Shown: piece after piece, positions 1-64,000 of the stretch | Numbering within the stretch: the stretch's first letter is position 1 | Layout of the letters: each line of letters begins with the position of its first letter | DNA from: an uncultured Chlamydiae bacterium | GTDB taxonomy: Bacteria; Chlamydiota; Chlamydiia; Chlamydiales; Parachlamydiaceae | Direction: 5' to 3' | Length of the DNA: 64,000 nucleotides | Assembly: GCA_963754655.1 (NCBI GenBank) | Contig: CAVWGN010000001.1 | Location: 2,176,001 to 2,240,000 of the forward strand | The notes under the pieces: model-generated | The model's database searches: none | What the model was told of the DNA's origin: nothing | The model's input: the letters and a program-made list of their open reading frames with translations, nothing else | Position numbers and translations under genes: made by a program

Positions 1-684
1 CCGACCAATATGCATAAAAATTTCTTTATCATTAAAATTGGGAATTTTCTTAAGGGTGGAGATGATAAAGTCTCCTGCCTGATACCTCTTCTCAGTTACT
101 CGAACGCCGCAGTAAAATTTTTTAATAAATTCATTTTTGATAATGATTAGTCTTTGCTCATCACTACTTGATACAAGAGAGTTTAAAATAGACAATTGCT
201 CTTCCACCACCTGCTGGATATTTTTATTGGCGCTCAATTTGCAAACTATAGGATTCCATGGATAGCGATCCAAAAGAGAAAGAAATAAACTCTTCGGATG
301 AAATAATTGTGAATCAATTATTAACAATTTTTCCAATTTTAGCTTTCGTTTAAGTAGAAATCGATCTATTAGTTTAAACTCCTGAGGGGTAAAATGATCC
401 TTTTGCTTAGTTTTGATACATTCCTGGGGAAATGTGATAGGGAATGGATGATCCTCGTTAAGTTGAAAAAGAGTTCGTAGCAATGAGATACAAGGATTCT
501 TCTCAAAAATGTATTTCCATTTTTTACAGGTCAGTAAAATAGAAGAAATGTCAAGCATAGCTTGGCTTTGATTGACAACCTGATCAAAAATAATTCCTAA
601 CACATCATGAGGAAGTAAGGTATCTAATGAAGCTTCGTTTGTAGTGTTTGGCATTGTAGGTGAATGAAGAAAGAGAGTTTTCAT
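1..684 (-). CDS. F-box-like/DUF4116-repeat protein paralogue (5' part only; runs off the window edge)
   Basis: ATG at 684 with AAGGA RBS overlapping the stop of 694..2415. Nearly identical to 4158..4840 but keeps the intact A6 run. Confidence 0.85.
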   Translation of the reverse strand, partial: MKTLFLHSPTMPNTTNEASLDTLLPHDVLGIIFDQVVNQSQAMLDISSILLTCKKWKYIFEKNPCISLLRTLFQLNEDHPFPITFPQECIKTKQKDHFTPQEFKLIDRFLLKRKLKLEKLLIIDSQLFHPKSLFLSLLDRYPWNPIVCKLSANKNIQQVVEEQLSILNSLVSSSDEQRLIIIKNEFIKKFYCGVRVTEKRYQAGDFIISTLKKIPNFNDKEIFMHIGR

Positions 685-693
685 AATTGTTCC

Positions 694-2415
694 TTAAGCA
701 AGCTCTAGATCATTTTGAAAAATTTCATGTGCAAATTGAAGAGCTCTCCCATTTTGCTGAATGGCAGCTAAGACAATCTCCCAATCTTTTTTAAGGCTTT
801 CATCTGCATATTCAAGAGCATAGCCGCTTTGCTGAACGGCAGCTAAGACAATCTCCCGATCTTTTTTAAGGCTTTCATCTGCATATTCAAGAGCCCAACC
901 ATTTTTCTGAACAGCAGTCAAGAGAAACTCTCGATCATTTTGAAGGCTTTCATCTGCATATTCAAAAGCAATGGCATTTTCCTGAATAGCAGCTAAGACA
1001 ATCTCTCGATCTTTTTTAAAGCTTTCATTTAAAAACTCAAGAGCAGTGCCATCTTGCTGAACAGCAGTCAAGACAAACTCTCGATCATTTTGAAAGGTTT
1101 CATCTGCAAACTCAAGAGCACTGCCATCTTGCTGAACAGCAGTCAAGACAAACTCTCGATCTTTTTTAAAGCTTTCATCTGCATATCGAAGAGCCAAGCC
1201 ATGTTGCTGAACAGCAGCTAAGACAATCTCGCGATCTTTTTTAAAGCTTTCATCTGCATATTTAAGAGCCAAGCCATCTTGCTTAACAGCAGCCAAGACA
1301 ATCTCCCGATCTTTTTTAAAACTTTCATCTGCATATTCAAAAGCCCAACGACATTTCTGAACAGCAGCCAAGACAATCTTCCGATCTTTTTTAAAGCTTT
1401 TATCTGCATATTGAAGAGCCGAACCAGCTTGCTGAACAGCAGCCAAGACAATCTCTCGATCTTTTTTAAAATTTTCATCTGCATATTCAAGAGCCCTACC
1501 ATTTTGCTGAACGGCAGCCAAGACAATCTCTCGATCTTTTTTAATGCTTTCATCTGCGTTTATAAGAGCCCAGCCATTTTGCTGAACGGCAGCCAAGACA
1601 ATTTCTCGATCTTTTTTAAGGCTTTCATCTGCAAGCTTAAGAGCCATGCCATCTTGCTGAATGGCAACCAAGACAATCTCTCGATCTTTTTCAAGGCCGT
1701 CGCATATATCAAAAACAAAACGTCCAAAACATCGACTAATGTGCACCAAAATTTCTTTATCATTAAAATTGGGAATTTTTTTAAGGGTAGAGATAATAGA
1801 GTCTCCTGCCTGATACCTCTTCTCAGTTACTCGAACGCCACAGTAAAATTTTTTAATAAATTCATTTTTGATAATGGTTAATCTTTGCTCATCATTAACT
1901 GATACAAGAGAGTTTAAAATAGACAATTGCTCTTCCGCCACCTGCTGGATATTCTTATTGGCGCTCAATTTGCAAACTAGAGGGTTCCATGGATAGCGAT
2001 TCAAAAGAGAAAGAAATAAACTCTTCGGATGAAATAATTGTGAATCAACCATTAACAATTTTTCCAATCTTCGCTCTCGGTAAAGTAGGAATCGATCTAT
2101 CAGTTTAAATTCCTGAGAAGTAAAATGCTCCTTTTCCTTAGTTTGTATACATTCCTGGGGAAATGTGATAGGGAATGGATGATCCTTATTAAGTTGAAAA
2201 AGAGTTCGTAGCAAGGAGATACAAGGATTCTTCTCAAAAATGTATTTCCATTTTTTACAGGTCAGTAAAATAGAAGAAATGCCATGCATAGAGCAGCTTT
2301 GATTGACAACCTGATCAAAAATAATTCCTAACACATCCTGAGGAAGTAATGTGTCTAAGAAAGTTTCATTTGTAGTGTTTGGCATTGTAGGCGAATGAAG
2401 AAAGAGAGTTTTCAT
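694..2415 (-). CDS. F-box-like N-terminus + about 13 x 25-aa DUF4116-type repeats; candidate secreted effector
   Basis: LLPQDVLGIIFDQV...ISSILLTCKKWKYI F-box-like motif; repeats of the form KDREIVLAAVQQxGxALxxADES. Confidence 0.85.
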   Translation of the reverse strand: MKTLFLHSPTMPNTTNETFLDTLLPQDVLGIIFDQVVNQSCSMHGISSILLTCKKWKYIFEKNPCISLLRTLFQLNKDHPFPITFPQECIQTKEKEHFTSQEFKLIDRFLLYRERRLEKLLMVDSQLFHPKSLFLSLLNRYPWNPLVCKLSANKNIQQVAEEQLSILNSLVSVNDEQRLTIIKNEFIKKFYCGVRVTEKRYQAGDSIISTLKKIPNFNDKEILVHISRCFGRFVFDICDGLEKDREIVLVAIQQDGMALKLADESLKKDREIVLAAVQQNGWALINADESIKKDREIVLAAVQQNGRALEYADENFKKDREIVLAAVQQAGSALQYADKSFKKDRKIVLAAVQKCRWAFEYADESFKKDREIVLAAVKQDGLALKYADESFKKDREIVLAAVQQHGLALRYADESFKKDREFVLTAVQQDGSALEFADETFQNDREFVLTAVQQDGTALEFLNESFKKDREIVLAAIQENAIAFEYADESLQNDREFLLTAVQKNGWALEYADESLKKDREIVLAAVQQSGYALEYADESLKKDWEIVLAAIQQNGRALQFAHEIFQNDLELA

Positions 2416-2524
2416 AATTGTTCCTTAAGGCAAGTGATTAGTATGACTCGGCCTTTTACAAAGGTAAAAAGTCGAGATTAAAAGACAATATTAAAAAATT
2501 ATTTTTTTAATTTAATGTAATTAG

Positions 2525-2960
2525 CTGAAGTTTTGCAAAATTAATTAATTCAAGTTGAGACAAGTTTTAGAGCGTTCATTATATCTGAATTTTGGCATGG
2601 TTCAATTGAAGGTAACATGTTTATGCCGTCCTTTCAGGACTCGATGTCTTGTTGATAGAACCCAGGCCTCCGCTTCGCTGCGACCTGGGCTGTAACATGA
2701 CGGCCCTTCAGGCCTTAACAAAAAGACGATTTAGGGACTATAGCAGAGGGACTTAAACATCTCTTGTTAAGGCCTGAAGGGCCGTCATGTTATAGCCCAA
2801 GTCGCAGCGAAGCGGAGGCCTGGGTTCTATCAAAAAGACATCGAGTCCTGAAAGGACGGCATAAACATGTTACCTTCAATTGAACCATGCCAAAATTCAC
2901 ATATAATGAACGCTTTAAGACTTGTCTCAACTTGAATTAATTAATTTTGCAAAAGTTCAG
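2525..2960. mobile_element. Long palindromic non-autonomous element (REP-doublet core in inverted-repeat shells)
   Basis: About 200-bp inverted arms around a short loop. TAATTA on both sides. Core shared with 32725-33650 and 53982-54377. Confidence 0.8.
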
Positions 2961-3020
2961 TAATTAAATGTTTTAAGTTTTATAGATTTATAACACAACT
3001 CAATAAATTTAGTATAATAT

Positions 3021-3240
3021 TAAATCCTGTTTAGATAAGACCCTCAAGAATAGAAATGCTCAAATAACTAGTACTCCTCTAATTGCTTGAAGCAGGCTCC
3101 GTTTGACAGGTTGGTAAAATAGCGTAGCATTTTTTCAAATGTTTTTACCCATAAAAGCCACCTGAACTTTCCTTGGAAAGCCTTATGCCACGCTCCCTCC
3201 CTGGCTTGTATTTCTTGGAGAAAAAGCTTTAAAAATTGAA
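3021..3240 (-). pseudogene. Decayed duplicate of the waaC 3' end
   Basis: Aligns by eye with 8841-9050 (e.g. gcaggctccgtttgacagg, ttccttggaaagccttatgcc); translates to HKAFQG and GACFKQLEE. Confidence 0.8.
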
Positions 3241-3242
3241 CG

Positions 3243-4840
3243 TCAAGCGCGATCTTGCTGAACAGCAGCCAAGACAATTTCTTGATCATTTTGAAAGCTT
3301 TCATCTGCAAACTCAAGAACCAAGCCATGTTGCCGAACAGCAGCCAAAACAATCTCTCGATCTTTTTTAAAGCTTTCATTTGCATATTTAAGAGCCAAGC
3401 CATCTTGCTGAACGGCAGCCAAAACAATTTCTCGATCACTTTGCAAGCTTTCATTTGCATATTTAAGAGCCAAGCCATCTTGCTGAACGGCAGCCAAACC
3501 AATTTCTCGATCACTTTGCAAGCTTTCATCTGCATATTCAAAAGCCATACCATCTTGCTGAACGGCAGCCAAGACAATCTCTCGATCTTTTTTAAAGCTT
3601 TCATTTGCATAGTCAAGAGCCAAGCCATCTTGCTCAACAGCAGCCAAGACAATCTCTTGATCTTTTTTAAAATTTTCATCTGCATATTGCAGAGTCGTAC
3701 CACATTGCTGAACGGCAGCCAAGACAACCTCTCGATCTTTTTTAAAGCTTTCAACTGCAAATTGAAGAGCCGAACCAGCTTGCTGAACGGCAACCAAGAC
3801 AATCTCTCGATTTTTTTTAAGACTGTCATCCGCATGGTAAAGAGCCTCTCCTCTTTGCTTAACGGCAGCCAAGACAATCTCTCGATCTTTTTTAAGGCTT
3901 TCATCTGCATAGAGAAGAGCATAGCCACTTTGCTGAACGGCAGCCAAGACAATTTCTTGATCTTTTTTAAGGTTTTCATTTACATATTTAAGAGCATAGC
4001 CACTTTGCTTAACGGCCGCCAAGACAATCTCTCGATCTTTTTTAAGGCTTTCATCTGCAAACTTAAGAGCCATGCCCTCTTGCTGAATGGCAGCCAAGAC
4101 AATCTCTCGATCTTTTTCAAGGCCGTCACGTATAGCAAAAACAGAACCTCCAAAACACCGACCAATATGCATAAAAATTTCTTTATCATTAAAATTGGGA
4201 ATTTTCTTAAGGGTGGAGATGATAAAGTCTCCTGCCTGATACCTCTTCTCAGTTACTCGAACGCCGCAGTAAAATTTTTTAATAAATTCATTTTTGATAA
4301 TGATTAGTCTTTGCTCATCACTACTTGATACAAGAGAGTTTAAAATAGACAATTGCTCTTCCACCACCTGCTGGATATTTTTATTGGCGCTCAATTTGCA
4401 AACTATAGGATTCCATGGATAGCGATCCAAAAGAGAAAGAAATAAACTCTTCGGATGAAATAATTGTGAATCAATTATTAACAATTTTTCCAATTTTAGC
4501 TTTCGTTTAAGTAGAAATCGATCTATTAGTTTAAACTCCTGAGGGGTAAAATGATCCTTTTGCTTAGTTTTGATACATTCCTGGGGAAATGTGATAGGGA
4601 ATGGATGATCCTCGTTAAGTTGAAAAAGAGTTCGTAGCAAGGAGATACAAGGATTCTTCTCAAAAATGTATTTCCATTTTTACAGGTCAGTAAAATAGAA
4701 GAAATGTCATGCATAGCTTGGCTTTGATTGACAACTTGATCAAAAATAATTCCTAACACATCATGAGGAAGTAATGTGTCTAAGAAAGCTTCATTGGTAG
4801 TGTTTGGCATTGTAGGTGAATGAAGAAAGAGACTTTTCAT
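3243..4840 (-). pseudogene. Frameshifted F-box-like/DUF4116 paralogue (about 11-12 repeats)
   Basis: Split into ORFs 4526..4840 and 3243..4640. T5 run at 4677-4681 where the other copies have T6 (CKKWK codons). Confidence 0.8.
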
Positions 4841-5001
4841 AATTGTTCCTTAAAGCTATTAATTAGTATTAATTGAGTTTTTACAAATTTAAAAAAATCG
4901 AGATTAAAATATTTTATCAAACAAAACGTTTTTAATTTAAAGACAAGTAAATTTTTAGCTTTTATAGATTTATAACATAAATTAAGAAATTTAGCACATT
5001 A

Positions 5002-5055
5002 TTAAATTTTGCTTAGATAAGGCCATCAAGAATAGAAGTGATCAAATAACTGGTG
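5002..5055 (-). pseudogene. Short relic of the waaC 3' end
   Basis: ttaaattttgcttagataaggccatcaagaatagaagtgatcaaataactggtg matches 8841-8894. Confidence 0.7.
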
Positions 5056-5193
5056 AAACGTCAAGCTCTTACTGAACAGTAGCCAAGGCAATCTCTCAAT
5101 CTTGTTTAAAGCGTTCATCTGCAAAGGCAAAAGCCCGCGCATTTTTCTGAACTTAACAATAGCCATGACAATCTCCTGATCTTTTTAAAACTT

Positions 5194-6783
5194 TCATCTA
5201 TAAAGCAAGAGCCCAACCACTTTTCGATCTTTTTTAAGGCTTTTACCTGCATATAGAAATTTGCCATCTTGCTGAACAGCAGCCAAAACAATCTCTCGAT
5301 CATTTTGAAATCTTTCATCTGCATATTTAAGAGCAAAGCCATTTTGCTGAATGGCAGTTAAAACAAATTCTCGATCTTTTTTAAGGCTTTTACCTGCATA
5401 TTTAAAATATTTGCCATTTTGCTGAACAGCAGCTAAAACAATCTCTCGATCATTTTGAAATCTTTCATCTGCATATTTAAGAGCATAGCCATTTTTCTGA
5501 ATGGCAGTTAAGATAAATTGTCGATCTTTTTTAAGGCTTTCACCTGCATATTTAAAATATTTGCCATTTTGCTGAACAGCAGCTAAAACAATCTCTCTAT
5601 CATTTTGAAATCTTTCATCTGCATATTGAAGAGCGCAGCCATTTTTCTGAATGGCAGTTAAGATAAATTCTCGATCTATTTTAAGGCTTTCATCCGCATC
5701 TTGAAGAATCTGGTCATCTTCATCAAAGGCAAGTAAGACAATCTCTCGATCTTTTTTAAGGCTTTCATCTGCGAATCGAAGAGCCCAGCTATTTTGCTGA
5801 ACGGCAGCCAATACAAACTCTCGATCTTTTTTAAGGCTTTCATCTGCATATTCAAGAGCACTGCCATTTTCCCGAACAGCAGCCAAGACAATCTCTCGAT
5901 CTTTTTTAAGGGTTTTATCTGCAAACTCAAGAGCCCTGCCATCTTGCTGAACGGCAACCAAGACAATCTCTCGATCTTTTTTAAGGTTTTCATTTGCAAA
6001 CTCAAGAGCCAAGCTATCTTGCTGAACAACAGTCAAGACAATGTCGCGATCTTTTTCAAGGCCGTCACGTATAAAAAAGACAGAACGTCCAAAACATCGA
6101 CCAATCTGCATAAAAATTTCTTTATCATTAAAATTGGGAAATTTTTTAAGGGTAAAAATGATAAAATCTCTTACCGAATACCATTTCTTTGTTTCCCGAC
6201 CACCACCACAATAAAGTTTTTTAATAAATTCATTTTTGATAATGGTTAGTCTTTGCTCATCATTAACTGATACAAGAGAGTTTAAAATAGACGACTGCTC
6301 TTCCGCTACCTGCCGAATGTTTTTATTGGCACTCCTTTTGCACACTTCAGGATCCCATATATAGCGATCCAAAAGAGAAAGAAATAAACTCTTCGGATGA
6401 AATAATTGTGAATCCACCATTAACAATTTTTCCAATCTTAACTCTCGGTAAATTAGGACTCGATCTATCAATTTAAATTCCTGAGAGGTAAAATGCTCCT
6501 TTTGCTTAGTTTTGATACACTCCTGGGGAAATGTGACAGAGAATGGATGATTCTCTTTAAATTGAAAAAGAATCCGTACCAATGAGATACAAGGATTCTT
6601 CTCAAAAATGTATTTCCATTTTTTACAGGTCAGTAAAACAGAAGAAATGTCAGGCATAAATTGGCTTTGATTGACAACCTGATCAAAAATAATTCCTAAA
6701 AGCTCGTTTGGAAGTAATGTATTTAAGAAAGCTTCATTTGTAGTGTTTGGGATTATAGGTGAATGAAGAAAGAGAGTTTTCAT
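5194..6783 (-). CDS. F-box-like/DUF4116-repeat protein with decaying C-terminal repeats
   Basis: Paralogous N-terminus; about 11 repeats including a near-identical 50-aa tandem unit; degenerate repeats continue to about 5060. Confidence 0.8.
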   Translation of the reverse strand: MKTLFLHSPIIPNTTNEAFLNTLLPNELLGIIFDQVVNQSQFMPDISSVLLTCKKWKYIFEKNPCISLVRILFQFKENHPFSVTFPQECIKTKQKEHFTSQEFKLIDRVLIYRELRLEKLLMVDSQLFHPKSLFLSLLDRYIWDPEVCKRSANKNIRQVAEEQSSILNSLVSVNDEQRLTIIKNEFIKKLYCGGGRETKKWYSVRDFIIFTLKKFPNFNDKEIFMQIGRCFGRSVFFIRDGLEKDRDIVLTVVQQDSLALEFANENLKKDREIVLVAVQQDGRALEFADKTLKKDREIVLAAVRENGSALEYADESLKKDREFVLAAVQQNSWALRFADESLKKDREIVLLAFDEDDQILQDADESLKIDREFILTAIQKNGCALQYADERFQNDREIVLAAVQQNGKYFKYAGESLKKDRQFILTAIQKNGYALKYADERFQNDREIVLAAVQQNGKYFKYAGKSLKKDREFVLTAIQQNGFALKYADERFQNDREIVLAAVQQDGKFLYAGKSLKKDRKVVGLLLYR

Positions 6784-7053
6784 AATTTTTCCTTAATATA
6801 ATGGATTAGCTTTACTTGAATTTTTACAATTTTAAAAATCGAATCTAAAGATTATATTAAAAAACTTTTATTTAAAAATAATTAAATTTTTTAGTTTTTA
6901 TAGATTTATAACACACATTAAGAAATTTAGTACACTATTAAATGTTGTTTAAAGAAGGCCAGAAGATTTAAATCTGCACATTGAAAGCCAAGCCATGTTG
7001 CTGAATGGGTATGATTAAATCTGGAAGTTTATATTTTTAGCAGATCGATACGA

Positions 7054-7280
7054 AATGGTAGAGCGGGCGGTAGCCGCTTTCAGTGGGAAGCCCCGTATGA
7101 AGCGAGCGTGCGAGAGGAATGCGGAGTGGGCATCAATAAAATATAAACCGCGGAAGCGGTGTGAGTGATCTTACGCTGCTTCCGCAGCTCAATGCTATCT
7201 TGCCTACACCCCGCATTCCACTCGCACGCTCGCTTCATACGGGGCTTCCCACTGAAAGCGGCTACCGCCGCTCTACCATT
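7054..7280. repeat. GC-rich REP-like inverted doublet
   Basis: aatggtagagcgggcggtagccgctttcagtgggaagccccgtatgaagcgagcgtgcgag pairs with its reverse complement ending at 7280. Confidence 0.8.
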
Positions 7281-7309
7281 GCCACTAACAAGAGAAATTA
7301 TTTAGAAGG

Positions 7310-8683
7310 TTAAGTTATCTTGCTGACAGCAGCTAAGATAATCTCTTGATTTTGTTTAAGGCTTTCATCTGCATATTCAAGAGCCAGACCATTTTTCTGA
7401 ACAGCAGCCATGACAAACTCTCGATCTTTTCTAAAGCTTTCATCTGCATATTGAAAAGCAGAGCCATTTTCCTCAACGGCAGCCAAGACAATGTCTCGAT
7501 CTTTTTTAAAGCTTGCATTTGCAAATCGAAGAGCACTGCCCTCTTGCTGAACAGCAATCAGGACAATCTCTCGATCTTTTTTAAAGCTTTCATCTGCAAA
7601 TTCAAGAGCCTCGCCATTTTGCCGAACAGCAGCCAAGACAATCTCTCGATCTTTTTTAAAGCTTTCATCCGCATATTCAAGAGCTAAACCATCTTGCTGA
7701 ACAGCAGTCAAGACAATCTCTTGATCTTTTTTAAGGCTTTCATCTGCATATTGAAGAGCATAGCCATCTTGCTGAATAGCAGCCAAGACAATCTCTCGAT
7801 CTTTTTTAAGGCTTTCATCTGCATATTGAAGAGCCCAGGCATTGGCTTGAATAGCAGCCCGGACAATCTCTCGATCTTTTTTTAAGCTTTCATCTGCAAA
7901 TTGAAGGGCCCTCCAATCTTGCTGCACAATACCCCAGACAATTTCTCGATCTTTTGAAAGGCCGTCATGTATATCAAAAACAAAACGTCCAAAATACCGG
8001 CCAATGTGCATCAAAATTTCTTTATCATTAAAATGGGGAATTTTTTTAAGGGTAGAGATGATAGAGTTTCTTACCTGATACCACTTTTCTGTTTCTCGAC
8101 CACTACCATAGTAAAGTTTTTTAATAAATTCATTTTTGATAAGGGTTAGTCTTTGCTCATCATTAACTGATACAAGAGAGTTTAAAATAGACAACTGCTC
8201 TTCCGCTACCTGCCGAATGTTTTGATTGGCGCTCCTTTTGCACACTTCAGGATCCCATATATAGCGATCCAAAAGAGAAAGAAATAAACTTTTCGGATGA
8301 AATAATTGTGAATCCACCATTAACAATTTTTCCAATGTTAGCTCTTGATAAAGTAGGACTCGATCTATTAGTTTAAATTCCTGAGGGGTAAAATGCTCGC
8401 TTTGCTTAGTTTCGATATACTCCTGGGGAAATGTAACAGGGGATGGGTGATTCTCTTTAAATTGAAAAAGAGTTCGTAGCAATGAGATACAAGGATTCTT
8501 CTCAAAAATGTGTTTCCATTTTTTACAGGTCAGTAAAATAGAAGAGATGTCATGCATAGCTTGGCTTTGATTGACAACCTGATCAAAAACAATTTCTAAC
8601 ACCTCCTGAGGAAGTAAAGTGTCTAAGAAAGCTTCATTGGCAGTGTTTGGCATGGTGGGCGAATGAAGAAAGAGAGTTTTCAT
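7310..8683 (-). CDS. F-box-like/DUF4116-repeat protein (about 8 repeats)
   Basis: Same architecture; first copy after the intact waaC. Confidence 0.85.
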   Translation of the reverse strand: MKTLFLHSPTMPNTANEAFLDTLLPQEVLEIVFDQVVNQSQAMHDISSILLTCKKWKHIFEKNPCISLLRTLFQFKENHPSPVTFPQEYIETKQSEHFTPQEFKLIDRVLLYQELTLEKLLMVDSQLFHPKSLFLSLLDRYIWDPEVCKRSANQNIRQVAEEQLSILNSLVSVNDEQRLTLIKNEFIKKLYYGSGRETEKWYQVRNSIISTLKKIPHFNDKEILMHIGRYFGRFVFDIHDGLSKDREIVWGIVQQDWRALQFADESLKKDREIVRAAIQANAWALQYADESLKKDREIVLAAIQQDGYALQYADESLKKDQEIVLTAVQQDGLALEYADESFKKDREIVLAAVRQNGEALEFADESFKKDREIVLIAVQQEGSALRFANASFKKDRDIVLAAVEENGSAFQYADESFRKDREFVMAAVQKNGLALEYADESLKQNQEIILAAVSKIT

Positions 8684-8840
8684 AATTTTTTCTTAATATA
8701 AGGAATTAACATTTTCGAACTTTAATAATATAAAAAGTGATATTATAATATTTAAATTAAACAAAATATTGTTTATTTTACAAATAACTAAACACTTTAG
8801 TTTTATAAATCATAACATAATTTAATAAATCTAGTAAATA

Positions 8841-9911
8841 TTAAATTTTGTTTAGAGAAGACCACCAAGAATAGAAGTGATTAAATAACAGGTGTTCCTC
8901 TAACTGCTTGATGCAGGCTCCCGTTTGACAGGTGCGTAAGATATCGCAGCGTCTTTCAAATGTTTTGCCGTAAGGGCAATTTCCTTGGAAAGCCTTATGC
9001 CGCTCCCCGATTGGCTTGTATTTATGGGCAGAAGAAGCTCCAAAAACACTATAGGTGGGAGTTGACGTCGTGCCAGCTAAGTGCAAGGGAAGAGAATCCA
9101 TTGCCAGGACAAGATCAACTTGAGCCATTAGATTTTGCAAAGCAGGAAGTGAGAGTCGAGGAATCATGGTACTTATTTGAGGAAAAGCGACAACTAATTC
9201 TTCTACCCGCTTCTTTTCAGCTGAATTACCCCAAATCAATAAGAAATGTGCTTGAAATTGTTTTGCCAAATCTCGCAAAAAACCTTGCCAGGTCTTTTGA
9301 GAAATTTGTTTATTTGACCAATTTGATCCTGGGCAAACGAGGACTTTTAAACCTTGACACTGCCGCAAATGATCTACAACCGGTTGCAGCTGAATCTTTT
9401 CTGAGGGAGAAAGATTTAACTGCACTCCTCCATTGATTGTTTCCTTGAAATTGCCTAAAGCGCTTTGTGCAATAAAAAGATATTCTTCTCTAGCATTTTG
9501 ACCACTAGGAGGATGATAACGTTTGTGTGTCATTAAAAGATTAGGCCATTCAGACACAGAAGGATAGCCGAAGCCAACCTTCATCGAGCTTCTGGCACAC
9601 CCTGTGAAGAAGCCAGACTTTGCATTTCCCTGCAAATCCAAAACTAAATCATAGCGTTTTTTGCGCAATTCCCGACAAAAGTGAAACATCTCCTGCCAAG
9701 TTTCTCTTTTTAAGAATTGAGAACGCCATTTCTTTGTTTGAACACACAAGACTCCCTGAACCAAGGGATGAGCTTGTATAAGCTCTGCAAAGGGTAGCTC
9801 TACTATCCAATCAATTTCGCATTGGGCTTGACATTGTTTAAGATATTGCAAAACAGGAAAAGCATGAATAATATCTCCCAATGAAGACATTTTGACAATG
9901 AGAATACGCAT
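8841..9911 (-). CDS. waaC: Lipopolysaccharide heptosyltransferase I (GT9)
   Basis: MRILIVKMSSLGDIIH, YDLVLDLQG, DSLPLHLA; start moved to ATG 9911. Confidence 0.85.
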   Translation of the reverse strand: MRILIVKMSSLGDIIHAFPVLQYLKQCQAQCEIDWIVELPFAELIQAHPLVQGVLCVQTKKWRSQFLKRETWQEMFHFCRELRKKRYDLVLDLQGNAKSGFFTGCARSSMKVGFGYPSVSEWPNLLMTHKRYHPPSGQNAREEYLFIAQSALGNFKETINGGVQLNLSPSEKIQLQPVVDHLRQCQGLKVLVCPGSNWSNKQISQKTWQGFLRDLAKQFQAHFLLIWGNSAEKKRVEELVVAFPQISTMIPRLSLPALQNLMAQVDLVLAMDSLPLHLAGTTSTPTYSVFGASSAHKYKPIGERHKAFQGNCPYGKTFERRCDILRTCQTGACIKQLEEHLLFNHFYSWWSSLNKI

Positions 9912-9918
9912 GATCGAC

Positions 9919-10797
9919 CTATTTGAAAAGCTTCTGTTCTGCAATTTTAAAGTCATCTGGCAAAGGGGCTGTTAAAGACATTTCATTCCCTGTGATAGGA
10001 TGATGAAATTGAATTTCCTGTGCATGGAGAAGTAGGCGGGAAGGCCGGTAAGGACATTGAAAATGCTTGCCATACTGAAAATCTCCTAAGATGGGATGTC
10101 CCATTCCTGCCATGTGAACCCGAATCTGATGCGTACGACCTGTTTTTGGATAGCAAACAACCAATGATGCCATTCGCTTTTTTTTCAATCGTTCCCATTC
10201 TGTACAGGCATAAAGCCCACGCGAGGCGGAAACTTCCCCCCAAATCGTTTGCCCAGCATAAGCTTGTTTTTTGCCTAGGTAATTTTCAACTTTTCCTCTT
10301 GCTGGTTCAATTATCCCATCCACAAGGGCAAGATAACGTTTGCGAACTTGAAATTGTTTAAATTGGCTGACGAGATTTTCAAAAGCTGCGGGTTGTTTAG
10401 CTAGGAGTAAGACTCCTGTTGTATCACGATCAAGACGATGCACTAATTGTATAGACGGAAACATCCTTTTGCAAAGATGTAAAATTCCTTTTTCATCGCT
10501 ATTGATTCCAGAAGGTTTATCATAAACGAGTAAAGCATTGTCTTCGAAAAGAATGCGTGAGGGCTCTATTGCATGAGGAGAAACAAAAGAGAAATCTTGC
10601 TCCAAATGCAAACAGACATGATCTCCTTTTCCCACAATTGTCGAAGCGAATCGCTCCGTCCGCCCATTGATTTCACAGCCATTGTGTTCGATCAAACGCT
10701 TGAGGAAACGAGCCGAATATTGCCCCTCAAGACGCTGACTGAGAAATGATAGCAACTTAGAGCCAGATTCTTCAGGAGTGATCATCCATTCTAACAT
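9919..10797 (-). CDS. RluA/RluD-family pseudouridine synthase with S4-like N-terminus
   Basis: HRLDRDTTG, TGRTHQIRVH, GHPILGD motifs. Confidence 0.92.
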   Translation of the reverse strand: MLEWMITPEESGSKLLSFLSQRLEGQYSARFLKRLIEHNGCEINGRTERFASTIVGKGDHVCLHLEQDFSFVSPHAIEPSRILFEDNALLVYDKPSGINSDEKGILHLCKRMFPSIQLVHRLDRDTTGVLLLAKQPAAFENLVSQFKQFQVRKRYLALVDGIIEPARGKVENYLGKKQAYAGQTIWGEVSASRGLYACTEWERLKKKRMASLVVCYPKTGRTHQIRVHMAGMGHPILGDFQYGKHFQCPYRPSRLLLHAQEIQFHHPITGNEMSLTAPLPDDFKIAEQKLFK

Positions 10798-10825
10798 TTA
10801 AATCATTATAACCAAAAAATTAGGT

Positions 10826-11854
10826 TTATAAAGCTGTAAATTGACCAAGAAAGCGCAAATCATTTTCAGTAAATAAGCGGATATCTTGGATCCCCCTCAA
10901 CATCATCACAAGCCTTTCAAGTCCCATTCCCCAAGCAAAGCCCGTGTATTGTTCTGCATCAATCCCTCCATTGCGCAATACTTCAGGATGAATCATTCCA
11001 GCTCCTGCTATTTCAACCCAGCCGGTTTGTTTACATAAAGGACATCCTTTTCCTTGGCAAACCAAGCAAGTGATATCCACTTCAACTCCCGGCTCGACAA
11101 AAGGAAAATAGCTAGGACGATAGCGAGTGGCAATCTCTTGTGTAAAAAGCTTGCTCAAAAAGTCATCCAGTGTCGCAAACAAATCACCAAATGTGACATT
11201 TTTATCGATATACACAGCTTCTACCTGATGAAAGAAAACGTGTGAACGAGCAGTAATGGTTTCATTGCGATAGACTTTGCCAGGCGCAATGATGCGAATC
11301 GGCGGTTTATTCAGTTCCATGATGCGCGCTTGGATGTTAGAGGTATGCGTGCGCAACAAAACATGCGGAGAAAGGTAAAAGGTGTCTTGCATATCGCGGG
11401 CTGGATGATCGGGAGGAAAATTCAGCACTTCGAAATTATAGTAATCTGAATCAATATCAGGTCCATATTGAACAGAAAACCCCATTCCCGACAAAATGGT
11501 AATGATTCGATCCATGGCTTGCGTCAAAGGATGCTGACCTCCCCTGTAACGGCGTCGTCCAGGAAGAGTGATATCTAATATTTCATGGGCAAGTTGCTGT
11601 TCTTCTTCGCGAACTGTGAGCTCATGTTTGAGCTGGTCGCATTTCGCAGTCACAAACTCTTTGAGATCATTAATTTGTTTGCCGATTTGGGGACGCTGAT
11701 CAGGAGTCACATCACGCAGCATTTGCATGAGTTGCTGCACAGGCCCTTTTTTGCCAAGGTATTTCACTTGGACATTTTCCAAATCATCAGTTGTCTTCAC
11801 TTGAGCGACTTGCTGCAGAAATTGTTCGCGAAGTTCTTCGATACGTTGTTGCAC
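10826..11854 (-). CDS. pheS: Phenylalanyl-tRNA synthetase alpha subunit
   Basis: HPARDMQDTF, LRTHTS, FPFVEP, GFAWGMGLERL. Confidence 0.97.
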   Translation of the reverse strand: MQQRIEELREQFLQQVAQVKTTDDLENVQVKYLGKKGPVQQLMQMLRDVTPDQRPQIGKQINDLKEFVTAKCDQLKHELTVREEEQQLAHEILDITLPGRRRYRGGQHPLTQAMDRIITILSGMGFSVQYGPDIDSDYYNFEVLNFPPDHPARDMQDTFYLSPHVLLRTHTSNIQARIMELNKPPIRIIAPGKVYRNETITARSHVFFHQVEAVYIDKNVTFGDLFATLDDFLSKLFTQEIATRYRPSYFPFVEPGVEVDITCLVCQGKGCPLCKQTGWVEIAGAGMIHPEVLRNGGIDAEQYTGFAWGMGLERLVMMLRGIQDIRLFTENDLRFLGQFTAL

Positions 11855-11895
11855 GGCCTGCCTCTTAGAAATTCTTGACTTTAATGAGTGCGAAT

Positions 11896-11933
11896 AAAAA
11901 AAGAAAGAGCAAAATCAATGATTTTGCTCTTTT
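11896..11933 (-). terminator. Intrinsic terminator after rplT
   Basis: Minus strand: aaagagcaaaatca-t-tgattttgctcttt stem followed by a T run. Confidence 0.65.
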
Positions 11934-11950
11934 GAAGTGATGTTGATCCC

Positions 11951-12307
11951 TTAAACAAGGGCTTCTTTAGCACATCCCACAATCGCTGCAAATCCACCTG
12001 GATCGCTAATTGCCATGTCAGCTAAAACTTTTCGGTTGAGCTCACATCCCGCTTTTTTCAATCCATAAATAAATTTGCTATAGGAAATTCCATTAATTCT
12101 TGCAGCAGCATTTAAACGCATAATCCACAAACTACGAAAATCGCGTTTCTTTTGCTTACGATGGGCATAATTATAAGCCATCGCGCGCATCACCGCACCG
12201 CTTGTTAAACGCAAGTGATTTTTTCTATCTCCAACAAATCCCTTGGCTAATTTAAATAATCTTTTTTTGCGACGATGAGAAGCTACAGCATTGGTTACTC
12301 TAACCAT
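11951..12307 (-). CDS. rplT: 50S ribosomal protein L20
   Basis: [15 protein letters not shown]...[10 protein letters not shown]...LNRKVLAD. Confidence 0.98.
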
Positions 12308-12485
12308 AGCTATTCTCCACGTTAATAATTGACCGAAAAACCTAAATTTAGGTTTAAAACGGCTTTAACTTTATAAATATTTTTTCTATCTATTTGCTTA
12401 TCCGATGTCCAGGCTTGCATAGCAAGCATCGATTACCGTCTCTGTACAAACAGACAGCGGCTAAAGAAATTTCTCTAGCCTTATG

Positions 12486-12680
12486 TTATAAGCACATTAA
12501 GCGCTTATAAGTTTTCAAATGACCCTCATCTAAAAGGCCAGGTCGGCGTAACTGACGCTTACGCTTAGCTGTTTTATGGGTTAACAAGTGACGTTTACCT
12601 GGTTGGCTCATTTTAAGCTTTCCTGATCCAGTCACACGAAACCTAGCCGCAACGGCTTTACGAGTCTTCATTTTGGGCAT
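12486..12680 (-). CDS. rpmI: 50S ribosomal protein L35
   Basis: [21 protein letters not shown]; position in operon. Confidence 0.97.
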
Positions 12681-12712
12681 CGTACAGTCTCCTAACTTAA
12701 TGCGATTTAGGT

Positions 12713-13258
12713 TTAAGGAGCTTCGTCTGTCGAACTCTGCTTAGCTCCTTCTTTCTTTTTCTTAGCTCCAGGAGATAAGACCACGAGCAGCATGCGACCC
12801 ATCATCTTAGCAGGAGATTCAGCAATAGAAATATCTTCTAATTCCTGACACATTGTTTGAACAATCTTTTCTCCAATCTCTGGATGCATCATCTCGCGCC
12901 CACGAAATGTACAAGTAATTTTAACTTTATTGCCACTCGTTAAAAATTCGCGAGCATGATTAGTTTTTGTTTCAAGGTCATGAGCATCAATATTAGGTTT
13001 AAGCTTAATTTCTTTTACCTTGATTTGATGCGAAGCCTTTTTATTTTCCTTTTCCCGTTTGCTTTGGTCATATCGGAACTTTCCAAAATTCATGACTTTG
13101 CAAACTGGCGGATTGGATCCTGGAACAATTTCAACTAGATCTAACCCTTGCTCCTCCGCCATAGCCAATGCCTCGTAAAGAGGCACAACACCCACCTGTT
13201 CTCCAGTGTGGCTAATCACGCGGACTTTTGGAGCTCGTATTTCTCGATTAACTTTCAA
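12713..13258 (-). CDS. infC: Translation initiation factor IF-3 (non-AUG start)
   Basis: [32 protein letters not shown] start overlapping the end of the upstream ThrRS-like gene. Confidence 0.96.
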
Positions 13259-15011
13259 GTGATTTATTTTCTCCTCTTATTGCCGTCCTTTCCTTCATAA
13301 GCATAGGACACAAAGATTCTTGATACACTTTATTTAAAAATACCTCTATATCAACAGATTGATTTTGATTAAATCCTTCTGCTCTTCTTACGCTGATCTT
13401 CTGTTTAATTCTCTCTTGCTCTCCTATCAGGACAAGATAGGGAACATTTTCTTTTTCAGCCTCGTGGACCCTTGTGCTTAATTTTGCTTGTCGTGTATCT
13501 AATTTGACTCGCAATCCTTTTTGCTGCAAACGTTGGCTCACTTGCCGCGCATAGACCCGATTCGATTCACCAATTGCCATCACTCGCACTTGCTCGGGAG
13601 CTAACCAAAAGGGAAACACTCCTTCATAGCGCTCGATTAATAAGGCAATAAAGCGGTCAAAGGAACCCCAAATATGCCGTGTCAAAATGACCAACTTGCT
13701 TTCTGCTTGCTGAGCCAATAAAGGATGGAGCTCTTTTAAATGCTGAATGACATTTAAATGAGAAACCGGCCATTCGCGCCCCAAAACATCATGCACTCGC
13801 AGCTCAAGGCGAGGACTCGCTGCCCCTTCTTCCTCTTGTAACTCACAAGAGTAAGGATAAGACCGAGGGTGGGTTTGAATCGCTTGTTTTAACCATCCAA
13901 TGGCTTCTTGTTCTTGTCGAGCTTTAGGACTTTTCTGTCGTGAAGCAATCAAGTACCACTGAGCCTCAAAACCAAACATTGTAATGATTTGTTCAATGAA
14001 ATGCAAGGAAGAAATTAATTCCGAAACAACTTGGTCTTTAAGACAGCAAATTGTCGCGTGATCGATCAAATAGGCGCACTGACAAAAGAGTCCCCACGAC
14101 TGAGACTCGGGATATTGGTGAAAAATAGGCGAATATTCAATCATCCTCCAAGGGAGTTCGTCTGGATCTGGGGAGAAATTTCTCAAAAACTCGAGGTGCT
14201 GCCTCAAGAGAGAAGAACGCAATCTATACTCTTGCCCTTCAAAGAGAAAGGGCTCCAACGCTTGGGGATCCTCTCCTAAAAACTCTAACTTTGCAGCTAG
14301 CGGAGAGGAAAATGAAGCCTCATCTTCAGGCAATTGCTGCTTTAACCAATTGATGAGAATCTGCTGCAATTGAATCCCCTTGGGATGCCACATCACCCCT
14401 AATTTACCCATGGGCTTAGAAAAACTAAAAAGATTAAGCCTAGGACCTAGCATGCGATGATCTCTCTTTTTCAAAAAAGAATCATATTTTTTTAAAAAAA
14501 TTTTTAAATCTTTTGAGGTTTTTTGACAGACTCCTAGAAGACGTGTGACCCTCACCTCTTCTTCTTGAATCTGTTTGATAAAATGACAGGACTCTAGAAG
14601 CTTAATCGAGCCGATTTCATGAGTGCTAGTCAGGGAAAGCGAAGGGCATAAGTCATAGAATTCCTCAATTTGCACGAGTTCTAAAATATTGGAACTTTGT
14701 TCACCTACCTGTTCAGCCAAGAGAAAATGCGCGCGATGTTCAAGCAACGCCTGAGCATTTTCCCGCATCATGCTAATGAAACGCACAGGATGGTTTTCTT
14801 TGATAAAGCGGTGCAAATGAACCTCGATCAATTCTAGCATGCTCTCTGTCAAGGGATTTTCAAAAATAAAATCATAGTAGAAGCCTAAAGAATTGATTCC
14901 CCCACCGACTAGGATGACATTGGGAAACAACTGCCATCCCACTAACGCTAAGACCTTAGCTGCCAAATAGCGTTGCTCAATGAAATTTGAAGAAGGTTGA
15001 GAATTGTCCAT
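13248..15011 (-). CDS. Threonyl-tRNA synthetase-like protein with degenerate catalytic and editing sites and a conserved anticodon-binding domain
   Basis: GFYYD, RDHR, WHPKG, GSFDRFIALLIE, FPFWLAPEQV and VPYLVLIG are recognisable. The MNCP motif, motif-2 Arg and HxxxH are absent. Confidence 0.85.
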   Translation of the reverse strand: MDNSQPSSNFIEQRYLAAKVLALVGWQLFPNVILVGGGINSLGFYYDFIFENPLTESMLELIEVHLHRFIKENHPVRFISMMRENAQALLEHRAHFLLAEQVGEQSSNILELVQIEEFYDLCPSLSLTSTHEIGSIKLLESCHFIKQIQEEEVRVTRLLGVCQKTSKDLKIFLKKYDSFLKKRDHRMLGPRLNLFSFSKPMGKLGVMWHPKGIQLQQILINWLKQQLPEDEASFSSPLAAKLEFLGEDPQALEPFLFEGQEYRLRSSLLRQHLEFLRNFSPDPDELPWRMIEYSPIFHQYPESQSWGLFCQCAYLIDHATICCLKDQVVSELISSLHFIEQIITMFGFEAQWYLIASRQKSPKARQEQEAIGWLKQAIQTHPRSYPYSCELQEEEGAASPRLELRVHDVLGREWPVSHLNVIQHLKELHPLLAQQAESKLVILTRHIWGSFDRFIALLIERYEGVFPFWLAPEQVRVMAIGESNRVYARQVSQRLQQKGLRVKLDTRQAKLSTRVHEAEKENVPYLVLIGEQERIKQKISVRRAEGFNQNQSVDIEVFLNKVYQESLCPMLMKERTAIRGENKSLES

Positions 15012-15036
15012 AAAGGGGATAAAGTTAGGTAAGAAA

Positions 15037-15110
15037 TGAGATATAGCTGACTCGAACAGCTGACCTCCACGATGTCAACGTGGCGCTCTAACCAACTGAG
15101 CTAATATCTC
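15037..15110 (-). tRNA. tRNA-Val(GAC), CCA not encoded
   Basis: GAGATATTAGCTCAGTTGGTTAGAGCGCCACGTTGACATCGTGGAGGTCAGCTGTTCGAGTCAGCTATATCTCA folds as a cloverleaf. Confidence 0.95.
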
Positions 15111-15125
15111 ATGGAAAGAATTAAG

Positions 15126-15155
15126 AAGATAACTGATTACAAGAATTTTATTCAA
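15126..15155 (-). promoter_or_regulatory. Possible sigma66 promoter for the tRNA-Val/ThrRS-like operon
   Basis: TTGAAT-18-TATCTT just upstream of the tRNA. Confidence 0.4.
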
Positions 15156-15180
15156 GACCAAAATTTTGCAAATTAAAATC

Positions 15181-15241
15181 TTACCACATGCGCCGTAAAG
15201 CCCCCGTCCTTCAGAACGGGGCTTTACGGCGCATGTGGTAA
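15181..15241. repeat. Perfect 24-bp-stem palindrome resembling IS200/IS605 end hairpins
   Basis: ttaccacatgcgccgtaaagcccc ... ggggctttacggcgcatgtggtaa. Confidence 0.7.
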
Positions 15242-15483
15242 ATCGAATGGCATTTTTAGAACTTGAAAAATGGAAATTTCAATCATGGAAGGCTTTGATC
15301 AAAGGCTCGACTTTTTGAATCGTTTGCTTATGGTGAGTTTGTTAAATTTTTATTTTATTTCGAATTGCTGTTTTTTACCCGTCCACCTTGTTTTTAAAGG
15401 TGTCATTTTTATATAATTTTGAAGACAATCAACTCATGTTCCTTCTCCAACTCCTACTTGGAAGCAAAAATCCACAGAAAACT

Positions 15484-16035
15484 ATGCATAGCGAACTGGA
15501 TGTTTTAAAAGACATATGTTCCCAATTAGACAGTAATGAAATCTCCTATATGTTGACAGGATCATTTGCTGCTAATTTTTATGCTCTTCCACGTATGACA
15601 AGAGACATTGATATTGTCATTGAAATATACCCACAGAATGTTGAAAAAGTTTATAGAATTTTTCAGAAAGACTTTTATATAGATAAAACATCAATCAATG
15701 AAGCCATCCAACATCGGAATATGTTTAATATTATCCATAATGACCTTTCCCTTAAAATTGATTTTATTATTCGTAAAGATGACGAATATCGTCAAATCGA
15801 ATTTCAAAGAAAAAAAAAGATCTATCTTGATAACATCCCTATTTGGATTGTAACTCTGGAAGATCTTATTATTTCCAAGTTATATTGGGCAAAAGACAGC
15901 CACTCTGAAATACAAATGAAAGATGTTAGAAATCTTCTGCTATCTTCACCGCAAATTGATTTCTCTTACATGAAAGAATGGATAGACAAATTAAATCTAT
16001 TTACCCTGTATGAGAAGGTCAAAATCAATGAATGA
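15484..16035 (+). CDS. Pol-beta-like nucleotidyltransferase (putative toxin/AbiEii-like)
   Basis: YMLTGSFA...PRMTRDIDIVI (GS plus DxD), EDLIISKL; start moved to ATG 15484. Confidence 0.75.
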   Translation: MHSELDVLKDICSQLDSNEISYMLTGSFAANFYALPRMTRDIDIVIEIYPQNVEKVYRIFQKDFYIDKTSINEAIQHRNMFNIIHNDLSLKIDFIIRKDDEYRQIEFQRKKKIYLDNIPIWIVTLEDLIISKLYWAKDSHSEIQMKDVRNLLLSSPQIDFSYMKEWIDKLNLFTLYEKVKINE

Positions 16036-16324
16036 TACTTCTCCTATGATGGATAAAAAAATGCGTGAGATGATCAATGCTAAAGACCCTATAGAACGTC
16101 TAAAAATGGGGTGTTCAATGTATCATACATCACGATATTTAATCGAACGTGCCATATTAGAAAAAAATCCCTCTATTTCCAAAATCGACCTTAAAAAGGA
16201 AATTTTCCTCAAATTTTATCGTGATGATTTTTCACCTGAGGAATGTGAACGAATTATTAAACACCTTCAAACCCATGGAAAAGATCATCTTGAACCCTTG
16301 ACATCGAATCATACCATCAATTGA
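16028..16324 (+). CDS. Small helical partner of the nucleotidyltransferase (putative antitoxin)
   Basis: MNDTSP...ERLKMG pattern; start overlaps the NTase stop. Confidence 0.6.
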   Translation: MNDTSPMMDKKMREMINAKDPIERLKMGCSMYHTSRYLIERAILEKNPSISKIDLKKEIFLKFYRDDFSPEECERIIKHLQTHGKDHLEPLTSNHTIN

Positions 16325-16338
16325 TTAAGGAAGAAATC

Positions 16339-16836
16339 ATGCAAAGTTACACAGTGATTAAAAAGCCCTCTCAAATAGTTATGGGTATTGAATGTCGAAC
16401 CTCTAACGATCCTCAGGCAGGCCCTTATGATATTCCACGCCATTGGAAAAAGTTTTATAGTGAAGACATTATCGATCAAATTCCGAATAAAATTTCCAAT
16501 GAAATCATTGCTCTTTATTGCGATTATGAAGGCGATTATACCCAGCCCTATTCATTAGTTATTGGCTGTCCTGTGACTTCTCTTGATCTTATCCCTATAG
16601 GAATGGTCGCTAAAATTATTCCAGCTGGATCCTATGCAGTTTTTCGTGCAATAGGAGATTATCCTCAAAGTTTAGTTGAGACTTGGGGACAGATTTGGCA
16701 GCATGTAGACTTAGAACGCACCTATACTGGCGATTACGAGTTATATGTGAATCCATTCACCTCAGAATCAACTCAGGAAGTAGAAGTCTTTATCGCTATC
16801 CAGCGCACATCACTTTCGCAGAAATTGAGCAAATGA
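16339..16836 (+). CDS. GyrI-like / AraC effector-binding domain protein
   Basis: GIECRTSN, YCDYEGDYTQPY, IPAGSYAVF, WGQIW, RTYTGDYELY. Confidence 0.85.
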   Translation: MQSYTVIKKPSQIVMGIECRTSNDPQAGPYDIPRHWKKFYSEDIIDQIPNKISNEIIALYCDYEGDYTQPYSLVIGCPVTSLDLIPIGMVAKIIPAGSYAVFRAIGDYPQSLVETWGQIWQHVDLERTYTGDYELYVNPFTSESTQEVEVFIAIQRTSLSQKLSK

Positions 16837-16902
16837 CTCAAAAGAACAAACGGCTGTTTTCTGCTATTAAAGCATTGAACCTGCCAAAGCCGGCTTAGCT
16901 TT

Positions 16903-17658
16903 TCACTCATGATCATGGCCGTGTTTTGCATTTGCTTGTTGGACCGTGACAGCAATGTGAGCAATATAATAAAGAGAGGTTCCTTCAAAGCCAGAGTCTG
17001 TGCCTACAAAAAGCCACAAACGTCCTTTACTATCTGTTTTCATTCTTAAAGGGTTGCCCTCATTTGTGAACTCTTTAGGCTCAAATTGAGGATTTGAGGG
17101 ATTGACCAAAGAATTAGCTAAGTTGCCTACGACAATGGCATTGTTTCCTCCCTGCGATTGTTCACCCTTATCTACATTCAAGCCATAGGTGCCATTGATA
17201 TCGACCTTATGCGGCTCTATTTTTGATGCTCCAACTTTAAAGTAAACACTTTCACCTGGAGAGCCACCAATACCTATTAATCCGGGAGGAATATCGTTCT
17301 CGATTAGAACATCAAAGGTTAAATCATAGAAAGTATGGGGTTTTAATCCTTTAACCTGACGTTTGATAAACATAAATAAATCATCGCTGTGATTATTTCC
17401 TGTTAAAAATATTCCCTGAGTTAGAATGCGTCCATTAAGCGGTAAGGCAGCCGGAAGAGTAGTCCATCCCCAGGCTAATTCAAAAAAAGCTTCTTGTCCG
17501 ACAGGATAATCAGCAAAATCTCCTTGCCAGCCTTGATTATTCACTGAAAAGTCAAACTTAAAATGCGTTGACTTAGCTTCCACCTGAAAAGATGAGAAAA
17601 TCAAGCAAACGGTAAATAGAAGAAAAAGAGAAAATTTATAAAATACATTCATGATCAT
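16903..17658 (-). CDS. Exported hypothetical beta-rich protein
   Basis: Signal peptide; GWQGDFADYP, GNNHSDDLFMF, WLFVGTDSGFEG. Confidence 0.7.
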   Translation of the reverse strand: MIMNVFYKFSLFLLFTVCLIFSSFQVEAKSTHFKFDFSVNNQGWQGDFADYPVGQEAFFELAWGWTTLPAALPLNGRILTQGIFLTGNNHSDDLFMFIKRQVKGLKPHTFYDLTFDVLIENDIPPGLIGIGGSPGESVYFKVGASKIEPHKVDINGTYGLNVDKGEQSQGGNNAIVVGNLANSLVNPSNPQFEPKEFTNEGNPLRMKTDSKGRLWLFVGTDSGFEGTSLYYIAHIAVTVQQANAKHGHDHE

Positions 17659-17857
17659 TATCCTTTTATTTATGAGAAGACTCAGGATTTATTGAGCAGT
17701 TTATCAAACGGTCTGGATTGATACAAAACCGTTTCCTCTCGAATAGGCGCAATATGCCCCTATCTTGTTCGATTTTTATTACACTAGCATTCTCATAATT
17801 TTCTAGTCGAGGAGCTTTATCTAGAGTAGAAAAGAATGATTTTGGATGAGCAGTTTT

Positions 17858-19699
17858 TTATCCTTCTTCTTTTCTCCCTTGAAAGAAGGCTTGTAAAGCT
17901 GCAATATTAACCTCTGAAATGCCCTTTACTTGTCTCAATTCCTCGGCACTTGCTATTTCAACTTTCTTTAGACTTCCAAGATGAGTTAAAAGTGCTTTGC
18001 GCTTGACAGGACCAATCCCTGGAATATCATCAAGAGTACTACGTAAAGTTTGCTTAGAACGTCGCTTGCGATGAAAGGCAATTGCTACACGATGAGCTTC
18101 ATCACGAATCTTTTGCAACAAAAAGAGAACCGGAGAATTTCTTTTCAAAATAATAGGGTCTTTGCGATCTGGCAAAAAGACCTGCTCTTCTGTCATTCCT
18201 TTATCATGTCTTCCCTGTTCTTTAGCTAAGCCGATAAGATCGACTCCGGTAACATTGAGTTCTTCGAAAACCTTTAAAGCAACGTTTAATTGACCTTTTC
18301 CGCCATCAACAATGACTAGATCGGGTAAGTCATTTTCTTGCTTCGCACGCTTATAGCGACGCATCAACGCCTCGTGCATAGCCACATAGTCATCGGGTTT
18401 GGTCCCCATTTTCAACCGATAAGTGCGATAACGTTTGCTGTCTTTGATTCCATCGGTAAAGACGACCAAGGAAGAAACGGGCTCCGATCCGGCAATATGA
18501 GAGTTATCAATACATTCAATTCGAGAAGGATAGCGAGTGAGTTCCAATTGCTCTTGCATTTCCAATAAAGTTTTTTCACGCAAAGTCTCTTCATTTTTTT
18601 GCGACTTAAAAAGAGCTTCAGCATTCGCTTGCGCCATATCCAATAAAGCTTTTTTTTCTCCTCGCTGCGGCACATGCAGAGTCACTTTACGGTTTTGCCG
18701 TCCAGATAAAATTTCTTCAATACTTTCACGATCGCTTGAAATTGTGGGCAAAAGAAGGGCAGGAGGAATTTCTATTGGCCCTTCATAATATTGCAAGATA
18801 AAAGAACCGAGCAATTCAGCATCCTCTTCTACACTGTTGTGAAAATCAAATTGACGTGATCCAATCAATCTCCCCCCTCGAAACAGAAGTTGAACTAAAA
18901 GAACTTCTTCTCCATGGCGATAAATGCCAATTGCATCAACATCAGGGCCTAAAGGACGGTCAACATGTTGGCTTTCAATTGTTTTTTCAATATGGCGAAT
19001 AGCCTTAAAAATTTGCGCAGCCCTTTCAAACTCTAAATTCTCAGACAAACGATTCATTTCTTCATAGAGATCTTTTAAAACTTCCTTGTCTTGACCACGT
19101 AAAAACTTAATCGTTCTTTCTAAATGATGATGATATTCTTCTTGGGTACATTTTTGTGCACAAGGGCCAGCACAGCGCTTCATTTGATAGAGAAGGCAGG
19201 GACGGCGGATACGTCGGGCCAGTTCTTGATTAGAACACTGCCTCAAGGGAAAAAGACGATTCAACAATTCTAATGTTTGACGTGCAGCTTGAGCACTCGT
19301 ATAAGGACCAAAATAGAGCCCATCAGGTTCAGGCGAACCACGATAGCGCACGAGTTTAACAGTAGGCCAAGATTCCTGAAGGTCAATTTTTAAAGCAATA
19401 TAGCTTTTATCATCTTTAAGTAATGCGTTATAGCGCGGCTTATATTGCTTGATCAAGTTATTTTCAAGTAGCAAAGCCTCCTTTTCAGAGGTCACAACAA
19501 TCGTATCAATATGATCAATTTTGGCAACAAGGTAAGGAACCATGAGGCGACCATCGCGTCCTGCTACAAAATATTGCTTGACACGTTGCCTCAAATTTTT
19601 AGCCTTTCCTACATATAAAACTTCCCCTTGCTGATCTTTCATAAGATAAACGCCAGGCTGCATAGGAAAAAAATTGATCTTTTTGGGGTCAAAAGACAT
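17858..19699 (-). CDS. uvrC: Excinuclease ABC subunit C
   Basis: PGVYLMKD, YVGKAKNLR, RIECIDNS, DGGKGQL, C-terminal HhH; start taken at MSFDP. Confidence 0.97.
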   Translation of the reverse strand: MSFDPKKINFFPMQPGVYLMKDQQGEVLYVGKAKNLRQRVKQYFVAGRDGRLMVPYLVAKIDHIDTIVVTSEKEALLLENNLIKQYKPRYNALLKDDKSYIALKIDLQESWPTVKLVRYRGSPEPDGLYFGPYTSAQAARQTLELLNRLFPLRQCSNQELARRIRRPCLLYQMKRCAGPCAQKCTQEEYHHHLERTIKFLRGQDKEVLKDLYEEMNRLSENLEFERAAQIFKAIRHIEKTIESQHVDRPLGPDVDAIGIYRHGEEVLLVQLLFRGGRLIGSRQFDFHNSVEEDAELLGSFILQYYEGPIEIPPALLLPTISSDRESIEEILSGRQNRKVTLHVPQRGEKKALLDMAQANAEALFKSQKNEETLREKTLLEMQEQLELTRYPSRIECIDNSHIAGSEPVSSLVVFTDGIKDSKRYRTYRLKMGTKPDDYVAMHEALMRRYKRAKQENDLPDLVIVDGGKGQLNVALKVFEELNVTGVDLIGLAKEQGRHDKGMTEEQVFLPDRKDPIILKRNSPVLFLLQKIRDEAHRVAIAFHRKRRSKQTLRSTLDDIPGIGPVKRKALLTHLGSLKKVEIASAEELRQVKGISEVNIAALQAFFQGRKEEG

Positions 19700-19712
19700 A
19701 AATCCATCAATA

Positions 19713-20183
19713 TTAGTAAGATCGTTCAAACTTCATTTGATTTTTGATGGGAGATCTTTTCAATTCTTCTTTTTCTTCGACAATTTTAAGATAGAATTGT
19801 CGAAAGTTATCTTTAAGTCTTCTTCGACAATCCTGTAGATATTCATAAAGTCTTTCCCATTCCCTATCCTTGAGAATTTTCTTTAATGCAATTTGGAAGG
19901 CTTTTTGACTGGTAAAAATCAGCTTTTCATTGCTAATTTCTCTCCAAAGAGTCATCCCCTCTTCTTTTAAATTCTGGACCGTTCGAACAATAAGAGTCTT
20001 ATCGCCTTTAAAATAAGGATCTGTCACCTCTTGAGTAGCCAATCGCCCACGTTGTAAGCGAGTCAAAGAGCGATCGAAAGGGGCCACAACGTTTTTGTCT
20101 TCTCGTTCAATTTTATTGGACGTGAGGACATAGGTATGCGGAAAGTCTGGTCTTCCTGATAAGGAAATAGAATTTATATTCAT
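19713..20183 (-). CDS. Hypothetical protein
   Basis: 156-aa ORF with AAGGA RBS. Confidence 0.6.
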   Translation of the reverse strand: MNINSISLSGRPDFPHTYVLTSNKIEREDKNVVAPFDRSLTRLQRGRLATQEVTDPYFKGDKTLIVRTVQNLKEEGMTLWREISNEKLIFTSQKAFQIALKKILKDREWERLYEYLQDCRRRLKDNFRQFYLKIVEEKEELKRSPIKNQMKFERSY

Positions 20184-20253
20184 AAGAATTCCTTAATCCC
20201 ATCTATGAATTCATACTCCATATTCCTATTTTAACACGGAAAAGAGATTTGTT

Positions 20254-21315
20254 TCAATTTAGAACGGGTAAACGAGAAGCTCCTTGCTTTTCTTGCATGG
20301 CCAATTGACCACAAGCAGCCGCAATATCCTCTCCCTTTGTATAGCGGCAGGTATTGACAATATGAGAACCATAAAGCACGCTACGGAATTGCTTAACTGA
20401 TTTCTTATCTGGACGTTTTAATTTAATCCCAGGAACAGGATTATAAGGAATGAGATTGACTGTGCATTGTTTGCCCTTTAATAGATGTGCTAGCTCTAAA
20501 GCATGGTCGGGGTGATCATTAATGCCAGCTAATAAAGTGTATTCATACGTAATATCACGCTTCGTTTTTTGAGCATATTCATCCATTGCTGCCAAAATAT
20601 CTTCTAATGGATATTTACGTGCATAAGGAATGATCTTTTTGCGAATGTGTTGATTAGGGGCATGTAGAGAAAGAACCAAATTCACTTTAAGTCCCTCTAA
20701 CGACAAACGACGAATCCCCTCCACAATCCCTACTGTAGACACCGTGAGGCGTCTTTGAGAAATATTTAAAAAATCAGGATGACTTAAGAGATAAATGGAC
20801 TTAATAACCGGTTCATAATTTTTAAGTGGCTCCCCCATTCCCATGTAAACAACATGGGAAACCTTTTCGCCCTTGGGAGCCAACCATTGATTAATTTGTA
20901 AAACCTGCTCAATAATTTCAGAGGGTCTTAAATTACGAAAAAACCCCTGCTGCCCTGATGCACAAAACGCACAGCGCGCCGGACATCCCACCTGAGAAGA
21001 CACACAAACCGTACGGCGCGTCCCAGAACAAATTAAAACCGATTCAACCAATTGGCCATCTCGTAGCCGCCAAAGAAATTTAAACGTTTCCCTATCGCTA
21101 GATTCAGTTACTCGTACTCTTTCCAATACCGGTAAACGAATATGAGCACTTAATTTTTCCCTTAGCTCTTTGCTCAAATTCGACATCTCTTGCCAAGATA
21201 ACACTCCCTTTTGGAAAATCCAATCCAAAATCTGCTTGGCATGAAATTCTTTTTCCCCCTGCTCTTTTAACCAGGTCGCCCAGTCTTTGTAATTTAAATC
21301 AGCATAATCTAACAT
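20254..21315 (-). CDS. rlmN: Dual-specificity RNA methyltransferase RlmN (radical SAM)
   Basis: CVSSQVGCPARCAFC, MGMGEP, SLHAP, AACGQL. Confidence 0.96.
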   Translation of the reverse strand: MLDYADLNYKDWATWLKEQGEKEFHAKQILDWIFQKGVLSWQEMSNLSKELREKLSAHIRLPVLERVRVTESSDRETFKFLWRLRDGQLVESVLICSGTRRTVCVSSQVGCPARCAFCASGQQGFFRNLRPSEIIEQVLQINQWLAPKGEKVSHVVYMGMGEPLKNYEPVIKSIYLLSHPDFLNISQRRLTVSTVGIVEGIRRLSLEGLKVNLVLSLHAPNQHIRKKIIPYARKYPLEDILAAMDEYAQKTKRDITYEYTLLAGINDHPDHALELAHLLKGKQCTVNLIPYNPVPGIKLKRPDKKSVKQFRSVLYGSHIVNTCRYTKGEDIAAACGQLAMQEKQGASRLPVLN

Positions 21316-21412
21316 AAAACCAAAATCATAAAAATTTTTAATTTTATGATATCAAAAGTAAAGATATATTTCTAGTTAAACTTCTGCGGTTGAAAAATTG
21401 GATCATTTTCAA

Positions 21413-21440
21413 TTGACTTTTTATTTCATTAAATTATAAT
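21413..21440 (+). promoter_or_regulatory. Near-consensus sigma66 promoter
   Basis: TTGACT-16-TATAAT upstream of 21534. Confidence 0.5.
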
Positions 21441-21533
21441 GATTCTAGCTTTTCAAATTTTAAAAAAATTTCTAACAAAAAATTAAATTATTATTTATTA
21501 GCTCAATTTCATTAAATAAAATAGGAGAGAACG

Positions 21534-21836
21534 ATGTTAAAAAAGATATTAGTCGGTTGCAGTTTAGCCATTTGCGCCGTTAGCGGCTTACAGGCAATGG
21601 AGCAAGACATTTCTCCTTCTACTCCCCTTGAACAAAACAGCATCGAAAAACAAATTCTTGCAAATGAAGAAAGCGACAAAGATCTTAGTCCTGGCGCCTT
21701 AGTTTGCAATGGCAAGGAAGACAAGTGCACGAAAGAGGGAGATCAAGAAGAAACTTCTTCTTCTATCCTTTTCTCTGTTTTCTGCGAAGATCATGAAGAT
21801 GAAGAAAATCTATTAGCCTGCAAAGATTGCCTATAA
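21534..21836 (+). CDS. Small exported acidic Cys-containing protein
   Basis: AGGAG RBS, signal peptide, C-terminal CKDC. Confidence 0.7.
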   Translation: MLKKILVGCSLAICAVSGLQAMEQDISPSTPLEQNSIEKQILANEESDKDLSPGALVCNGKEDKCTKEGDQEETSSSILFSVFCEDHEDEENLLACKDCL

Positions 21837-21895
21837 TTTATCCGAGCGTATAAATAAGACAAAGTCTGTCTGCAGAACTTTGCTTTTGCAGACTC

Positions 21896-22750
21896 TTATT
21901 TTTTTTCAATAAAAGCCATATGCAGGCGTCTCCACCAAAGTTTGATGAAACGCTTGACATCCTTTTGTCTGATTAACCATTTTATCAGTATCCAAACTCC
22001 AAAATAAGCATACAGAGCTTGACCTGTTTCCCAAAAATGACGAATGACCATGGAACTGGTGACATTGCGTAAGTCAAAATCAATGAAGACTCGGCGCAGT
22101 GAAGCATAACGCAGAGAAGGATGGAGGCAAAAGCGGCAGAAAAAATCGAACCCCCCTTGCATGTAAAAATCGGTTCGAAAGAGGCCTAATATTTCAAACA
22201 AATCTTTTTTAAACCAGCAGGCTTGCAAACTCGTCGGCTGCTGTCCATTTTTTAGAAGGGATAAGGTCAGATGACGATAGAGCAATTTAGCTTCTGAGTG
22301 GCCATCGCGTAATAACGTCGCACAATAGATCAAGTCGGGCATTGACTCTTGGATAGCCAAACTCATCACAGACAAAAGAGTTTTGAGATGAATATAAACA
22401 TCTCCAGGCAACAAGACATTAAGATAACTTCCTTTAGCTAAGGCAATACCTTGATTCAAAATAGAATAAAGATCATAGGTAGGAGCAGAATATAGGCGAA
22501 TATAAGAAGAATAACCATTCAAAACTTCTAACGTGCGATCAGTAGAACCAGCATCAATGACGAGAATTTCATAATGGGGATAGTGTTGTTTGATAATGCT
22601 ATCTAAAGTTAAAGGGAGAATTTGAGAACAGTTAAAAGTAGGCACTAAAACGGTGACAAAGGGTAAAGAAGCGCGATCTACTGATAAAGAAGGTATCAAT
22701 TCTGAAAGAAAAGGATTCATAATGTGACTTTCAATTAAAACTTGTGCCAT
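21896..22750 (-). CDS. GT2-family glycosyltransferase
   Basis: VTVLVPTFN, EILVIDAGSTD, NQGIALAKG; start uncertain (22750 or 22720). Confidence 0.85.
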   Translation of the reverse strand: MAQVLIESHIMNPFLSELIPSLSVDRASLPFVTVLVPTFNCSQILPLTLDSIIKQHYPHYEILVIDAGSTDRTLEVLNGYSSYIRLYSAPTYDLYSILNQGIALAKGSYLNVLLPGDVYIHLKTLLSVMSLAIQESMPDLIYCATLLRDGHSEAKLLYRHLTLSLLKNGQQPTSLQACWFKKDLFEILGLFRTDFYMQGGFDFFCRFCLHPSLRYASLRRVFIDFDLRNVTSSMVIRHFWETGQALYAYFGVWILIKWLIRQKDVKRFIKLWWRRLHMAFIEKK

Positions 22751-22803
22751 ATAGATAATTATAATAAACTGGATTTTATTAAAACAACAGGCAATAAAAT
22801 AAA

Positions 22804-23943
22804 ATGATTTCATTTAATTCAACAATTACAAACCTAGGCGCATTTAATACATCTATTCTATGGCAAATAGCTGAAAGCTACTGTAATATAGGACAAACAG
22901 CTTATCGAATCGTAAAAATTGAAGGAAAAAGAATTGATTTAGATCCAACCGATTCCAATTCTAATTTTTTAATAACCTTAGCAAAAATCATTTCTTATTT
23001 CAGTTTGATTTTACCCGCAATCGCTTTATGTATTCGGGAAGGGTATCGAAGATCTTATCAATTTGAAATCATACCTAGGCCATTAGATGAATACAATATT
23101 GAAGAAGATGACTTAAAAGACGAGGTAAATGAACGTCCATGCGTTGATACCGCTTATAAAATAGAAGAAGTCATTACCCAACTTCAACAAGCTCAAAAGG
23201 AAGGAGAATTCAAGCTTGGACTTTTTGTGGGAAGAAGTCAGGATGAAACTATTCCTCAAGAAGAAGGCTGGCTATGGTGCAGTCTAGATAGTAAAGAGAT
23301 CACATCTTCTTTGCATAAACGATTGCATCTATGCATGGATTTTAATGATCAAGAGGAAATGCAAAAAATTCAAAGGCTATTTGATAAGGTGGTTTCTGAT
23401 TTCAGCGTCCTTAAATTCTTTCGTTCTCCATGGAAAACACTCAAAAGCCTCTTAGCGAACAAACCAGATGCTGAATTAGTTGCAGAAGGTTGGGCAGGTT
23501 TTTCAATAGTTAAGTCTATTAATCATCCTATTTACCAAGCGGCACATGCAACGATGGTCACTCCAATCAGTGATATTACGAATTACCATCAAGAAGAAGA
23601 AAGAGTGTTTAATCAATGGAAACAAAACATAGGCGAACAAGCTGTAAATGAACACTATCAAAAATTTCTGACAGACATGCCGGAAGATGAAAAACAAGAA
23701 ACATTACGGATGTATTCAGGAAGTGACCAGGGATTACAATTAAACTTTATGCGCACTATATTGAAACAGAATGGTTTGACACCTCAAAAAATGGACCGTG
23801 TTCCCGAACTTTTAGCAAAAATTAAAGCCTATCTTTTGAGAGATTTTGAAGAAGTCACATTGATGAATGGAGTCTATCCCTATAGAGATAAAAAGGAAGA
23901 AATCATCACTGAGTATTGGATTGCACGCCATCCATTAAATTAA
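22804..23943 (+). CDS. Chlamydial hypothetical protein with DUF648-like N-terminus
   Basis: LAKIISYFSLILPAIALCIR motif typical of chlamydial DUF648-type proteins. Confidence 0.55.
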   Translation: MISFNSTITNLGAFNTSILWQIAESYCNIGQTAYRIVKIEGKRIDLDPTDSNSNFLITLAKIISYFSLILPAIALCIREGYRRSYQFEIIPRPLDEYNIEEDDLKDEVNERPCVDTAYKIEEVITQLQQAQKEGEFKLGLFVGRSQDETIPQEEGWLWCSLDSKEITSSLHKRLHLCMDFNDQEEMQKIQRLFDKVVSDFSVLKFFRSPWKTLKSLLANKPDAELVAEGWAGFSIVKSINHPIYQAAHATMVTPISDITNYHQEEERVFNQWKQNIGEQAVNEHYQKFLTDMPEDEKQETLRMYSGSDQGLQLNFMRTILKQNGLTPQKMDRVPELLAKIKAYLLRDFEEVTLMNGVYPYRDKKEEIITEYWIARHPLN

Positions 23944-24009
23944 TCAATAGATCTATAAAAATAGATCTATAAAATATGAGTTGCGTTTGATGTAAAAATC
24001 TGTTGGAAT

Positions 24010-24110
24010 TAGATGGTTCTCTTGTAGTCCTTCAGACTACATGACGAGGGGGCCATCTAACCCAGGGCGATGCTTTGGGCTATTTCTATTTGAAGCCCTT
24101 CAGGCTTAAA
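24010..24110. repeat. Solo REP-like arm (family B)
   Basis: ttctcttgtagtccttcagactacatgacgagg...cccagggcgatgctttgggctat; homologous to 32367-32410 plus 33652-33690. Confidence 0.75.
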
Positions 24111-24221
24111 GGCGCATAAAAACTATAAAGGATAAAGACTCGCTTTGAGCATGTCCTAACCATACCAAAAACTATAAAGTCTAAAGATGCACTCTGAGCA
24201 TGTTCTAAAAATGCTAAGCAA

Positions 24222-24250
24222 TTGAGATAAATACCTTTCCCATGTAAAAT
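24222..24250 (+). promoter_or_regulatory. sigma66-type promoter of glyQS
   Basis: TTGAGA-17-TAAAAT. Confidence 0.5.
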
Positions 24251-24274
24251 GATTCCTTTTATCTAAGGAAGCAT

Positions 24275-27200
24275 ATGATTACCTTTCAAGAATTTCTAAA
24301 TAGACTCACCGCTTTTTGGGAAAAACAAGGCTGCATTATTCATCAGGGATACGACTTGGAAGTGGGGGCCGGAACATTCAACCCTGCCACTTTTCTGCGT
24401 TGCCTGGGTCCTGAACCTTATCGAGCTGCTTATATCGAGCCCTGCCGCCGCCCAACCGATGGGCGCTATGGAACTAACCCCAATCGTCTACAGCACTATT
24501 TCCAATATCAGGTGATTCTAAAACCTTCGCCGGACAATATTCAAGATTTATACTTGCAATCATTGGAAGCACTAGGATTCAATCTAAAAGAACATGATAT
24601 TCGCTTTGTACATGATGACTGGGAATCTCCCACATTGGGAGCTTGGGGACTTGGATGGGAAATCTGGATGGATGGGATGGAAATCACTCAATTCACCTAT
24701 TTCCAAGCAGTAGGAGGAGTGGAACTTAAGCCCATTACAGGAGAAATTACCTATGGAATTGAACGTCTTGCCATGTATCTTCAGAAAGTCAATAGCATTT
24801 TCGATCTGCAATGGAATCAGGAGCTCACTTATGGCGATATTTATCATCGCAATGAAATAGAATGGAGCCATTACAATTTTGAAAAAGCTTCTACTGCGAT
24901 GTGGCAAAAGCACTTCGAAGATTACGAAAAAGAAGCCAACAAGTTGATTGCAGAACATCTTTCCATTCCTGCTTATGATTTTGTGATGAAAGCTTCTCAT
25001 GCTTTTAATCTTTTAGATGCCCGTGGAGCGATTTCTGTCACTGAGCGAACAGGCTATATTGCCCGGATACGTGATTTAGCCCGTCAAATTGCTGAAACTT
25101 ACATCACAAGCCGCGAAAAACAGGGCTATCCCCTTTTAGCACGTGCCAAAGCCAAGCAAAAACCTTTTTCACCGCTTTCTAAGGATAAACTTTTACTATC
25201 GGAAACACTTCTTAATGCCCATCCAGATCGCAAAGAAGATTATCTTTTAGAAATTGGATCAGAAGAGCTGCCGGCGAGCTTTGTCACGATTGGAGGTCAG
25301 AATTTAGAAAAGCAAATACGCGCATTGTTGGAAAAAGAAGCAATTGCCTTTGAACACATCAGCGTTTACTCCACACCTCGACGCTTAGCGGTCTACGTCC
25401 ATCAATTAGCAATGGGCAAGCCGGCTCAAAGCATTGAAAAAAAAGGTCCCTCAATTGAACAAGCGTTTTCGCCCGATGGTCAGCTCAAGGCTGCTGGAGA
25501 AGGCTTTTTCCGCTCTCTTGGGATTCCAGCTCCAACGTTAGAATCTATCCAGCTAGGTCAAATTTCCGGACTAGAAATGCGTTCTATTAAAGGCTCTTCC
25601 TATTTATTTGGCACTCTCCATCAAAAAGGAAGAGCAACAGCTGTCATCTTGCAAGAACAATTACCTGCTTTGATTCTCAATTTAGAATTTCCCAAGAAAA
25701 TGCGCTGGGGAGAGGTCGACATCACATATGCTCGCCCGCTTCATTGGATTGTTTCGCTTTTTGGCCAAGAGGAAATTCCTTTTCAAGTAGGTCCCCTTCA
25801 AGCTGGACGAACCACTTATGGTCATCGTCTCTTGGCTCCTCAGGCAAATTCTCTCAGGAGAGCGCAAGATTACGTTCAGACTCTCAGTAATTTGTTTGTC
25901 ATGGCAGATTCCAAGAAAAGAGAACAAAGTATTCAAGCCCAGTTAAATGATTTAGAGACTCAACTTAAAGTGAAGATTATTGAACGCGAGCGCGTCATCC
26001 CCCAAGTTCTCAATTTAGTCGAATGGCCGCATCTCACTTCTGCCACTTTCCGACCCGAATTCCTCCGAGCTCCCAAAGAAGTATTGATTTCAGAAATGGT
26101 GGAACATCAAAAATATTTTCCTGTCATCAATCCAGACGGTTCTTTAAAAAATTTATTTATTATTACGGCTAACGTTCCTCCGACTGATCAAATCAGACAA
26201 GGCAATCAACGCGTTTTATCTGCTCGCTTATCAGATGGCGTCTTTCTTTATGAAGAAGATCTCAAATTACGTTTAGAAGATTTTAACGAGAAACTTAAGA
26301 AAGTCACGTTTCAAAAGGAGTTGGGAACAGTCTATCAAAAAGTCGAGCGCATTCTTGCTCATGCCCAGATAATCCAACACATGCTGAAGATTGGCATTCC
26401 GGCCCAAGTTGCACGCGCTGCTTTACTTTCCAAAGCTGATCTAGCCTCTAATATGGTCTATGAATTTCCGGAGTTACAAGGGATAATGGGCACTTATTAT
26501 GCTATCGCGCAGGGAGAAGATCTGGAAGTGGCAAAAGCCATTGACGAGCATTGGATGCCGCGTGGCGAAAACGCTCCATTGCCCGAAACAGAAACAGGAA
26601 CTATTATTAGCTTATCAGATAAATTCGATAACTTATTAGGCTGTTTTAGTTTAGGCTTGAAGCCAACTTCTTCTAGCGATCCTTATGCTTTGCGTCGCCA
26701 GGTTCTTGGAATGATTAAAATTTTGATTAAAGGCAAATATGCGTTGCCGCTCCGCGAATGCCTGCTAGCTTGTGCTGATCATTTTTCTTCGTCTATCATA
26801 AGAAACAAACAGGAAGTCATTGATGAGATTTTAGCTTTTATTACGAATCGGATTAAAACTGTCTTTCAAGAATATGGCTTTCAAAAAGATGAAATTGAGG
26901 CTAGTCTGGCCTATGGCTGTCACGACATTTATGATACGTTTTGTCGAGTCAAAGCGCTGCACGAATTTCGCAAACAAGCCAAAACACAATTTATCTCGCT
27001 ATATGAAGTGTATAAGCGCGCCAAAGGACAACTCAATGGCCATCAAACCAAACATGTCATTCAGGAACACTTGATCGAACCTGCTGAACAACAGCTAAAC
27101 ACTCTTTTAAATTGCCAGCATAGCGCATTCCAAGAGGCTCTGACCAAGCGTGATTATCATCGCGCCTATGCCTTGATTGCGACCATTCAACCTGCTTTAG

Positions 27201-27340
27201 CAGATTTATTTGATCAAGTGAAAATTTTGACAGATGATTCTAAAATTAGAGAAAATCGTTTGGCTTTATTGCACCGTGTTTTTAATTTGTTTAATGAGAT
27301 GTTAGATTTCAGTAAGATTCAATTAACAGAGCAAGGCTAA
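24275..27340 (+). CDS. glyQS: Fused glycyl-tRNA synthetase alpha/beta
   Basis: [23 protein letters not shown], then [10 protein letters not shown] and DPYALRR of the beta subunit. Confidence 0.97.
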
Positions 27341-27364
27341 TCGCTTCTAAATTATTGCCACCAT

Positions 27365-28708
27365 TCAGAGAGCGATTGAAGGCGTCAATTCGTAATCAAA
27401 TGTCGTCAAATGACTCTTGATATAGCAATAACCAGGAGAAGCATCTAAACGCAAAGGAAGACCCATAAGTAAATAATGCACCTTCGAAGCGGTGGAACAT
27501 AAAAATCTTGGCCTAAAGGGAAAATTGCTTGAATATGTGGGTGAAGAAAGCAATTGATTCACTATCTTGGTTTCAAGATCATAAGAATAGATTTGAGTAA
27601 CTAGCGAAGATGTTTTAACATTTTCAAAAGCAAAAAATAAGCGATTAAGATGCAAATGGGCTGCAACAAGCAAACCATCAATAGGAGCAACGCAGGTTGC
27701 TAATATTTTCATTTCAAAACCCTTTTCTAAAATTTTAATTTTCACAATCTGGATTTCAGCATTTTTCGTTACCATTGTTATCCCAATAAAATCTTGTCCA
27801 TCGGGTAAAATACAATTAAAACTATAGGATACAGATTCTTTTATCCAATTCACCGGTGTTCCATTCTCCACTATCTGCTGCTTAGTTAGTGAAGCAAGAG
27901 AAGTTGCAAACAACTGATTCTTACTATTCAAAACTAAATACGTCTCTCCAAATACACAATTTAGAGAAGATATTAAGACGTCTTGAGGGATTGAAACTTC
28001 TAATAAATCTGTGGCTGAAGATTTCAGATCAGCAATAGAGATTTTCTCTCTTTTATCTGCCATCCATTCTCTAATATAAAGACTATCTTCTCTAATTGTG
28101 AGCCCAAGAATCTCTTCTTTTACCTCATAGTGCTTTTGAAATTCCCCGTCGTTAGAAAAACAAAATACAGCAGAATCACCCCTTCTATTGCTGACAATAA
28201 AATCATGGGAGCGTGCGACATAGGCAGAGTTTTTATAAATTTTTTTAGGGGCTACCACAATATTTTCGGGAATCTTTATACTAGAAGATGAAGAATGATC
28301 TTTTAATAAAAAACGAGAGATTGAATTTTTTTCTTCGATAAATGAAAAGACTTCAATTCCTGCCTGGCTACCATAGGCATCACCAAATACCGCTCCAGTA
28401 AATTCTTCATTTTTCTCTACAGGCATATTCTTTATCCATTGTGTCAATTGGCGAAATTGGCGAGCCAATAATCCTTCAGATTGAGTGATAAGGTTGCAGG
28501 GGTCAAGAAGAAGCTTCTGAAATCCAATGGAGGAAATAAGGGATTGGCAAAAAGAAAGGGAATTAATTAATGTGTGATAATTTTTTGCTGTTGATCCAAA
28601 AGCTAAACATCCCTTCAAACTGTCACAGACAGTTTGATTGGTAAAACGTCCCTCATTCTCCTCTGGTAAAAAAAACTTGGGAATAATTGCAGAATCGATA
28701 GTATTCAT
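27365..28708 (-). CDS. Hypothetical protein, possibly degenerate F-box plus beta-rich domain
   Basis: 447-aa ORF with GGAG RBS; SLKGCLAFGSTAKNYHTLI near the N-terminus. Confidence 0.55.
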   Translation of the reverse strand: MNTIDSAIIPKFFLPEENEGRFTNQTVCDSLKGCLAFGSTAKNYHTLINSLSFCQSLISSIGFQKLLLDPCNLITQSEGLLARQFRQLTQWIKNMPVEKNEEFTGAVFGDAYGSQAGIEVFSFIEEKNSISRFLLKDHSSSSSIKIPENIVVAPKKIYKNSAYVARSHDFIVSNRRGDSAVFCFSNDGEFQKHYEVKEEILGLTIREDSLYIREWMADKREKISIADLKSSATDLLEVSIPQDVLISSLNCVFGETYLVLNSKNQLFATSLASLTKQQIVENGTPVNWIKESVSYSFNCILPDGQDFIGITMVTKNAEIQIVKIKILEKGFEMKILATCVAPIDGLLVAAHLHLNRLFFAFENVKTSSLVTQIYSYDLETKIVNQLLSSPTYSSNFPFRPRFLCSTASKVHYLLMGLPLRLDASPGYCYIKSHLTTFDYELTPSIAL

Positions 28709-28798
28709 GGCATCTCCTTTAATGTTTGGAGCAATGAGGATAACACCAAAAATGAGAAAAAGAAAAACATTTTATTTCATTACTTTGGATACACATTC

Positions 28799-28945
28799 CT
28801 AGTAAATCCATTACATTAGTTCTAGCCTATTGGGATGGGTTCAAACTCCCGATGCGTTAAGCTAAGAGATGACGTTAAGCTAAGAGATGACGTTAAGCTA
28901 AGCGACGCCTTCAGTCGCCCGCCGCTTCGTTCTGAGACTGATGTA
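28799..28945. mobile_element. Degenerate solo arm of the CTAG-ended element, containing an 18-bp tandem repeat
   Basis: ctagtaaatccattacattag end; (cgttaagctaagagatga)x2; gctaagcgacgccttcagtcgcccgccgcttcg as in 41960-42000. Confidence 0.7.
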
Positions 28946-29005
28946 TAGGGGCAGTTGAGATGACTACCTAAACTTCTTACATTTAACGAAATTTAAAAAG
29001 TAAAA

Positions 29006-29041
29006 TTCACTATGCATAGGCTACTGCATATACATAGTGAA
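29006..29041. terminator. Hairpin downstream of 29051..29698
   Basis: ttcactatg...catagtgaa imperfect stem. Confidence 0.4.
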
Positions 29042-29050
29042 CGCTTGAAA

Positions 29051-29698
29051 TTATTGAAATTGTCTTTCTAAAGTATAAGACAAAACGTGTGATATTGTAG
29101 AACCAACCGAAATGGGGTGGCCCTTCAATATAAGAGGTGAGCCATCTTTTTTTGATCGTATTGCGACAAAATTAACTGTCTCATTTATCCCAAATGAAGG
29201 ATTAACTATTGAAACAGTGCCTACACCGTGGATAGGATCGGTAAGGCTGAGAGTAATTGTAGTTCCAGCGAGAATTCTGAAAAAAGTCACATCGCCAGGT
29301 GTACCAGCATAACTAGCACCTGCCAGAAAATGCGCCGTTCCATTGCCAAATTCATCAAAGGAAATTTGTCCATCTATTGTTAAAGATGTTCCGGTTGTTC
29401 CCGCACCGCTTACACCACCTACAGAATCGGCCCCTATCACCCAGGCTCCAGCAAAATCTGCTAACTTAAGTGATTTGATTTTGCTATGACGATTGTCGCG
29501 TTCGCGATAGCCAGAAAAACCGGAAAGACCGTGTTTTTCAACTTTTTGCTCAATAGTAGATTCATCTACTAAATTAGAAGTGACATTTAAAGTTTGTTCA
29601 CTTGCTATACAAGGCATCGTGAATAATGCAAATGACCAAGCGATCATTTCAAATGTTTTTACTCTTAACATTTTTATCCTCCTTTGTGGATTAACCAA
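29051..29698 (-). CDS. Exported hypothetical beta-rich protein
   Basis: Signal-like N-terminus; GGAGG RBS suggests a start at MLRVK (29671). Confidence 0.65.
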   Translation of the reverse strand: MVNPQRRIKMLRVKTFEMIAWSFALFTMPCIASEQTLNVTSNLVDESTIEQKVEKHGLSGFSGYRERDNRHSKIKSLKLADFAGAWVIGADSVGGVSGAGTTGTSLTIDGQISFDEFGNGTAHFLAGASYAGTPGDVTFFRILAGTTITLSLTDPIHGVGTVSIVNPSFGINETVNFVAIRSKKDGSPLILKGHPISVGSTISHVLSYTLERQFQ

Positions 29699-29982
29699 TA
29701 ATCAAATATTTTATTGCTAAGAAAAGTTATATCTCATTTCTCTTCTTTAGATGTCAATCAAACAAGTCGTGAGTTAAGATTTTCAACCATTATCAACAGA
29801 AACTAGAAAGTTGGGTCTTTCTATAGTCAATAACAAATCAAATAAAGTTTTACAACTGGATTAATAGTTTGATCCTTAAAGTACACGAAATAATAGTAGT
29901 ATATCTATTCGTAAGTAAATGACAGCCGAATAAAATTCATTAAAAGTCAGCGATCCTGCTTATCTTTTACCTGTAAACAGGA

Positions 29983-30402
29983 TTAGGGCAAAAAGCGGTT
30001 CTTTTGATCGGGGGGAGGCACCATGCATTGCGTTTGTGGAAAAAAATAGTGCCGATTGGTTGCGACTAGGCGATACATCCAATCAAACATCCAGCTGGGA
30101 AAAATAGAGAGCCATCCCACCAAGAGCCAAGGCCAGCCCAAGCGCCAAGCAATCCGTAGAGCCGCTTTGGCCAAAATTGAAATGCGCGGATAGGGAGAGT
30201 GGTAATTTTCAATTAAAATGAGGCTATCTGTAAATCTTATTTCAGCAGGTAGATTTTTTAAATAATGAGCTGCTGTTTTTCCTTGCAAAGGAGCAAAAAC
30301 AAAACATTGCTCCTTATCTTGCTTCAGCAAAAATTGGACGGTTCGATCACAGAGACCGCAATTTCCATCATAAAAAACTAAATGACTAAGAGGATTGCTC
30401 AT
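29983..30402 (-). CDS. DCC1-like thiol-disulfide oxidoreductase (DUF393)
   Basis: VFYDGNCGLC, FAPLQG, YRLVATNR. Confidence 0.88.
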   Translation of the reverse strand: MSNPLSHLVFYDGNCGLCDRTVQFLLKQDKEQCFVFAPLQGKTAAHYLKNLPAEIRFTDSLILIENYHSPYPRISILAKAALRIAWRLGWPWLLVGWLSIFPSWMFDWMYRLVATNRHYFFPQTQCMVPPPDQKNRFLP

Positions 30403-30425
30403 CGTTTTTTCCTTAAATTTTTTTA

Positions 30426-32219
30426 TCATTCTATCCGAACTTTAGGTGGATGACGCTTCAAGTCATCAAACTGCTTAGCTAATTCTAAAGCTTGATGATC
30501 CGAACACTGTCCACTTTGAATGCGGATTTTAATTTCTTCTCGCTTTTCCATCCAATTGCGATCTAAAATCTTCTGAATGGTTTCTATCAACTGCTGCTCA
30601 GCTCGCTCTTTATTGATTTTCTTATGCACTAAATCCGACAAAACTAATTGCCCTTCGGCCTCATTCAAATCAATAGCCAACGAAAGTAAATCGCACGGTC
30701 GTTGGTTTTCGTAATTTTCTCGATAAACATCAAAGATTTTTTGACAAATTGAGACGTGGAAATCTTCTTTTTTTAAATTAGCACGCACTAAATCAATGAG
30801 ACGTGTTTGCTCTTGGCCCAAGAGCAACAACCAGCGCAAGAGATCTGTCTCTAAAATGCGATCCGGATCAATCGTCTGAGTTCCTACACTTGCCGACTTT
30901 CTAATATAGACATTTGGCATTTGCTCTCGTCCCACCCCCACATAGTCTTCAGGAACTTTCATCATGTGAGCCAGCTTGCGCAATGTTTCATGCACCATGA
31001 CTGGATGATCCCATTCTCGAATCAACTTCGTAGCATTCTGAATCAATTCATTTTTAGCAGCAGGAGAATCTAAATTTAAATCACGCGAGAGATGCTGAAT
31101 CAAAAAGCTCAAATAATCAAGGCTATTTCCCATTAATTTTAAGAAGGCTTGCGGTCCCTGCTCGCGCAAAAAAGAGTCAGGATCTTGCCCAGATGGCATA
31201 GAGATGACTTGAATCTCAATTCCTTCTTTCTGAAAAAGATGGCCAATTTTGGCAGTGGCCTCTTGTCCTGCTTTATCGGAGTCTAAGGCCAAAAATACTT
31301 GGTTAACTCCTAAAAGGACCAGTTCTTTGACATGACCTTCACCAAATGCCGTTCCTTGTCCTGCCACAGTGATATTAAAACCTGTGTCAATCAGACGCAG
31401 AGCATCAATTTGTCCTTCTACAATAATGGCTTTGCGCTCTTTGGCGATGCGTTTGCGAGAATAATTAAATCCAAAAAGGACGCGCGATTTTTTGAATAAA
31501 GCTGTTTCTGGCGTATTGACATATTTGCCTCCAAACGTTTCTTCTTTATATTTGCGTCCTGAAAATCCAATAACCTCTCCAGTATGATGATGAATGGGAA
31601 ACATCACACGGTCGCAAAAAAAATCTCGCCATTGCCCTTCCTTGGTTGAAGTCAAAAGTCCTGCCTCAACAAGAATGTCATCACGAATATTTTTAGATTG
31701 CATCACTTTGCGTAGCATTCCCGGTATTTTGGGAGCAAATCCCACTTGAAAGCGGCGAATAAATTCTAAATCAATACCGCGCTCATATAAATAATGTAAA
31801 GCCTCATGTCCTTCTGCAGAATGCAAAAGAGAAAAATGGAAGAATTGGCAAGCGTAATCTAAAACCTCTTTCAATAATGCTTTATTAGGTCCTTTTTTCT
31901 CTTCACGTTCATTTACCATTTCTAAATGAACATGGAAGCGCTGAGCCAAACTCTCCACAGCTTCCCCAAAACTCATTTTTTGATGTGCCATCAAAAACTG
32001 AATTGCATCACCGTGAGCTCCGCAACCAAAGCAGTGATAATGAGTATCTCCTCTTTGAACAATAAAAGAAGGGGTTTTTTCTTCATGAAAAGGACAAAGT
32101 CCTTTATAAGAAGCGCCACTGCGTTTAAGTTCTACGTAAGAGGATAAAACCTCTACCAAATTAACGCCTTGACGCAAAGATTCTAAGCTTTCTTTATTAA
32201 ATATAGGCACGTTATGCAT
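30426..32219 (-). CDS. dnaG: DNA primase
   Basis: CPFHEEKTPSF zinc finger, KYVNTPET, VEGQID, LDSDKAG; start at ATG 32219 or GTG 32210 rather than 32312. Confidence 0.96.
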   Translation of the reverse strand: MHNVPIFNKESLESLRQGVNLVEVLSSYVELKRSGASYKGLCPFHEEKTPSFIVQRGDTHYHCFGCGAHGDAIQFLMAHQKMSFGEAVESLAQRFHVHLEMVNEREEKKGPNKALLKEVLDYACQFFHFSLLHSAEGHEALHYLYERGIDLEFIRRFQVGFAPKIPGMLRKVMQSKNIRDDILVEAGLLTSTKEGQWRDFFCDRVMFPIHHHTGEVIGFSGRKYKEETFGGKYVNTPETALFKKSRVLFGFNYSRKRIAKERKAIIVEGQIDALRLIDTGFNITVAGQGTAFGEGHVKELVLLGVNQVFLALDSDKAGQEATAKIGHLFQKEGIEIQVISMPSGQDPDSFLREQGPQAFLKLMGNSLDYLSFLIQHLSRDLNLDSPAAKNELIQNATKLIREWDHPVMVHETLRKLAHMMKVPEDYVGVGREQMPNVYIRKSASVGTQTIDPDRILETDLLRWLLLLGQEQTRLIDLVRANLKKEDFHVSICQKIFDVYRENYENQRPCDLLSLAIDLNEAEGQLVLSDLVHKKINKERAEQQLIETIQKILDRNWMEKREEIKIRIQSGQCSDHQALELAKQFDDLKRHPPKVRIE

Positions 32220-32411
32220 TCTCCCAAGGCGCTTTTTAGTACCTGAAAAATCTTCTGGCTGTATGAGGGGAGCGTACCTAAAAGACTTTAGGTACGCTCC
32301 CTCGTACTCCATTACATTAGTTTTTGCCTATCGGGACTGCTTCAAAGTCTTGAATTGGATGAGATGATTCTCTTGTAGTCCTTCAGACTACATGACGAGG
32401 GCTAATCTAAC

Positions 32412-32577
32412 CTAGTACTCAACCACATTAGTTTTGTGTATTTAGATTGCTTGAAAGCTCCCGCGGTTGAATTGGCGTAAGTGGGTCAATATTAGCAATA
32501 TGGACCCACTTACGCCAATTCAACCCCGGGGCTTTGAAGCAATCTAAATACACAAAACTAATGTGGTTAAGTACTAG
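32412..32577. mobile_element. CTAG-flanked MITE-like palindrome
   Basis: ctagtactcaaccacattagttttgtg ... cacaaaactaatgtggttaagtactag. Confidence 0.85.
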
Positions 32578-32721
32578 TACTCAACCACATTAGTTTTGTG
32601 TATTTAGACTGCTTCAAAGCCCCGGGTTGAATTGGTGCTAATATTGACCCATTTACGCCAATTCAACCGCGGGAGCTTTCAAGCAATCTAAATACACAAA
32701 ACTAATGTGGTTGAGTACTAG
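32574..32721. mobile_element. Second CTAG-flanked MITE-like palindrome, opposite orientation, sharing the CTAG
   Basis: Same terminal inverted repeats; internal asymmetry flipped relative to 32412-32577. Confidence 0.85.
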
Positions 32722-32864
32722 GGCTAGGATGTTCATTTTGTGCAAAAAATGAGCTTTATTTTCACAATAATTGGCATAGTTGAATTGAAGGTCGCATGTT
32801 TATGTCGTCCTTTCAGGACTCGATGTCTTTTTGATAGAACCCAGGCCTCCGCTTCGCTGCGACC

Positions 32865-33535
32865 TGGGCTGTAACATGACGGCCCTTCAGGCCTTAACAA
32901 AAGATGTTTAAGTCCCTCTTCTATAGTCCCTAAATCATCTTTTTGTTAAAGCCTGAAGGCCCTCATGTTACAGCCCAGGTCGCAGCAAAGCGGAGGCCTG
33001 GGCTATAACATGAGGGCCTTCAGGCCTTAACAAGAGATGTTTAAGTCCCTGTTCTATAGTCCCTAAATCATCTTTTTGTTAAAGCCTGAAGGCCGTCATG
33101 TTATAGCCCAGGTCGCAGCGAAGCGGAGGCCTGGGCTGTAACATGACGGCCTTCAGGCTTTAACAAGAGATGTTTAAGTCCCTGTTCTATAGTCCCTAAA
33201 TCATCTTTTTGTTAAAGCCTGAAGGCCGTCATGTTATAGCCCAGGTCGCAGCGAAGCGGAGGCCTGGGCTGTAACATGACGGCCTTCAGGCTTTAACAAG
33301 AGATGTTTAAGTCCCTGTTCTATAGTCCCTAAATCATCTTTTTGTTAAAGCCTGAAGGCCGTCATGTTATAGCCCAGGTCGCAGCGAAGCGGAGGCCTGG
33401 GCTGTAACATGACGGCTTTCAGGCCTTAACAAGAGATGTTTAAGTCCCTGTTCTATAGTCCCTAAATCATCTTTTTGTTAAAGCCTGAAGGCCGTCATGT
33501 TATAGCCCAAGTCGCAGCGAAGCGGAGGCCTGGGT
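32865..33535. repeat. Tandem array of 5 x 133-bp units (palindromic REP plus constant linker)
   Basis: Linker gatgtttaagtccct starts at 32903, 33036, 33169, 33302 and 33435. Confidence 0.9.
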
Positions 33536-34285
33536 TCTATCAAAAAGACATCAAGTCCTGAAAGGACGACATAAACATGCGACCTTCAATTCAACTATGC
33601 CACTTATTGTGAAAAATAAAGCTCATTTTTTGCACAAAATTAACACCCTAACCCAGGGCGATGCCCTGGGCTATTTTATTTGAAGCCTTTCATGCTCTGA
33701 ACGTCGGACATTTTGGAAGACCTCCTTCTATAACGATTGTAGGGCTATGCCTATTAAAGGGTAAATACTCCACAATCATTTTAGAGACGGTTAACAAAAA
33801 CCTTTCCAATGTTCAGAGCCTGAAAGGCTCCAAATAAAATAGCCCAGGGCATCGCCCTGGGTAGATTAGCCCTCGTCATGTAGTCTGAAGGACTACAAGA
33901 GAATCATCTCATCCAACCCAAGGCTTTCAAGCACTCCCCATAGGCTAAAATTAATGTAATAGAGTCTAGTACCTACGCGTTAAATGCTCAGCCAGAGATA
34001 AGGTTAGGCGATGTATCGCCTTCAGTCGCCGCCCCCCTTACATGCTAAAAAAATATAACCTGTCTCACAGTAATTGTCTATCCCATTATGATATGAATAG
34101 TTGCCCCTTGAATTAATTAAAAGATGTACCTTTAATTGTTTCTCATATCCTTCCTAATTTAATTTAACCAATCGACAAAGTAATTTATTAATCTAACTGA
34201 TTTTTGCTGATTTGAATACTGATTGCAAAATAAAAAACAAAGACATATCATTTTGTAGATTAAGATTAATTTATGTATTTATGCC

Positions 34286-34726
34286 TTGGTCAATTTATTA
34301 AAAGCGGGGAAAACTTTTATGGCAAATTTTGGAGCAAGAGTGTGCGGAGGAATCGTTGGGATAACCCTCATGACTCCTATTACAGGTGGAGTGGGCGCTT
34401 TAGCTGGATTTGTTTATGCTAAATTCGCTGATTTACCAGTAGGACAAGTCGCAAAAGCGTGGGCTATTTGGTTTGCGGTTCAGGATGCATTCATGAGACT
34501 GGCAGTTACTTTTACTGAAAATCCATCCACTCAAGCTTTAATTAAAGCTGCCATTGTGACAACAAGCACAATCATTGGAATTGAAGAATTGCAAAAAAGA
34601 GGCGTTTTAGGCCATATAATGGCCATTGTCCTTGTAGCGTTAAACACTCTTAACATTCTAGGATTCCTTGCAACGGCTCTCTCACCCACAAGTGTTGATG
34701 CCACGGAAAATGAACAGCAAAATTGA
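34286..34726 (+). CDS. Hypothetical membrane protein (paralogue of the next gene)
   Basis: Hydrophobic helices; ADLPVGQVAKAWAIW; start may be ATG 34319. Confidence 0.7.
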   Translation: MVNLLKAGKTFMANFGARVCGGIVGITLMTPITGGVGALAGFVYAKFADLPVGQVAKAWAIWFAVQDAFMRLAVTFTENPSTQALIKAAIVTTSTIIGIEELQKRGVLGHIMAIVLVALNTLNILGFLATALSPTSVDATENEQQN

Positions 34727-34870
34727 GAGAAAGGGAAAGATGGGCCTCTATTTTTTATTTCATAAAAATTTCGCGATTAAAACTTAAATACACTTTAACC
34801 TTAAAAACTAATTATTTTCCTTAATTTTTTTTTAAATAATTTCACAAACAACAATAAGGAGTTTCTTATT

Positions 34871-35272
34871 ATGACATCTATCGGCAAAAAAATCATGCAT
34901 GAAGCAGTAGAAACTGTATGGAAAGGAGGCGTAGTAGGAGCATGCGGAGCAGGATTAGGATATCTTTATGGACAATTAGCTGATTTACCTGCCAGCCAAG
35001 TCGCCAAAGCTTGGGCAGTGTGGTGTGTAGCAAACGTCGCAATACAAAGCTTCATTAACACATGGATTGACGATTTGACTACGCGACTGTTCGCCCACAC
35101 TGTCAGTGCAGTGGCAGTGACAACAATTGGAATTCAAGAATGTAGAAAAAGAGGACTTCTGGGCGATAAAATGATGAAATTCATTATCGTGACACAAAGT
35201 CTCGCTGTGGTAGTCAATCTTTTGGCAATTGTTGGCATAAATGTATTTGGCACATCAAAGCTAACAAGCTAA
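34871..35272 (+). CDS. Hypothetical membrane protein (paralogue of the previous gene)
   Basis: AAGGAG RBS; ADLPASQVAKAWAVW. Confidence 0.75.
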   Translation: MTSIGKKIMHEAVETVWKGGVVGACGAGLGYLYGQLADLPASQVAKAWAVWCVANVAIQSFINTWIDDLTTRLFAHTVSAVAVTTIGIQECRKRGLLGDKMMKFIIVTQSLAVVVNLLAIVGINVFGTSKLTS

Positions 35273-35499
35273 CAATTCATCCAAAGATGCAAAAATTTAT
35301 TAATGGCGACATTGTAGCAGCAAGCAATAGAAATTAAAAAAAATCTTTTTATTTTCTTTTCTCTTGAAATTACAACGAAATTTTTAGAGAATGACTTGTT
35401 TTCAGCCCTGTTTTCCGTTATGATTGTTCCAAGGTAGACCGATTCCAGTTGAAGCTTATAGAGGCCTTAGCTGGAATCGTGCCTAATGAAGAGAAGAGT

Positions 35500-37662
35500 A
35501 TGGAACAAATTTGCGGATACATTGAACGGCTGACCTTTCATAATTCTGAAAATGGCTATACGGTGGCCCAACTGAAGCTGTTGAATCGAGACGATTTGAC
35601 GTGTGTGGTGGGTTGTATGCCGGGTATTCAACCAGGCGAGACCGTCCGCTGTTTTGGACAATGGAAAAATCACCTCATTCATGGTCGCCAATTTGAAGTA
35701 GCAAACTTCCACGTAGAAGCACCTGCCGATGTCGTGGGCATTCGCAAATATTTGGGCTCAGGACTGATCAAGGGAATTGGACCAAAATACGCGGGCCGGA
35801 TTGTCGATCGCTTTGGCACCGATACCCTCTCAATCATTGAACACTCTCCGGAAAAGCTCTTGGAAATTCCAGGGCTAGGCGCTAAGCGCATCGAAAAGAT
35901 CAAAGCTTGCTGGCTGGATCAAAGAGCCATTCGCGATGTGATGGTGTTTCTTCAAACTTATGGTGTCAGTCCTGCCTTTGCTCAAAAAATTTTTAAATCT
36001 TATGGCGATCAAAGCATTGCAAAAGTCAAAGAAAATCCTTATACCCTGGCCCGCGACATTTTTGGGATTGGGTTTCGCACAGCTGATCTTCTTGCCCAAA
36101 AAATGGGTATTGCAAGCGATTCGACCCAACGATTAGATGCAGGCATTGAATATGTGCTCTCACAATTATCTAATGATGGCCATGTCTGTTACCCTGTTGA
36201 AGAATTTTTGCTAGAGGCACAAAAAATCTTAGAAGCGATGCCCATGCAAATAGAAGAGCGGTTAACGGTCCTTCAGCAAGAAGGTCGCATTGAACTCAAA
36301 GACCTGCTAGAAAAGGGAAAAAAGCGTCGTTTTGTTTGGCTCAAACCCCTATTTATTGCAGAGATGGGTATTGCCCGTGAACTGCGGCGTCTCAAACAGG
36401 GAACCAGCTTTCTGCGTCCTATTGAGGTTGAAAGAGCGCTTGTTTGGGTTCAAGAACAACTTCAGATTGAATTAGCTCCCAATCAACAGAAAGCAGTCGC
36501 TTGCGCTGTTACGGGCAAACTGCACATTATCACGGGGGGGCCCGGAACTGGTAAAAGCACCATTACCAATGCCATCTTAACTATCACTCAAAAGCTGACA
36601 CAGAAAATTCTCCTTGCCGCTCCAACAGGCCGTGCAGCTAAACGCATGAGCGAGATCACTAAATGTAAAGCATCGACGATCCATAGTCTATTGGAGTTTG
36701 ACTTTAAAGCGATGGGATTTAAACGCAATCGAGAAAATCCTCTTGAATGTGATTTAATCGTCATTGATGAAGCAAGCATGATTGATACATTTCTGATGTA
36801 CAGCCTCCTCAAAGCAATACCCGACCATACACGGGTTATCTTTGTGGGTGATATTAATCAATTGCCAAGCGTCGGGCCAGGAAACGTCCTTAAAGACATG
36901 ATTGCCTCTTTAAGCTTGCCGGTCACGACGCTTACGGAAATTTTCCGCCAAGCAGCGGGCTCTCACATCATTACCAACGCCCATCGTATTAACCGAGGAA
37001 TATTTCCACAGCTTTACAATGGACAAAATAGTGATTTTTTCTTCATGGAATGCCAAGAAAATCAAGATGTTTTAAATACGATCGTCAAACTGGTTTCCCA
37101 GCGACTTCCCAACCGCTATGGTTTTAATCCTACCGAAGACATTCAAGTCTTAGCTCCTATGAAAAAGGGAATGATCGGAACTGAAAATCTGAATCAAACC
37201 TTGCAACAAGTTCTTAATCCCAAAGAAGCCGCTCTTTTCCGTGCAGGATACAAATTTCAAATTGGCGACAAGGTCATGCAAATTCGCAATGACTATAAGC
37301 GAGAAGTTTTTAATGGAGATATTGGTTATATTCAAAATATTGATACAGAAGAACAGCAAGTTGTGGTCCGTTTTGAAGAACGGGATGTCTCTTACGATTA
37401 TAGTGATTTAGATGAATTAGTGCTTGCTTACGCAATTTCAATTCATAAATTTCAAGGAAGCGAATGTCCTTGTGTCGTCATGCCTGTCCATACGAGCCAT
37501 TTTATGCTTCTTCATCGCAATTTGCTTTATACAGGAATTACACGAGGCAAAAAACTTGTTGTCCTTGTCGGCACTAAGAAAGCTCTTGCGATTGCAGTCA
37601 AAAAAGATGATGTCCAAAAGCGTCACACAAGTTTACAACAAACTTTAATGGAATTGATCTAA
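35500..37662 (+). CDS. recD2: RecD2-like SF1B DNA helicase
   Basis: IKGIGPK HhH, GGPGTGKS, APTGRAA, DEASM, HKFQGSE; start moved to MEQICG. Confidence 0.93.
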   Translation: MEQICGYIERLTFHNSENGYTVAQLKLLNRDDLTCVVGCMPGIQPGETVRCFGQWKNHLIHGRQFEVANFHVEAPADVVGIRKYLGSGLIKGIGPKYAGRIVDRFGTDTLSIIEHSPEKLLEIPGLGAKRIEKIKACWLDQRAIRDVMVFLQTYGVSPAFAQKIFKSYGDQSIAKVKENPYTLARDIFGIGFRTADLLAQKMGIASDSTQRLDAGIEYVLSQLSNDGHVCYPVEEFLLEAQKILEAMPMQIEERLTVLQQEGRIELKDLLEKGKKRRFVWLKPLFIAEMGIARELRRLKQGTSFLRPIEVERALVWVQEQLQIELAPNQQKAVACAVTGKLHIITGGPGTGKSTITNAILTITQKLTQKILLAAPTGRAAKRMSEITKCKASTIHSLLEFDFKAMGFKRNRENPLECDLIVIDEASMIDTFLMYSLLKAIPDHTRVIFVGDINQLPSVGPGNVLKDMIASLSLPVTTLTEIFRQAAGSHIITNAHRINRGIFPQLYNGQNSDFFFMECQENQDVLNTIVKLVSQRLPNRYGFNPTEDIQVLAPMKKGMIGTENLNQTLQQVLNPKEAALFRAGYKFQIGDKVMQIRNDYKREVFNGDIGYIQNIDTEEQQVVVRFEERDVSYDYSDLDELVLAYAISIHKFQGSECPCVVMPVHTSHFMLLHRNLLYTGITRGKKLVVLVGTKKALAIAVKKDDVQKRHTSLQQTLMELI

Positions 37663-38777
37663 TGGTTAAGAAGAATGCATCCTTTCCTTTTCCTTTTCCC
37701 AAGCTCATCAAAAAATCTTCTCTCACAGCCATCCTCTTATTTCTCGCATGGACATTTTACCAGCTTGTCGAACAATATCATGTGACTCAACCAATCAAAT
37801 TACCCTCCTCTAATGAACCTGTTGAATTATATTCAAATCAGACTCAAGACGACTTGACACATTTATTTCAGCAGGCAATTGAGAGCGCGCAAGAGTCAAT
37901 TACCTTGATTATTTATGCTTTAACTGACCCAACAATTATTCAAACTCTACAGAAAAAAACCGATGCTGGCGTTCAAATTTATATTGTCTGCGATGCCAAA
38001 GCATCGCCAGGAATATCGCACCGCCTTCCTAGAGCAACTATCGTCAAGCGATTTGGACGAGGACTCATGCATCAAAAGATTTTAATCATCGATGACAAAC
38101 AAATCTGGCTAGGATCTGCGAATCTCACAACCAGTTCCTTGCAGGTCCACGGCAATCTCGTCATGAGTTTAGAGAATTCAGCTCTCGCAGAAGCTTTAAC
38201 AGCTCGCGCTAAAAGCATGAATGAAGAAGGTGGCTATACTCCTCTTCTGCATCGTGAAACGACAGCGGGTCCTCAGAACCTGGAACTTTGGGTTTTACCA
38301 GATGATCCACATGCGGTTAAGCGCATGATTGACCTTTTTCGTTCCGCACAAAAGAGTATCAAAGTCGCCATGTTCACATGGACTCGGGTCGATTTTACAG
38401 AAGAGCTCATTGCTGCAGCTAAACGAGGTGTCAAAGTGGAAGCTGTCATTGATCGCTACTCAGGCAAAGGGGCGAGCGCTAAAATCGTGCGTTTGCTCAA
38501 AGAAGGAGACCTCCCCGTCCGTTTAAGCACAGGTAATAAACTTTTGCATCACAAATTTGCTTATATTGACGACTCCATTTTGATCAATGGATCTGCCAAT
38601 TGGACAAATGCAGCTTTTAAAGAAAATGACGATTATTTTATTATCTTATACCCCTTGACTCCTGAACAACAGGCTAAAATGAATCAACTTTGGAGCGTAA
38701 TTGTAAAGGAATCAGAACCCCCTGGCGTTTCTGGAAAAAATGAAAAAGAGAGAAAACGCCATGCATGGGATGATTAG
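37662..38777 (+). CDS. Phospholipase D family protein (two HKD motifs), N-terminal membrane anchor
   Basis: HQKILIIDD..GSAN and HHKFAYIDD..GSAN. Confidence 0.9.
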   Translation: MVKKNASFPFPFPKLIKKSSLTAILLFLAWTFYQLVEQYHVTQPIKLPSSNEPVELYSNQTQDDLTHLFQQAIESAQESITLIIYALTDPTIIQTLQKKTDAGVQIYIVCDAKASPGISHRLPRATIVKRFGRGLMHQKILIIDDKQIWLGSANLTTSSLQVHGNLVMSLENSALAEALTARAKSMNEEGGYTPLLHRETTAGPQNLELWVLPDDPHAVKRMIDLFRSAQKSIKVAMFTWTRVDFTEELIAAAKRGVKVEAVIDRYSGKGASAKIVRLLKEGDLPVRLSTGNKLLHHKFAYIDDSILINGSANWTNAAFKENDDYFIILYPLTPEQQAKMNQLWSVIVKESEPPGVSGKNEKERKRHAWDD

Positions 38778-38780
38778 ACG

Positions 38781-39482
38781 ATGAAAATTGCTCTCATCGG
38801 ATATGGTAAAATGGGACAATTAATCGAACAAATCGCCCCTACCAAGGGACATCAAATTGTTGCCCATTTTTCTCGTCATTTAGGGACTCCTCAAGAGCGA
38901 TGGCAAGATCTTTCACAAGCTGACCTAGCCATTGACTTTAGCCAAGGTGCTTTTGTTTTAGAGCATCTCAAAACTTGCTTATCTTTAAACAAACCTTTAG
39001 TCATTGGCACAACTGACTGGGAAGAGCAACTTGTTCCTGCAAAGAAAATGGTGGAGCAAGCCAATGGAAGTTGTCTTTATGCTTCTAATTTCTCAATTGG
39101 TATCTATCTCTTTCAGCAAATCATCTCCTATGCCGCTTCTCTTTTTCAATCTTTTAGCGATTATGATGTCAGTGGAGTAGAGTCTCATCATCGCCAAAAG
39201 CTCGATCAACCTTCAGGGACAGCGAAAGCTTTAAGCCAAAATATCATGCATCATATGCCCAGACTTGAAGAATTAAGCTTTTCCAGTATTCGCTGTGGCC
39301 ATATTCCCGGCACACATACCCTGTACTTTGATAGTCCAGTCGATACATTGACTTTTACACACCAAGCACGCAATCGACAAGGATTTGCTCATGGAGCTTT
39401 GATGGCAGCTGAATGGCTCCTCCCCCGTAAAGGATTTTTTACCATGGAAGACATGATGCATCATCAAAGAGGCAACCCATGA
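38781..39482 (+). CDS. dapB: 4-hydroxy-tetrahydrodipicolinate reductase
   Basis: GYGKMG, VIGTT, SNFSIG, HHRQKLDQPSGTA. Confidence 0.93.
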   Translation: MKIALIGYGKMGQLIEQIAPTKGHQIVAHFSRHLGTPQERWQDLSQADLAIDFSQGAFVLEHLKTCLSLNKPLVIGTTDWEEQLVPAKKMVEQANGSCLYASNFSIGIYLFQQIISYAASLFQSFSDYDVSGVESHHRQKLDQPSGTAKALSQNIMHHMPRLEELSFSSIRCGHIPGTHTLYFDSPVDTLTFTHQARNRQGFAHGALMAAEWLLPRKGFFTMEDMMHHQRGNP

Positions 39483-40384
39483 AACTAAGAGGCTTGTATA
39501 CCGCGCTTGTGACCCCTTTCGATTCAATAGGGAAATTAGATAAAGAAGGACTGCGCCGCAATTTACGTTACCAGCTCCAACATCAAGTGGATGGCGTTGT
39601 CGTTTTGGGCACAACGGGCGAAGATCCGACTTTAAATCCCCAGGAAAGACAAGCCGTGATTGAGATTGCAGTAGAAGAAATCAAAGGCAAAGCGACTTTG
39701 ATAGTGGGAACGGGCAGTTATTCCACTGAGCTCACTATTGTAGCGACAAAAAAAGCGCAACAAATGGGCGCCGATGCTGCCCTGATTGTCACTCCCTATT
39801 ACAATAAACCCACGCAAGAAGGACTCTATCGTCACTTTGCAGCCATTTGCGAAACTGTCTCTCTTCCAATTTGCATTTATAATATCCAAGGAAGAACGGG
39901 ACAGAATTTGCAGACTGATACTCTCCAGCGCTTAATGCCATTTTCTTCTATCATCGGCGTCAAGGAAGCTTCAGGTAATATGATGCAAATCAGCGACGTC
40001 ATAGAAAGCGCACAACACAATCGTACACAGCTTAGCATCCTTTCTGGAGATGATGCTTTAACACTCCCTCTAATGGCTTTAGGAGGGCATGGCGTTATAT
40101 CTGTTGCAAGCAATTTGATTCCAGGTCCCATTCATGATCTTGTTAAAGCTGCCTCATCTGAAGATTTTGTCAAAGCGCGCGTCTTGCATTACCAACTGCT
40201 TCCTTTTTTTAAAGCGGCTTTTATTGAAACCAATCCCATTCCCATCAAAGCTGCCATGCAATTATATGGAATGGCGGCTGGCCCCTGCCGCCTTCCCTTG
40301 TGCGATTTAGCCCCCACAAGTTTTAATCAACTGAAAACGATTCTTAACTCTCTTCCCCCTTCTTGGTTAGGCGATTATGGTTAA
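39479..40384 (+). CDS. dapA: 4-hydroxy-tetrahydrodipicolinate synthase
   Basis: GTTGE, TPYYNKP, GVKEASG, ETNPIPIK. Confidence 0.96.
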   Translation: MKLRGLYTALVTPFDSIGKLDKEGLRRNLRYQLQHQVDGVVVLGTTGEDPTLNPQERQAVIEIAVEEIKGKATLIVGTGSYSTELTIVATKKAQQMGADAALIVTPYYNKPTQEGLYRHFAAICETVSLPICIYNIQGRTGQNLQTDTLQRLMPFSSIIGVKEASGNMMQISDVIESAQHNRTQLSILSGDDALTLPLMALGGHGVISVASNLIPGPIHDLVKAASSEDFVKARVLHYQLLPFFKAAFIETNPIPIKAAMQLYGMAAGPCRLPLCDLAPTSFNQLKTILNSLPPSWLGDYG

Positions 40385-41594
40385 ACGCAATCCTCACATT
40401 GCTAAACTTCAATCAGGCTACTTATTTCCGGAAATCATGCGGCGTAAGCAAGCATTTTTAGAAAAAAATCCAAAAGCCCAATTAATTAGTCTAGGAATTG
40501 GCGATACAACAGAGCCACTTCCTTCTTTTATTGCAAAAGAATTAGCGCAGACAGCGCAAGCCTTGTCTACACTAGAAGGCTACACAGGATATGGCCCTGA
40601 AGAAGGCTATTGGGATTTGCGCCAATGCATTGCCCAACAGCACTATCAAAATCGATTTGATGCCGACGAAATTTTTATTTCCGATGGCACGAATTGCGAT
40701 ATTGGCCGTCTTCAAGTTTTATTTGGCAGCCATACGACAATGGCAGTTCAAGATCCCTCTTATCCTGTTTATGTAGATACGAGTGTTATTTTAGGGAAAA
40801 CAGCGCATTATCACGCTCCCTCGAGAAAATACCAGGGCATTTCCTATTTGCCTTGTCTGCCTGCCAATCAATTTTTTCCCGATTTAGAACAGGTGGCTCC
40901 TGTTGATTTAATTTATTTTTGTTCGCCTAATAATCCCACGGGAGCCGTTGCAACACATGCCCAGCTAGAGAAATTAGTGGATTTTGCTCACCAGCATCGT
41001 TCTATCATTATTTATGACACAGCCTATGCAAGTTATATTCAACAGCCTACCCTTCCGCGATCCATTTACGAAATTAAAGGAGCCAGAGAAGTTGCTATTG
41101 AACTAGGCTCTTTTTCCAAAATGGCAGGCTTTACAGGAGTGCGCTTAGCTTGGAGCGTTGTTCCGAAAGAACTGCAATTTGAAGATGGCCAGAGTGTTCA
41201 TCAAGATTGGAATCGTGTGCATTCCACTTTCTTTAATGGCGCTTCCAATATCGCTCAAAAAGGAGGAATGGCTGTATTACATCCAGAAGGACAAAAGAGC
41301 ATCCAAGCTCTCATTAGCTATTACATGGAAAATGCCTCTATTTTGCGCAACGCACTAGAAGATTTAGATTATGAAGTGCATGGTGGAAAAAATGCTCCAT
41401 ACATTTGGGTGCGCTTTCCACATTCTAGCTCTTGGCAAACCTTTGATAGGCTTTTAGAAAAAGCTCATCTTATTTGTGCGCCTGGCAGCGGTTTTGGTCC
41501 AGCAGGAGAAGGCTTTCTACGCTTGAGTGCTTTTGGAAAGCGTGCAAAAATTGAAGAGGCTGTCAGACGCCTACATGCCTGTCTAAAAAAATAG
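40377..41594 (+). CDS. dapL: LL-diaminopimelate aminotransferase
   Basis: YLFPEI, LGIGDTTEP, CSPNNPTG, SFSKMAGFTGVRL. Confidence 0.95.
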   Translation: MVKRNPHIAKLQSGYLFPEIMRRKQAFLEKNPKAQLISLGIGDTTEPLPSFIAKELAQTAQALSTLEGYTGYGPEEGYWDLRQCIAQQHYQNRFDADEIFISDGTNCDIGRLQVLFGSHTTMAVQDPSYPVYVDTSVILGKTAHYHAPSRKYQGISYLPCLPANQFFPDLEQVAPVDLIYFCSPNNPTGAVATHAQLEKLVDFAHQHRSIIIYDTAYASYIQQPTLPRSIYEIKGAREVAIELGSFSKMAGFTGVRLAWSVVPKELQFEDGQSVHQDWNRVHSTFFNGASNIAQKGGMAVLHPEGQKSIQALISYYMENASILRNALEDLDYEVHGGKNAPYIWVRFPHSSSWQTFDRLLEKAHLICAPGSGFGPAGEGFLRLSAFGKRAKIEEAVRRLHACLKK

Positions 41595-41602
41595 AGATTT
41601 TC

Positions 41603-41668
41603 ATGAATTTAGGACATTTAGGAGAGTTTGGCCTGATCCACCGCATCACTCTCCTTAGGTTAAAATAA
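41603..41668 (+). pseudogene. 5' remnant resembling the N-terminus of thiamine-monophosphate kinase ThiL
   Basis: MNLGHLGEFGLIHRI then stop after 21 codons. Confidence 0.5.
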
Positions 41669-41731
41669 AAGCTTGCATTCTTAACCCTATTTACGTTAAA
41701 TAAAATTTTTTCTTAGTCATTTGGAGGTGAT

Positions 41732-41887
41732 ATGTTTGGTCATGCATGGAACATTGGATTTTTATTATTAGCGATTTACTTAATTTTAGTTGGTCTAACG
41801 ACACTCATTACAGGATTTGTTATTCCGCCTGTTGTGCTAGGTGTGTTCGCTCTAATAGCGGGAATTTTTATTTTAATTGGCCGCTAG
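41732..41887 (+). CDS. 51-aa two-helix membrane protein (absent from the ORF track)
   Basis: GGAGG RBS; MFGHAWNIGFLLLAIYLILVGLTTLITGFVIPPVVLGVFALIAGIFILIGR. Confidence 0.75.
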   Translation: MFGHAWNIGFLLLAIYLILVGLTTLITGFVIPPVVLGVFALIAGIFILIGR

Positions 41888-42379
41888 TACTCAACCACAT
41901 TAGTTTTTGCTTATTAGGACGGCGCAAACCCTCGAGGCGTTAAGGTAAGAGATGAGCGTAGGCTAAGCGACGCATTCAGTCGCCCGCCGCTTCGCTCTGG
42001 GCTCTTGGTAAGGGGATATGGACCACCGTTCGGTCGCCCTCCGGGCTCGGTCACGGTGGGCTAGGATCAGTCGTCCTCCGGACTCTAGCAGCAGTGTAAA
42101 AGCCATGGAATATTAGGTAAGACGTTTGATAATGCTGCTAGAATGCTAGTCAAGGCGTTTTGATAATGCCGCTAGAGTCCGGAGGACGACTGATCCTAGC
42201 CCACCGTGACCGAGCCCGGAGGGCGACCGAACGGGTGGGTCCATATCCCCCTTACCTAGAGCCCAGAGCGAAGCGGCGGGCGACTGAATGCGTCGCTTAG
42301 CCTACGCTCATCTCTTACCTTAACGCCTCGAGGGTTTGCACCGTCCTAATAAGCAAAAACTAATGTAGTTAAATACTAA
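41884..42379. mobile_element. CTAG-ended palindromic element with a different GC-rich REP core
   Basis: Same TIR (ctagtactcaaccacattagtttt); about 210-bp inverted arms. Confidence 0.85.
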
Positions 42380-42402
42380 AAGTTGGATGTGGTTTGAAGT
42401 CC

Positions 42403-42431
42403 TTGTCTGAAATTCATGCTCGCACTATAAT
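42403..42431 (+). promoter_or_regulatory. sigma66-type promoter of marC-marC-truA
   Basis: TTGTCT-17-TATAAT. Confidence 0.5.
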
Positions 42432-42464
42432 AAGATTTTGTAATCTTGGTACCTAAGGCCTTAT

Positions 42465-43067
42465 GTGTCTATTGTTCAGCTTGCAATGATTTTTTTTATT
42501 GTGACAAACCCTATTGGGAATAGTCCGACCATTATTGCTCTTATTAAAGACCATACCATTCGAGAACAACAAAAGATTCTTTTCCGGGAAGCCATCTTTT
42601 CCATGCTTCTCGCCATCTTTTTTCTCCTTTTAGGAGAAACTTTTCTACGATGCCTAAGTATTCAACATTTTGCTTTAACAACAAGCGGCGGCATTTTGCT
42701 CTTTATCGTAGCGCTTAAAATGATTTTTTCTAATCGAGATGAAAATAGAGTGGAAGGACCCAAACAAGATCCTTTTATTGTACCCATTGCCACTCCCCTT
42801 TTGTCTGGGGCAGGTCTTTTAACAATGATCATGCTCTATTCTAAGCAGGAAGCCAATAACATGAAAATTCTGATTGCCATTTTATTAGCTTGGATAGGAG
42901 TAACAATTGTCTTAGTGACAGCTCCTTATCTTCAGCTCCTTTTAGGAAAACGGGGACTTTCTGCCCTCGAACAGTTAATGGGAATGCTTCTTGCCATGAT
43001 TGCAATGGAAATGATTGTGCAAGGATCTTCACTCTTTTTGACAGCTTTAACAACAGCCACCTCATGA
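42465..43067 (+). CDS. MarC-family membrane protein
   Basis: NPIGN, VPIATPLLSGAG, six hydrophobic helices. Confidence 0.9.
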   Translation: MSIVQLAMIFFIVTNPIGNSPTIIALIKDHTIREQQKILFREAIFSMLLAIFFLLLGETFLRCLSIQHFALTTSGGILLFIVALKMIFSNRDENRVEGPKQDPFIVPIATPLLSGAGLLTMIMLYSKQEANNMKILIAILLAWIGVTIVLVTAPYLQLLLGKRGLSALEQLMGMLLAMIAMEMIVQGSSLFLTALTTATS

Positions 43068-43082
43068 GAAATATCCCTCTAT

Positions 43083-43682
43083 ATGTCATTATTTAATATT
43101 ACTTTAACTCTTTTTTTGATCATGGATCCTATAGGAAATTTATCTTCCTATCTCTCTATGGGTAAAGAGTTAGATCCAAAACGCCAATCTTGGATTATTT
43201 TTCGGGAGATGTGCATTGCCCTGGCCGTCATGCTGTTCTTTAATTATGTAGGCGAATATATCTTTAATTTTCTAGATTTATCAGAAACGACTGTGCGCCT
43301 TTCTTCAGGAGTCATTCTATTTCTCATTGCAGTTAAGATTTTATTTACGGCTAGTGACAGTCCGCGTGCCAATCTTCCCAAAGGAGAACCGTTTATCTTC
43401 CCTTTGGCCGTTCCTTTAGTTGCTGGTCCAGCTCTAATGGCCACCATTATGCTTTATGCCCATTTAGAACCTGTGCAATCCATCATGATTATTGCTATTC
43501 TTATCGCGTGGTTTTTATCGGTCTTAATTTTCCTCTTTGCAGGTCCCATTAAACGCATACTAGGAAATAATGGCTTAATGGCATGCGAGCGCCTTATCGG
43601 AATGGCTTTAGTCTTAGTGGCTGTCCAACGCTTTTTAGAAGGAATTTTGCTCTTTTGGGCAACCCAGCCCAATCCCAGCTAG
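43083..43682 (+). CDS. MarC-family membrane protein
   Basis: DPIGN, FPLAVPLVAGPA, ERLIG. Confidence 0.9.
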   Translation: MSLFNITLTLFLIMDPIGNLSSYLSMGKELDPKRQSWIIFREMCIALAVMLFFNYVGEYIFNFLDLSETTVRLSSGVILFLIAVKILFTASDSPRANLPKGEPFIFPLAVPLVAGPALMATIMLYAHLEPVQSIMIIAILIAWFLSVLIFLFAGPIKRILGNNGLMACERLIGMALVLVAVQRFLEGILLFWATQPNPS

Positions 43683-43721
43683 TCCTTCTCTTCTCCTTTA
43701 AACGAGTACCCCTCCTCCTCT

Positions 43722-44468
43722 ATGCATAATATTAAACTGATTATTGCCTACGATGGTAAAAATTATTTGGGGTGGCAAAAGACGCGCATGGGACCCAGCA
43801 TTGAAGCGGCTTTACAAGGGGTTGTAGAAAAAATCGTGCAGCATTCTGCCCCCCTGCAAGCAGCCAGTCGAACAGATGCTGGTGTTCATGCACAAGGACA
43901 AGTTGTCAATTTTCTCACTTCTAAAATTCATTTAGATCTTGTTAAATTTCGCATTAGCCTCAATAGCCTGCTGCCTAAAGACATTGTCATCTTACAAGCC
44001 GAGTTAATGCCTCTCTCTTTTCATCCTACGCTCGATTGCATTGGTAAAGAATACCGCTATTTTATTTGTTTTGGTCATACTCAGCTTCCCCACCACCGTT
44101 TTTATTCTTGGCATGTTCCCTATTCTTTGAACTTGGAAAAGATGAGGCAAGCGCTTCCTTTACTCCTGGGCACCCACAACTTTGCTGCTTTTTGTAATGT
44201 CAAGAAAAATGCCCATTATAGCGATTATATTCGCGAACTTCAACTGCTCGATCTTATAGAATTAGAAGAAAAAAGGATCTGCTTTCGCATAGGCGGGAAT
44301 CATTTTTTGTACAAAATGGTACGCAATTTAGTGGGTACTGTCGTCGATATTGGGCGACAAAAGATTTCGCTAGAGACATTACCAACTATTTTGCAATCAG
44401 AATATCGCCCGCAAGCAGGCGTCACTGCTCCTGCTCATGGACTCTTCCTCCATCACGTTTTTTATTAA
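43722..44468 (+). CDS. truA: tRNA pseudouridine(38-40) synthase
   Basis: YDGKNYLGWQ, SRTDAGVHA, FLYKMVR, TAPAHGL. Confidence 0.96.
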   Translation: MHNIKLIIAYDGKNYLGWQKTRMGPSIEAALQGVVEKIVQHSAPLQAASRTDAGVHAQGQVVNFLTSKIHLDLVKFRISLNSLLPKDIVILQAELMPLSFHPTLDCIGKEYRYFICFGHTQLPHHRFYSWHVPYSLNLEKMRQALPLLLGTHNFAAFCNVKKNAHYSDYIRELQLLDLIELEEKRICFRIGGNHFLYKMVRNLVGTVVDIGRQKISLETLPTILQSEYRPQAGVTAPAHGLFLHHVFY

Positions 44469-44614
44469 ATTCTGGCTATGGTCGATACCTATTATATGAA
44501 CACCTATTATTTTTTGTAATAATTGCACAGATATGTTATGCATAAAATATGTTATGCATAAAATAAGTCAAAAGATCGCCTGATTTTAATCATTAAATAA
44601 AGGAATTAAGTCAT

Positions 44615-45184
44615 ATGAAAAAGCATTCATCCGGCACTTCCATGCTCAACAAACCCAATCAAAGAAAAGCACAAACTCAGCACTCCCTCCCCCCCCTACT
44701 TGCTACACCTACTCATCTAGGCGAAAAGGCGAGAGATGCGATCGCTCAAGCGCTCAATCCTCTCATCGCTGATGCGTTTGCTTTGTATGTCAAGACAAAG
44801 AACTTTCATTGGCATCTTTCAGGGCGTCATTTTCGCGACTATCATCTATTATTTGATGAACAAGCTGATCAAATTTTTGCTACGATTGACGTTCTGGCAG
44901 AACGTGTGCGCAAATTGGGAGGGCTCACTCTTCATTCGATTGGGGAAATTAATCAATTACAAAATGTAGAAGATGATAATGATCTCTTTGTAGAACCAAG
45001 AGAAATGGTTCGTCGTTTAATGGAAGATAATCAAAATTATGCTGCTCGCATGCTTGCTGCACATGAAGTGTGTGATAACTATAAAGACGTTGCAACCGCC
45101 AGTATTCTTGAAATCTTTTTGGATGAAACAGAGCGACGAGTGTGGTTCCTTTTCGAAACGCAACTAGAAGAAGAAAACGATTAA
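44615..45184 (+). CDS. dps: Dps DNA starvation/stationary phase protection protein
   Basis: KTKNFHWH, HLLFDEQ, DVLAERVR. Confidence 0.93.
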   Translation: MKKHSSGTSMLNKPNQRKAQTQHSLPPLLATPTHLGEKARDAIAQALNPLIADAFALYVKTKNFHWHLSGRHFRDYHLLFDEQADQIFATIDVLAERVRKLGGLTLHSIGEINQLQNVEDDNDLFVEPREMVRRLMEDNQNYAARMLAAHEVCDNYKDVATASILEIFLDETERRVWFLFETQLEEEND

Positions 45185-45379
45185 GTATGTCCAAGCAAAG
45201 CGACGCATTCATTCGCCGTGTCGCTTCGCTCTGGACAGGGATGAGAAAACAAAAATATTTAACAGCTAATTATTAGAACACTTTTCCTTCTATTTTAAAT
45301 TCAGTTGGCTTTTTTAAAGAGGTTCTTTTAAGTGATGGCTCAAAATCCAGCGTGTTTTTACTAAAAAAATTTGACACTT

Positions 45380-45495
45380 GCAGCCCTGCAGGCTGCATGA
45401 TAAACTCACTCATACCCAGGGCGTTGCCCTGGTCTATTGCACTTACAGCCCTTCTCAGGCTGATGCAGGAAATCTCAGCTTGCAATAGGAGTATT
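45380..45495. repeat. Solo REP-like arm
   Basis: cccagggcgttgccctggtctattgcacttacagccc...cagcttgcaat; near copy at 63914-63985. Confidence 0.7.
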
Positions 45496-45691
45496 CGCCA
45501 AATCTAGCTGATTACTAGCTTATCGCCATATATTCACATAAATCAAATTTTTTATAACTATATTAATCATCAAATAGCTGATATTCATTTTTTTATTAAC
45601 AAAAATCATGAAAAAATTAATAATATCTTAACATTATTAAATTATTATCTTGTGTTTATAAATATCAAATGTATTATCATAACCGACTTTT

Positions 45692-48600
45692 ATGAATGAT
45701 TTGCCTTCTTTAAAACTTAGCTCCCCTTCTGCCATTAGCCCTTCTGACGCTCAAAAAGATAATAAAGATTTTTTTAAAAAACCAAATGATTTATTTAAAC
45801 AAATGCTATCCTTGTTGGATGAGATCGCTTCCGCGCCAAAAAAAATGACAAGAGATATGAGTTCTTTAAATGATAAGATTAAAAATATAGAAAATTCTAC
45901 ACAAAGGATAGCGAAATTTGAAGGTGGAAAAGTTTTAAAGTTGCCTATTTTAGGCTGCTTAATCAAATTATTCTTTAACTGGTACAATAATAGGCTGATC
46001 GCTCAAAAGCATCAGTATGAAAAAAAGATTAAAGTATTTCACCAATTTCTTGCCACTTTTGAAAACGAGGCACTAGCCAAAATTTTTGATATAGAAAATC
46101 AAATGCGCATTCTTCTGGAAAAAGATTTTCCGGAAAAGAAGAAATATCAAGACATCTATTCCCAGCACGTTTTACCCATTGTTCAACAAGCTAAGCAATT
46201 TATTACCCATAGACCTTTTCAATTTGCAGCTCAAGCCGCAGCCGCCAAGGGGAAAGCAGCTCATGCAAGCTTACAGGCATTAAAACAATTAGCTGAAAAT
46301 CAACCTGTGATACAAAGTAGCGGAGTCTCAAGTCAACAAGTTTTTTTATTGCCTAAAGAAGGGGTAGTTTTTAAACGTTCCGATGAACAGGCTAAAGAAG
46401 AAGAAAGCCTTATTAATGATCTATTTGACTTAATGTCCAAACAGGCAGTTGTAGGAATATTCAATATTCAAAAAGCATCGGCAGACAAGTTTGACATTCA
46501 ATTTACAGAAGAAGTAAGGGCAAGAGGATTGACTCCTGAGGATTTCTCCAACTTGCCTAGTTTACGCAATGGGATCAAGGACAAGTTATCTCATCATGAT
46601 CGTCTACTCTTACAAAAGCACGAAAGAATGCTGCCAAAAGTAGATATACTCTTAAAAAACTATGAAAATATAAAAAAACAAACTTGGTATATCAAATCTG
46701 TAGGACAAGATTGGAAATCTATTTCTTTTAGCGATTTACAAAATTTAAACTTATCACATCAATTATCCGTTGACACTCTTATTGGAACTGCTCCCGAACC
46801 TAATAAAGCATTGTCCTTTCATGATCATCTTTTAAAAGAAACAAGCTTTGCCCGCGCCTTAAATTATTTACCTGCTTTGCATAGCTCGCCTAATACCTTG
46901 TATTTCTCACCCGACTTAAGCAATCCAAAAATGAGACAGGCTTATGAAACTTGTGAAAAATATCAATGGAGATACATAGATCAAAGTGGAAAAAGTCACA
47001 TAGTTGATTTTAAAACACTGCATATTCTTTCCCTTCAAAAGACGCCAATGAAGGGCGGTCTACGAGCTATGCAGAACAATGCATTGACAAACGCTTCACA
47101 AGCCCCTTATTTTCATCGACTTGCAAAACAAGCGTTGGCTGCTAAGTGGAAAGCTATGAGCCCCGAATTAATGCATATCGATGCTAATACCGGCAGGCTC
47201 TCCAACTTAAACGACATTCAAGCAAAACCATTTATAAGTAATATGATTCTAATGAGTCATTTAACTTCTAATGCCAAAGAAGCCATCTTACAAAGATTGA
47301 CTCCAGATGCTGAATTTAATGCCATTTTAACAGCCGAATTTCAACTGCTCGATTTGCATGCAAAGAATTTAGGAGTGGCTCCTCAATCGACTATTGAATA
47401 TGAGCGCTATAAAAACTTTCAATTTTCAATTTCTTCTTCTCCTGCACCCTTGAGTTTTCAAGATTTAATTACTCAATATTTAACAGACTCTATTCAACTT
47501 GATACAATGATTAAATTTGAAGAAGAAGGAAAAACGATTGAAGAACCTTTAAAAAACTTACCGGAATTGAAAAAAGCGTTAGATGTCCGTTGGCAGTTTG
47601 TCATTTTTGATACAGACTTATCTCTATCAGAAGACAATCGCTTACAGCTTCAGATCCGCAAAAAAGTAAAAGAACATTTAATCCCCCTACGCTCTGTTCT
47701 ATTGGAAACAACTTGGAAAGATCAGCCTTTAAGTAATGAAGCCATTCAACATTTAATGGATAGCGATAAACGTGATCTTAATGTTGCCAATTGGATCAGA
47801 AGAGCAGATGCACCCATTTATAAACACCTCTCACTTTCTGCAAGACAAAACGTCGAGCAACAATTAGCTCCCTTTATTCAAGAATATACCCTTAGTAAAA
47901 TGCGAGAAAGTCAACCAGATACACTCATTACTCTCAAAAGCTTACAAAATCAATTTGTCAAGCAATTATCTGATATTACCCAACCTAAGAATTTAGCCAT
48001 TTGGCAAACGCTAGAACAAGATTTATCTTCTGTTACGGTTCGTCTTGATGACACTTGGGAAAAAATTACTCAACGCTATCATCAAAATCCAAATGAGTTG
48101 CGCGCTTTAAATCCTCAAGGCCTTACATCCGGACAACAAGTCAAAATTAAATATGATCTGACCTCTTCTTCTCCGGAAGCAGTGAAGAAACAAAAAAAAA
48201 TTGCCGCCCAATTATTTCCACGCATTACGTATCGCCAACAAACTGCCTTATTGGAACGTCAGCAAAGGCGCAAAGAGTACCTCAACAATTATCAAAATCT
48301 TCTCCAATCGACTTTAAAGGATAAAGAGCTGATCACTCAAATCAAGCAATTTCTCCAAAGAGTCGAAACACCGCTCACTTCAATCAGAAAAGAAGAACTC
48401 TTAAATGATTTGAAAACTTATCAAACATCCTGTTTATTAGATCACAATGATTTATTGAATTTAAAGAAAACAATTTGTCAAGAGTGCCAGCCCACTTATT
48501 TCAACTTGACGAAAGCCATGTATCCTTTGTTGGCAGATGCTTACGCTTTAAATCAGGCTGTCTATGAGGGAAACAAAGCAGAAGCCGGCATGGCTATTGG

Positions 48601-48742
48601 ATTCTTTAACATTCCTTTAGAAAAAATGATCAATTATACCTATGCAACTTTTCCGTTCGACTCTCCTGAAACACAGTTAGCTCAAAATCTAGCAAATCAA
48701 ATTGAAAACATTCACGATCCTGCCTTTTTTGGACATTGGTAG
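45692..48742 (+). CDS. Large hypothetical effector with PI3/4-kinase-like motifs and an inserted LysM domain
   Basis: GVSSQQVFLL..VVFK, DLHAKN, FDTDLSL; VTVRLDDTWEKITQRYHQNPNELRALNP LysM. Confidence 0.6.
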   Translation: MNDLPSLKLSSPSAISPSDAQKDNKDFFKKPNDLFKQMLSLLDEIASAPKKMTRDMSSLNDKIKNIENSTQRIAKFEGGKVLKLPILGCLIKLFFNWYNNRLIAQKHQYEKKIKVFHQFLATFENEALAKIFDIENQMRILLEKDFPEKKKYQDIYSQHVLPIVQQAKQFITHRPFQFAAQAAAAKGKAAHASLQALKQLAENQPVIQSSGVSSQQVFLLPKEGVVFKRSDEQAKEEESLINDLFDLMSKQAVVGIFNIQKASADKFDIQFTEEVRARGLTPEDFSNLPSLRNGIKDKLSHHDRLLLQKHERMLPKVDILLKNYENIKKQTWYIKSVGQDWKSISFSDLQNLNLSHQLSVDTLIGTAPEPNKALSFHDHLLKETSFARALNYLPALHSSPNTLYFSPDLSNPKMRQAYETCEKYQWRYIDQSGKSHIVDFKTLHILSLQKTPMKGGLRAMQNNALTNASQAPYFHRLAKQALAAKWKAMSPELMHIDANTGRLSNLNDIQAKPFISNMILMSHLTSNAKEAILQRLTPDAEFNAILTAEFQLLDLHAKNLGVAPQSTIEYERYKNFQFSISSSPAPLSFQDLITQYLTDSIQLDTMIKFEEEGKTIEEPLKNLPELKKALDVRWQFVIFDTDLSLSEDNRLQLQIRKKVKEHLIPLRSVLLETTWKDQPLSNEAIQHLMDSDKRDLNVANWIRRADAPIYKHLSLSARQNVEQQLAPFIQEYTLSKMRESQPDTLITLKSLQNQFVKQLSDITQPKNLAIWQTLEQDLSSVTVRLDDTWEKITQRYHQNPNELRALNPQGLTSGQQVKIKYDLTSSSPEAVKKQKKIAAQLFPRITYRQQTALLERQQRRKEYLNNYQNLLQSTLKDKELITQIKQFLQRVETPLTSIRKEELLNDLKTYQTSCLLDHNDLLNLKKTICQECQPTYFNLTKAMYPLLADAYALNQAVYEGNKAEAGMAIGFFNIPLEKMINYTYATFPFDSPETQLAQNLANQIENIHDPAFFGHW

Positions 48743-48750
48743 CATGTTCT

Positions 48751-49965
48751 CTATATTGATTCTTGTTTTTTGGTTTTTTTATTGACATAAGCTTCCAAAG
48801 CCAATACCAAGACAAAGCCTAAAAGCGCGCATAAGCTTGCCTGCCAGATAAGAGGAGAATCCCAAGAAGGAAGAAAGGGATGCAAGGTCACTAACTGCGG
48901 ACCTTTATACAGCTTAAGCGGCAGAACGATATATTCATAAGACCAAAAAGGCCAAACAGAACGAATGGCTCCGATCATAAAGCCCGATAATAAAGCTAAG
49001 CTTTGATTAGGATAATGGCGCAGCAGCCAGCTCAGCACTCGGGCAAATCCCAAAGCCCCCAATCCAATGCCAAGTCCCAGACTCCACAAAACAGCAAATG
49101 CCTCAGTATTAAATGAAGCGTTTCCAAGGCCATTCATCAATTCAACCAGAGATTCTATCACAAGGGGATAAACTCCAAGCAAAGTTAGAATGTAACTTCC
49201 AGATATTCCAGGGAGTAATAAAGCACAAATCGCTAGCGCTCCGCACATTACCAGCCAACCATTAAAAAAAGAAAACTGATAAGGCGTAACAAACTCACCG
49301 ACAAGCCCAATCAAAACATGCTGCTGGTTGTAAACAGGAGTAGTATCTTGCAATAAGCCTTGCGCTAACAACATTCCAAGTGTTTGAGAGGATAAGCCAG
49401 TCAATAAATGATCGCGCGAATCATAATTGCGTAAAGTCTTTGTTGGAGATTCTATTTCGATGGGGACAGCGTAGCCGCCCTCTGCAGCAGGTGTTAATGT
49501 CGTTTCCGTCAATAGATAAGCCGTAAATGCCCCTAAACATAAACCTAGAATCATGGTTCCCTTCCAGACCTTAATTTGCCGAATGCAGAAAATAAAGGAA
49601 GCGAAGATCAATCCTAAGAAGGTTGCATAGAAATAAACGCGATAAACCTCATGAGAAAGAATGAAATGAAAAAGATTAGCCAAACTCATAAAAGCACATA
49701 GAATACCGGCTAGCAATGTCAGCAGGAACTTCCAGGCAATATTTTGAGAAAATTCTTTTAAATGACCTTTAAATAAAAGTTGAAAATTAGACCAATTGAG
49801 AGTCTGAAGACTTTCCAAAAGAGGTTGATAAAATCCCAAAATAAAGGCTATTGTCCCTCCGGAAATTCCTGGAACAAGATCCGCAGCCCCCATGCATATT
49901 CCACAAAAGAACAATATCCAACCTCGAAAAACAGATGGAGATCGCATTGGAGATGCAACTGTCAT
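48751..49965 (-). CDS. DUF368 membrane protein (undecaprenyl-phosphate translocase family)
   Basis: MGAADLVPGISGGTIA and ALLLPGISGS; start at 49965 overlaps the rodZ-like stop (ATGA). Confidence 0.9.
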   Translation of the reverse strand: MTVASPMRSPSVFRGWILFFCGICMGAADLVPGISGGTIAFILGFYQPLLESLQTLNWSNFQLLFKGHLKEFSQNIAWKFLLTLLAGILCAFMSLANLFHFILSHEVYRVYFYATFLGLIFASFIFCIRQIKVWKGTMILGLCLGAFTAYLLTETTLTPAAEGGYAVPIEIESPTKTLRNYDSRDHLLTGLSSQTLGMLLAQGLLQDTTPVYNQQHVLIGLVGEFVTPYQFSFFNGWLVMCGALAICALLLPGISGSYILTLLGVYPLVIESLVELMNGLGNASFNTEAFAVLWSLGLGIGLGALGFARVLSWLLRHYPNQSLALLSGFMIGAIRSVWPFWSYEYIVLPLKLYKGPQLVTLHPFLPSWDSPLIWQASLCALLGFVLVLALEAYVNKKTKKQESI

Positions 49966-50408
49966 CCAATGACTCCTAAAAAGCGAGCAAAGTACCAAGC
50001 TAAAATAAGAATGATAACAAAGGCTAAAATCCATATGGCATTTGGAAACCACTTGACTCCCCCTCCTGGATTACCCCTTCCTTCTAATGTCCCTATCCCA
50101 TATGCAAATTCTTGAACTTCTGCACGATGGAAAACAGTTGGATTTTCGCGCACAATTTGCTCTCCATCCATTCCTAAAAATGAGGCATATTGTTTAAAAA
50201 AGCCTTGGGCATAAATAGGTGAAATTAATTTATGCACTTCTCCCTCTTCAAGTGCTTGTAGATAGGAGATACGTATGGATGTGGCATTCTCTGCTTCTTT
50301 AAGAGACAAGTTCATTTCTTTGCGACGGTGGCGTAGCAATTCGCCTATGCCTTTCATATCGTTTGCCTGTACAGAATCCAACTCCATTCCTCCCTTTCGC
50401 CTTTCCAC
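49962..50408 (-). CDS. rodZ: RodZ-like HTH protein with C-terminal TM helix
   Basis: GELLRHRRKEMNLSLKEAENATSIRISYLQALEEG, YAQGFFKQYA. Confidence 0.8.
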   Translation of the reverse strand: MERRKGGMELDSVQANDMKGIGELLRHRRKEMNLSLKEAENATSIRISYLQALEEGEVHKLISPIYAQGFFKQYASFLGMDGEQIVRENPTVFHRAEVQEFAYGIGTLEGRGNPGGGVKWFPNAIWILAFVIILILAWYFARFLGVIG

Positions 50409-50473
50409 ACTCTTTCTCCTTGTATCTTGCCTTTTAGATTTCTTCTCTTTATAACTTAATTTCTATTAAAGAA

Positions 50474-50643
50474 CTAGTACTCCATTACACTAATTTTAGC
50501 CTATTGGGAGTGCTTCAAAGCCCCGGGGTTGAATTGGCATAAGTGGGTCCATATTGTGCTAATATTGAAGTACTTATGCCAATTCAACCGCGGGAGCTTT
50601 CAAGCACTCCCAATAGGCTAAAATTAGTGTAATGGAGTACTAG
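50474..50643. mobile_element. Stand-alone CTAG-flanked MITE-like palindrome
   Basis: ctagtactccattacactaattttagcc ... ggctaaaattagtgtaatggagtactag. Confidence 0.85.
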
Positions 50644-50742
50644 CGGATATAATGAAAAGTCAAGCTAATTATGGAGAAATTGTCTTCTAAAAATCATTTT
50701 AATTAATTTTTGCAATGCGCTCAAGATCTCCCATTAATAAAA

Positions 50743-50771
50743 TTGAACTTTAGCTATTTATCTGTTAAAAT
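50743..50771 (+). promoter_or_regulatory. sigma66-type promoter of rnhC
   Basis: TTGAAC-17-TAAAAT. Confidence 0.5.
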
Positions 50772-50803
50772 GAAGATCTTTATTTTTAACCTACCTACTC
50801 AGC

Positions 50804-51715
50804 ATGGCTTCCTCTGCTTCTCACTCTTATGTCACAACCCTTGATTTAAAATGGGCTGATCAGTTGCTGCAAGACCTGCAAAAACAGGAGTTTGAGATCT
50901 CAACTCCCCCTTATACACGGTTTTCTGCAAAAAAAAAGGGATTGACTTGCACTCTTTATGAGTCTGGCAAGTTAGTTGTTCAAGGCAAAGATTATGCCGA
51001 ATTTGTTGAGTTTTACCTGGAACCCGAAATTTTAAAAACTTTTACTTTTCGCCATCCTTTAGCCCATATAGATTTGACTTCTCACATTGGAATTGATGAA
51101 TCTGGCAAAGGAGATTTTTTTGGTCCACTTTGCATTGCAGGGGTTTACGTCAAAGAAGACCAATTTACTACTCTTCATGCTTTAGGAGTTAAAGATTCAA
51201 AATCCTTAAAAGACACCGCTATTCACCAGTTAGCAAAAGAAATTAAAACGCATTGTCTTTATCATATCGTTAAAATTAATCCTTTGAAATACAATCAGAT
51301 CTATGCTGACTTCAAGAACCTCAATCGCCTCTTAGCCTGGGGACATGCTACGGCAATCGAACAACTCGTTCAGCAAACTGGCTGCCAAGAGGTCATTATT
51401 GACCAGTTCGCAGATGAATGGGTCGTTGAACAGGCTCTCAAGCGGAAAAAATTAATTGTCAAGTTGACTCAACGTCATCGGGCAGAAGAAGATCTGGCTG
51501 TAGCAGCCGCTTCAATTCTTGCTCGTCAAGCTTTTATTGAAGGACTTGAGCGACTAGGTCAAGAAATTGGCATTGAACTTCCTAAGGGAAGCTCAAAAGC
51601 AACTCAACTTGCAGGGCAAGAAGTGTTAAGAAAATGGGGAAAAGAAAAATTAAAGGAGGTTTGCAAACAACATTTTAAAACTCTTGACGCAATTTTAGAG
51701 AAAGAAAGACAATAA
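50804..51715 (+). CDS. rnhC: Ribonuclease HIII
   Basis: N-terminal TBP-like YESGKLVVQG; IGIDESGKGDFFGP, KDSK, VAAASILAR. Confidence 0.95.
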   Translation: MASSASHSYVTTLDLKWADQLLQDLQKQEFEISTPPYTRFSAKKKGLTCTLYESGKLVVQGKDYAEFVEFYLEPEILKTFTFRHPLAHIDLTSHIGIDESGKGDFFGPLCIAGVYVKEDQFTTLHALGVKDSKSLKDTAIHQLAKEIKTHCLYHIVKINPLKYNQIYADFKNLNRLLAWGHATAIEQLVQQTGCQEVIIDQFADEWVVEQALKRKKLIVKLTQRHRAEEDLAVAAASILARQAFIEGLERLGQEIGIELPKGSSKATQLAGQEVLRKWGKEKLKEVCKQHFKTLDAILEKERQ

Positions 51716-51741
51716 ATTTTATTTTAATTTCCGAGCATCAT

Positions 51742-52179
51742 ATGGATAATCGCACTTTATTTATTCTTACAGGGTTGGTTCTATTAGGGATGATCCTTTT
51801 ACTGGGCCTCAATTTGACCAATATCTTAACAGGAGAGCCCTCTAATCAAGTCTATTTAAAATATAATGATGTTCGAGGAATGGCAGTAAGCCGCAATCAG
51901 TTGCTTTATACCCTCAATTTTCAGCAGCAAAATAGTGTGATTGATATTTTAAATAAAGCCCTTCCAATTGACGAAATTAAATCAGGCCAGCGTCAACAGC
52001 CCAATATTCAACAAATGATCATTTATCAATTTCAAGGAAAACCTGATATTGTGTTGACCCCCATTGCTTATGTCGATCGCAATCTCATTTTTTCTGCCCC
52101 TCAATGGCAACACAACGGCTACTTGATGGAACTTAGTGAAGGTGATCTTCAAACATTGCTATCTCAAACTTACGATTAA
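51742..52179 (+). CDS. Hypothetical membrane-anchored protein
   Basis: N-terminal TM helix; lies in the rnhC-recN gene run. Confidence 0.7.
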   Translation: MDNRTLFILTGLVLLGMILLLGLNLTNILTGEPSNQVYLKYNDVRGMAVSRNQLLYTLNFQQQNSVIDILNKALPIDEIKSGQRQQPNIQQMIIYQFQGKPDIVLTPIAYVDRNLIFSAPQWQHNGYLMELSEGDLQTLLSQTYD

Positions 52180-52185
52180 CACTCC

Positions 52186-53859
52186 ATGTTAAAATACTTA
52201 TATATTCATAACATTATTCTAGTTGAACAAGCAGCCATGTCTTTTAGCATAGGCTTGAACATTTTAACTGGTGAAACGGGTTCTGGAAAATCGGCAATCA
52301 TGCATGGTCTTAGCCTAGCCATTGGAGAGCGAGCTGATACTAGCCTGATTCGTCGAGGCTGCGAAAAAGGAATTATTGAAGCAGTATTTGAAATTGACAA
52401 TCCCGTTATTTGTTCTTTGCTGAGTGAAGGAGGAATTGAACATGAAATAGGCCAGGAATTAATCATTCGCCGAGAGATTGCGCTATCTGGAAAAGGTCGT
52501 ATCTTTATTAACAACCAGATGGCCCAGCTGTCTTTTTTACGCAAGTTAGGCTTACAGCTTGTGCAAATTGTAGGGCAGCATGCCAATCAATGTCTTTTAT
52601 CCTTAGATTATCATCGAGAGGTCGTTGATCTTTATGGAGATTTAAAAGCTCTTTTGCATTGCTTTCAAAAAAGTTATGAGAATGAAAAAAATCTCAGGAA
52701 AGAGCTAGAGCAGCTGATTCAGCAGGAAGCGCAGCGTTTGCGTGAGATTGATGTCTGTCAACGCGAGTTGGAAGAACTGGAAGAAGCGCAACTTAAAACA
52801 GGAGAAGATGAAGAATTATTTGCCGAATATACGCTACTTACTAATGCTGAAGAAATGTCAACTAAAATAAGTGAAATCAATCAAGCCTTATCAGGTGAGC
52901 GGCAATCCCTCCTTGCCATTTTGAATCGTCACAAACAAGGTTTGGAATCTTTAATCCGCTTTGATTCCTCTTTACAAGAAACGGCTAAAGCTTTTCAAAA
53001 TACTTTTTTAGAGTTGCAAGAAATTTCACATACCTTGAGGCTCTATCAAAGCCGCTTGCACTTCGATGCAGAGCGCTTGCATGAGATTGATGCCCGCCTC
53101 ACATTCTTGAATCGACTTAAGCGCAAATATGGAGCAACAGTCGAAGAAATTTTGGCCTATCAAACACAAACACAAGCAAAGTTAAAGCGTTTAGAAAATG
53201 CTGAAAATGAAATTGAACAATTGCAACAACAGCTACAGAACATAGAAGCCCAGACAAATCAGCTAGCTCAGGAGCTATCAATTCAACGGCAGCAATATGC
53301 CTTGCAATTTGCAAGTGCATTGACAGAGCAACTAGGTGCGCTCAATATGTCTAAAGCAGAGTTCAGTATTCAAATGACTAAGCAGAAGCGAACACGAGAG
53401 GGAGATGATCGAGTCGAATTTTTCTTATGTCCTAATGTTGGAGAGCGTCAAATTTCTTTAAAAGAAGGAGCCAGCGGTGGAGAAATCTCTCGCGTTTTGC
53501 TTGCTCTACAAACTCTTTTAGCTGGCAAAGAAAAAACAGCCACCTTGATCTTCGATGAGGTAGATGCAAATATTGGAGGAGAAACCGCTACAATTGTCGG
53601 AGATAAATTACGTGAAATTAGCCAACAACATCAAGTGATTTGCATTACTCACTTTCCCCAAGTTGCAAACCAAGCAGATCACCACTTACAAATTTCGAAA
53701 GAGGAAAAAGAAGGACGCACCATTACGTTGGTCCAAGAGTTAGATGCTTTGTCTCGCCAACTTGAACTTGCCCGTATGGCAGGATTGAAAAGGAAGACAG
53801 TACAATCAAAAAAGAAAGCTTCAAAAATTGATTATTCTCTTCAATCTCATTACGGTTAA
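52186..53859 (+). CDS. recN: DNA repair protein RecN
   Basis: TGETGSGKS, ASGGEISR, FDEVD, ITHFPQVA. Confidence 0.96.
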   Translation: MLKYLYIHNIILVEQAAMSFSIGLNILTGETGSGKSAIMHGLSLAIGERADTSLIRRGCEKGIIEAVFEIDNPVICSLLSEGGIEHEIGQELIIRREIALSGKGRIFINNQMAQLSFLRKLGLQLVQIVGQHANQCLLSLDYHREVVDLYGDLKALLHCFQKSYENEKNLRKELEQLIQQEAQRLREIDVCQRELEELEEAQLKTGEDEELFAEYTLLTNAEEMSTKISEINQALSGERQSLLAILNRHKQGLESLIRFDSSLQETAKAFQNTFLELQEISHTLRLYQSRLHFDAERLHEIDARLTFLNRLKRKYGATVEEILAYQTQTQAKLKRLENAENEIEQLQQQLQNIEAQTNQLAQELSIQRQQYALQFASALTEQLGALNMSKAEFSIQMTKQKRTREGDDRVEFFLCPNVGERQISLKEGASGGEISRVLLALQTLLAGKEKTATLIFDEVDANIGGETATIVGDKLREISQQHQVICITHFPQVANQADHHLQISKEEKEGRTITLVQELDALSRQLELARMAGLKRKTVQSKKKASKIDYSLQSHYG

Positions 53860-53863
53860 TTAT

Positions 53864-54430
53864 CTAGTACTCAACCACACTAGTTTTGTGTATTTAGATT
53901 GCTTCAAAGCCCCGGGGTTGAATTGACGCAAGTGGGTCCATATTGCTAATATTGACCCACTTACGTCAATTCAACCGGGGTTAGGGTGTTCATTTTGTGC
54001 AAAAAATGAGCTTTATTTTTCACAATAATTGGCATAGTTAAATTGAAAGTCGCATGTTTATGCCGTCCTTTCAGGACTCGATGTCTTTTTGATAGAACCC
54101 AGGCCTCCGCTTCGCTGCGACCTGGGCTGTAACATGACGGCCCTTCAGGCCTTAACAAAAAGATGATTTAGGGACTATAGAAGAGGGACTTAAACATCTC
54201 TTGTTAAGGCCTGAAGGGCCGTCATGTTACAGCCCAGGTCGCAGCGAAGCGGAGGCCTGGGTTCTATCAAAAAGACATCGAGTCCTGAAAGGACGGCATA
54301 AACATGCGACTTTCAATTTAACTATGCCAATTATTGTGAAAAATAAAGCTCATTTTTTGCACAAAATGAACACCCTACCCGGGCTTTGAAGCAGTCTAAA
54401 TACATAAAAACTAGTGTGGTTGAGTACTAG
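53864..54430. mobile_element. CTAG MITE carrying an inserted GGGTGTT-shelled REP doublet (53982-54377)
   Basis: Same TIRs as 32412; interior interrupted by tagggtgttcattttgtgc...gcacaaaatgaacacccta. Confidence 0.85.
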
Positions 54431-55366
54431 TAATTCATTACATTAGTTTTAGCCTATTGGGACTGCTTCAAAGCCCGGAATTAGGATGAGATGATTCTCT
54501 TGTAGTCCTTCAGCCTACATGACGAGGCTAATCCAATCCAGGGCGATGCCCAGGGCCGGGACTTAACAAAGAACTGTTTTGGACTTGATATTCGTCGCAT
54601 CAATTTAACAAAACCCCGCCTTTAACAGAATTTAGAGGCATATTTCCCGAAAATGACGAGAAAAACATCAAGCCCAAAACAGTTCTTTGTTAAGTCCCGG
54701 CATATGGCTAGGTAATCGGAATTTTTATCTTTGTTTTTGCAATGTTGCTTGATCCATATCCTTTCCCTCAGCGGCGAGCGGCGTTAGCCGCGCATGGATA
54801 GTACCGTGGGTGTAGGCGCAAGCCGAAACCCACGGTTACCCACAAAACAAATTTGAGCTTAGTGGCGTAGCATTCGTTTAAATAAACATTGCTCCACAAT
54901 CACATTTCCTACGCCACTAACGTGGCTTCATTTTTTTTACCATACACCGTGGGTTCCGGCTTCGCCTACACCCACGGCTACTATCCATGCGCGGCTAACG
55001 CCGCTTGAGCGACAAATTTAGCTTCTAGAGTTGCCAGAAGCATTTCGTTCCTATCCTATGGCCGGGACTTAACAAAGAAATATTTTGGGCACATTGGACA
55101 ATTTTTAGAAAACCTCCTTTTATAACGATTGTAGAACCCATGCTTATTAAATGGTAAATCCTCCACAATCATTTTAGAGACGGTTAGCAAAAAGATGTCC
55201 AATGTTCAGAGCCTGAAAGGCTTCAAATAAAAATAGCCCAAGGCATCGTCCTGGGTTGGATTAGCCCTCGTCATGTAGCCTGAAGGACTACAAGAGAATT
55301 ATCTCATCACAATCCCATGGCTTTGAAGCAGTCTAAATACGCAAAACTTATGTAATAGATTACTAG
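54427..55366. mobile_element. CTAG-ended family-B element with further inserts (54555-54701 TIR element; 54777-55005 REP doublet)
   Basis: Arms and loop homologous to the outer shell of 32304-33969; gccgggacttaacaaagaa TIRs; third copy of that TIR at 55061. Confidence 0.8.
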
Positions 55367-55431
55367 TATTTTGCAAACATGTCTCAACCGCTATTTCTTA
55401 GCTTAATTAATAGCTATGCTCATCCAAAAGG

Positions 55432-57312
55432 TTAAACCTGGCCTAAGTAAGAATCTGCATCTTCTTCCTCATCGGGAAGGCGCTCTAAAAAGAGTAAATA
55501 AGGATCTCTATGACTCAAAAAATCTTTTTTGGTTACTTCTCTATAACTTTTAGGATCTAAATCATTACAATGAAAATACTTTCCATTGATTTCAACATCA
55601 GCAACATAATGACCTACTCTTAGAGAAGCTCCACTATGCCGAACCATTCCCTTAATTTTATAGCGGCCTTGCTTGGGCAAATCTGCATCTTCAGGTGGAT
55701 CATAATAGCGTGTGAGATCTAAAATTCCATCTTCTGGTAATTCAACAGGTCGATTATCTTTTTTCAATGCGCCAGTAAAACGTTTAAATTGCATAACCAT
55801 GACAGGAGGAAGCTGACTCATCCGATACCATTGCTCATATTCCTCAACTTTGACTGGAGCTGCATTAATGACACTTGCCGCTTCATTTTCCTGACCCACC
55901 ACAATTTCTCCGTCTGTGGGATCAAATTTCCGTTGATCATCAATCTTTGGCTCTCGTTCTTTATGTTTCCCTAAGAGCGTATGAATAAGATTATTAAGTT
56001 TTTGATATCGTTTCTGAGATCGCAAAGGAACTTGTAGAATAGATAAAGTTTCATCTTTCCCCTCTTTACCGCCAGCCAAGAACTCAAGCCCTGGAAATGC
56101 ACCCGTCGTAGCATGTTGTCTTATTTTAAATTGGCAGAGGTCAGACAAAAAATACTCAATGCAAAGTTCTATGATATAAGCAGCATCATGCTGGTCCGTC
56201 AGCCCATTAGCTATTGTAAGCTCTGGATGAAACTCTGATTTGAAAATTGCCTCCCTCAGGTCACCAAGGGATGGTCCTCCTAATAAAAATAAAATAAATT
56301 CCATTTGGGTCATGCTTTTCCCATTTTCTCGACTCTGCCTTTGAGCCTCAATAAATTTCAGAATTTCATGTTGAATGATTAATTTCTTTTGGTACACTTC
56401 AAGGTTATGGGGATCACGTTCAATCGGTTCGTTAAATTTTTCCCGGATTTGATCAATGCAAAAAAGACACTGCAAAACGCTATCTAAATAACAACTATTG
56501 CCAATATTGCTTAACTTTAAAGGTTCTGCCCTATCTGTCTTTTGAATCTCTTGATTAGGCGTTTTCTTTAAGACTTGGGCTTGAGCTCTCAATTCTGTGA
56601 TTTTCGAACGAAAAGGCTTTGCTTGAGTATAGCCTGAAAGATGACGATTGAAAACCTCATCAAAATCTGTCCATGCTTGAGATAATTGTTGATGGATATC
56701 TTTTGGAAGATCGATTCCAGGTTTGATAAACAAATCAAAAGCTTTTTGGAGTTGTTCTATTACCTTGTCTCCATGAAGCAAACAAAATTGATTCATTTGA
56801 TCATTAAGATCTTGAAAACCATCTCTTACACTAATTAATTGCGGTTGAATGGGAAAAGGATGACGACGCTGCTCCAAGACACTGACATAACTGTTCAATT
56901 GGCGCAAAGATTGAAAAATCTCACTATGTAATTGCTTCATTTCTTTCATGTCTTGAGAAATTAAGTGAGTTTGCCAGAAGTTTTGCTCTAGTTGAGTCAC
57001 ACGTTCCTGCAAAAAGATAATTTGATCCTCTAATTGATCTATCAACTTCTTAAAAGAGGGATGAGTCGGCCTAAAAGCAGGTGCGTGAGTGATTCGATGA
57101 AAAATTTCTTGGGTGGCTGATACAGCTCGCTGACAATACTCTACTAAAGCAGCAGTAATCAAGATGAAACTAAGACTACCTGCGGATAATAAGTCTACAA
57201 AAGGCTGTATGTAGTAATTAAAATTAATTCTAACACCCGGACTTGCCTGTGGTAGATGTTCTGACACGGGGATGTCATGAATTGCAATAATTGGTAGATC
57301 TGTTGGATTCAT
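55432..57312 (-). CDS. Eukaryote-like ubiquitin-specific protease (USP, peptidase C19)
   Basis: Cys box LSNIGNSCYLDSVLQCL, QHDA, LPPVMVMQFKRF, His box GHYVA...FHCND. Confidence 0.88.
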   Translation of the reverse strand: MNPTDLPIIAIHDIPVSEHLPQASPGVRINFNYYIQPFVDLLSAGSLSFILITAALVEYCQRAVSATQEIFHRITHAPAFRPTHPSFKKLIDQLEDQIIFLQERVTQLEQNFWQTHLISQDMKEMKQLHSEIFQSLRQLNSYVSVLEQRRHPFPIQPQLISVRDGFQDLNDQMNQFCLLHGDKVIEQLQKAFDLFIKPGIDLPKDIHQQLSQAWTDFDEVFNRHLSGYTQAKPFRSKITELRAQAQVLKKTPNQEIQKTDRAEPLKLSNIGNSCYLDSVLQCLFCIDQIREKFNEPIERDPHNLEVYQKKLIIQHEILKFIEAQRQSRENGKSMTQMEFILFLLGGPSLGDLREAIFKSEFHPELTIANGLTDQHDAAYIIELCIEYFLSDLCQFKIRQHATTGAFPGLEFLAGGKEGKDETLSILQVPLRSQKRYQKLNNLIHTLLGKHKEREPKIDDQRKFDPTDGEIVVGQENEAASVINAAPVKVEEYEQWYRMSQLPPVMVMQFKRFTGALKKDNRPVELPEDGILDLTRYYDPPEDADLPKQGRYKIKGMVRHSGASLRVGHYVADVEINGKYFHCNDLDPKSYREVTKKDFLSHRDPYLLFLERLPDEEEDADSYLGQV

Positions 57313-57663
57313 AAAAACTCTCTATTATTTGAATACTTATTATTAATAAATTTGGGATTCAGATTAACAGAATATATTTTTTAACTCAACTTAAATTTAC
57401 TTTATTATTAAATAATTGTAAAATAACTAAAAAACATTCATTAACAATTAAGTAAGAAATGTTTTTAATTTTTAATTTCTTATTCACTTAATTTATCTTA
57501 TGATTTTTGCCATTCTCTTTTTGAAATTTAATTTTTTGACGAAACTGAAATGTACTATGCCATCATTTTTCAAGTTGTACTATTCTCTACAGTTGACGAA
57601 ATAGGCTGTTTTCCGTTAAAAACAGATTAAAAAATTTTATTTAATGACATTTAACAGGAGTAA

Positions 57664-58587
57664 ATGACAATGAAAAGACAAGTAGTTATTGCCTTTTTAT
57701 TTATGTTGACAGCTTTTTCTGGCTGGGCAGATATTGATATTGATCAGCAAAATATTGGATCCGAAACAATCACGCAACCGGCAAAGCGTACGCCCTTTAG
57801 TTTTGATACACATTTAGATATCATCAGCAGCTCAAAGATTAAAAAGGGATTTTATAAGGGTGATGAAATCAACTATGCTGAGGCTGAAGCTGAAGTTGGC
57901 ATGATCCTTTATTATTGTCCAACTTATACAGAAGGGGTTAGAGTGGGTTTGGCTTATACGCCGACCTATTTGAAATGGCATGACAACCCCTGGTTTGATC
58001 AAGATCACTTCAACATTGTCTCATTATCTTTAGCAGGATTTAGCAAACGAATTGATCGTTGGTTTTGGCGTACGCAGTTGACAGTTAATTTTGATGCTGA
58101 AAAATGGAGCAGTCAATACATCAGCTATGATCTTCTCTTGTGGGGACGTTATACCTTTTGTGAAAATATAGGGATTCATTTTGGATTTTGGGCTGAGACT
58201 GGTTTACATCTAGATCGCGTGTATCCTATTTTTGGATTTGATTGGCAAATCTCTCGTAAATGGAGATTAGATTTAGTTTTTCCAGTCAACATGGCTTTAC
58301 TTTATTCTTTTTCTCCTACTTGGAAGTTAGGAATTGCTGGAAGATTCTTCGATTCTCGCTTCCGAGTGCACCACGACCAATATTCTGCTAAGCCGCTTCT
58401 GCGTTATACCAATGTAGGAGCTGAGTTTATCATCAAATATGAGAATGACACGACGAGCGCCAATATTCATGCGGGTACAACCTTAGGAGGAAAATTTCGT
58501 GTAGCAAATCATAACAACCACCATGCAAAAATCTATCGTATCAATCCTTCTGCTTATGTAGGCGCAGAAATCGACGTGAAATTTTAA
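57664..58587 (+). CDS. Putative outer-membrane beta-barrel protein
   Basis: Signal peptide, alternating aromatic beta strands, C-terminal Phe. Confidence 0.7.
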   Translation: MTMKRQVVIAFLFMLTAFSGWADIDIDQQNIGSETITQPAKRTPFSFDTHLDIISSSKIKKGFYKGDEINYAEAEAEVGMILYYCPTYTEGVRVGLAYTPTYLKWHDNPWFDQDHFNIVSLSLAGFSKRIDRWFWRTQLTVNFDAEKWSSQYISYDLLLWGRYTFCENIGIHFGFWAETGLHLDRVYPIFGFDWQISRKWRLDLVFPVNMALLYSFSPTWKLGIAGRFFDSRFRVHHDQYSAKPLLRYTNVGAEFIIKYENDTTSANIHAGTTLGGKFRVANHNNHHAKIYRINPSAYVGAEIDVKF

Positions 58588-58606
58588 GAGTGACAGGAAT
58601 CGCAGG

Positions 58607-58626
58607 AGCGGCTAGCCAGCCGCTCT
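58607..58626 (+). terminator. Hairpin after the OMP gene
   Basis: gagcggct-agcc-agccgctc. Confidence 0.4.
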
Positions 58627-58876
58627 TCAGCCAATTTTAATACATCAATACATTTCGATTTTATTCACTTATTTTTTATTTTAATCTTAACTAAATTATA
58701 TTTTTAAATAAGAAAAAGAAATTAATGCTTATTTTGCGCTATCCTTAAATTTTATTGTTTTTAAATATCCTTTATATTATATTTATACTAATTAATATAA
58801 TTCGCGCTAGATTTGCTACAATCTAGATCTGTCATAAGCCCTTTGGCTTCAATCCATTTAAAAAGAGTAAAACCTT

Positions 58877-61800
58877 ATGAATCGTCATTCACCTCTTGAG
58901 AATTTACATAAAGAATTTGTCCAAGCCCTTCAATCCCATGTTTATTTAGGTCCTGATCAAAACGACCCGACCAAATTAACACGCACTCCTAAAAAAACCA
59001 TTTACCTATGCGAAGTCTTCAAACTTGCCATTGATCAAATTGACATCACTTTGAAACCAATAAATTCGCCAAGCAAGCCGACCGTCGATCATTTACGTTT
59101 ATTGCAACGAGATGGAAAGGTAATGTATGAACGCTATACAAAGGCAACAAACAGCTGGAGTCGCTGGTTTCTTAAAGGATTAGCTCGTATTACGCCTGAA
59201 CTATTATCACCTTTTTTGCCTAGTTGTTTTTCTAATGAGATGGAAAAAGCTGAAAAAAACACTCAAGAAGAATATGAAAAATATCAAAGGTTCATCAGAG
59301 AAAAAATTAGCGCGCTTTCTCCTAAATCACCCATCCTCGAAGATCAGAAGACAGATAATCAAGTAGAACAAGAGAATGTTCTTGTACAAGAAGAGGATAT
59401 TTTTGATCCGCAGCAAGATGAAATGAATGATGATAAGAAAAAGTCAGAGCCTCAAAAGCAAGAGATGAAAAAACCAGAATCCAAACAGCCCGTCGAAAAG
59501 AATGATCCAGCCAAAGAAAAGCAATTGCAAGAACTGCGCAAAAAACGCCTCATTGCTTTGCAAACAGATGACTATGATGATCAGGATGCTGATTTACAAA
59601 ACATATTAGAACAAATTTACGGAGGAGCATCCAGCAATCTAATCACAGAAAATCTAAAGTCAGATACAGTTACCCAATTGAATGACTTGGATGACTGGGA
59701 TGAATTGAATGACTTGGATGACTTGCATTTATCAGAATATCTCTCAGAATATCAAGAAAATGACGAGATTTTGGACGAAAGAGAGCAAGCAAATGCGAAA
59801 ACTTCCAAACCTTTTTCTCTCACTCAACTCAAACACCCCTCCCTTATAACCCCTATAGCCACCCCTTCAAAGGAAGAGATTGAAAAGGCACGTCAAAAGG
59901 GTATTCACACTGCTTTGCAAAACCTTCGTAATGGCTTGCAATGCATCCAACAATTTGCTGACTATCCTCTTTCTCGAGAAAGATATATCAATGTTCTCAT
60001 CCGCATGGCTAATGCGACAAGCATTATGATGCATTTAGATCCTGATGCGCAAAGTTCTTTAGAAAAAGTGGGGATCAAAGATAAAACATTTGAAGTTTTA
60101 AGAGACTCGAGTTTTCAAGCAGCTTTATACTTACGTCAATTTGATCAGATAGGTCATCTTCTCCAATCTACTTCCTGGCATGATTCTTTCACTGAAGCAA
60201 TGGCTCAGGAAGGGCATATCAAGTTTGGAGTACGAAAAGTGGTTGGACAAGTGATTATGCAATTGGCAAATGCAGAAGGACAACCAGTAAAGGAGAAGGA
60301 CTTCCAAAATTACCGAGGTTCAGTGCATCTTGTTCTTACTGACTTCACGCTTTTAAGCGAGATGGAAGAATTAGTGAAAGTTTTAAATACATCCTCCTCA
60401 TGCCGTCCATGTCACGTTGTCATCAAAGTACAAAATCCTTCATCTCTAACGCCCGAATTTTTCCAACTTCTGTTGAAATTAAAAGAGCAAGTGGCTGAAA
60501 TAAAAGTAGAGGGCGTTCAAGAGATTAACTTCCAGACGCTTGCCTTATCTGAAGCGGATGAACATCTCTTTGTTCAACATTTAGAGAAATTTCAATTTTC
60601 CGATCTGAAAAGCTTGACTTTATCCAATCATCCCAAAAAAGATTGGACAGCAAACGATTTCTCTCTCTTATTGGCTTTCTGTTTCACTAGCGAGTTATTA
60701 AAAGACTGCTATCGTCTTTGCCCTTCTTATCAAGACATTGTCATTCCAATTCAATTTACTACATCCACAGCAATTGATTTCACAGGATTTAATCTTGATC
60801 AGATTTCTTATCTTTTGTCTCAATGTTCTGATTTAACTTATGCCAATTTCAGTGGCTTACCTATGACAGATAATCAATTATTTCAGTGGATGCAACAGGG
60901 CTTTTTAGCAAATGTCAAAACCCTGCATTTCAAGGGTTGTCCGAACTTAACCACAGATAGCTTACCAGTGCTCGCAAATCTTCCTCAATTGGCAAGAGTC
61001 TCTCTTCCCGATTTACCAAAAGGTAAGCTTCCACTCAATCAATTGCCTAAATTTGATAATCCTTTTAAAATTAAAATGTTATACACGACTTCTCAAGCTA
61101 CACAATCGCTTGCATCTGGCTTGTATACAGGTCCGCAATTATGGGCACCTATCTTCCAAATCCCCTTAGCTCGCCAAGGAGTACCCAACGTTTTTACCCA
61201 AAAACGGTTAGATCCCAAGAGTGTGGCTTATTGGCTTCATCAAAATGATTATCAACATTTAAAACCTCAAACAAGCGTTCTGACAATTTTAGCAGATTCT
61301 AATGAAAAACTCACTGATGAAAATTTAGTGGAATTTGTGAAGAAATTTCCTGAAACCGTGGGTCTCAGTTTATATAATTGTCCTCATGTCTCGGATACAG
61401 GAATTATTAACTTGTTAAAAGAATGTCCTACAATCAAAAACATAGATTTAATGGGATGTCCTCACATTACGGAAAGTTTATTTTTTGAACCTGGACATGA
61501 AGAGGTCCTGAACAAATTGCATAAACTCATCATCACTGATACAGGAATTTCAAGAGATATTGCTACCCTTTACAAGGACAAGGAAAAGATGGGCCCAAGG
61601 CTTGTATTTGAAGAAGCCACTCTCACTATTTCAGATGATGATTTGATTGATGAGGATGCTCTAGAAAAGATCTTATCCAAACAAGATTTGACCAAGCTGA
61701 AGCGAATTAATTTAGAGAAGTGCACAAAACTCAATAATAAAATATTAGGACAGCTATTGGATCATCTCAATGCTCCGACTGACATTCAAACACAAGAGGG

Positions 61801-62926
61801 AACATGGATAGATAATCCTCAACGTTTGAATTTAGCCATCTTGAATTTAAGTGGTTGCAGCAATATTACCGACGAAGCCTTTGATCAAATCAAACAGACC
61901 GAAATAACAGACGCAGATAATGTTCCTCTTGATCAAATTAAAAAACCTAAGTTTGAGCCTAAATTTCTTGAAAATTTGGATCGCATTGTAATAGGAGGAA
62001 CAAAAATTTCACAAGTCTTAAAGCTTGTTTATCCTAACGTCACTTTTCAAGAATTTGAAGAACCTATTACAATTCAAATTGATGAGGAAAAACAATTGCA
62101 AGATTGCATCGCTTATCATGAGAAAAAAGCGCAACATGCGTTGAATGATGATGAAGAAAAAGAATTGATAAAACTTTCTGCTTGCTATCTTCATAACCGC
62201 ATTGCGGTTGAACTCTTTTGCGAAAATGAAGACTTAGCACACGACATCCTCAGCCAAACAATTAAACCAGATGCTGAAGAGTTTTGTGATTTTACTCTTA
62301 CCTTCAAAGAAGAGGATCATGCTGATCCCTCTCTCATTCACGTCCATCGCGATGCCTTATATTCTCAGTCTCTTTACTTTGTCAACGGCCTGAGACCAGG
62401 AGGAAAGTTTAGTAAAATTGGTGGAACTGTTTTTACTAATGTTCATGCCAATCCTGAAGCAGTTCAGGCAGTTAAAAATTTACTATATGGCAAATTATGC
62501 ATTGAAAACTTAGATTGGAGAACAGCAGCTGATGTGGCTGAACTTGTAGGTCCAAAGATCTTTCACCTTGCATCGGGGATTTATAATGCTCTTCTAGCTC
62601 GTATTCATAGTCAATTTTCAATTGACGAGGCTCACGAAATGTTTGAAGCAGCTGAAGCATTAGAAGATAATCAAGGCAAAGAAGAATATGAAAAGACTCT
62701 ACTCTTTCATTTAGAGAATTTGGGAGAAATGGATGACGATAACTTCCAGAAAATTGCAAATCTTGGTCGAGGATATGGATTGAAAGAGCTAAATGCTCAA
62801 GTAGAGATCATACAAAAAAATAAGACGGATGCCATCAATAGGCAATTACGGGCTGAAGAAGCAAAAAAAAATGAAAAACTCATTCAAAGAATGAAAAAAG
62901 CTGGCCAACTAACCGACTTCGTCTAA
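58877..62926 (+). CDS. Large LRR (Cys-containing, FBXL-type) protein with C-terminal BTB/POZ-like domain
   Basis: LHFKGCPNLT, LSLYNCPHVSD, LNLSGCSNITD repeats; FCDFTL...IHVHRDALYSQSLYF BTB-like motif. Confidence 0.75.
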   Translation: MNRHSPLENLHKEFVQALQSHVYLGPDQNDPTKLTRTPKKTIYLCEVFKLAIDQIDITLKPINSPSKPTVDHLRLLQRDGKVMYERYTKATNSWSRWFLKGLARITPELLSPFLPSCFSNEMEKAEKNTQEEYEKYQRFIREKISALSPKSPILEDQKTDNQVEQENVLVQEEDIFDPQQDEMNDDKKKSEPQKQEMKKPESKQPVEKNDPAKEKQLQELRKKRLIALQTDDYDDQDADLQNILEQIYGGASSNLITENLKSDTVTQLNDLDDWDELNDLDDLHLSEYLSEYQENDEILDEREQANAKTSKPFSLTQLKHPSLITPIATPSKEEIEKARQKGIHTALQNLRNGLQCIQQFADYPLSRERYINVLIRMANATSIMMHLDPDAQSSLEKVGIKDKTFEVLRDSSFQAALYLRQFDQIGHLLQSTSWHDSFTEAMAQEGHIKFGVRKVVGQVIMQLANAEGQPVKEKDFQNYRGSVHLVLTDFTLLSEMEELVKVLNTSSSCRPCHVVIKVQNPSSLTPEFFQLLLKLKEQVAEIKVEGVQEINFQTLALSEADEHLFVQHLEKFQFSDLKSLTLSNHPKKDWTANDFSLLLAFCFTSELLKDCYRLCPSYQDIVIPIQFTTSTAIDFTGFNLDQISYLLSQCSDLTYANFSGLPMTDNQLFQWMQQGFLANVKTLHFKGCPNLTTDSLPVLANLPQLARVSLPDLPKGKLPLNQLPKFDNPFKIKMLYTTSQATQSLASGLYTGPQLWAPIFQIPLARQGVPNVFTQKRLDPKSVAYWLHQNDYQHLKPQTSVLTILADSNEKLTDENLVEFVKKFPETVGLSLYNCPHVSDTGIINLLKECPTIKNIDLMGCPHITESLFFEPGHEEVLNKLHKLIITDTGISRDIATLYKDKEKMGPRLVFEEATLTISDDDLIDEDALEKILSKQDLTKLKRINLEKCTKLNNKILGQLLDHLNAPTDIQTQEGTWIDNPQRLNLAILNLSGCSNITDEAFDQIKQTEITDADNVPLDQIKKPKFEPKFLENLDRIVIGGTKISQVLKLVYPNVTFQEFEEPITIQIDEEKQLQDCIAYHEKKAQHALNDDEEKELIKLSACYLHNRIAVELFCENEDLAHDILSQTIKPDAEEFCDFTLTFKEEDHADPSLIHVHRDALYSQSLYFVNGLRPGGKFSKIGGTVFTNVHANPEAVQAVKNLLYGKLCIENLDWRTAADVAELVGPKIFHLASGIYNALLARIHSQFSIDEAHEMFEAAEALEDNQGKEEYEKTLLFHLENLGEMDDDNFQKIANLGRGYGLKELNAQVEIIQKNKTDAINRQLRAEEAKKNEKLIQRMKKAGQLTDFV

Positions 62927-62964
62927 ATTTGATGTCCGTTTGATAGCGAAGCTAGTTACATATT

Positions 62965-62991
62965 GGGGCGCAGCAAATCCTGCGCCCCTAC
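62965..62991 (-). repeat. GTAG-type REP-like hairpin, possibly acting as a terminator
   Basis: Minus strand: gtaggggcgcaggatttgctgcgcccc. Confidence 0.55.
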
Positions 62992-63117
62992 ATGGCTCTA
63001 TTAGCTTTAAATAAGGGCCTGCCAATCGGTTCAGAAGAGATAAAGAGCGCTCCTAGCGCTAAATAATATAAACTTATGAATAAAAATTAAAATTATAAAT
63101 TTAATTAAAGGACATTT

Positions 63118-63975
63118 ATGCAACTTACGCCCATTAATTTACAAGCAGGCCAAACTACTTTGAATGAAGCTTGCTTAAACACTTTACTGCCTTTTGAGGC
63201 ATTAGCAATTATTTTTGATCAGGTGGTCAATCAAAAAAGCCCACTTGTAAGTGATATTTCTTCTATTTTACTCACTTGTAAAAAATGGAAAATTGTTTTT
63301 GAAAATAATCCTTGCATTGCATTAGCGCATTTACTCACTTGTAGAAAAATGGAAATTGTTTTTGAAAAGAATCTTTTCATTGGACCAACGCAGATTGGAG
63401 CACCAAGGCAGACTTCTTTTCAATTTGAACAAAGTACATTTCCCCAAGAATGTCTCGCCACTAGTCAAAAGAAGTATTTTACCTCTCAAGAACTTAAGTT
63501 GATCGATTTAGCCTACAAAAATTTCCCCGACCTAGCAATACTTAACTTTAGAAAATTATTAATGATTAAATCACAGTTATTTTGTTCTAATAGTTTACTT
63601 CTCTTCCTTTTGGATCGCTATTCCTGGAATCCTCAAGATTGCAAAAGGAGCGCCAATAAGAATATTCAGCAAGTGGCCGAAAAACAATTGTCTATTTTAA
63701 ATTCTCTTGTATATGGTACTGACGATCAAAGATTAATGATGATCAAAGAGGGTTTTATTGCAGAACTTTACCGTGGCGGTCAAGAAGATCTAGAGGAATG
63801 GGATCAGGCAAAAAATTCTATCATGTTTACCCTTACAAAATTTCCCAATTTTAACGATAAAAAAGCAATTATGCAAGTCGTTCGCTGTTTTGGGCATTCG
63901 GCTTTTGATATACTGCTCTGGTCTATTGCACTTAAAGCCCGTCAGGCTGATGCAGGGGATCTGAGCTTGCAATAA
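63118..63975 (+). pseudogene. F-box-like/DUF4116-family paralogue truncated just before its repeats by a REP-like sequence
   Basis: Homologous to the 0.7-8.7 kb genes up to FGHSAFDI; from 63914 it matches the repeat at 45425-45495. Confidence 0.75.
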
Positions 63976-64000
63976 TAAGGAGTAGACCGCAGTCTAAAAT

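Follow-up and report, generated by a model that had tools for sequence, protein, structure and literature searches.

A probable pseudo-synthetase derived from threonyl-tRNA synthetase in the thrS position of chlamydial genomes

The 64,000-nt window analysed here, a stretch of the genome of an uncultured Chlamydiae bacterium (assembly GCA_963754655.1, contig CAVWGN010000001.1), carries between its tRNA-Val(GAC) and infC genes an open reading frame derived from threonyl-tRNA synthetase (ThrRS), and this gene very probably encodes a protein that is dead as an enzyme but maintained by selection. We use the term "slot copy" for any ThrRS-derived ORF occupying this thrS position; the copy in the window (P0001, 13248..15011 on the minus strand, 587 aa) is predicted to be catalytically dead, and the uninterrupted frame noted in a preliminary description of the sequence was recovered in our ORF and translation checks. 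Our best reading is that the product is probably a non-catalytic, tRNA-binding pseudo-synthetase, with ThrRS activity now best explained as coming from a canonical thrS elsewhere in the same genome. On this reading, a second copy took over the function of an essential enzyme gene, and the original was then kept for very long in its old position as a non-enzyme under measurable selection. The few pseudoenzymes known to descend from synthetases would thereby gain one derived from ThrRS.

Gene neighbourhood and lost chemistry

The tRNA-Val(GAC) gene (15036..15111, minus strand; Rfam tRNA) lies 24 nt upstream of the ATG of the slot copy, instead of the 26 bp first given, and this adjacency is conserved across genomes. 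On the other side, infC (12713..13258, minus strand), encoding IF3 with both IF3_N and IF3_C domains, has its listed TTG start at 13258, 8 nt before the slot ORF stop codon, so that the overlap described earlier is real and measures 11 nt; AAGAGGAG, a Shine-Dalgarno-like string for infC, falls within the slot ORF. The conserved cluster continues on the same strand with rpmI (12486-12680), rplT (11951-12307) and pheS (10826-11854), together spanning 10826..12680. E. coli ThrS holds the same position in the order thrS-infC-rpmI-rplT-pheS, and tRNA-Val(gac)-thrS-infC is also found at metagenome loci of unrelated bacteria, both of which agree with the proposal that this is the ancestral thrS slot. 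A promoter-like site upstream of tRNA-Val (TTTGCA-16-TAAAAT, 15145..15172, minus strand), a consensus match only, may mark where a tRNA-Val/slot/infC transcription unit begins; a consensus search gave a second match at 13354-13327, and such matches at the slot locus are not enriched over shuffles. Co-transcription of the slot gene with tRNA-Val is probable, as is translational coupling to infC. When both the slot locus and that of the canonical thrS were searched with Rfam, nothing except tRNA exceeded its threshold.

Against the ThrRS family model TIGR00418 the slot protein scores 249.2 bits (E 9.8e-74), below the cut-off of 383.65, and it aligns residue by residue in HMMER to E. coli ThrRS (PDB 1qf6) with E 2e-47; judged by these values, its likeness to ThrRS is far beyond chance. 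Pfam matches HGTP_anticodon and tRNA-synt_2b, with tRNA_SAD subthreshold (16 bits vs 24), and across Pfam and NCBIfam only ThrRS/AlaRS-type families are matched. Three domains can be delimited, all on the minus strand: an N2-like, formerly editing domain (14466..14996, residues ~6-182), a degenerate class II catalytic core (13602..14465, residues 183-470) and an anticodon-binding domain (ABD, HGTP_anticodon; 13314..13601, residues 471-566, Pfam 3.4e-15). Because E. coli residue ~73 is where the alignment begins, and the ORF starts 24 nt past the tRNA, the TGS domain is absent, as had been stated; its absence is weakened as a sign of decay, since other bacteria have ThrRS of 580-602 aa that lack TGS but retain the full set of catalytic residues. 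An AlphaFold2 model (pLDDT 92.1, pTM 0.91) finds 1qf6_A as its best Foldseek match (E 2.7e-44), all listed matches being ThrRS, and the core and ABD, isolated together as one piece, reach TMt values of 0.82-0.85; by this model the protein retains the ThrRS fold N2-core-ABD, minus TGS.

The alignment to 1qf6 reproduced the substitutions that had been listed by eye: the editing motif HSCAH reads YLAAK, DMCRGPH reads DLCPSLS, the Zn-ligand string KPMNCPGH reads RSSLLRQH, GLMRVRGFTQDDAH of E. coli ThrRS reads GLFCQCAYLIDHAT, and the motif-3 string IHRA reads LTRH; the conserved strings of the ABD were likewise confirmed. For motif 2 the loss stands, but the register has to be corrected, because HRNE pairs with FHQY, which places R363 at H298 and E365 at Y300. 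All three Zn ligands are replaced (C334 by L269, H385 by T320, H511 by T444), the loop residues R375 and R377 are both Cys, and the editing residues H73, H77, K156 and H186 have become Y, K, L and S. What is kept comprises the equivalents of Y104, D180 and C182 in the N2-like domain and, among class II residues, the motif-1 Pro (P237) and the motif-3 Arg R520 (R453). The protein thus lacks the Zn ligands, the motif-2 and loop Arg/Glu and the editing site of the TIGR00418 equivalogs, and since Zn ligands and ATP and Thr contacts are lost, aminoacylation by it does not appear credible.

A second, canonical thrS, whose existence elsewhere had been conjectured, is present in the same genome; it encodes 643 aa with TGS, N2, core and ABD, and reaches 672.9 bits against TIGR00418 (cut-off 383.65). 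In each of 12 full-length chlamydial canonical ThrRS aligned, 20/20 key residues are kept. In a maximum-likelihood tree the slot copies, which come from across the phylum sample, fall on one side of a branch (100*), forming a clade on a branch 1.42 long, apart from the canonical chlamydial clade; the AU test does not reject a tree in which the two chlamydial copies group with each other (p-AU 0.163). With a slot-family HMM, other bacterial ThrRS score a median of 452 vs 393 for the chlamydial canonical proteins, and 60/72 of them beat the best canonical one, a comparison biased by the bacterial loci having been chosen by likeness to the query. On these data the two copies may stem from duplication or from replacement by transfer.

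Family spread, truncation and selection

Of the 55 chlamydial genomes examined, 48 have a ThrRS-derived ORF of 337-621 aa between tRNA-Val(GAC) and infC, so the orthologues sought after the preliminary description are in fact widespread; one of them, in Protochlamydia amoebophila, appears by name in public records. Among 146 members of the slot family, none has the Zn-binding Cys, the Zn ligands are missing in 146/146 and at most 4 of 11 catalytic residues survive in any one member; the motif-1 Pro and the motif-3 Arg are each found in 132/146. These family counts, together with the alignments, bear out the view of the slot protein as a ThrRS derivative without catalytic and editing residues. 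The frame is single and open in 46/48 copies, at identities as low as about 25-30%; the copy of genome G035 is broken into two overlapping ORFs, and in G091 the ABD is split off. The ABD is absent or broken in many orthologues, for example the 492-509-aa forms, and is missing or broken in G110 and G091, whose relatives G119 and G116 are full-length; in shortened orthologues the motif-1 region (residues ~230-300) is absent or diverged. Up to about 170 nt separate the ORF from infC in some orthologues.

Outright losses are also seen. The slot gene has been cleanly deleted in G026 and G028, where tRNA-Val adjoins infC; no slot gene was found upstream of infC in 5/5 examined genomes of group f20, nor a second ThrRS-type match in any of 26 f20 genomes. 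The gene is therefore dispensable in reduced genomes. A metagenome scan with our slot-family alignment A1 supplied no close DNA relatives; the 80 loci kept were all ordinary ThrRS at 25-32% identity and served solely as outgroups and context.

The per-domain dN/dS comparison that had been suggested was carried out, and what it revealed was purifying selection, not neutral evolution. In codon models on the same seven genomes, omega is 0.167 for the slot gene vs 0.037 for canonical thrS, so by this measure the former evolves about 4.5 times faster. For the slot gene lnL is -12301.0 vs -12733.3 at omega = 1; dS is saturated among these genomes, whose tree measures 13.3 substitutions per codon in length. 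A cleaner test comes from closely related species: four of them, from a second family, have unsaturated dS (0.35-0.58) and dN/dS of 0.15-0.18, and across eight genomes of that family omega is 0.146 (lnL -8439.1 vs -8769.1). By domain, omega in the seven genomes is 0.117 for N2, 0.211 for the core and 0.104 for the ABD; dN/dS for N2 is 0.147 in a close pair, and for the ABD 0.44 in the pair G119-G116. Entropy ranks the domains alike (ABD 2.19, N2 2.31, core 2.53), with ABD and N2 the most conserved and the core the least. Overall, slot-gene omega ranges from 0.15 to 0.23 with omega = 1 rejected in two families, and purifying selection acts on each of the gene's three domains.

Possible roles of the slot protein

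The explanation we favour, which as a whole we regard as evenly balanced between right and wrong, runs as follows. The slot gene would be the positional descendant of the bacterial thrS in tRNA-Val(GAC)-thrS-infC-rpmI-rplT and would have shed, at an early stage of chlamydial evolution, the chemistry of both aminoacylation and editing. As a non-enzyme, the protein would rely on the two tRNA-contacting ends left over from ThrRS: the invariably retained, remodelled N2-like domain and, within this genus, also the ABD. The dead core would join the two, and tRNA-Thr or some similar RNA would be bound but not charged. That its retained job is RNA or tRNA binding of some kind is a serious possibility falling a little short of an even chance. 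A more specific version is speculative and rather unlikely: environmental chlamydiae would harbour an undescribed pseudo-synthetase family selected chiefly for a rebuilt N2-like domain with the signature MMRxNA, and in full-length members such as this one the ABD would join that domain in a clamp around tRNA-Thr, or around an RNA resembling it, without charging it, so that the protein acts as a tRNA-Thr sensor, buffer or protector; if true, the transcript shared with tRNA-Val, IF3, L35 and L20 would tie tRNA status to expression of the translation apparatus.

In its ABD, the slot protein retains G597, E600 and R609 equivalents and has His for R583; among non-gap family members E600 is present in 133/135, R609 in 114/134 and G597 in 132/135. 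The accessible text of two studies gives R583, E600 and R609 of ThrRS as anticodon or operator contacts (PMC6430810, PMC4756836). The G597 and E600 positions are also kept in the HisRS-like ABD of the same genome, and their retention may mirror the fold, not Thr specificity. The preliminary description had taken this domain as the reason for the gene's retention, a view that does not hold for the family: the ABD is constrained in this clade but elsewhere has been deleted or broken time and again, with selection persisting on the remainder of the protein, and since it is missing or broken in so many orthologues, anticodon binding is not a family-wide function. The accompanying idea of an E. coli-type operator fared no better. 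A simple pattern that could miss distant mimics, a YUNGURN loop on a stem of 4 bp or longer, detected no hairpin imitating the tRNA-Thr anticodon arm upstream of 29 canonical thrS (shuffles 0.66), and 15 slot operons gave two scattered matches, none recurrent; only 24 nt lie between the tRNA and the ATG.

The module that is always kept in the alignments is the remodelled N2-like domain and not the ABD: the N2-like part (query ~6-230) is the sole region matched in every shortened form (337-450 aa). It contains the slot-family-specific motif MMRENA (14754..14771, minus strand, residues 81-86), in family form MMRxNA, with weighted frequencies of 0.90-0.97 at M81, M82, R83, N85 and A86. This motif is seen in at least 30 diverse slot orthologues and is nearly invariant in alignment A1, while it is not conserved in canonical ThrRS and occurs at none of the 80 metagenome loci. 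The naturally truncated series from 621 to 337 aa hints at a minimal functional module.

These observations lend themselves to another reading, to which we give a low probability, much like that of the clamp: the N2-like domain has been neofunctionalised, its pocket or surface rebuilt with MMRxNA, H92 and the kept equivalents of Y104 and C182 under selection, and the protein would hydrolyse a substrate as a novel enzyme, sense a ligand or bind the acceptor end of tRNA, with core and ABD as optional accessories. Universal retention of this part, its signature motif, its low omega values and the presence of the Y104 and C182 equivalents in 131/146 and 103/146 members all speak for it; however, the known editing residues H73, H77, K156 and H186 are lost, and no family outside the ThrRS/AlaRS type in Pfam or NCBIfam is matched.

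Less probable still is that the slot protein serves as a pseudo-subunit, heterodimerising with canonical ThrRS through the class II interface and modulating it. A predicted complex of canonical core and ABD with slot core and ABD reached an ipSAE of 0.83, the best control 0.00; this mark is attained by 116/157 solved complexes and 2/215 mismatched pairs. Contacts agreed between runs by at least 91%, partner pLDDT was at least 82, and the model places the contact at the class II interface, where it includes the motif-1 Pro P237, present in most members, and the family-conserved W208. However, the score shows likeness only and may reflect model memory of solved ThrRS homodimers, and a homodimer fits equally well. 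Moreover, conservation at the interface does not exceed that elsewhere in the core (entropy 2.77 vs 2.49, Mann-Whitney p 0.95), its identity to the genome's own canonical ThrRS is 11% vs 25% for the rest of the core, and the motif-1 region is missing or diverged in the shortened orthologues.

That the protein is irrelevant and the frame stays open merely to bring ribosomes or promoter signals to infC is very unlikely. The infC start and its Shine-Dalgarno-like string inside the ORF 3' end, the 11-nt overlap, the invariant gene order and the promoter-like match at 13354-13327, of a kind not above shuffles, would suit such a cis role; yet it predicts dN/dS near 1 where 0.15-0.23 was observed, conserved motifs and a confident fold indicate selection on the protein, ORF-infC gaps grow to about 170 nt, and G026 and G028 have infC beside tRNA-Val without a slot gene. 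We regard as hardly probable a slowly decaying pseudogene or an atypical but active ThrRS, for which the stepwise shrinkage from 621 to 337 aa, the broken G035 copy, the split-off ABD of G091 and the common motif-3 Arg could be cited, against the intact frames at about 25-30% identity, the rejection of neutrality in two families, and the loss of Zn ligands in all 146 members along with ATP and Thr contacts. A plain pseudogene was considered as a candidate and rejected (frame open here, 46/48 single ORFs, neutrality rejected). Inhibitor-decoy and secreted-effector roles were also considered for the slot protein.

Relation to known synthetase paralogues

With E. coli ThrS (1qf6) and the S. aureus enzyme (1nyq) the slot protein shares the fold, the N2-core-ABD order, the motif-1 Pro and the motif-3 Arg, and it differs in lacking TGS, the Zn ligands, motif-2 R363/E365 and the editing residues. 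Its three-domain architecture is that of TGS-less bacterial ThrRS of about 580-600 aa, which are among the best scorers to the slot-family HMM; two such metagenome loci, L074 and L108, are flanked by tRNA-Val(gac) and infC just as the slot gene is. Unlike the slot protein, 10/10 real ThrRS ORFs checked at the metagenome loci keep all 18 catalytic and editing positions, and the TGS-less ones are presumably active and the sole thrS of their genomes.

The same concept underlies the crenarchaeal ThrRS-ed, or Ser-tRNA(Thr) hydrolase, a non-aminoacylating ThrRS paralogue that edits in trans with a different editing fold; as in our case, an ABD is kept, charging is lost and a catalytic ThrRS coexists. 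The slot protein matches its model NF011500 at 45.7 bits, far below the cut-off of 362 and over the ABD region only, which places it outside that family, and whereas ThrRS-ed edits actively, the slot protein lacks the bacterial-type editing residues. HisZ has no ABD and keeps histidine binding, and SLIMP with mitochondrial SerRS is a comparable pseudo-subunit case. In the accessible part of one source, HisZ (HisRS-like, a HisG regulator) and SLIMP (SerRS-like) are listed as aaRS-like proteins (PMC9437257). Like the slot protein, both are class II synthetase paralogues that lost aminoacylation and were kept by selection, but no partner enzyme or pathway is evident for the slot protein. The same part of that source describes active duplicated ThrRS, namely Anabaena T1/T2 and eukaryotic ThrRS-L (PMC9437257); there too a genome holds two ThrRS-type genes, but the duplicates aminoacylate. 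Our literature searches found no description of a dead bacterial ThrRS-derived paralogue. Members of the slot family bear public names such as 'threonyl-tRNA synthetase', 'Threonine--tRNA ligase' or an uninformative domain name, and such labels can lead analyses of metabolism or marker genes in chlamydial genomes astray.

A ThrRS derivative in the former thrS position

The slot ORF, a ThrRS-derived reading frame of 587 uninterrupted codons (13248..15011, minus strand), occupies the former thrS position before infC. The tRNA-Val(gac) gene (15036..15111, minus strand) ends 24 nt before its ATG, and its frame shares 11 nt with that of infC downstream (listed start TTG 13258), the string AAGAGGAG lying inside the ORF at its 3′ end; the preliminary description had the ORF, the upstream tRNA and the infC overlap right and the tRNA gap, put at 26 bp, wrong. 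rpmI, rplT and pheS come after infC, an order that matches thrS-infC-rpmI-rplT-pheS of E. coli. The leader of the slot ORF is rich in pyrimidines with no obvious Shine-Dalgarno sequence, and upstream of the tRNA-Val gene lie a promoter-like site (15172-15145) and, just beyond it, a perfect inverted repeat (15181-15241) whose 24-nt arms enclose a 13-nt loop. The repeat probably serves as a strong terminator or an insulator that separates the tRNA-Val/slot unit from the divergent genes beyond. This arrangement fits a putative transcription unit of tRNA-Val, slot ORF and infC. Three tightly packed small genes (15388-16836, plus strand) encode a weak DUF6036 nucleotidyltransferase-like ORF (E 7.9e-4, under the cut-off), an overlapping 104-aa ORF matching no family, which could form a toxin-antitoxin-like pair with the first, and a Cass2/GyrI-like effector-binding protein (6e-23). 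They are followed by an ORF of 251 aa (16903-17658, minus strand), whose product has a hydrophobic N-terminus and matches no Pfam family, and by uvrC with GIY-YIG, UVR, UvrC RNase H-like and HhH domains (17858-19729, minus strand).

The slot protein derives from ThrRS but is no ThrRS. Pfam matched HGTP_anticodon (3.4e-15), with tRNA-synt_2b borderline (31.8 bits vs 29.3) and tRNA_SAD only sub-threshold, and TIGR00418 aligned end to end at 249.2 bits, below its cut-off of 383.65. Alignment with E. coli ThrRS 1qf6 at the level of residues, together with multiple alignments, revealed that all Zn ligands are replaced (C334 by L269, H385 by T320, H511 by T444), as are motif 2 (R363 by H298, E365 by Y300, R375 and R377 by Cys), further catalytic positions (Q381 by Ile, D383 by His, Y462 by Ala, Q484 by Asn) and editing residues (H73 by Tyr, H77 by Lys, K156 by Leu, H186 by Ser), while D180, C182, Y104, the motif-1 Pro (P237) and the motif-3 Arg (R453) are retained. 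The motif replacements first quoted hold on this alignment apart from one register, since HRNE pairs with FHQY. AF2 modelled the protein with confidence (pLDDT 92.1, pTM 0.91), and all of the listed Foldseek matches are ThrRS, with 1qf6_A at the top (E 2.7e-44).

In line with the suspicion that a second thrS supplies aminoacylation, the same genome has a canonical gene at G000:C1:204841-206511 (643 aa, 672.9 bits in the TIGR00418 search), whose product has TGS, tRNA_SAD, catalytic core and anticodon-binding domain (ABD) and every catalytic residue. All 20 key residues are kept in each of 12 full-length canonical chlamydial copies aligned. A ParA-type ATPase gene overlaps or adjoins canonical thrS, a pairing also found in most relatives, and a leucine-rich-repeat protein (LRR_6 / LRR_4; locus L001 3589-4659, G000:C1) adjoins it upstream. 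The “canonical” ThrRS on one 4.5-kb contig (L153; G024, contig C168) is just 38% identical to that of this genome, against 57-88% for all others; it could stem from contamination or represent a third type of ThrRS.

Candidate functions of the slot protein

Dead synthetase paralogues have precedents, HisZ and SLIMP (both listed among aaRS-like proteins in PMC9437257) being examples. Like the slot protein, these two have lost aminoacylation. Among ThrRS duplicates, Anabaena T2 and ThrRS-L are known and still active. The crenarchaeal ThrRS-ed, which the slot protein matches in the ABD alone, is active as an editing enzyme. Full-text searches of the literature outside subscription journals turned up no account of a dead chlamydial ThrRS paralogue.

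The ABD and the former editing domain (N2) are the most conserved domains of the slot family (entropy 2.19 and 2.31, versus 2.53). R583, E600 and R609 are named as ABD contacts with anticodon or operator in E. coli ThrRS (PMC6430810; PMC4756836), and the slot family has His (111 members), Glu (133/135) and Arg (114/134) there. The Gly/Glu pair of the slot ABD also occurs in a HisRS-like ABD of this genome and is therefore no proof of Thr specificity. In the N2-like domain the MMRxNA motif (MMRENA, residues 81-86) is nearly invariant and specific to the slot family, with H92, K174 and W208 alongside. Mimics of the tRNA-Thr anticodon arm were found at none of 29 loci upstream of canonical thrS, and no recurrent one among 15 slot operons. 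On these observations and the heterodimer model described below, our preferred reading is a non-catalytic protein that would bind RNA or tRNA through its two ends, the N2-like domain and the ABD. One live rival, to which the same conserved motif is relevant, is a neofunctionalised pocket in N2. Another is a pseudo-subunit of ThrRS: the predicted heterodimer with canonical ThrRS scored ipSAE 0.83 (best control 0.00), a mark that 116 of 157 solved complexes attained, compared with 2 of 215 mismatched pairs, with contact agreement between runs of at least 91% and partner pLDDT of at least 82. However, the model recreates the class II dimer, possibly as an echo of ThrRS homodimers already solved, its interface is conserved no better than the remaining core, and the slot side is just 11% identical to the canonical partner's own interface positions.

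Selection on the slot gene

Simple decay, and a frame kept open for cis reasons alone, are both excluded by the omega fits (IQ-TREE, GY+F3X4) and close-species dN/dS. Across seven genomes of this family omega was 0.167 (lnL -12301.0 free, -12733.3 at omega = 1), although dS is saturated in this set (tree length 13.3 substitutions per codon). By domain, omega was 0.117 in N2, 0.211 in the core and 0.104 in the ABD, in line with the proposal that the gene is maintained. Canonical thrS of the same genomes gave 0.037 (0.024-0.063 by domain). In the chlamydial family f8, omega was 0.146 for eight genomes (lnL -8439.1 free, -8769.1 at omega = 1) and 0.232 by ML for four close species (-3070.4 and -3149.0), in which dS is 0.35-0.58 and NG86 dN/dS 0.15-0.18 in all six pairs. 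The slot protein changes at a much higher rate than canonical ThrRS, with 64% against 88% identity between this genome and G002 and end branches of 0.41 against 0.078.

Origin and distribution of the slot family

Slot copies and canonical chlamydial copies each form one group in the tree (support 100 for both), the latter nested among other bacterial ThrRS; the slot group is set apart by a long branch, and the topology that joins the two was not rejected (p-AU 0.163). The 80 unrelated metagenome loci contain 81 ThrRS-matching ORFs; tRNA-Val(gac) lies directly upstream of 16 of these ORFs, and infC downstream of 45. Ten ThrRS ORFs in these loci (580-602 aa) lack TGS yet keep all catalytic residues, so that TGS absence, reported at first for the slot protein, is not in itself a sign of decay, and two of them lie in a tRNA-Val-thrS-infC context. 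Given these neighbours and the TGS-less ThrRS with complete active sites, the slot gene is the positional heir of an ordinary thrS, possibly one already without TGS.

Slot homologues are abundant from close to distant (78-31% identity, mostly 520-630 aa); those named belong to Parachlamydiaceae, Protochlamydia or Chlamydiota, with labels either uninformative or plain “threonyl-tRNA synthetase”, and the closest cluster in the ESM-Atlas bears the name “hypothetical protein” and has Chlamydiota as its commonest phylum. No member of 146 has Cys at the C334 position, and each keeps at most 4 of 11 catalytic residues. Upstream of infC, 48 of 55 genomes carry a ThrRS-derived ORF with tRNA-Val(gac) upstream, directly adjacent except in G008 and G039 (about 1-1.6 kb between); in G039 an additional 305-aa ORF (L050 1535-2449) separates the tRNA from a 337-aa remnant. 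The slot gene is cleanly deleted in G026 and G028, where infC adjoins tRNA-Val, and both gene and tRNA are absent upstream of infC in all five genomes examined from the small-genome family f20. A second ThrRS-like match occurs in at least 70 of 120 genomes of a phylum-wide sample, a floor because weak slot remnants surfaced only with the HMM, and in none of 26 from f20.

Slot ORFs range from 621 down to 337 aa. The N2-like part (query residues ~6-230) is matched in all forms, several of which lack the ABD, its DNA deleted to leave just 94-145 bp ahead of infC, and in others a segment around residues 230-300 is missing or diverged. The slot copy of G035 is two overlapping ORFs (279 and 362 aa; L043/L044), and its canonical thrS likewise appears split (344 and 389 aa; L043/L044), either because the genes have truly decayed or through an error of assembly or a frameshift. 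ABD loss is under way in one f8 genus (L158-L161; G091, G110, G119, G116), where two species have a 543-aa form, the G091 copy is split into a 453-aa ORF and a separate ABD fragment of 72 aa, and the remaining species has a 444-aa ORF with the ABD DNA gone.
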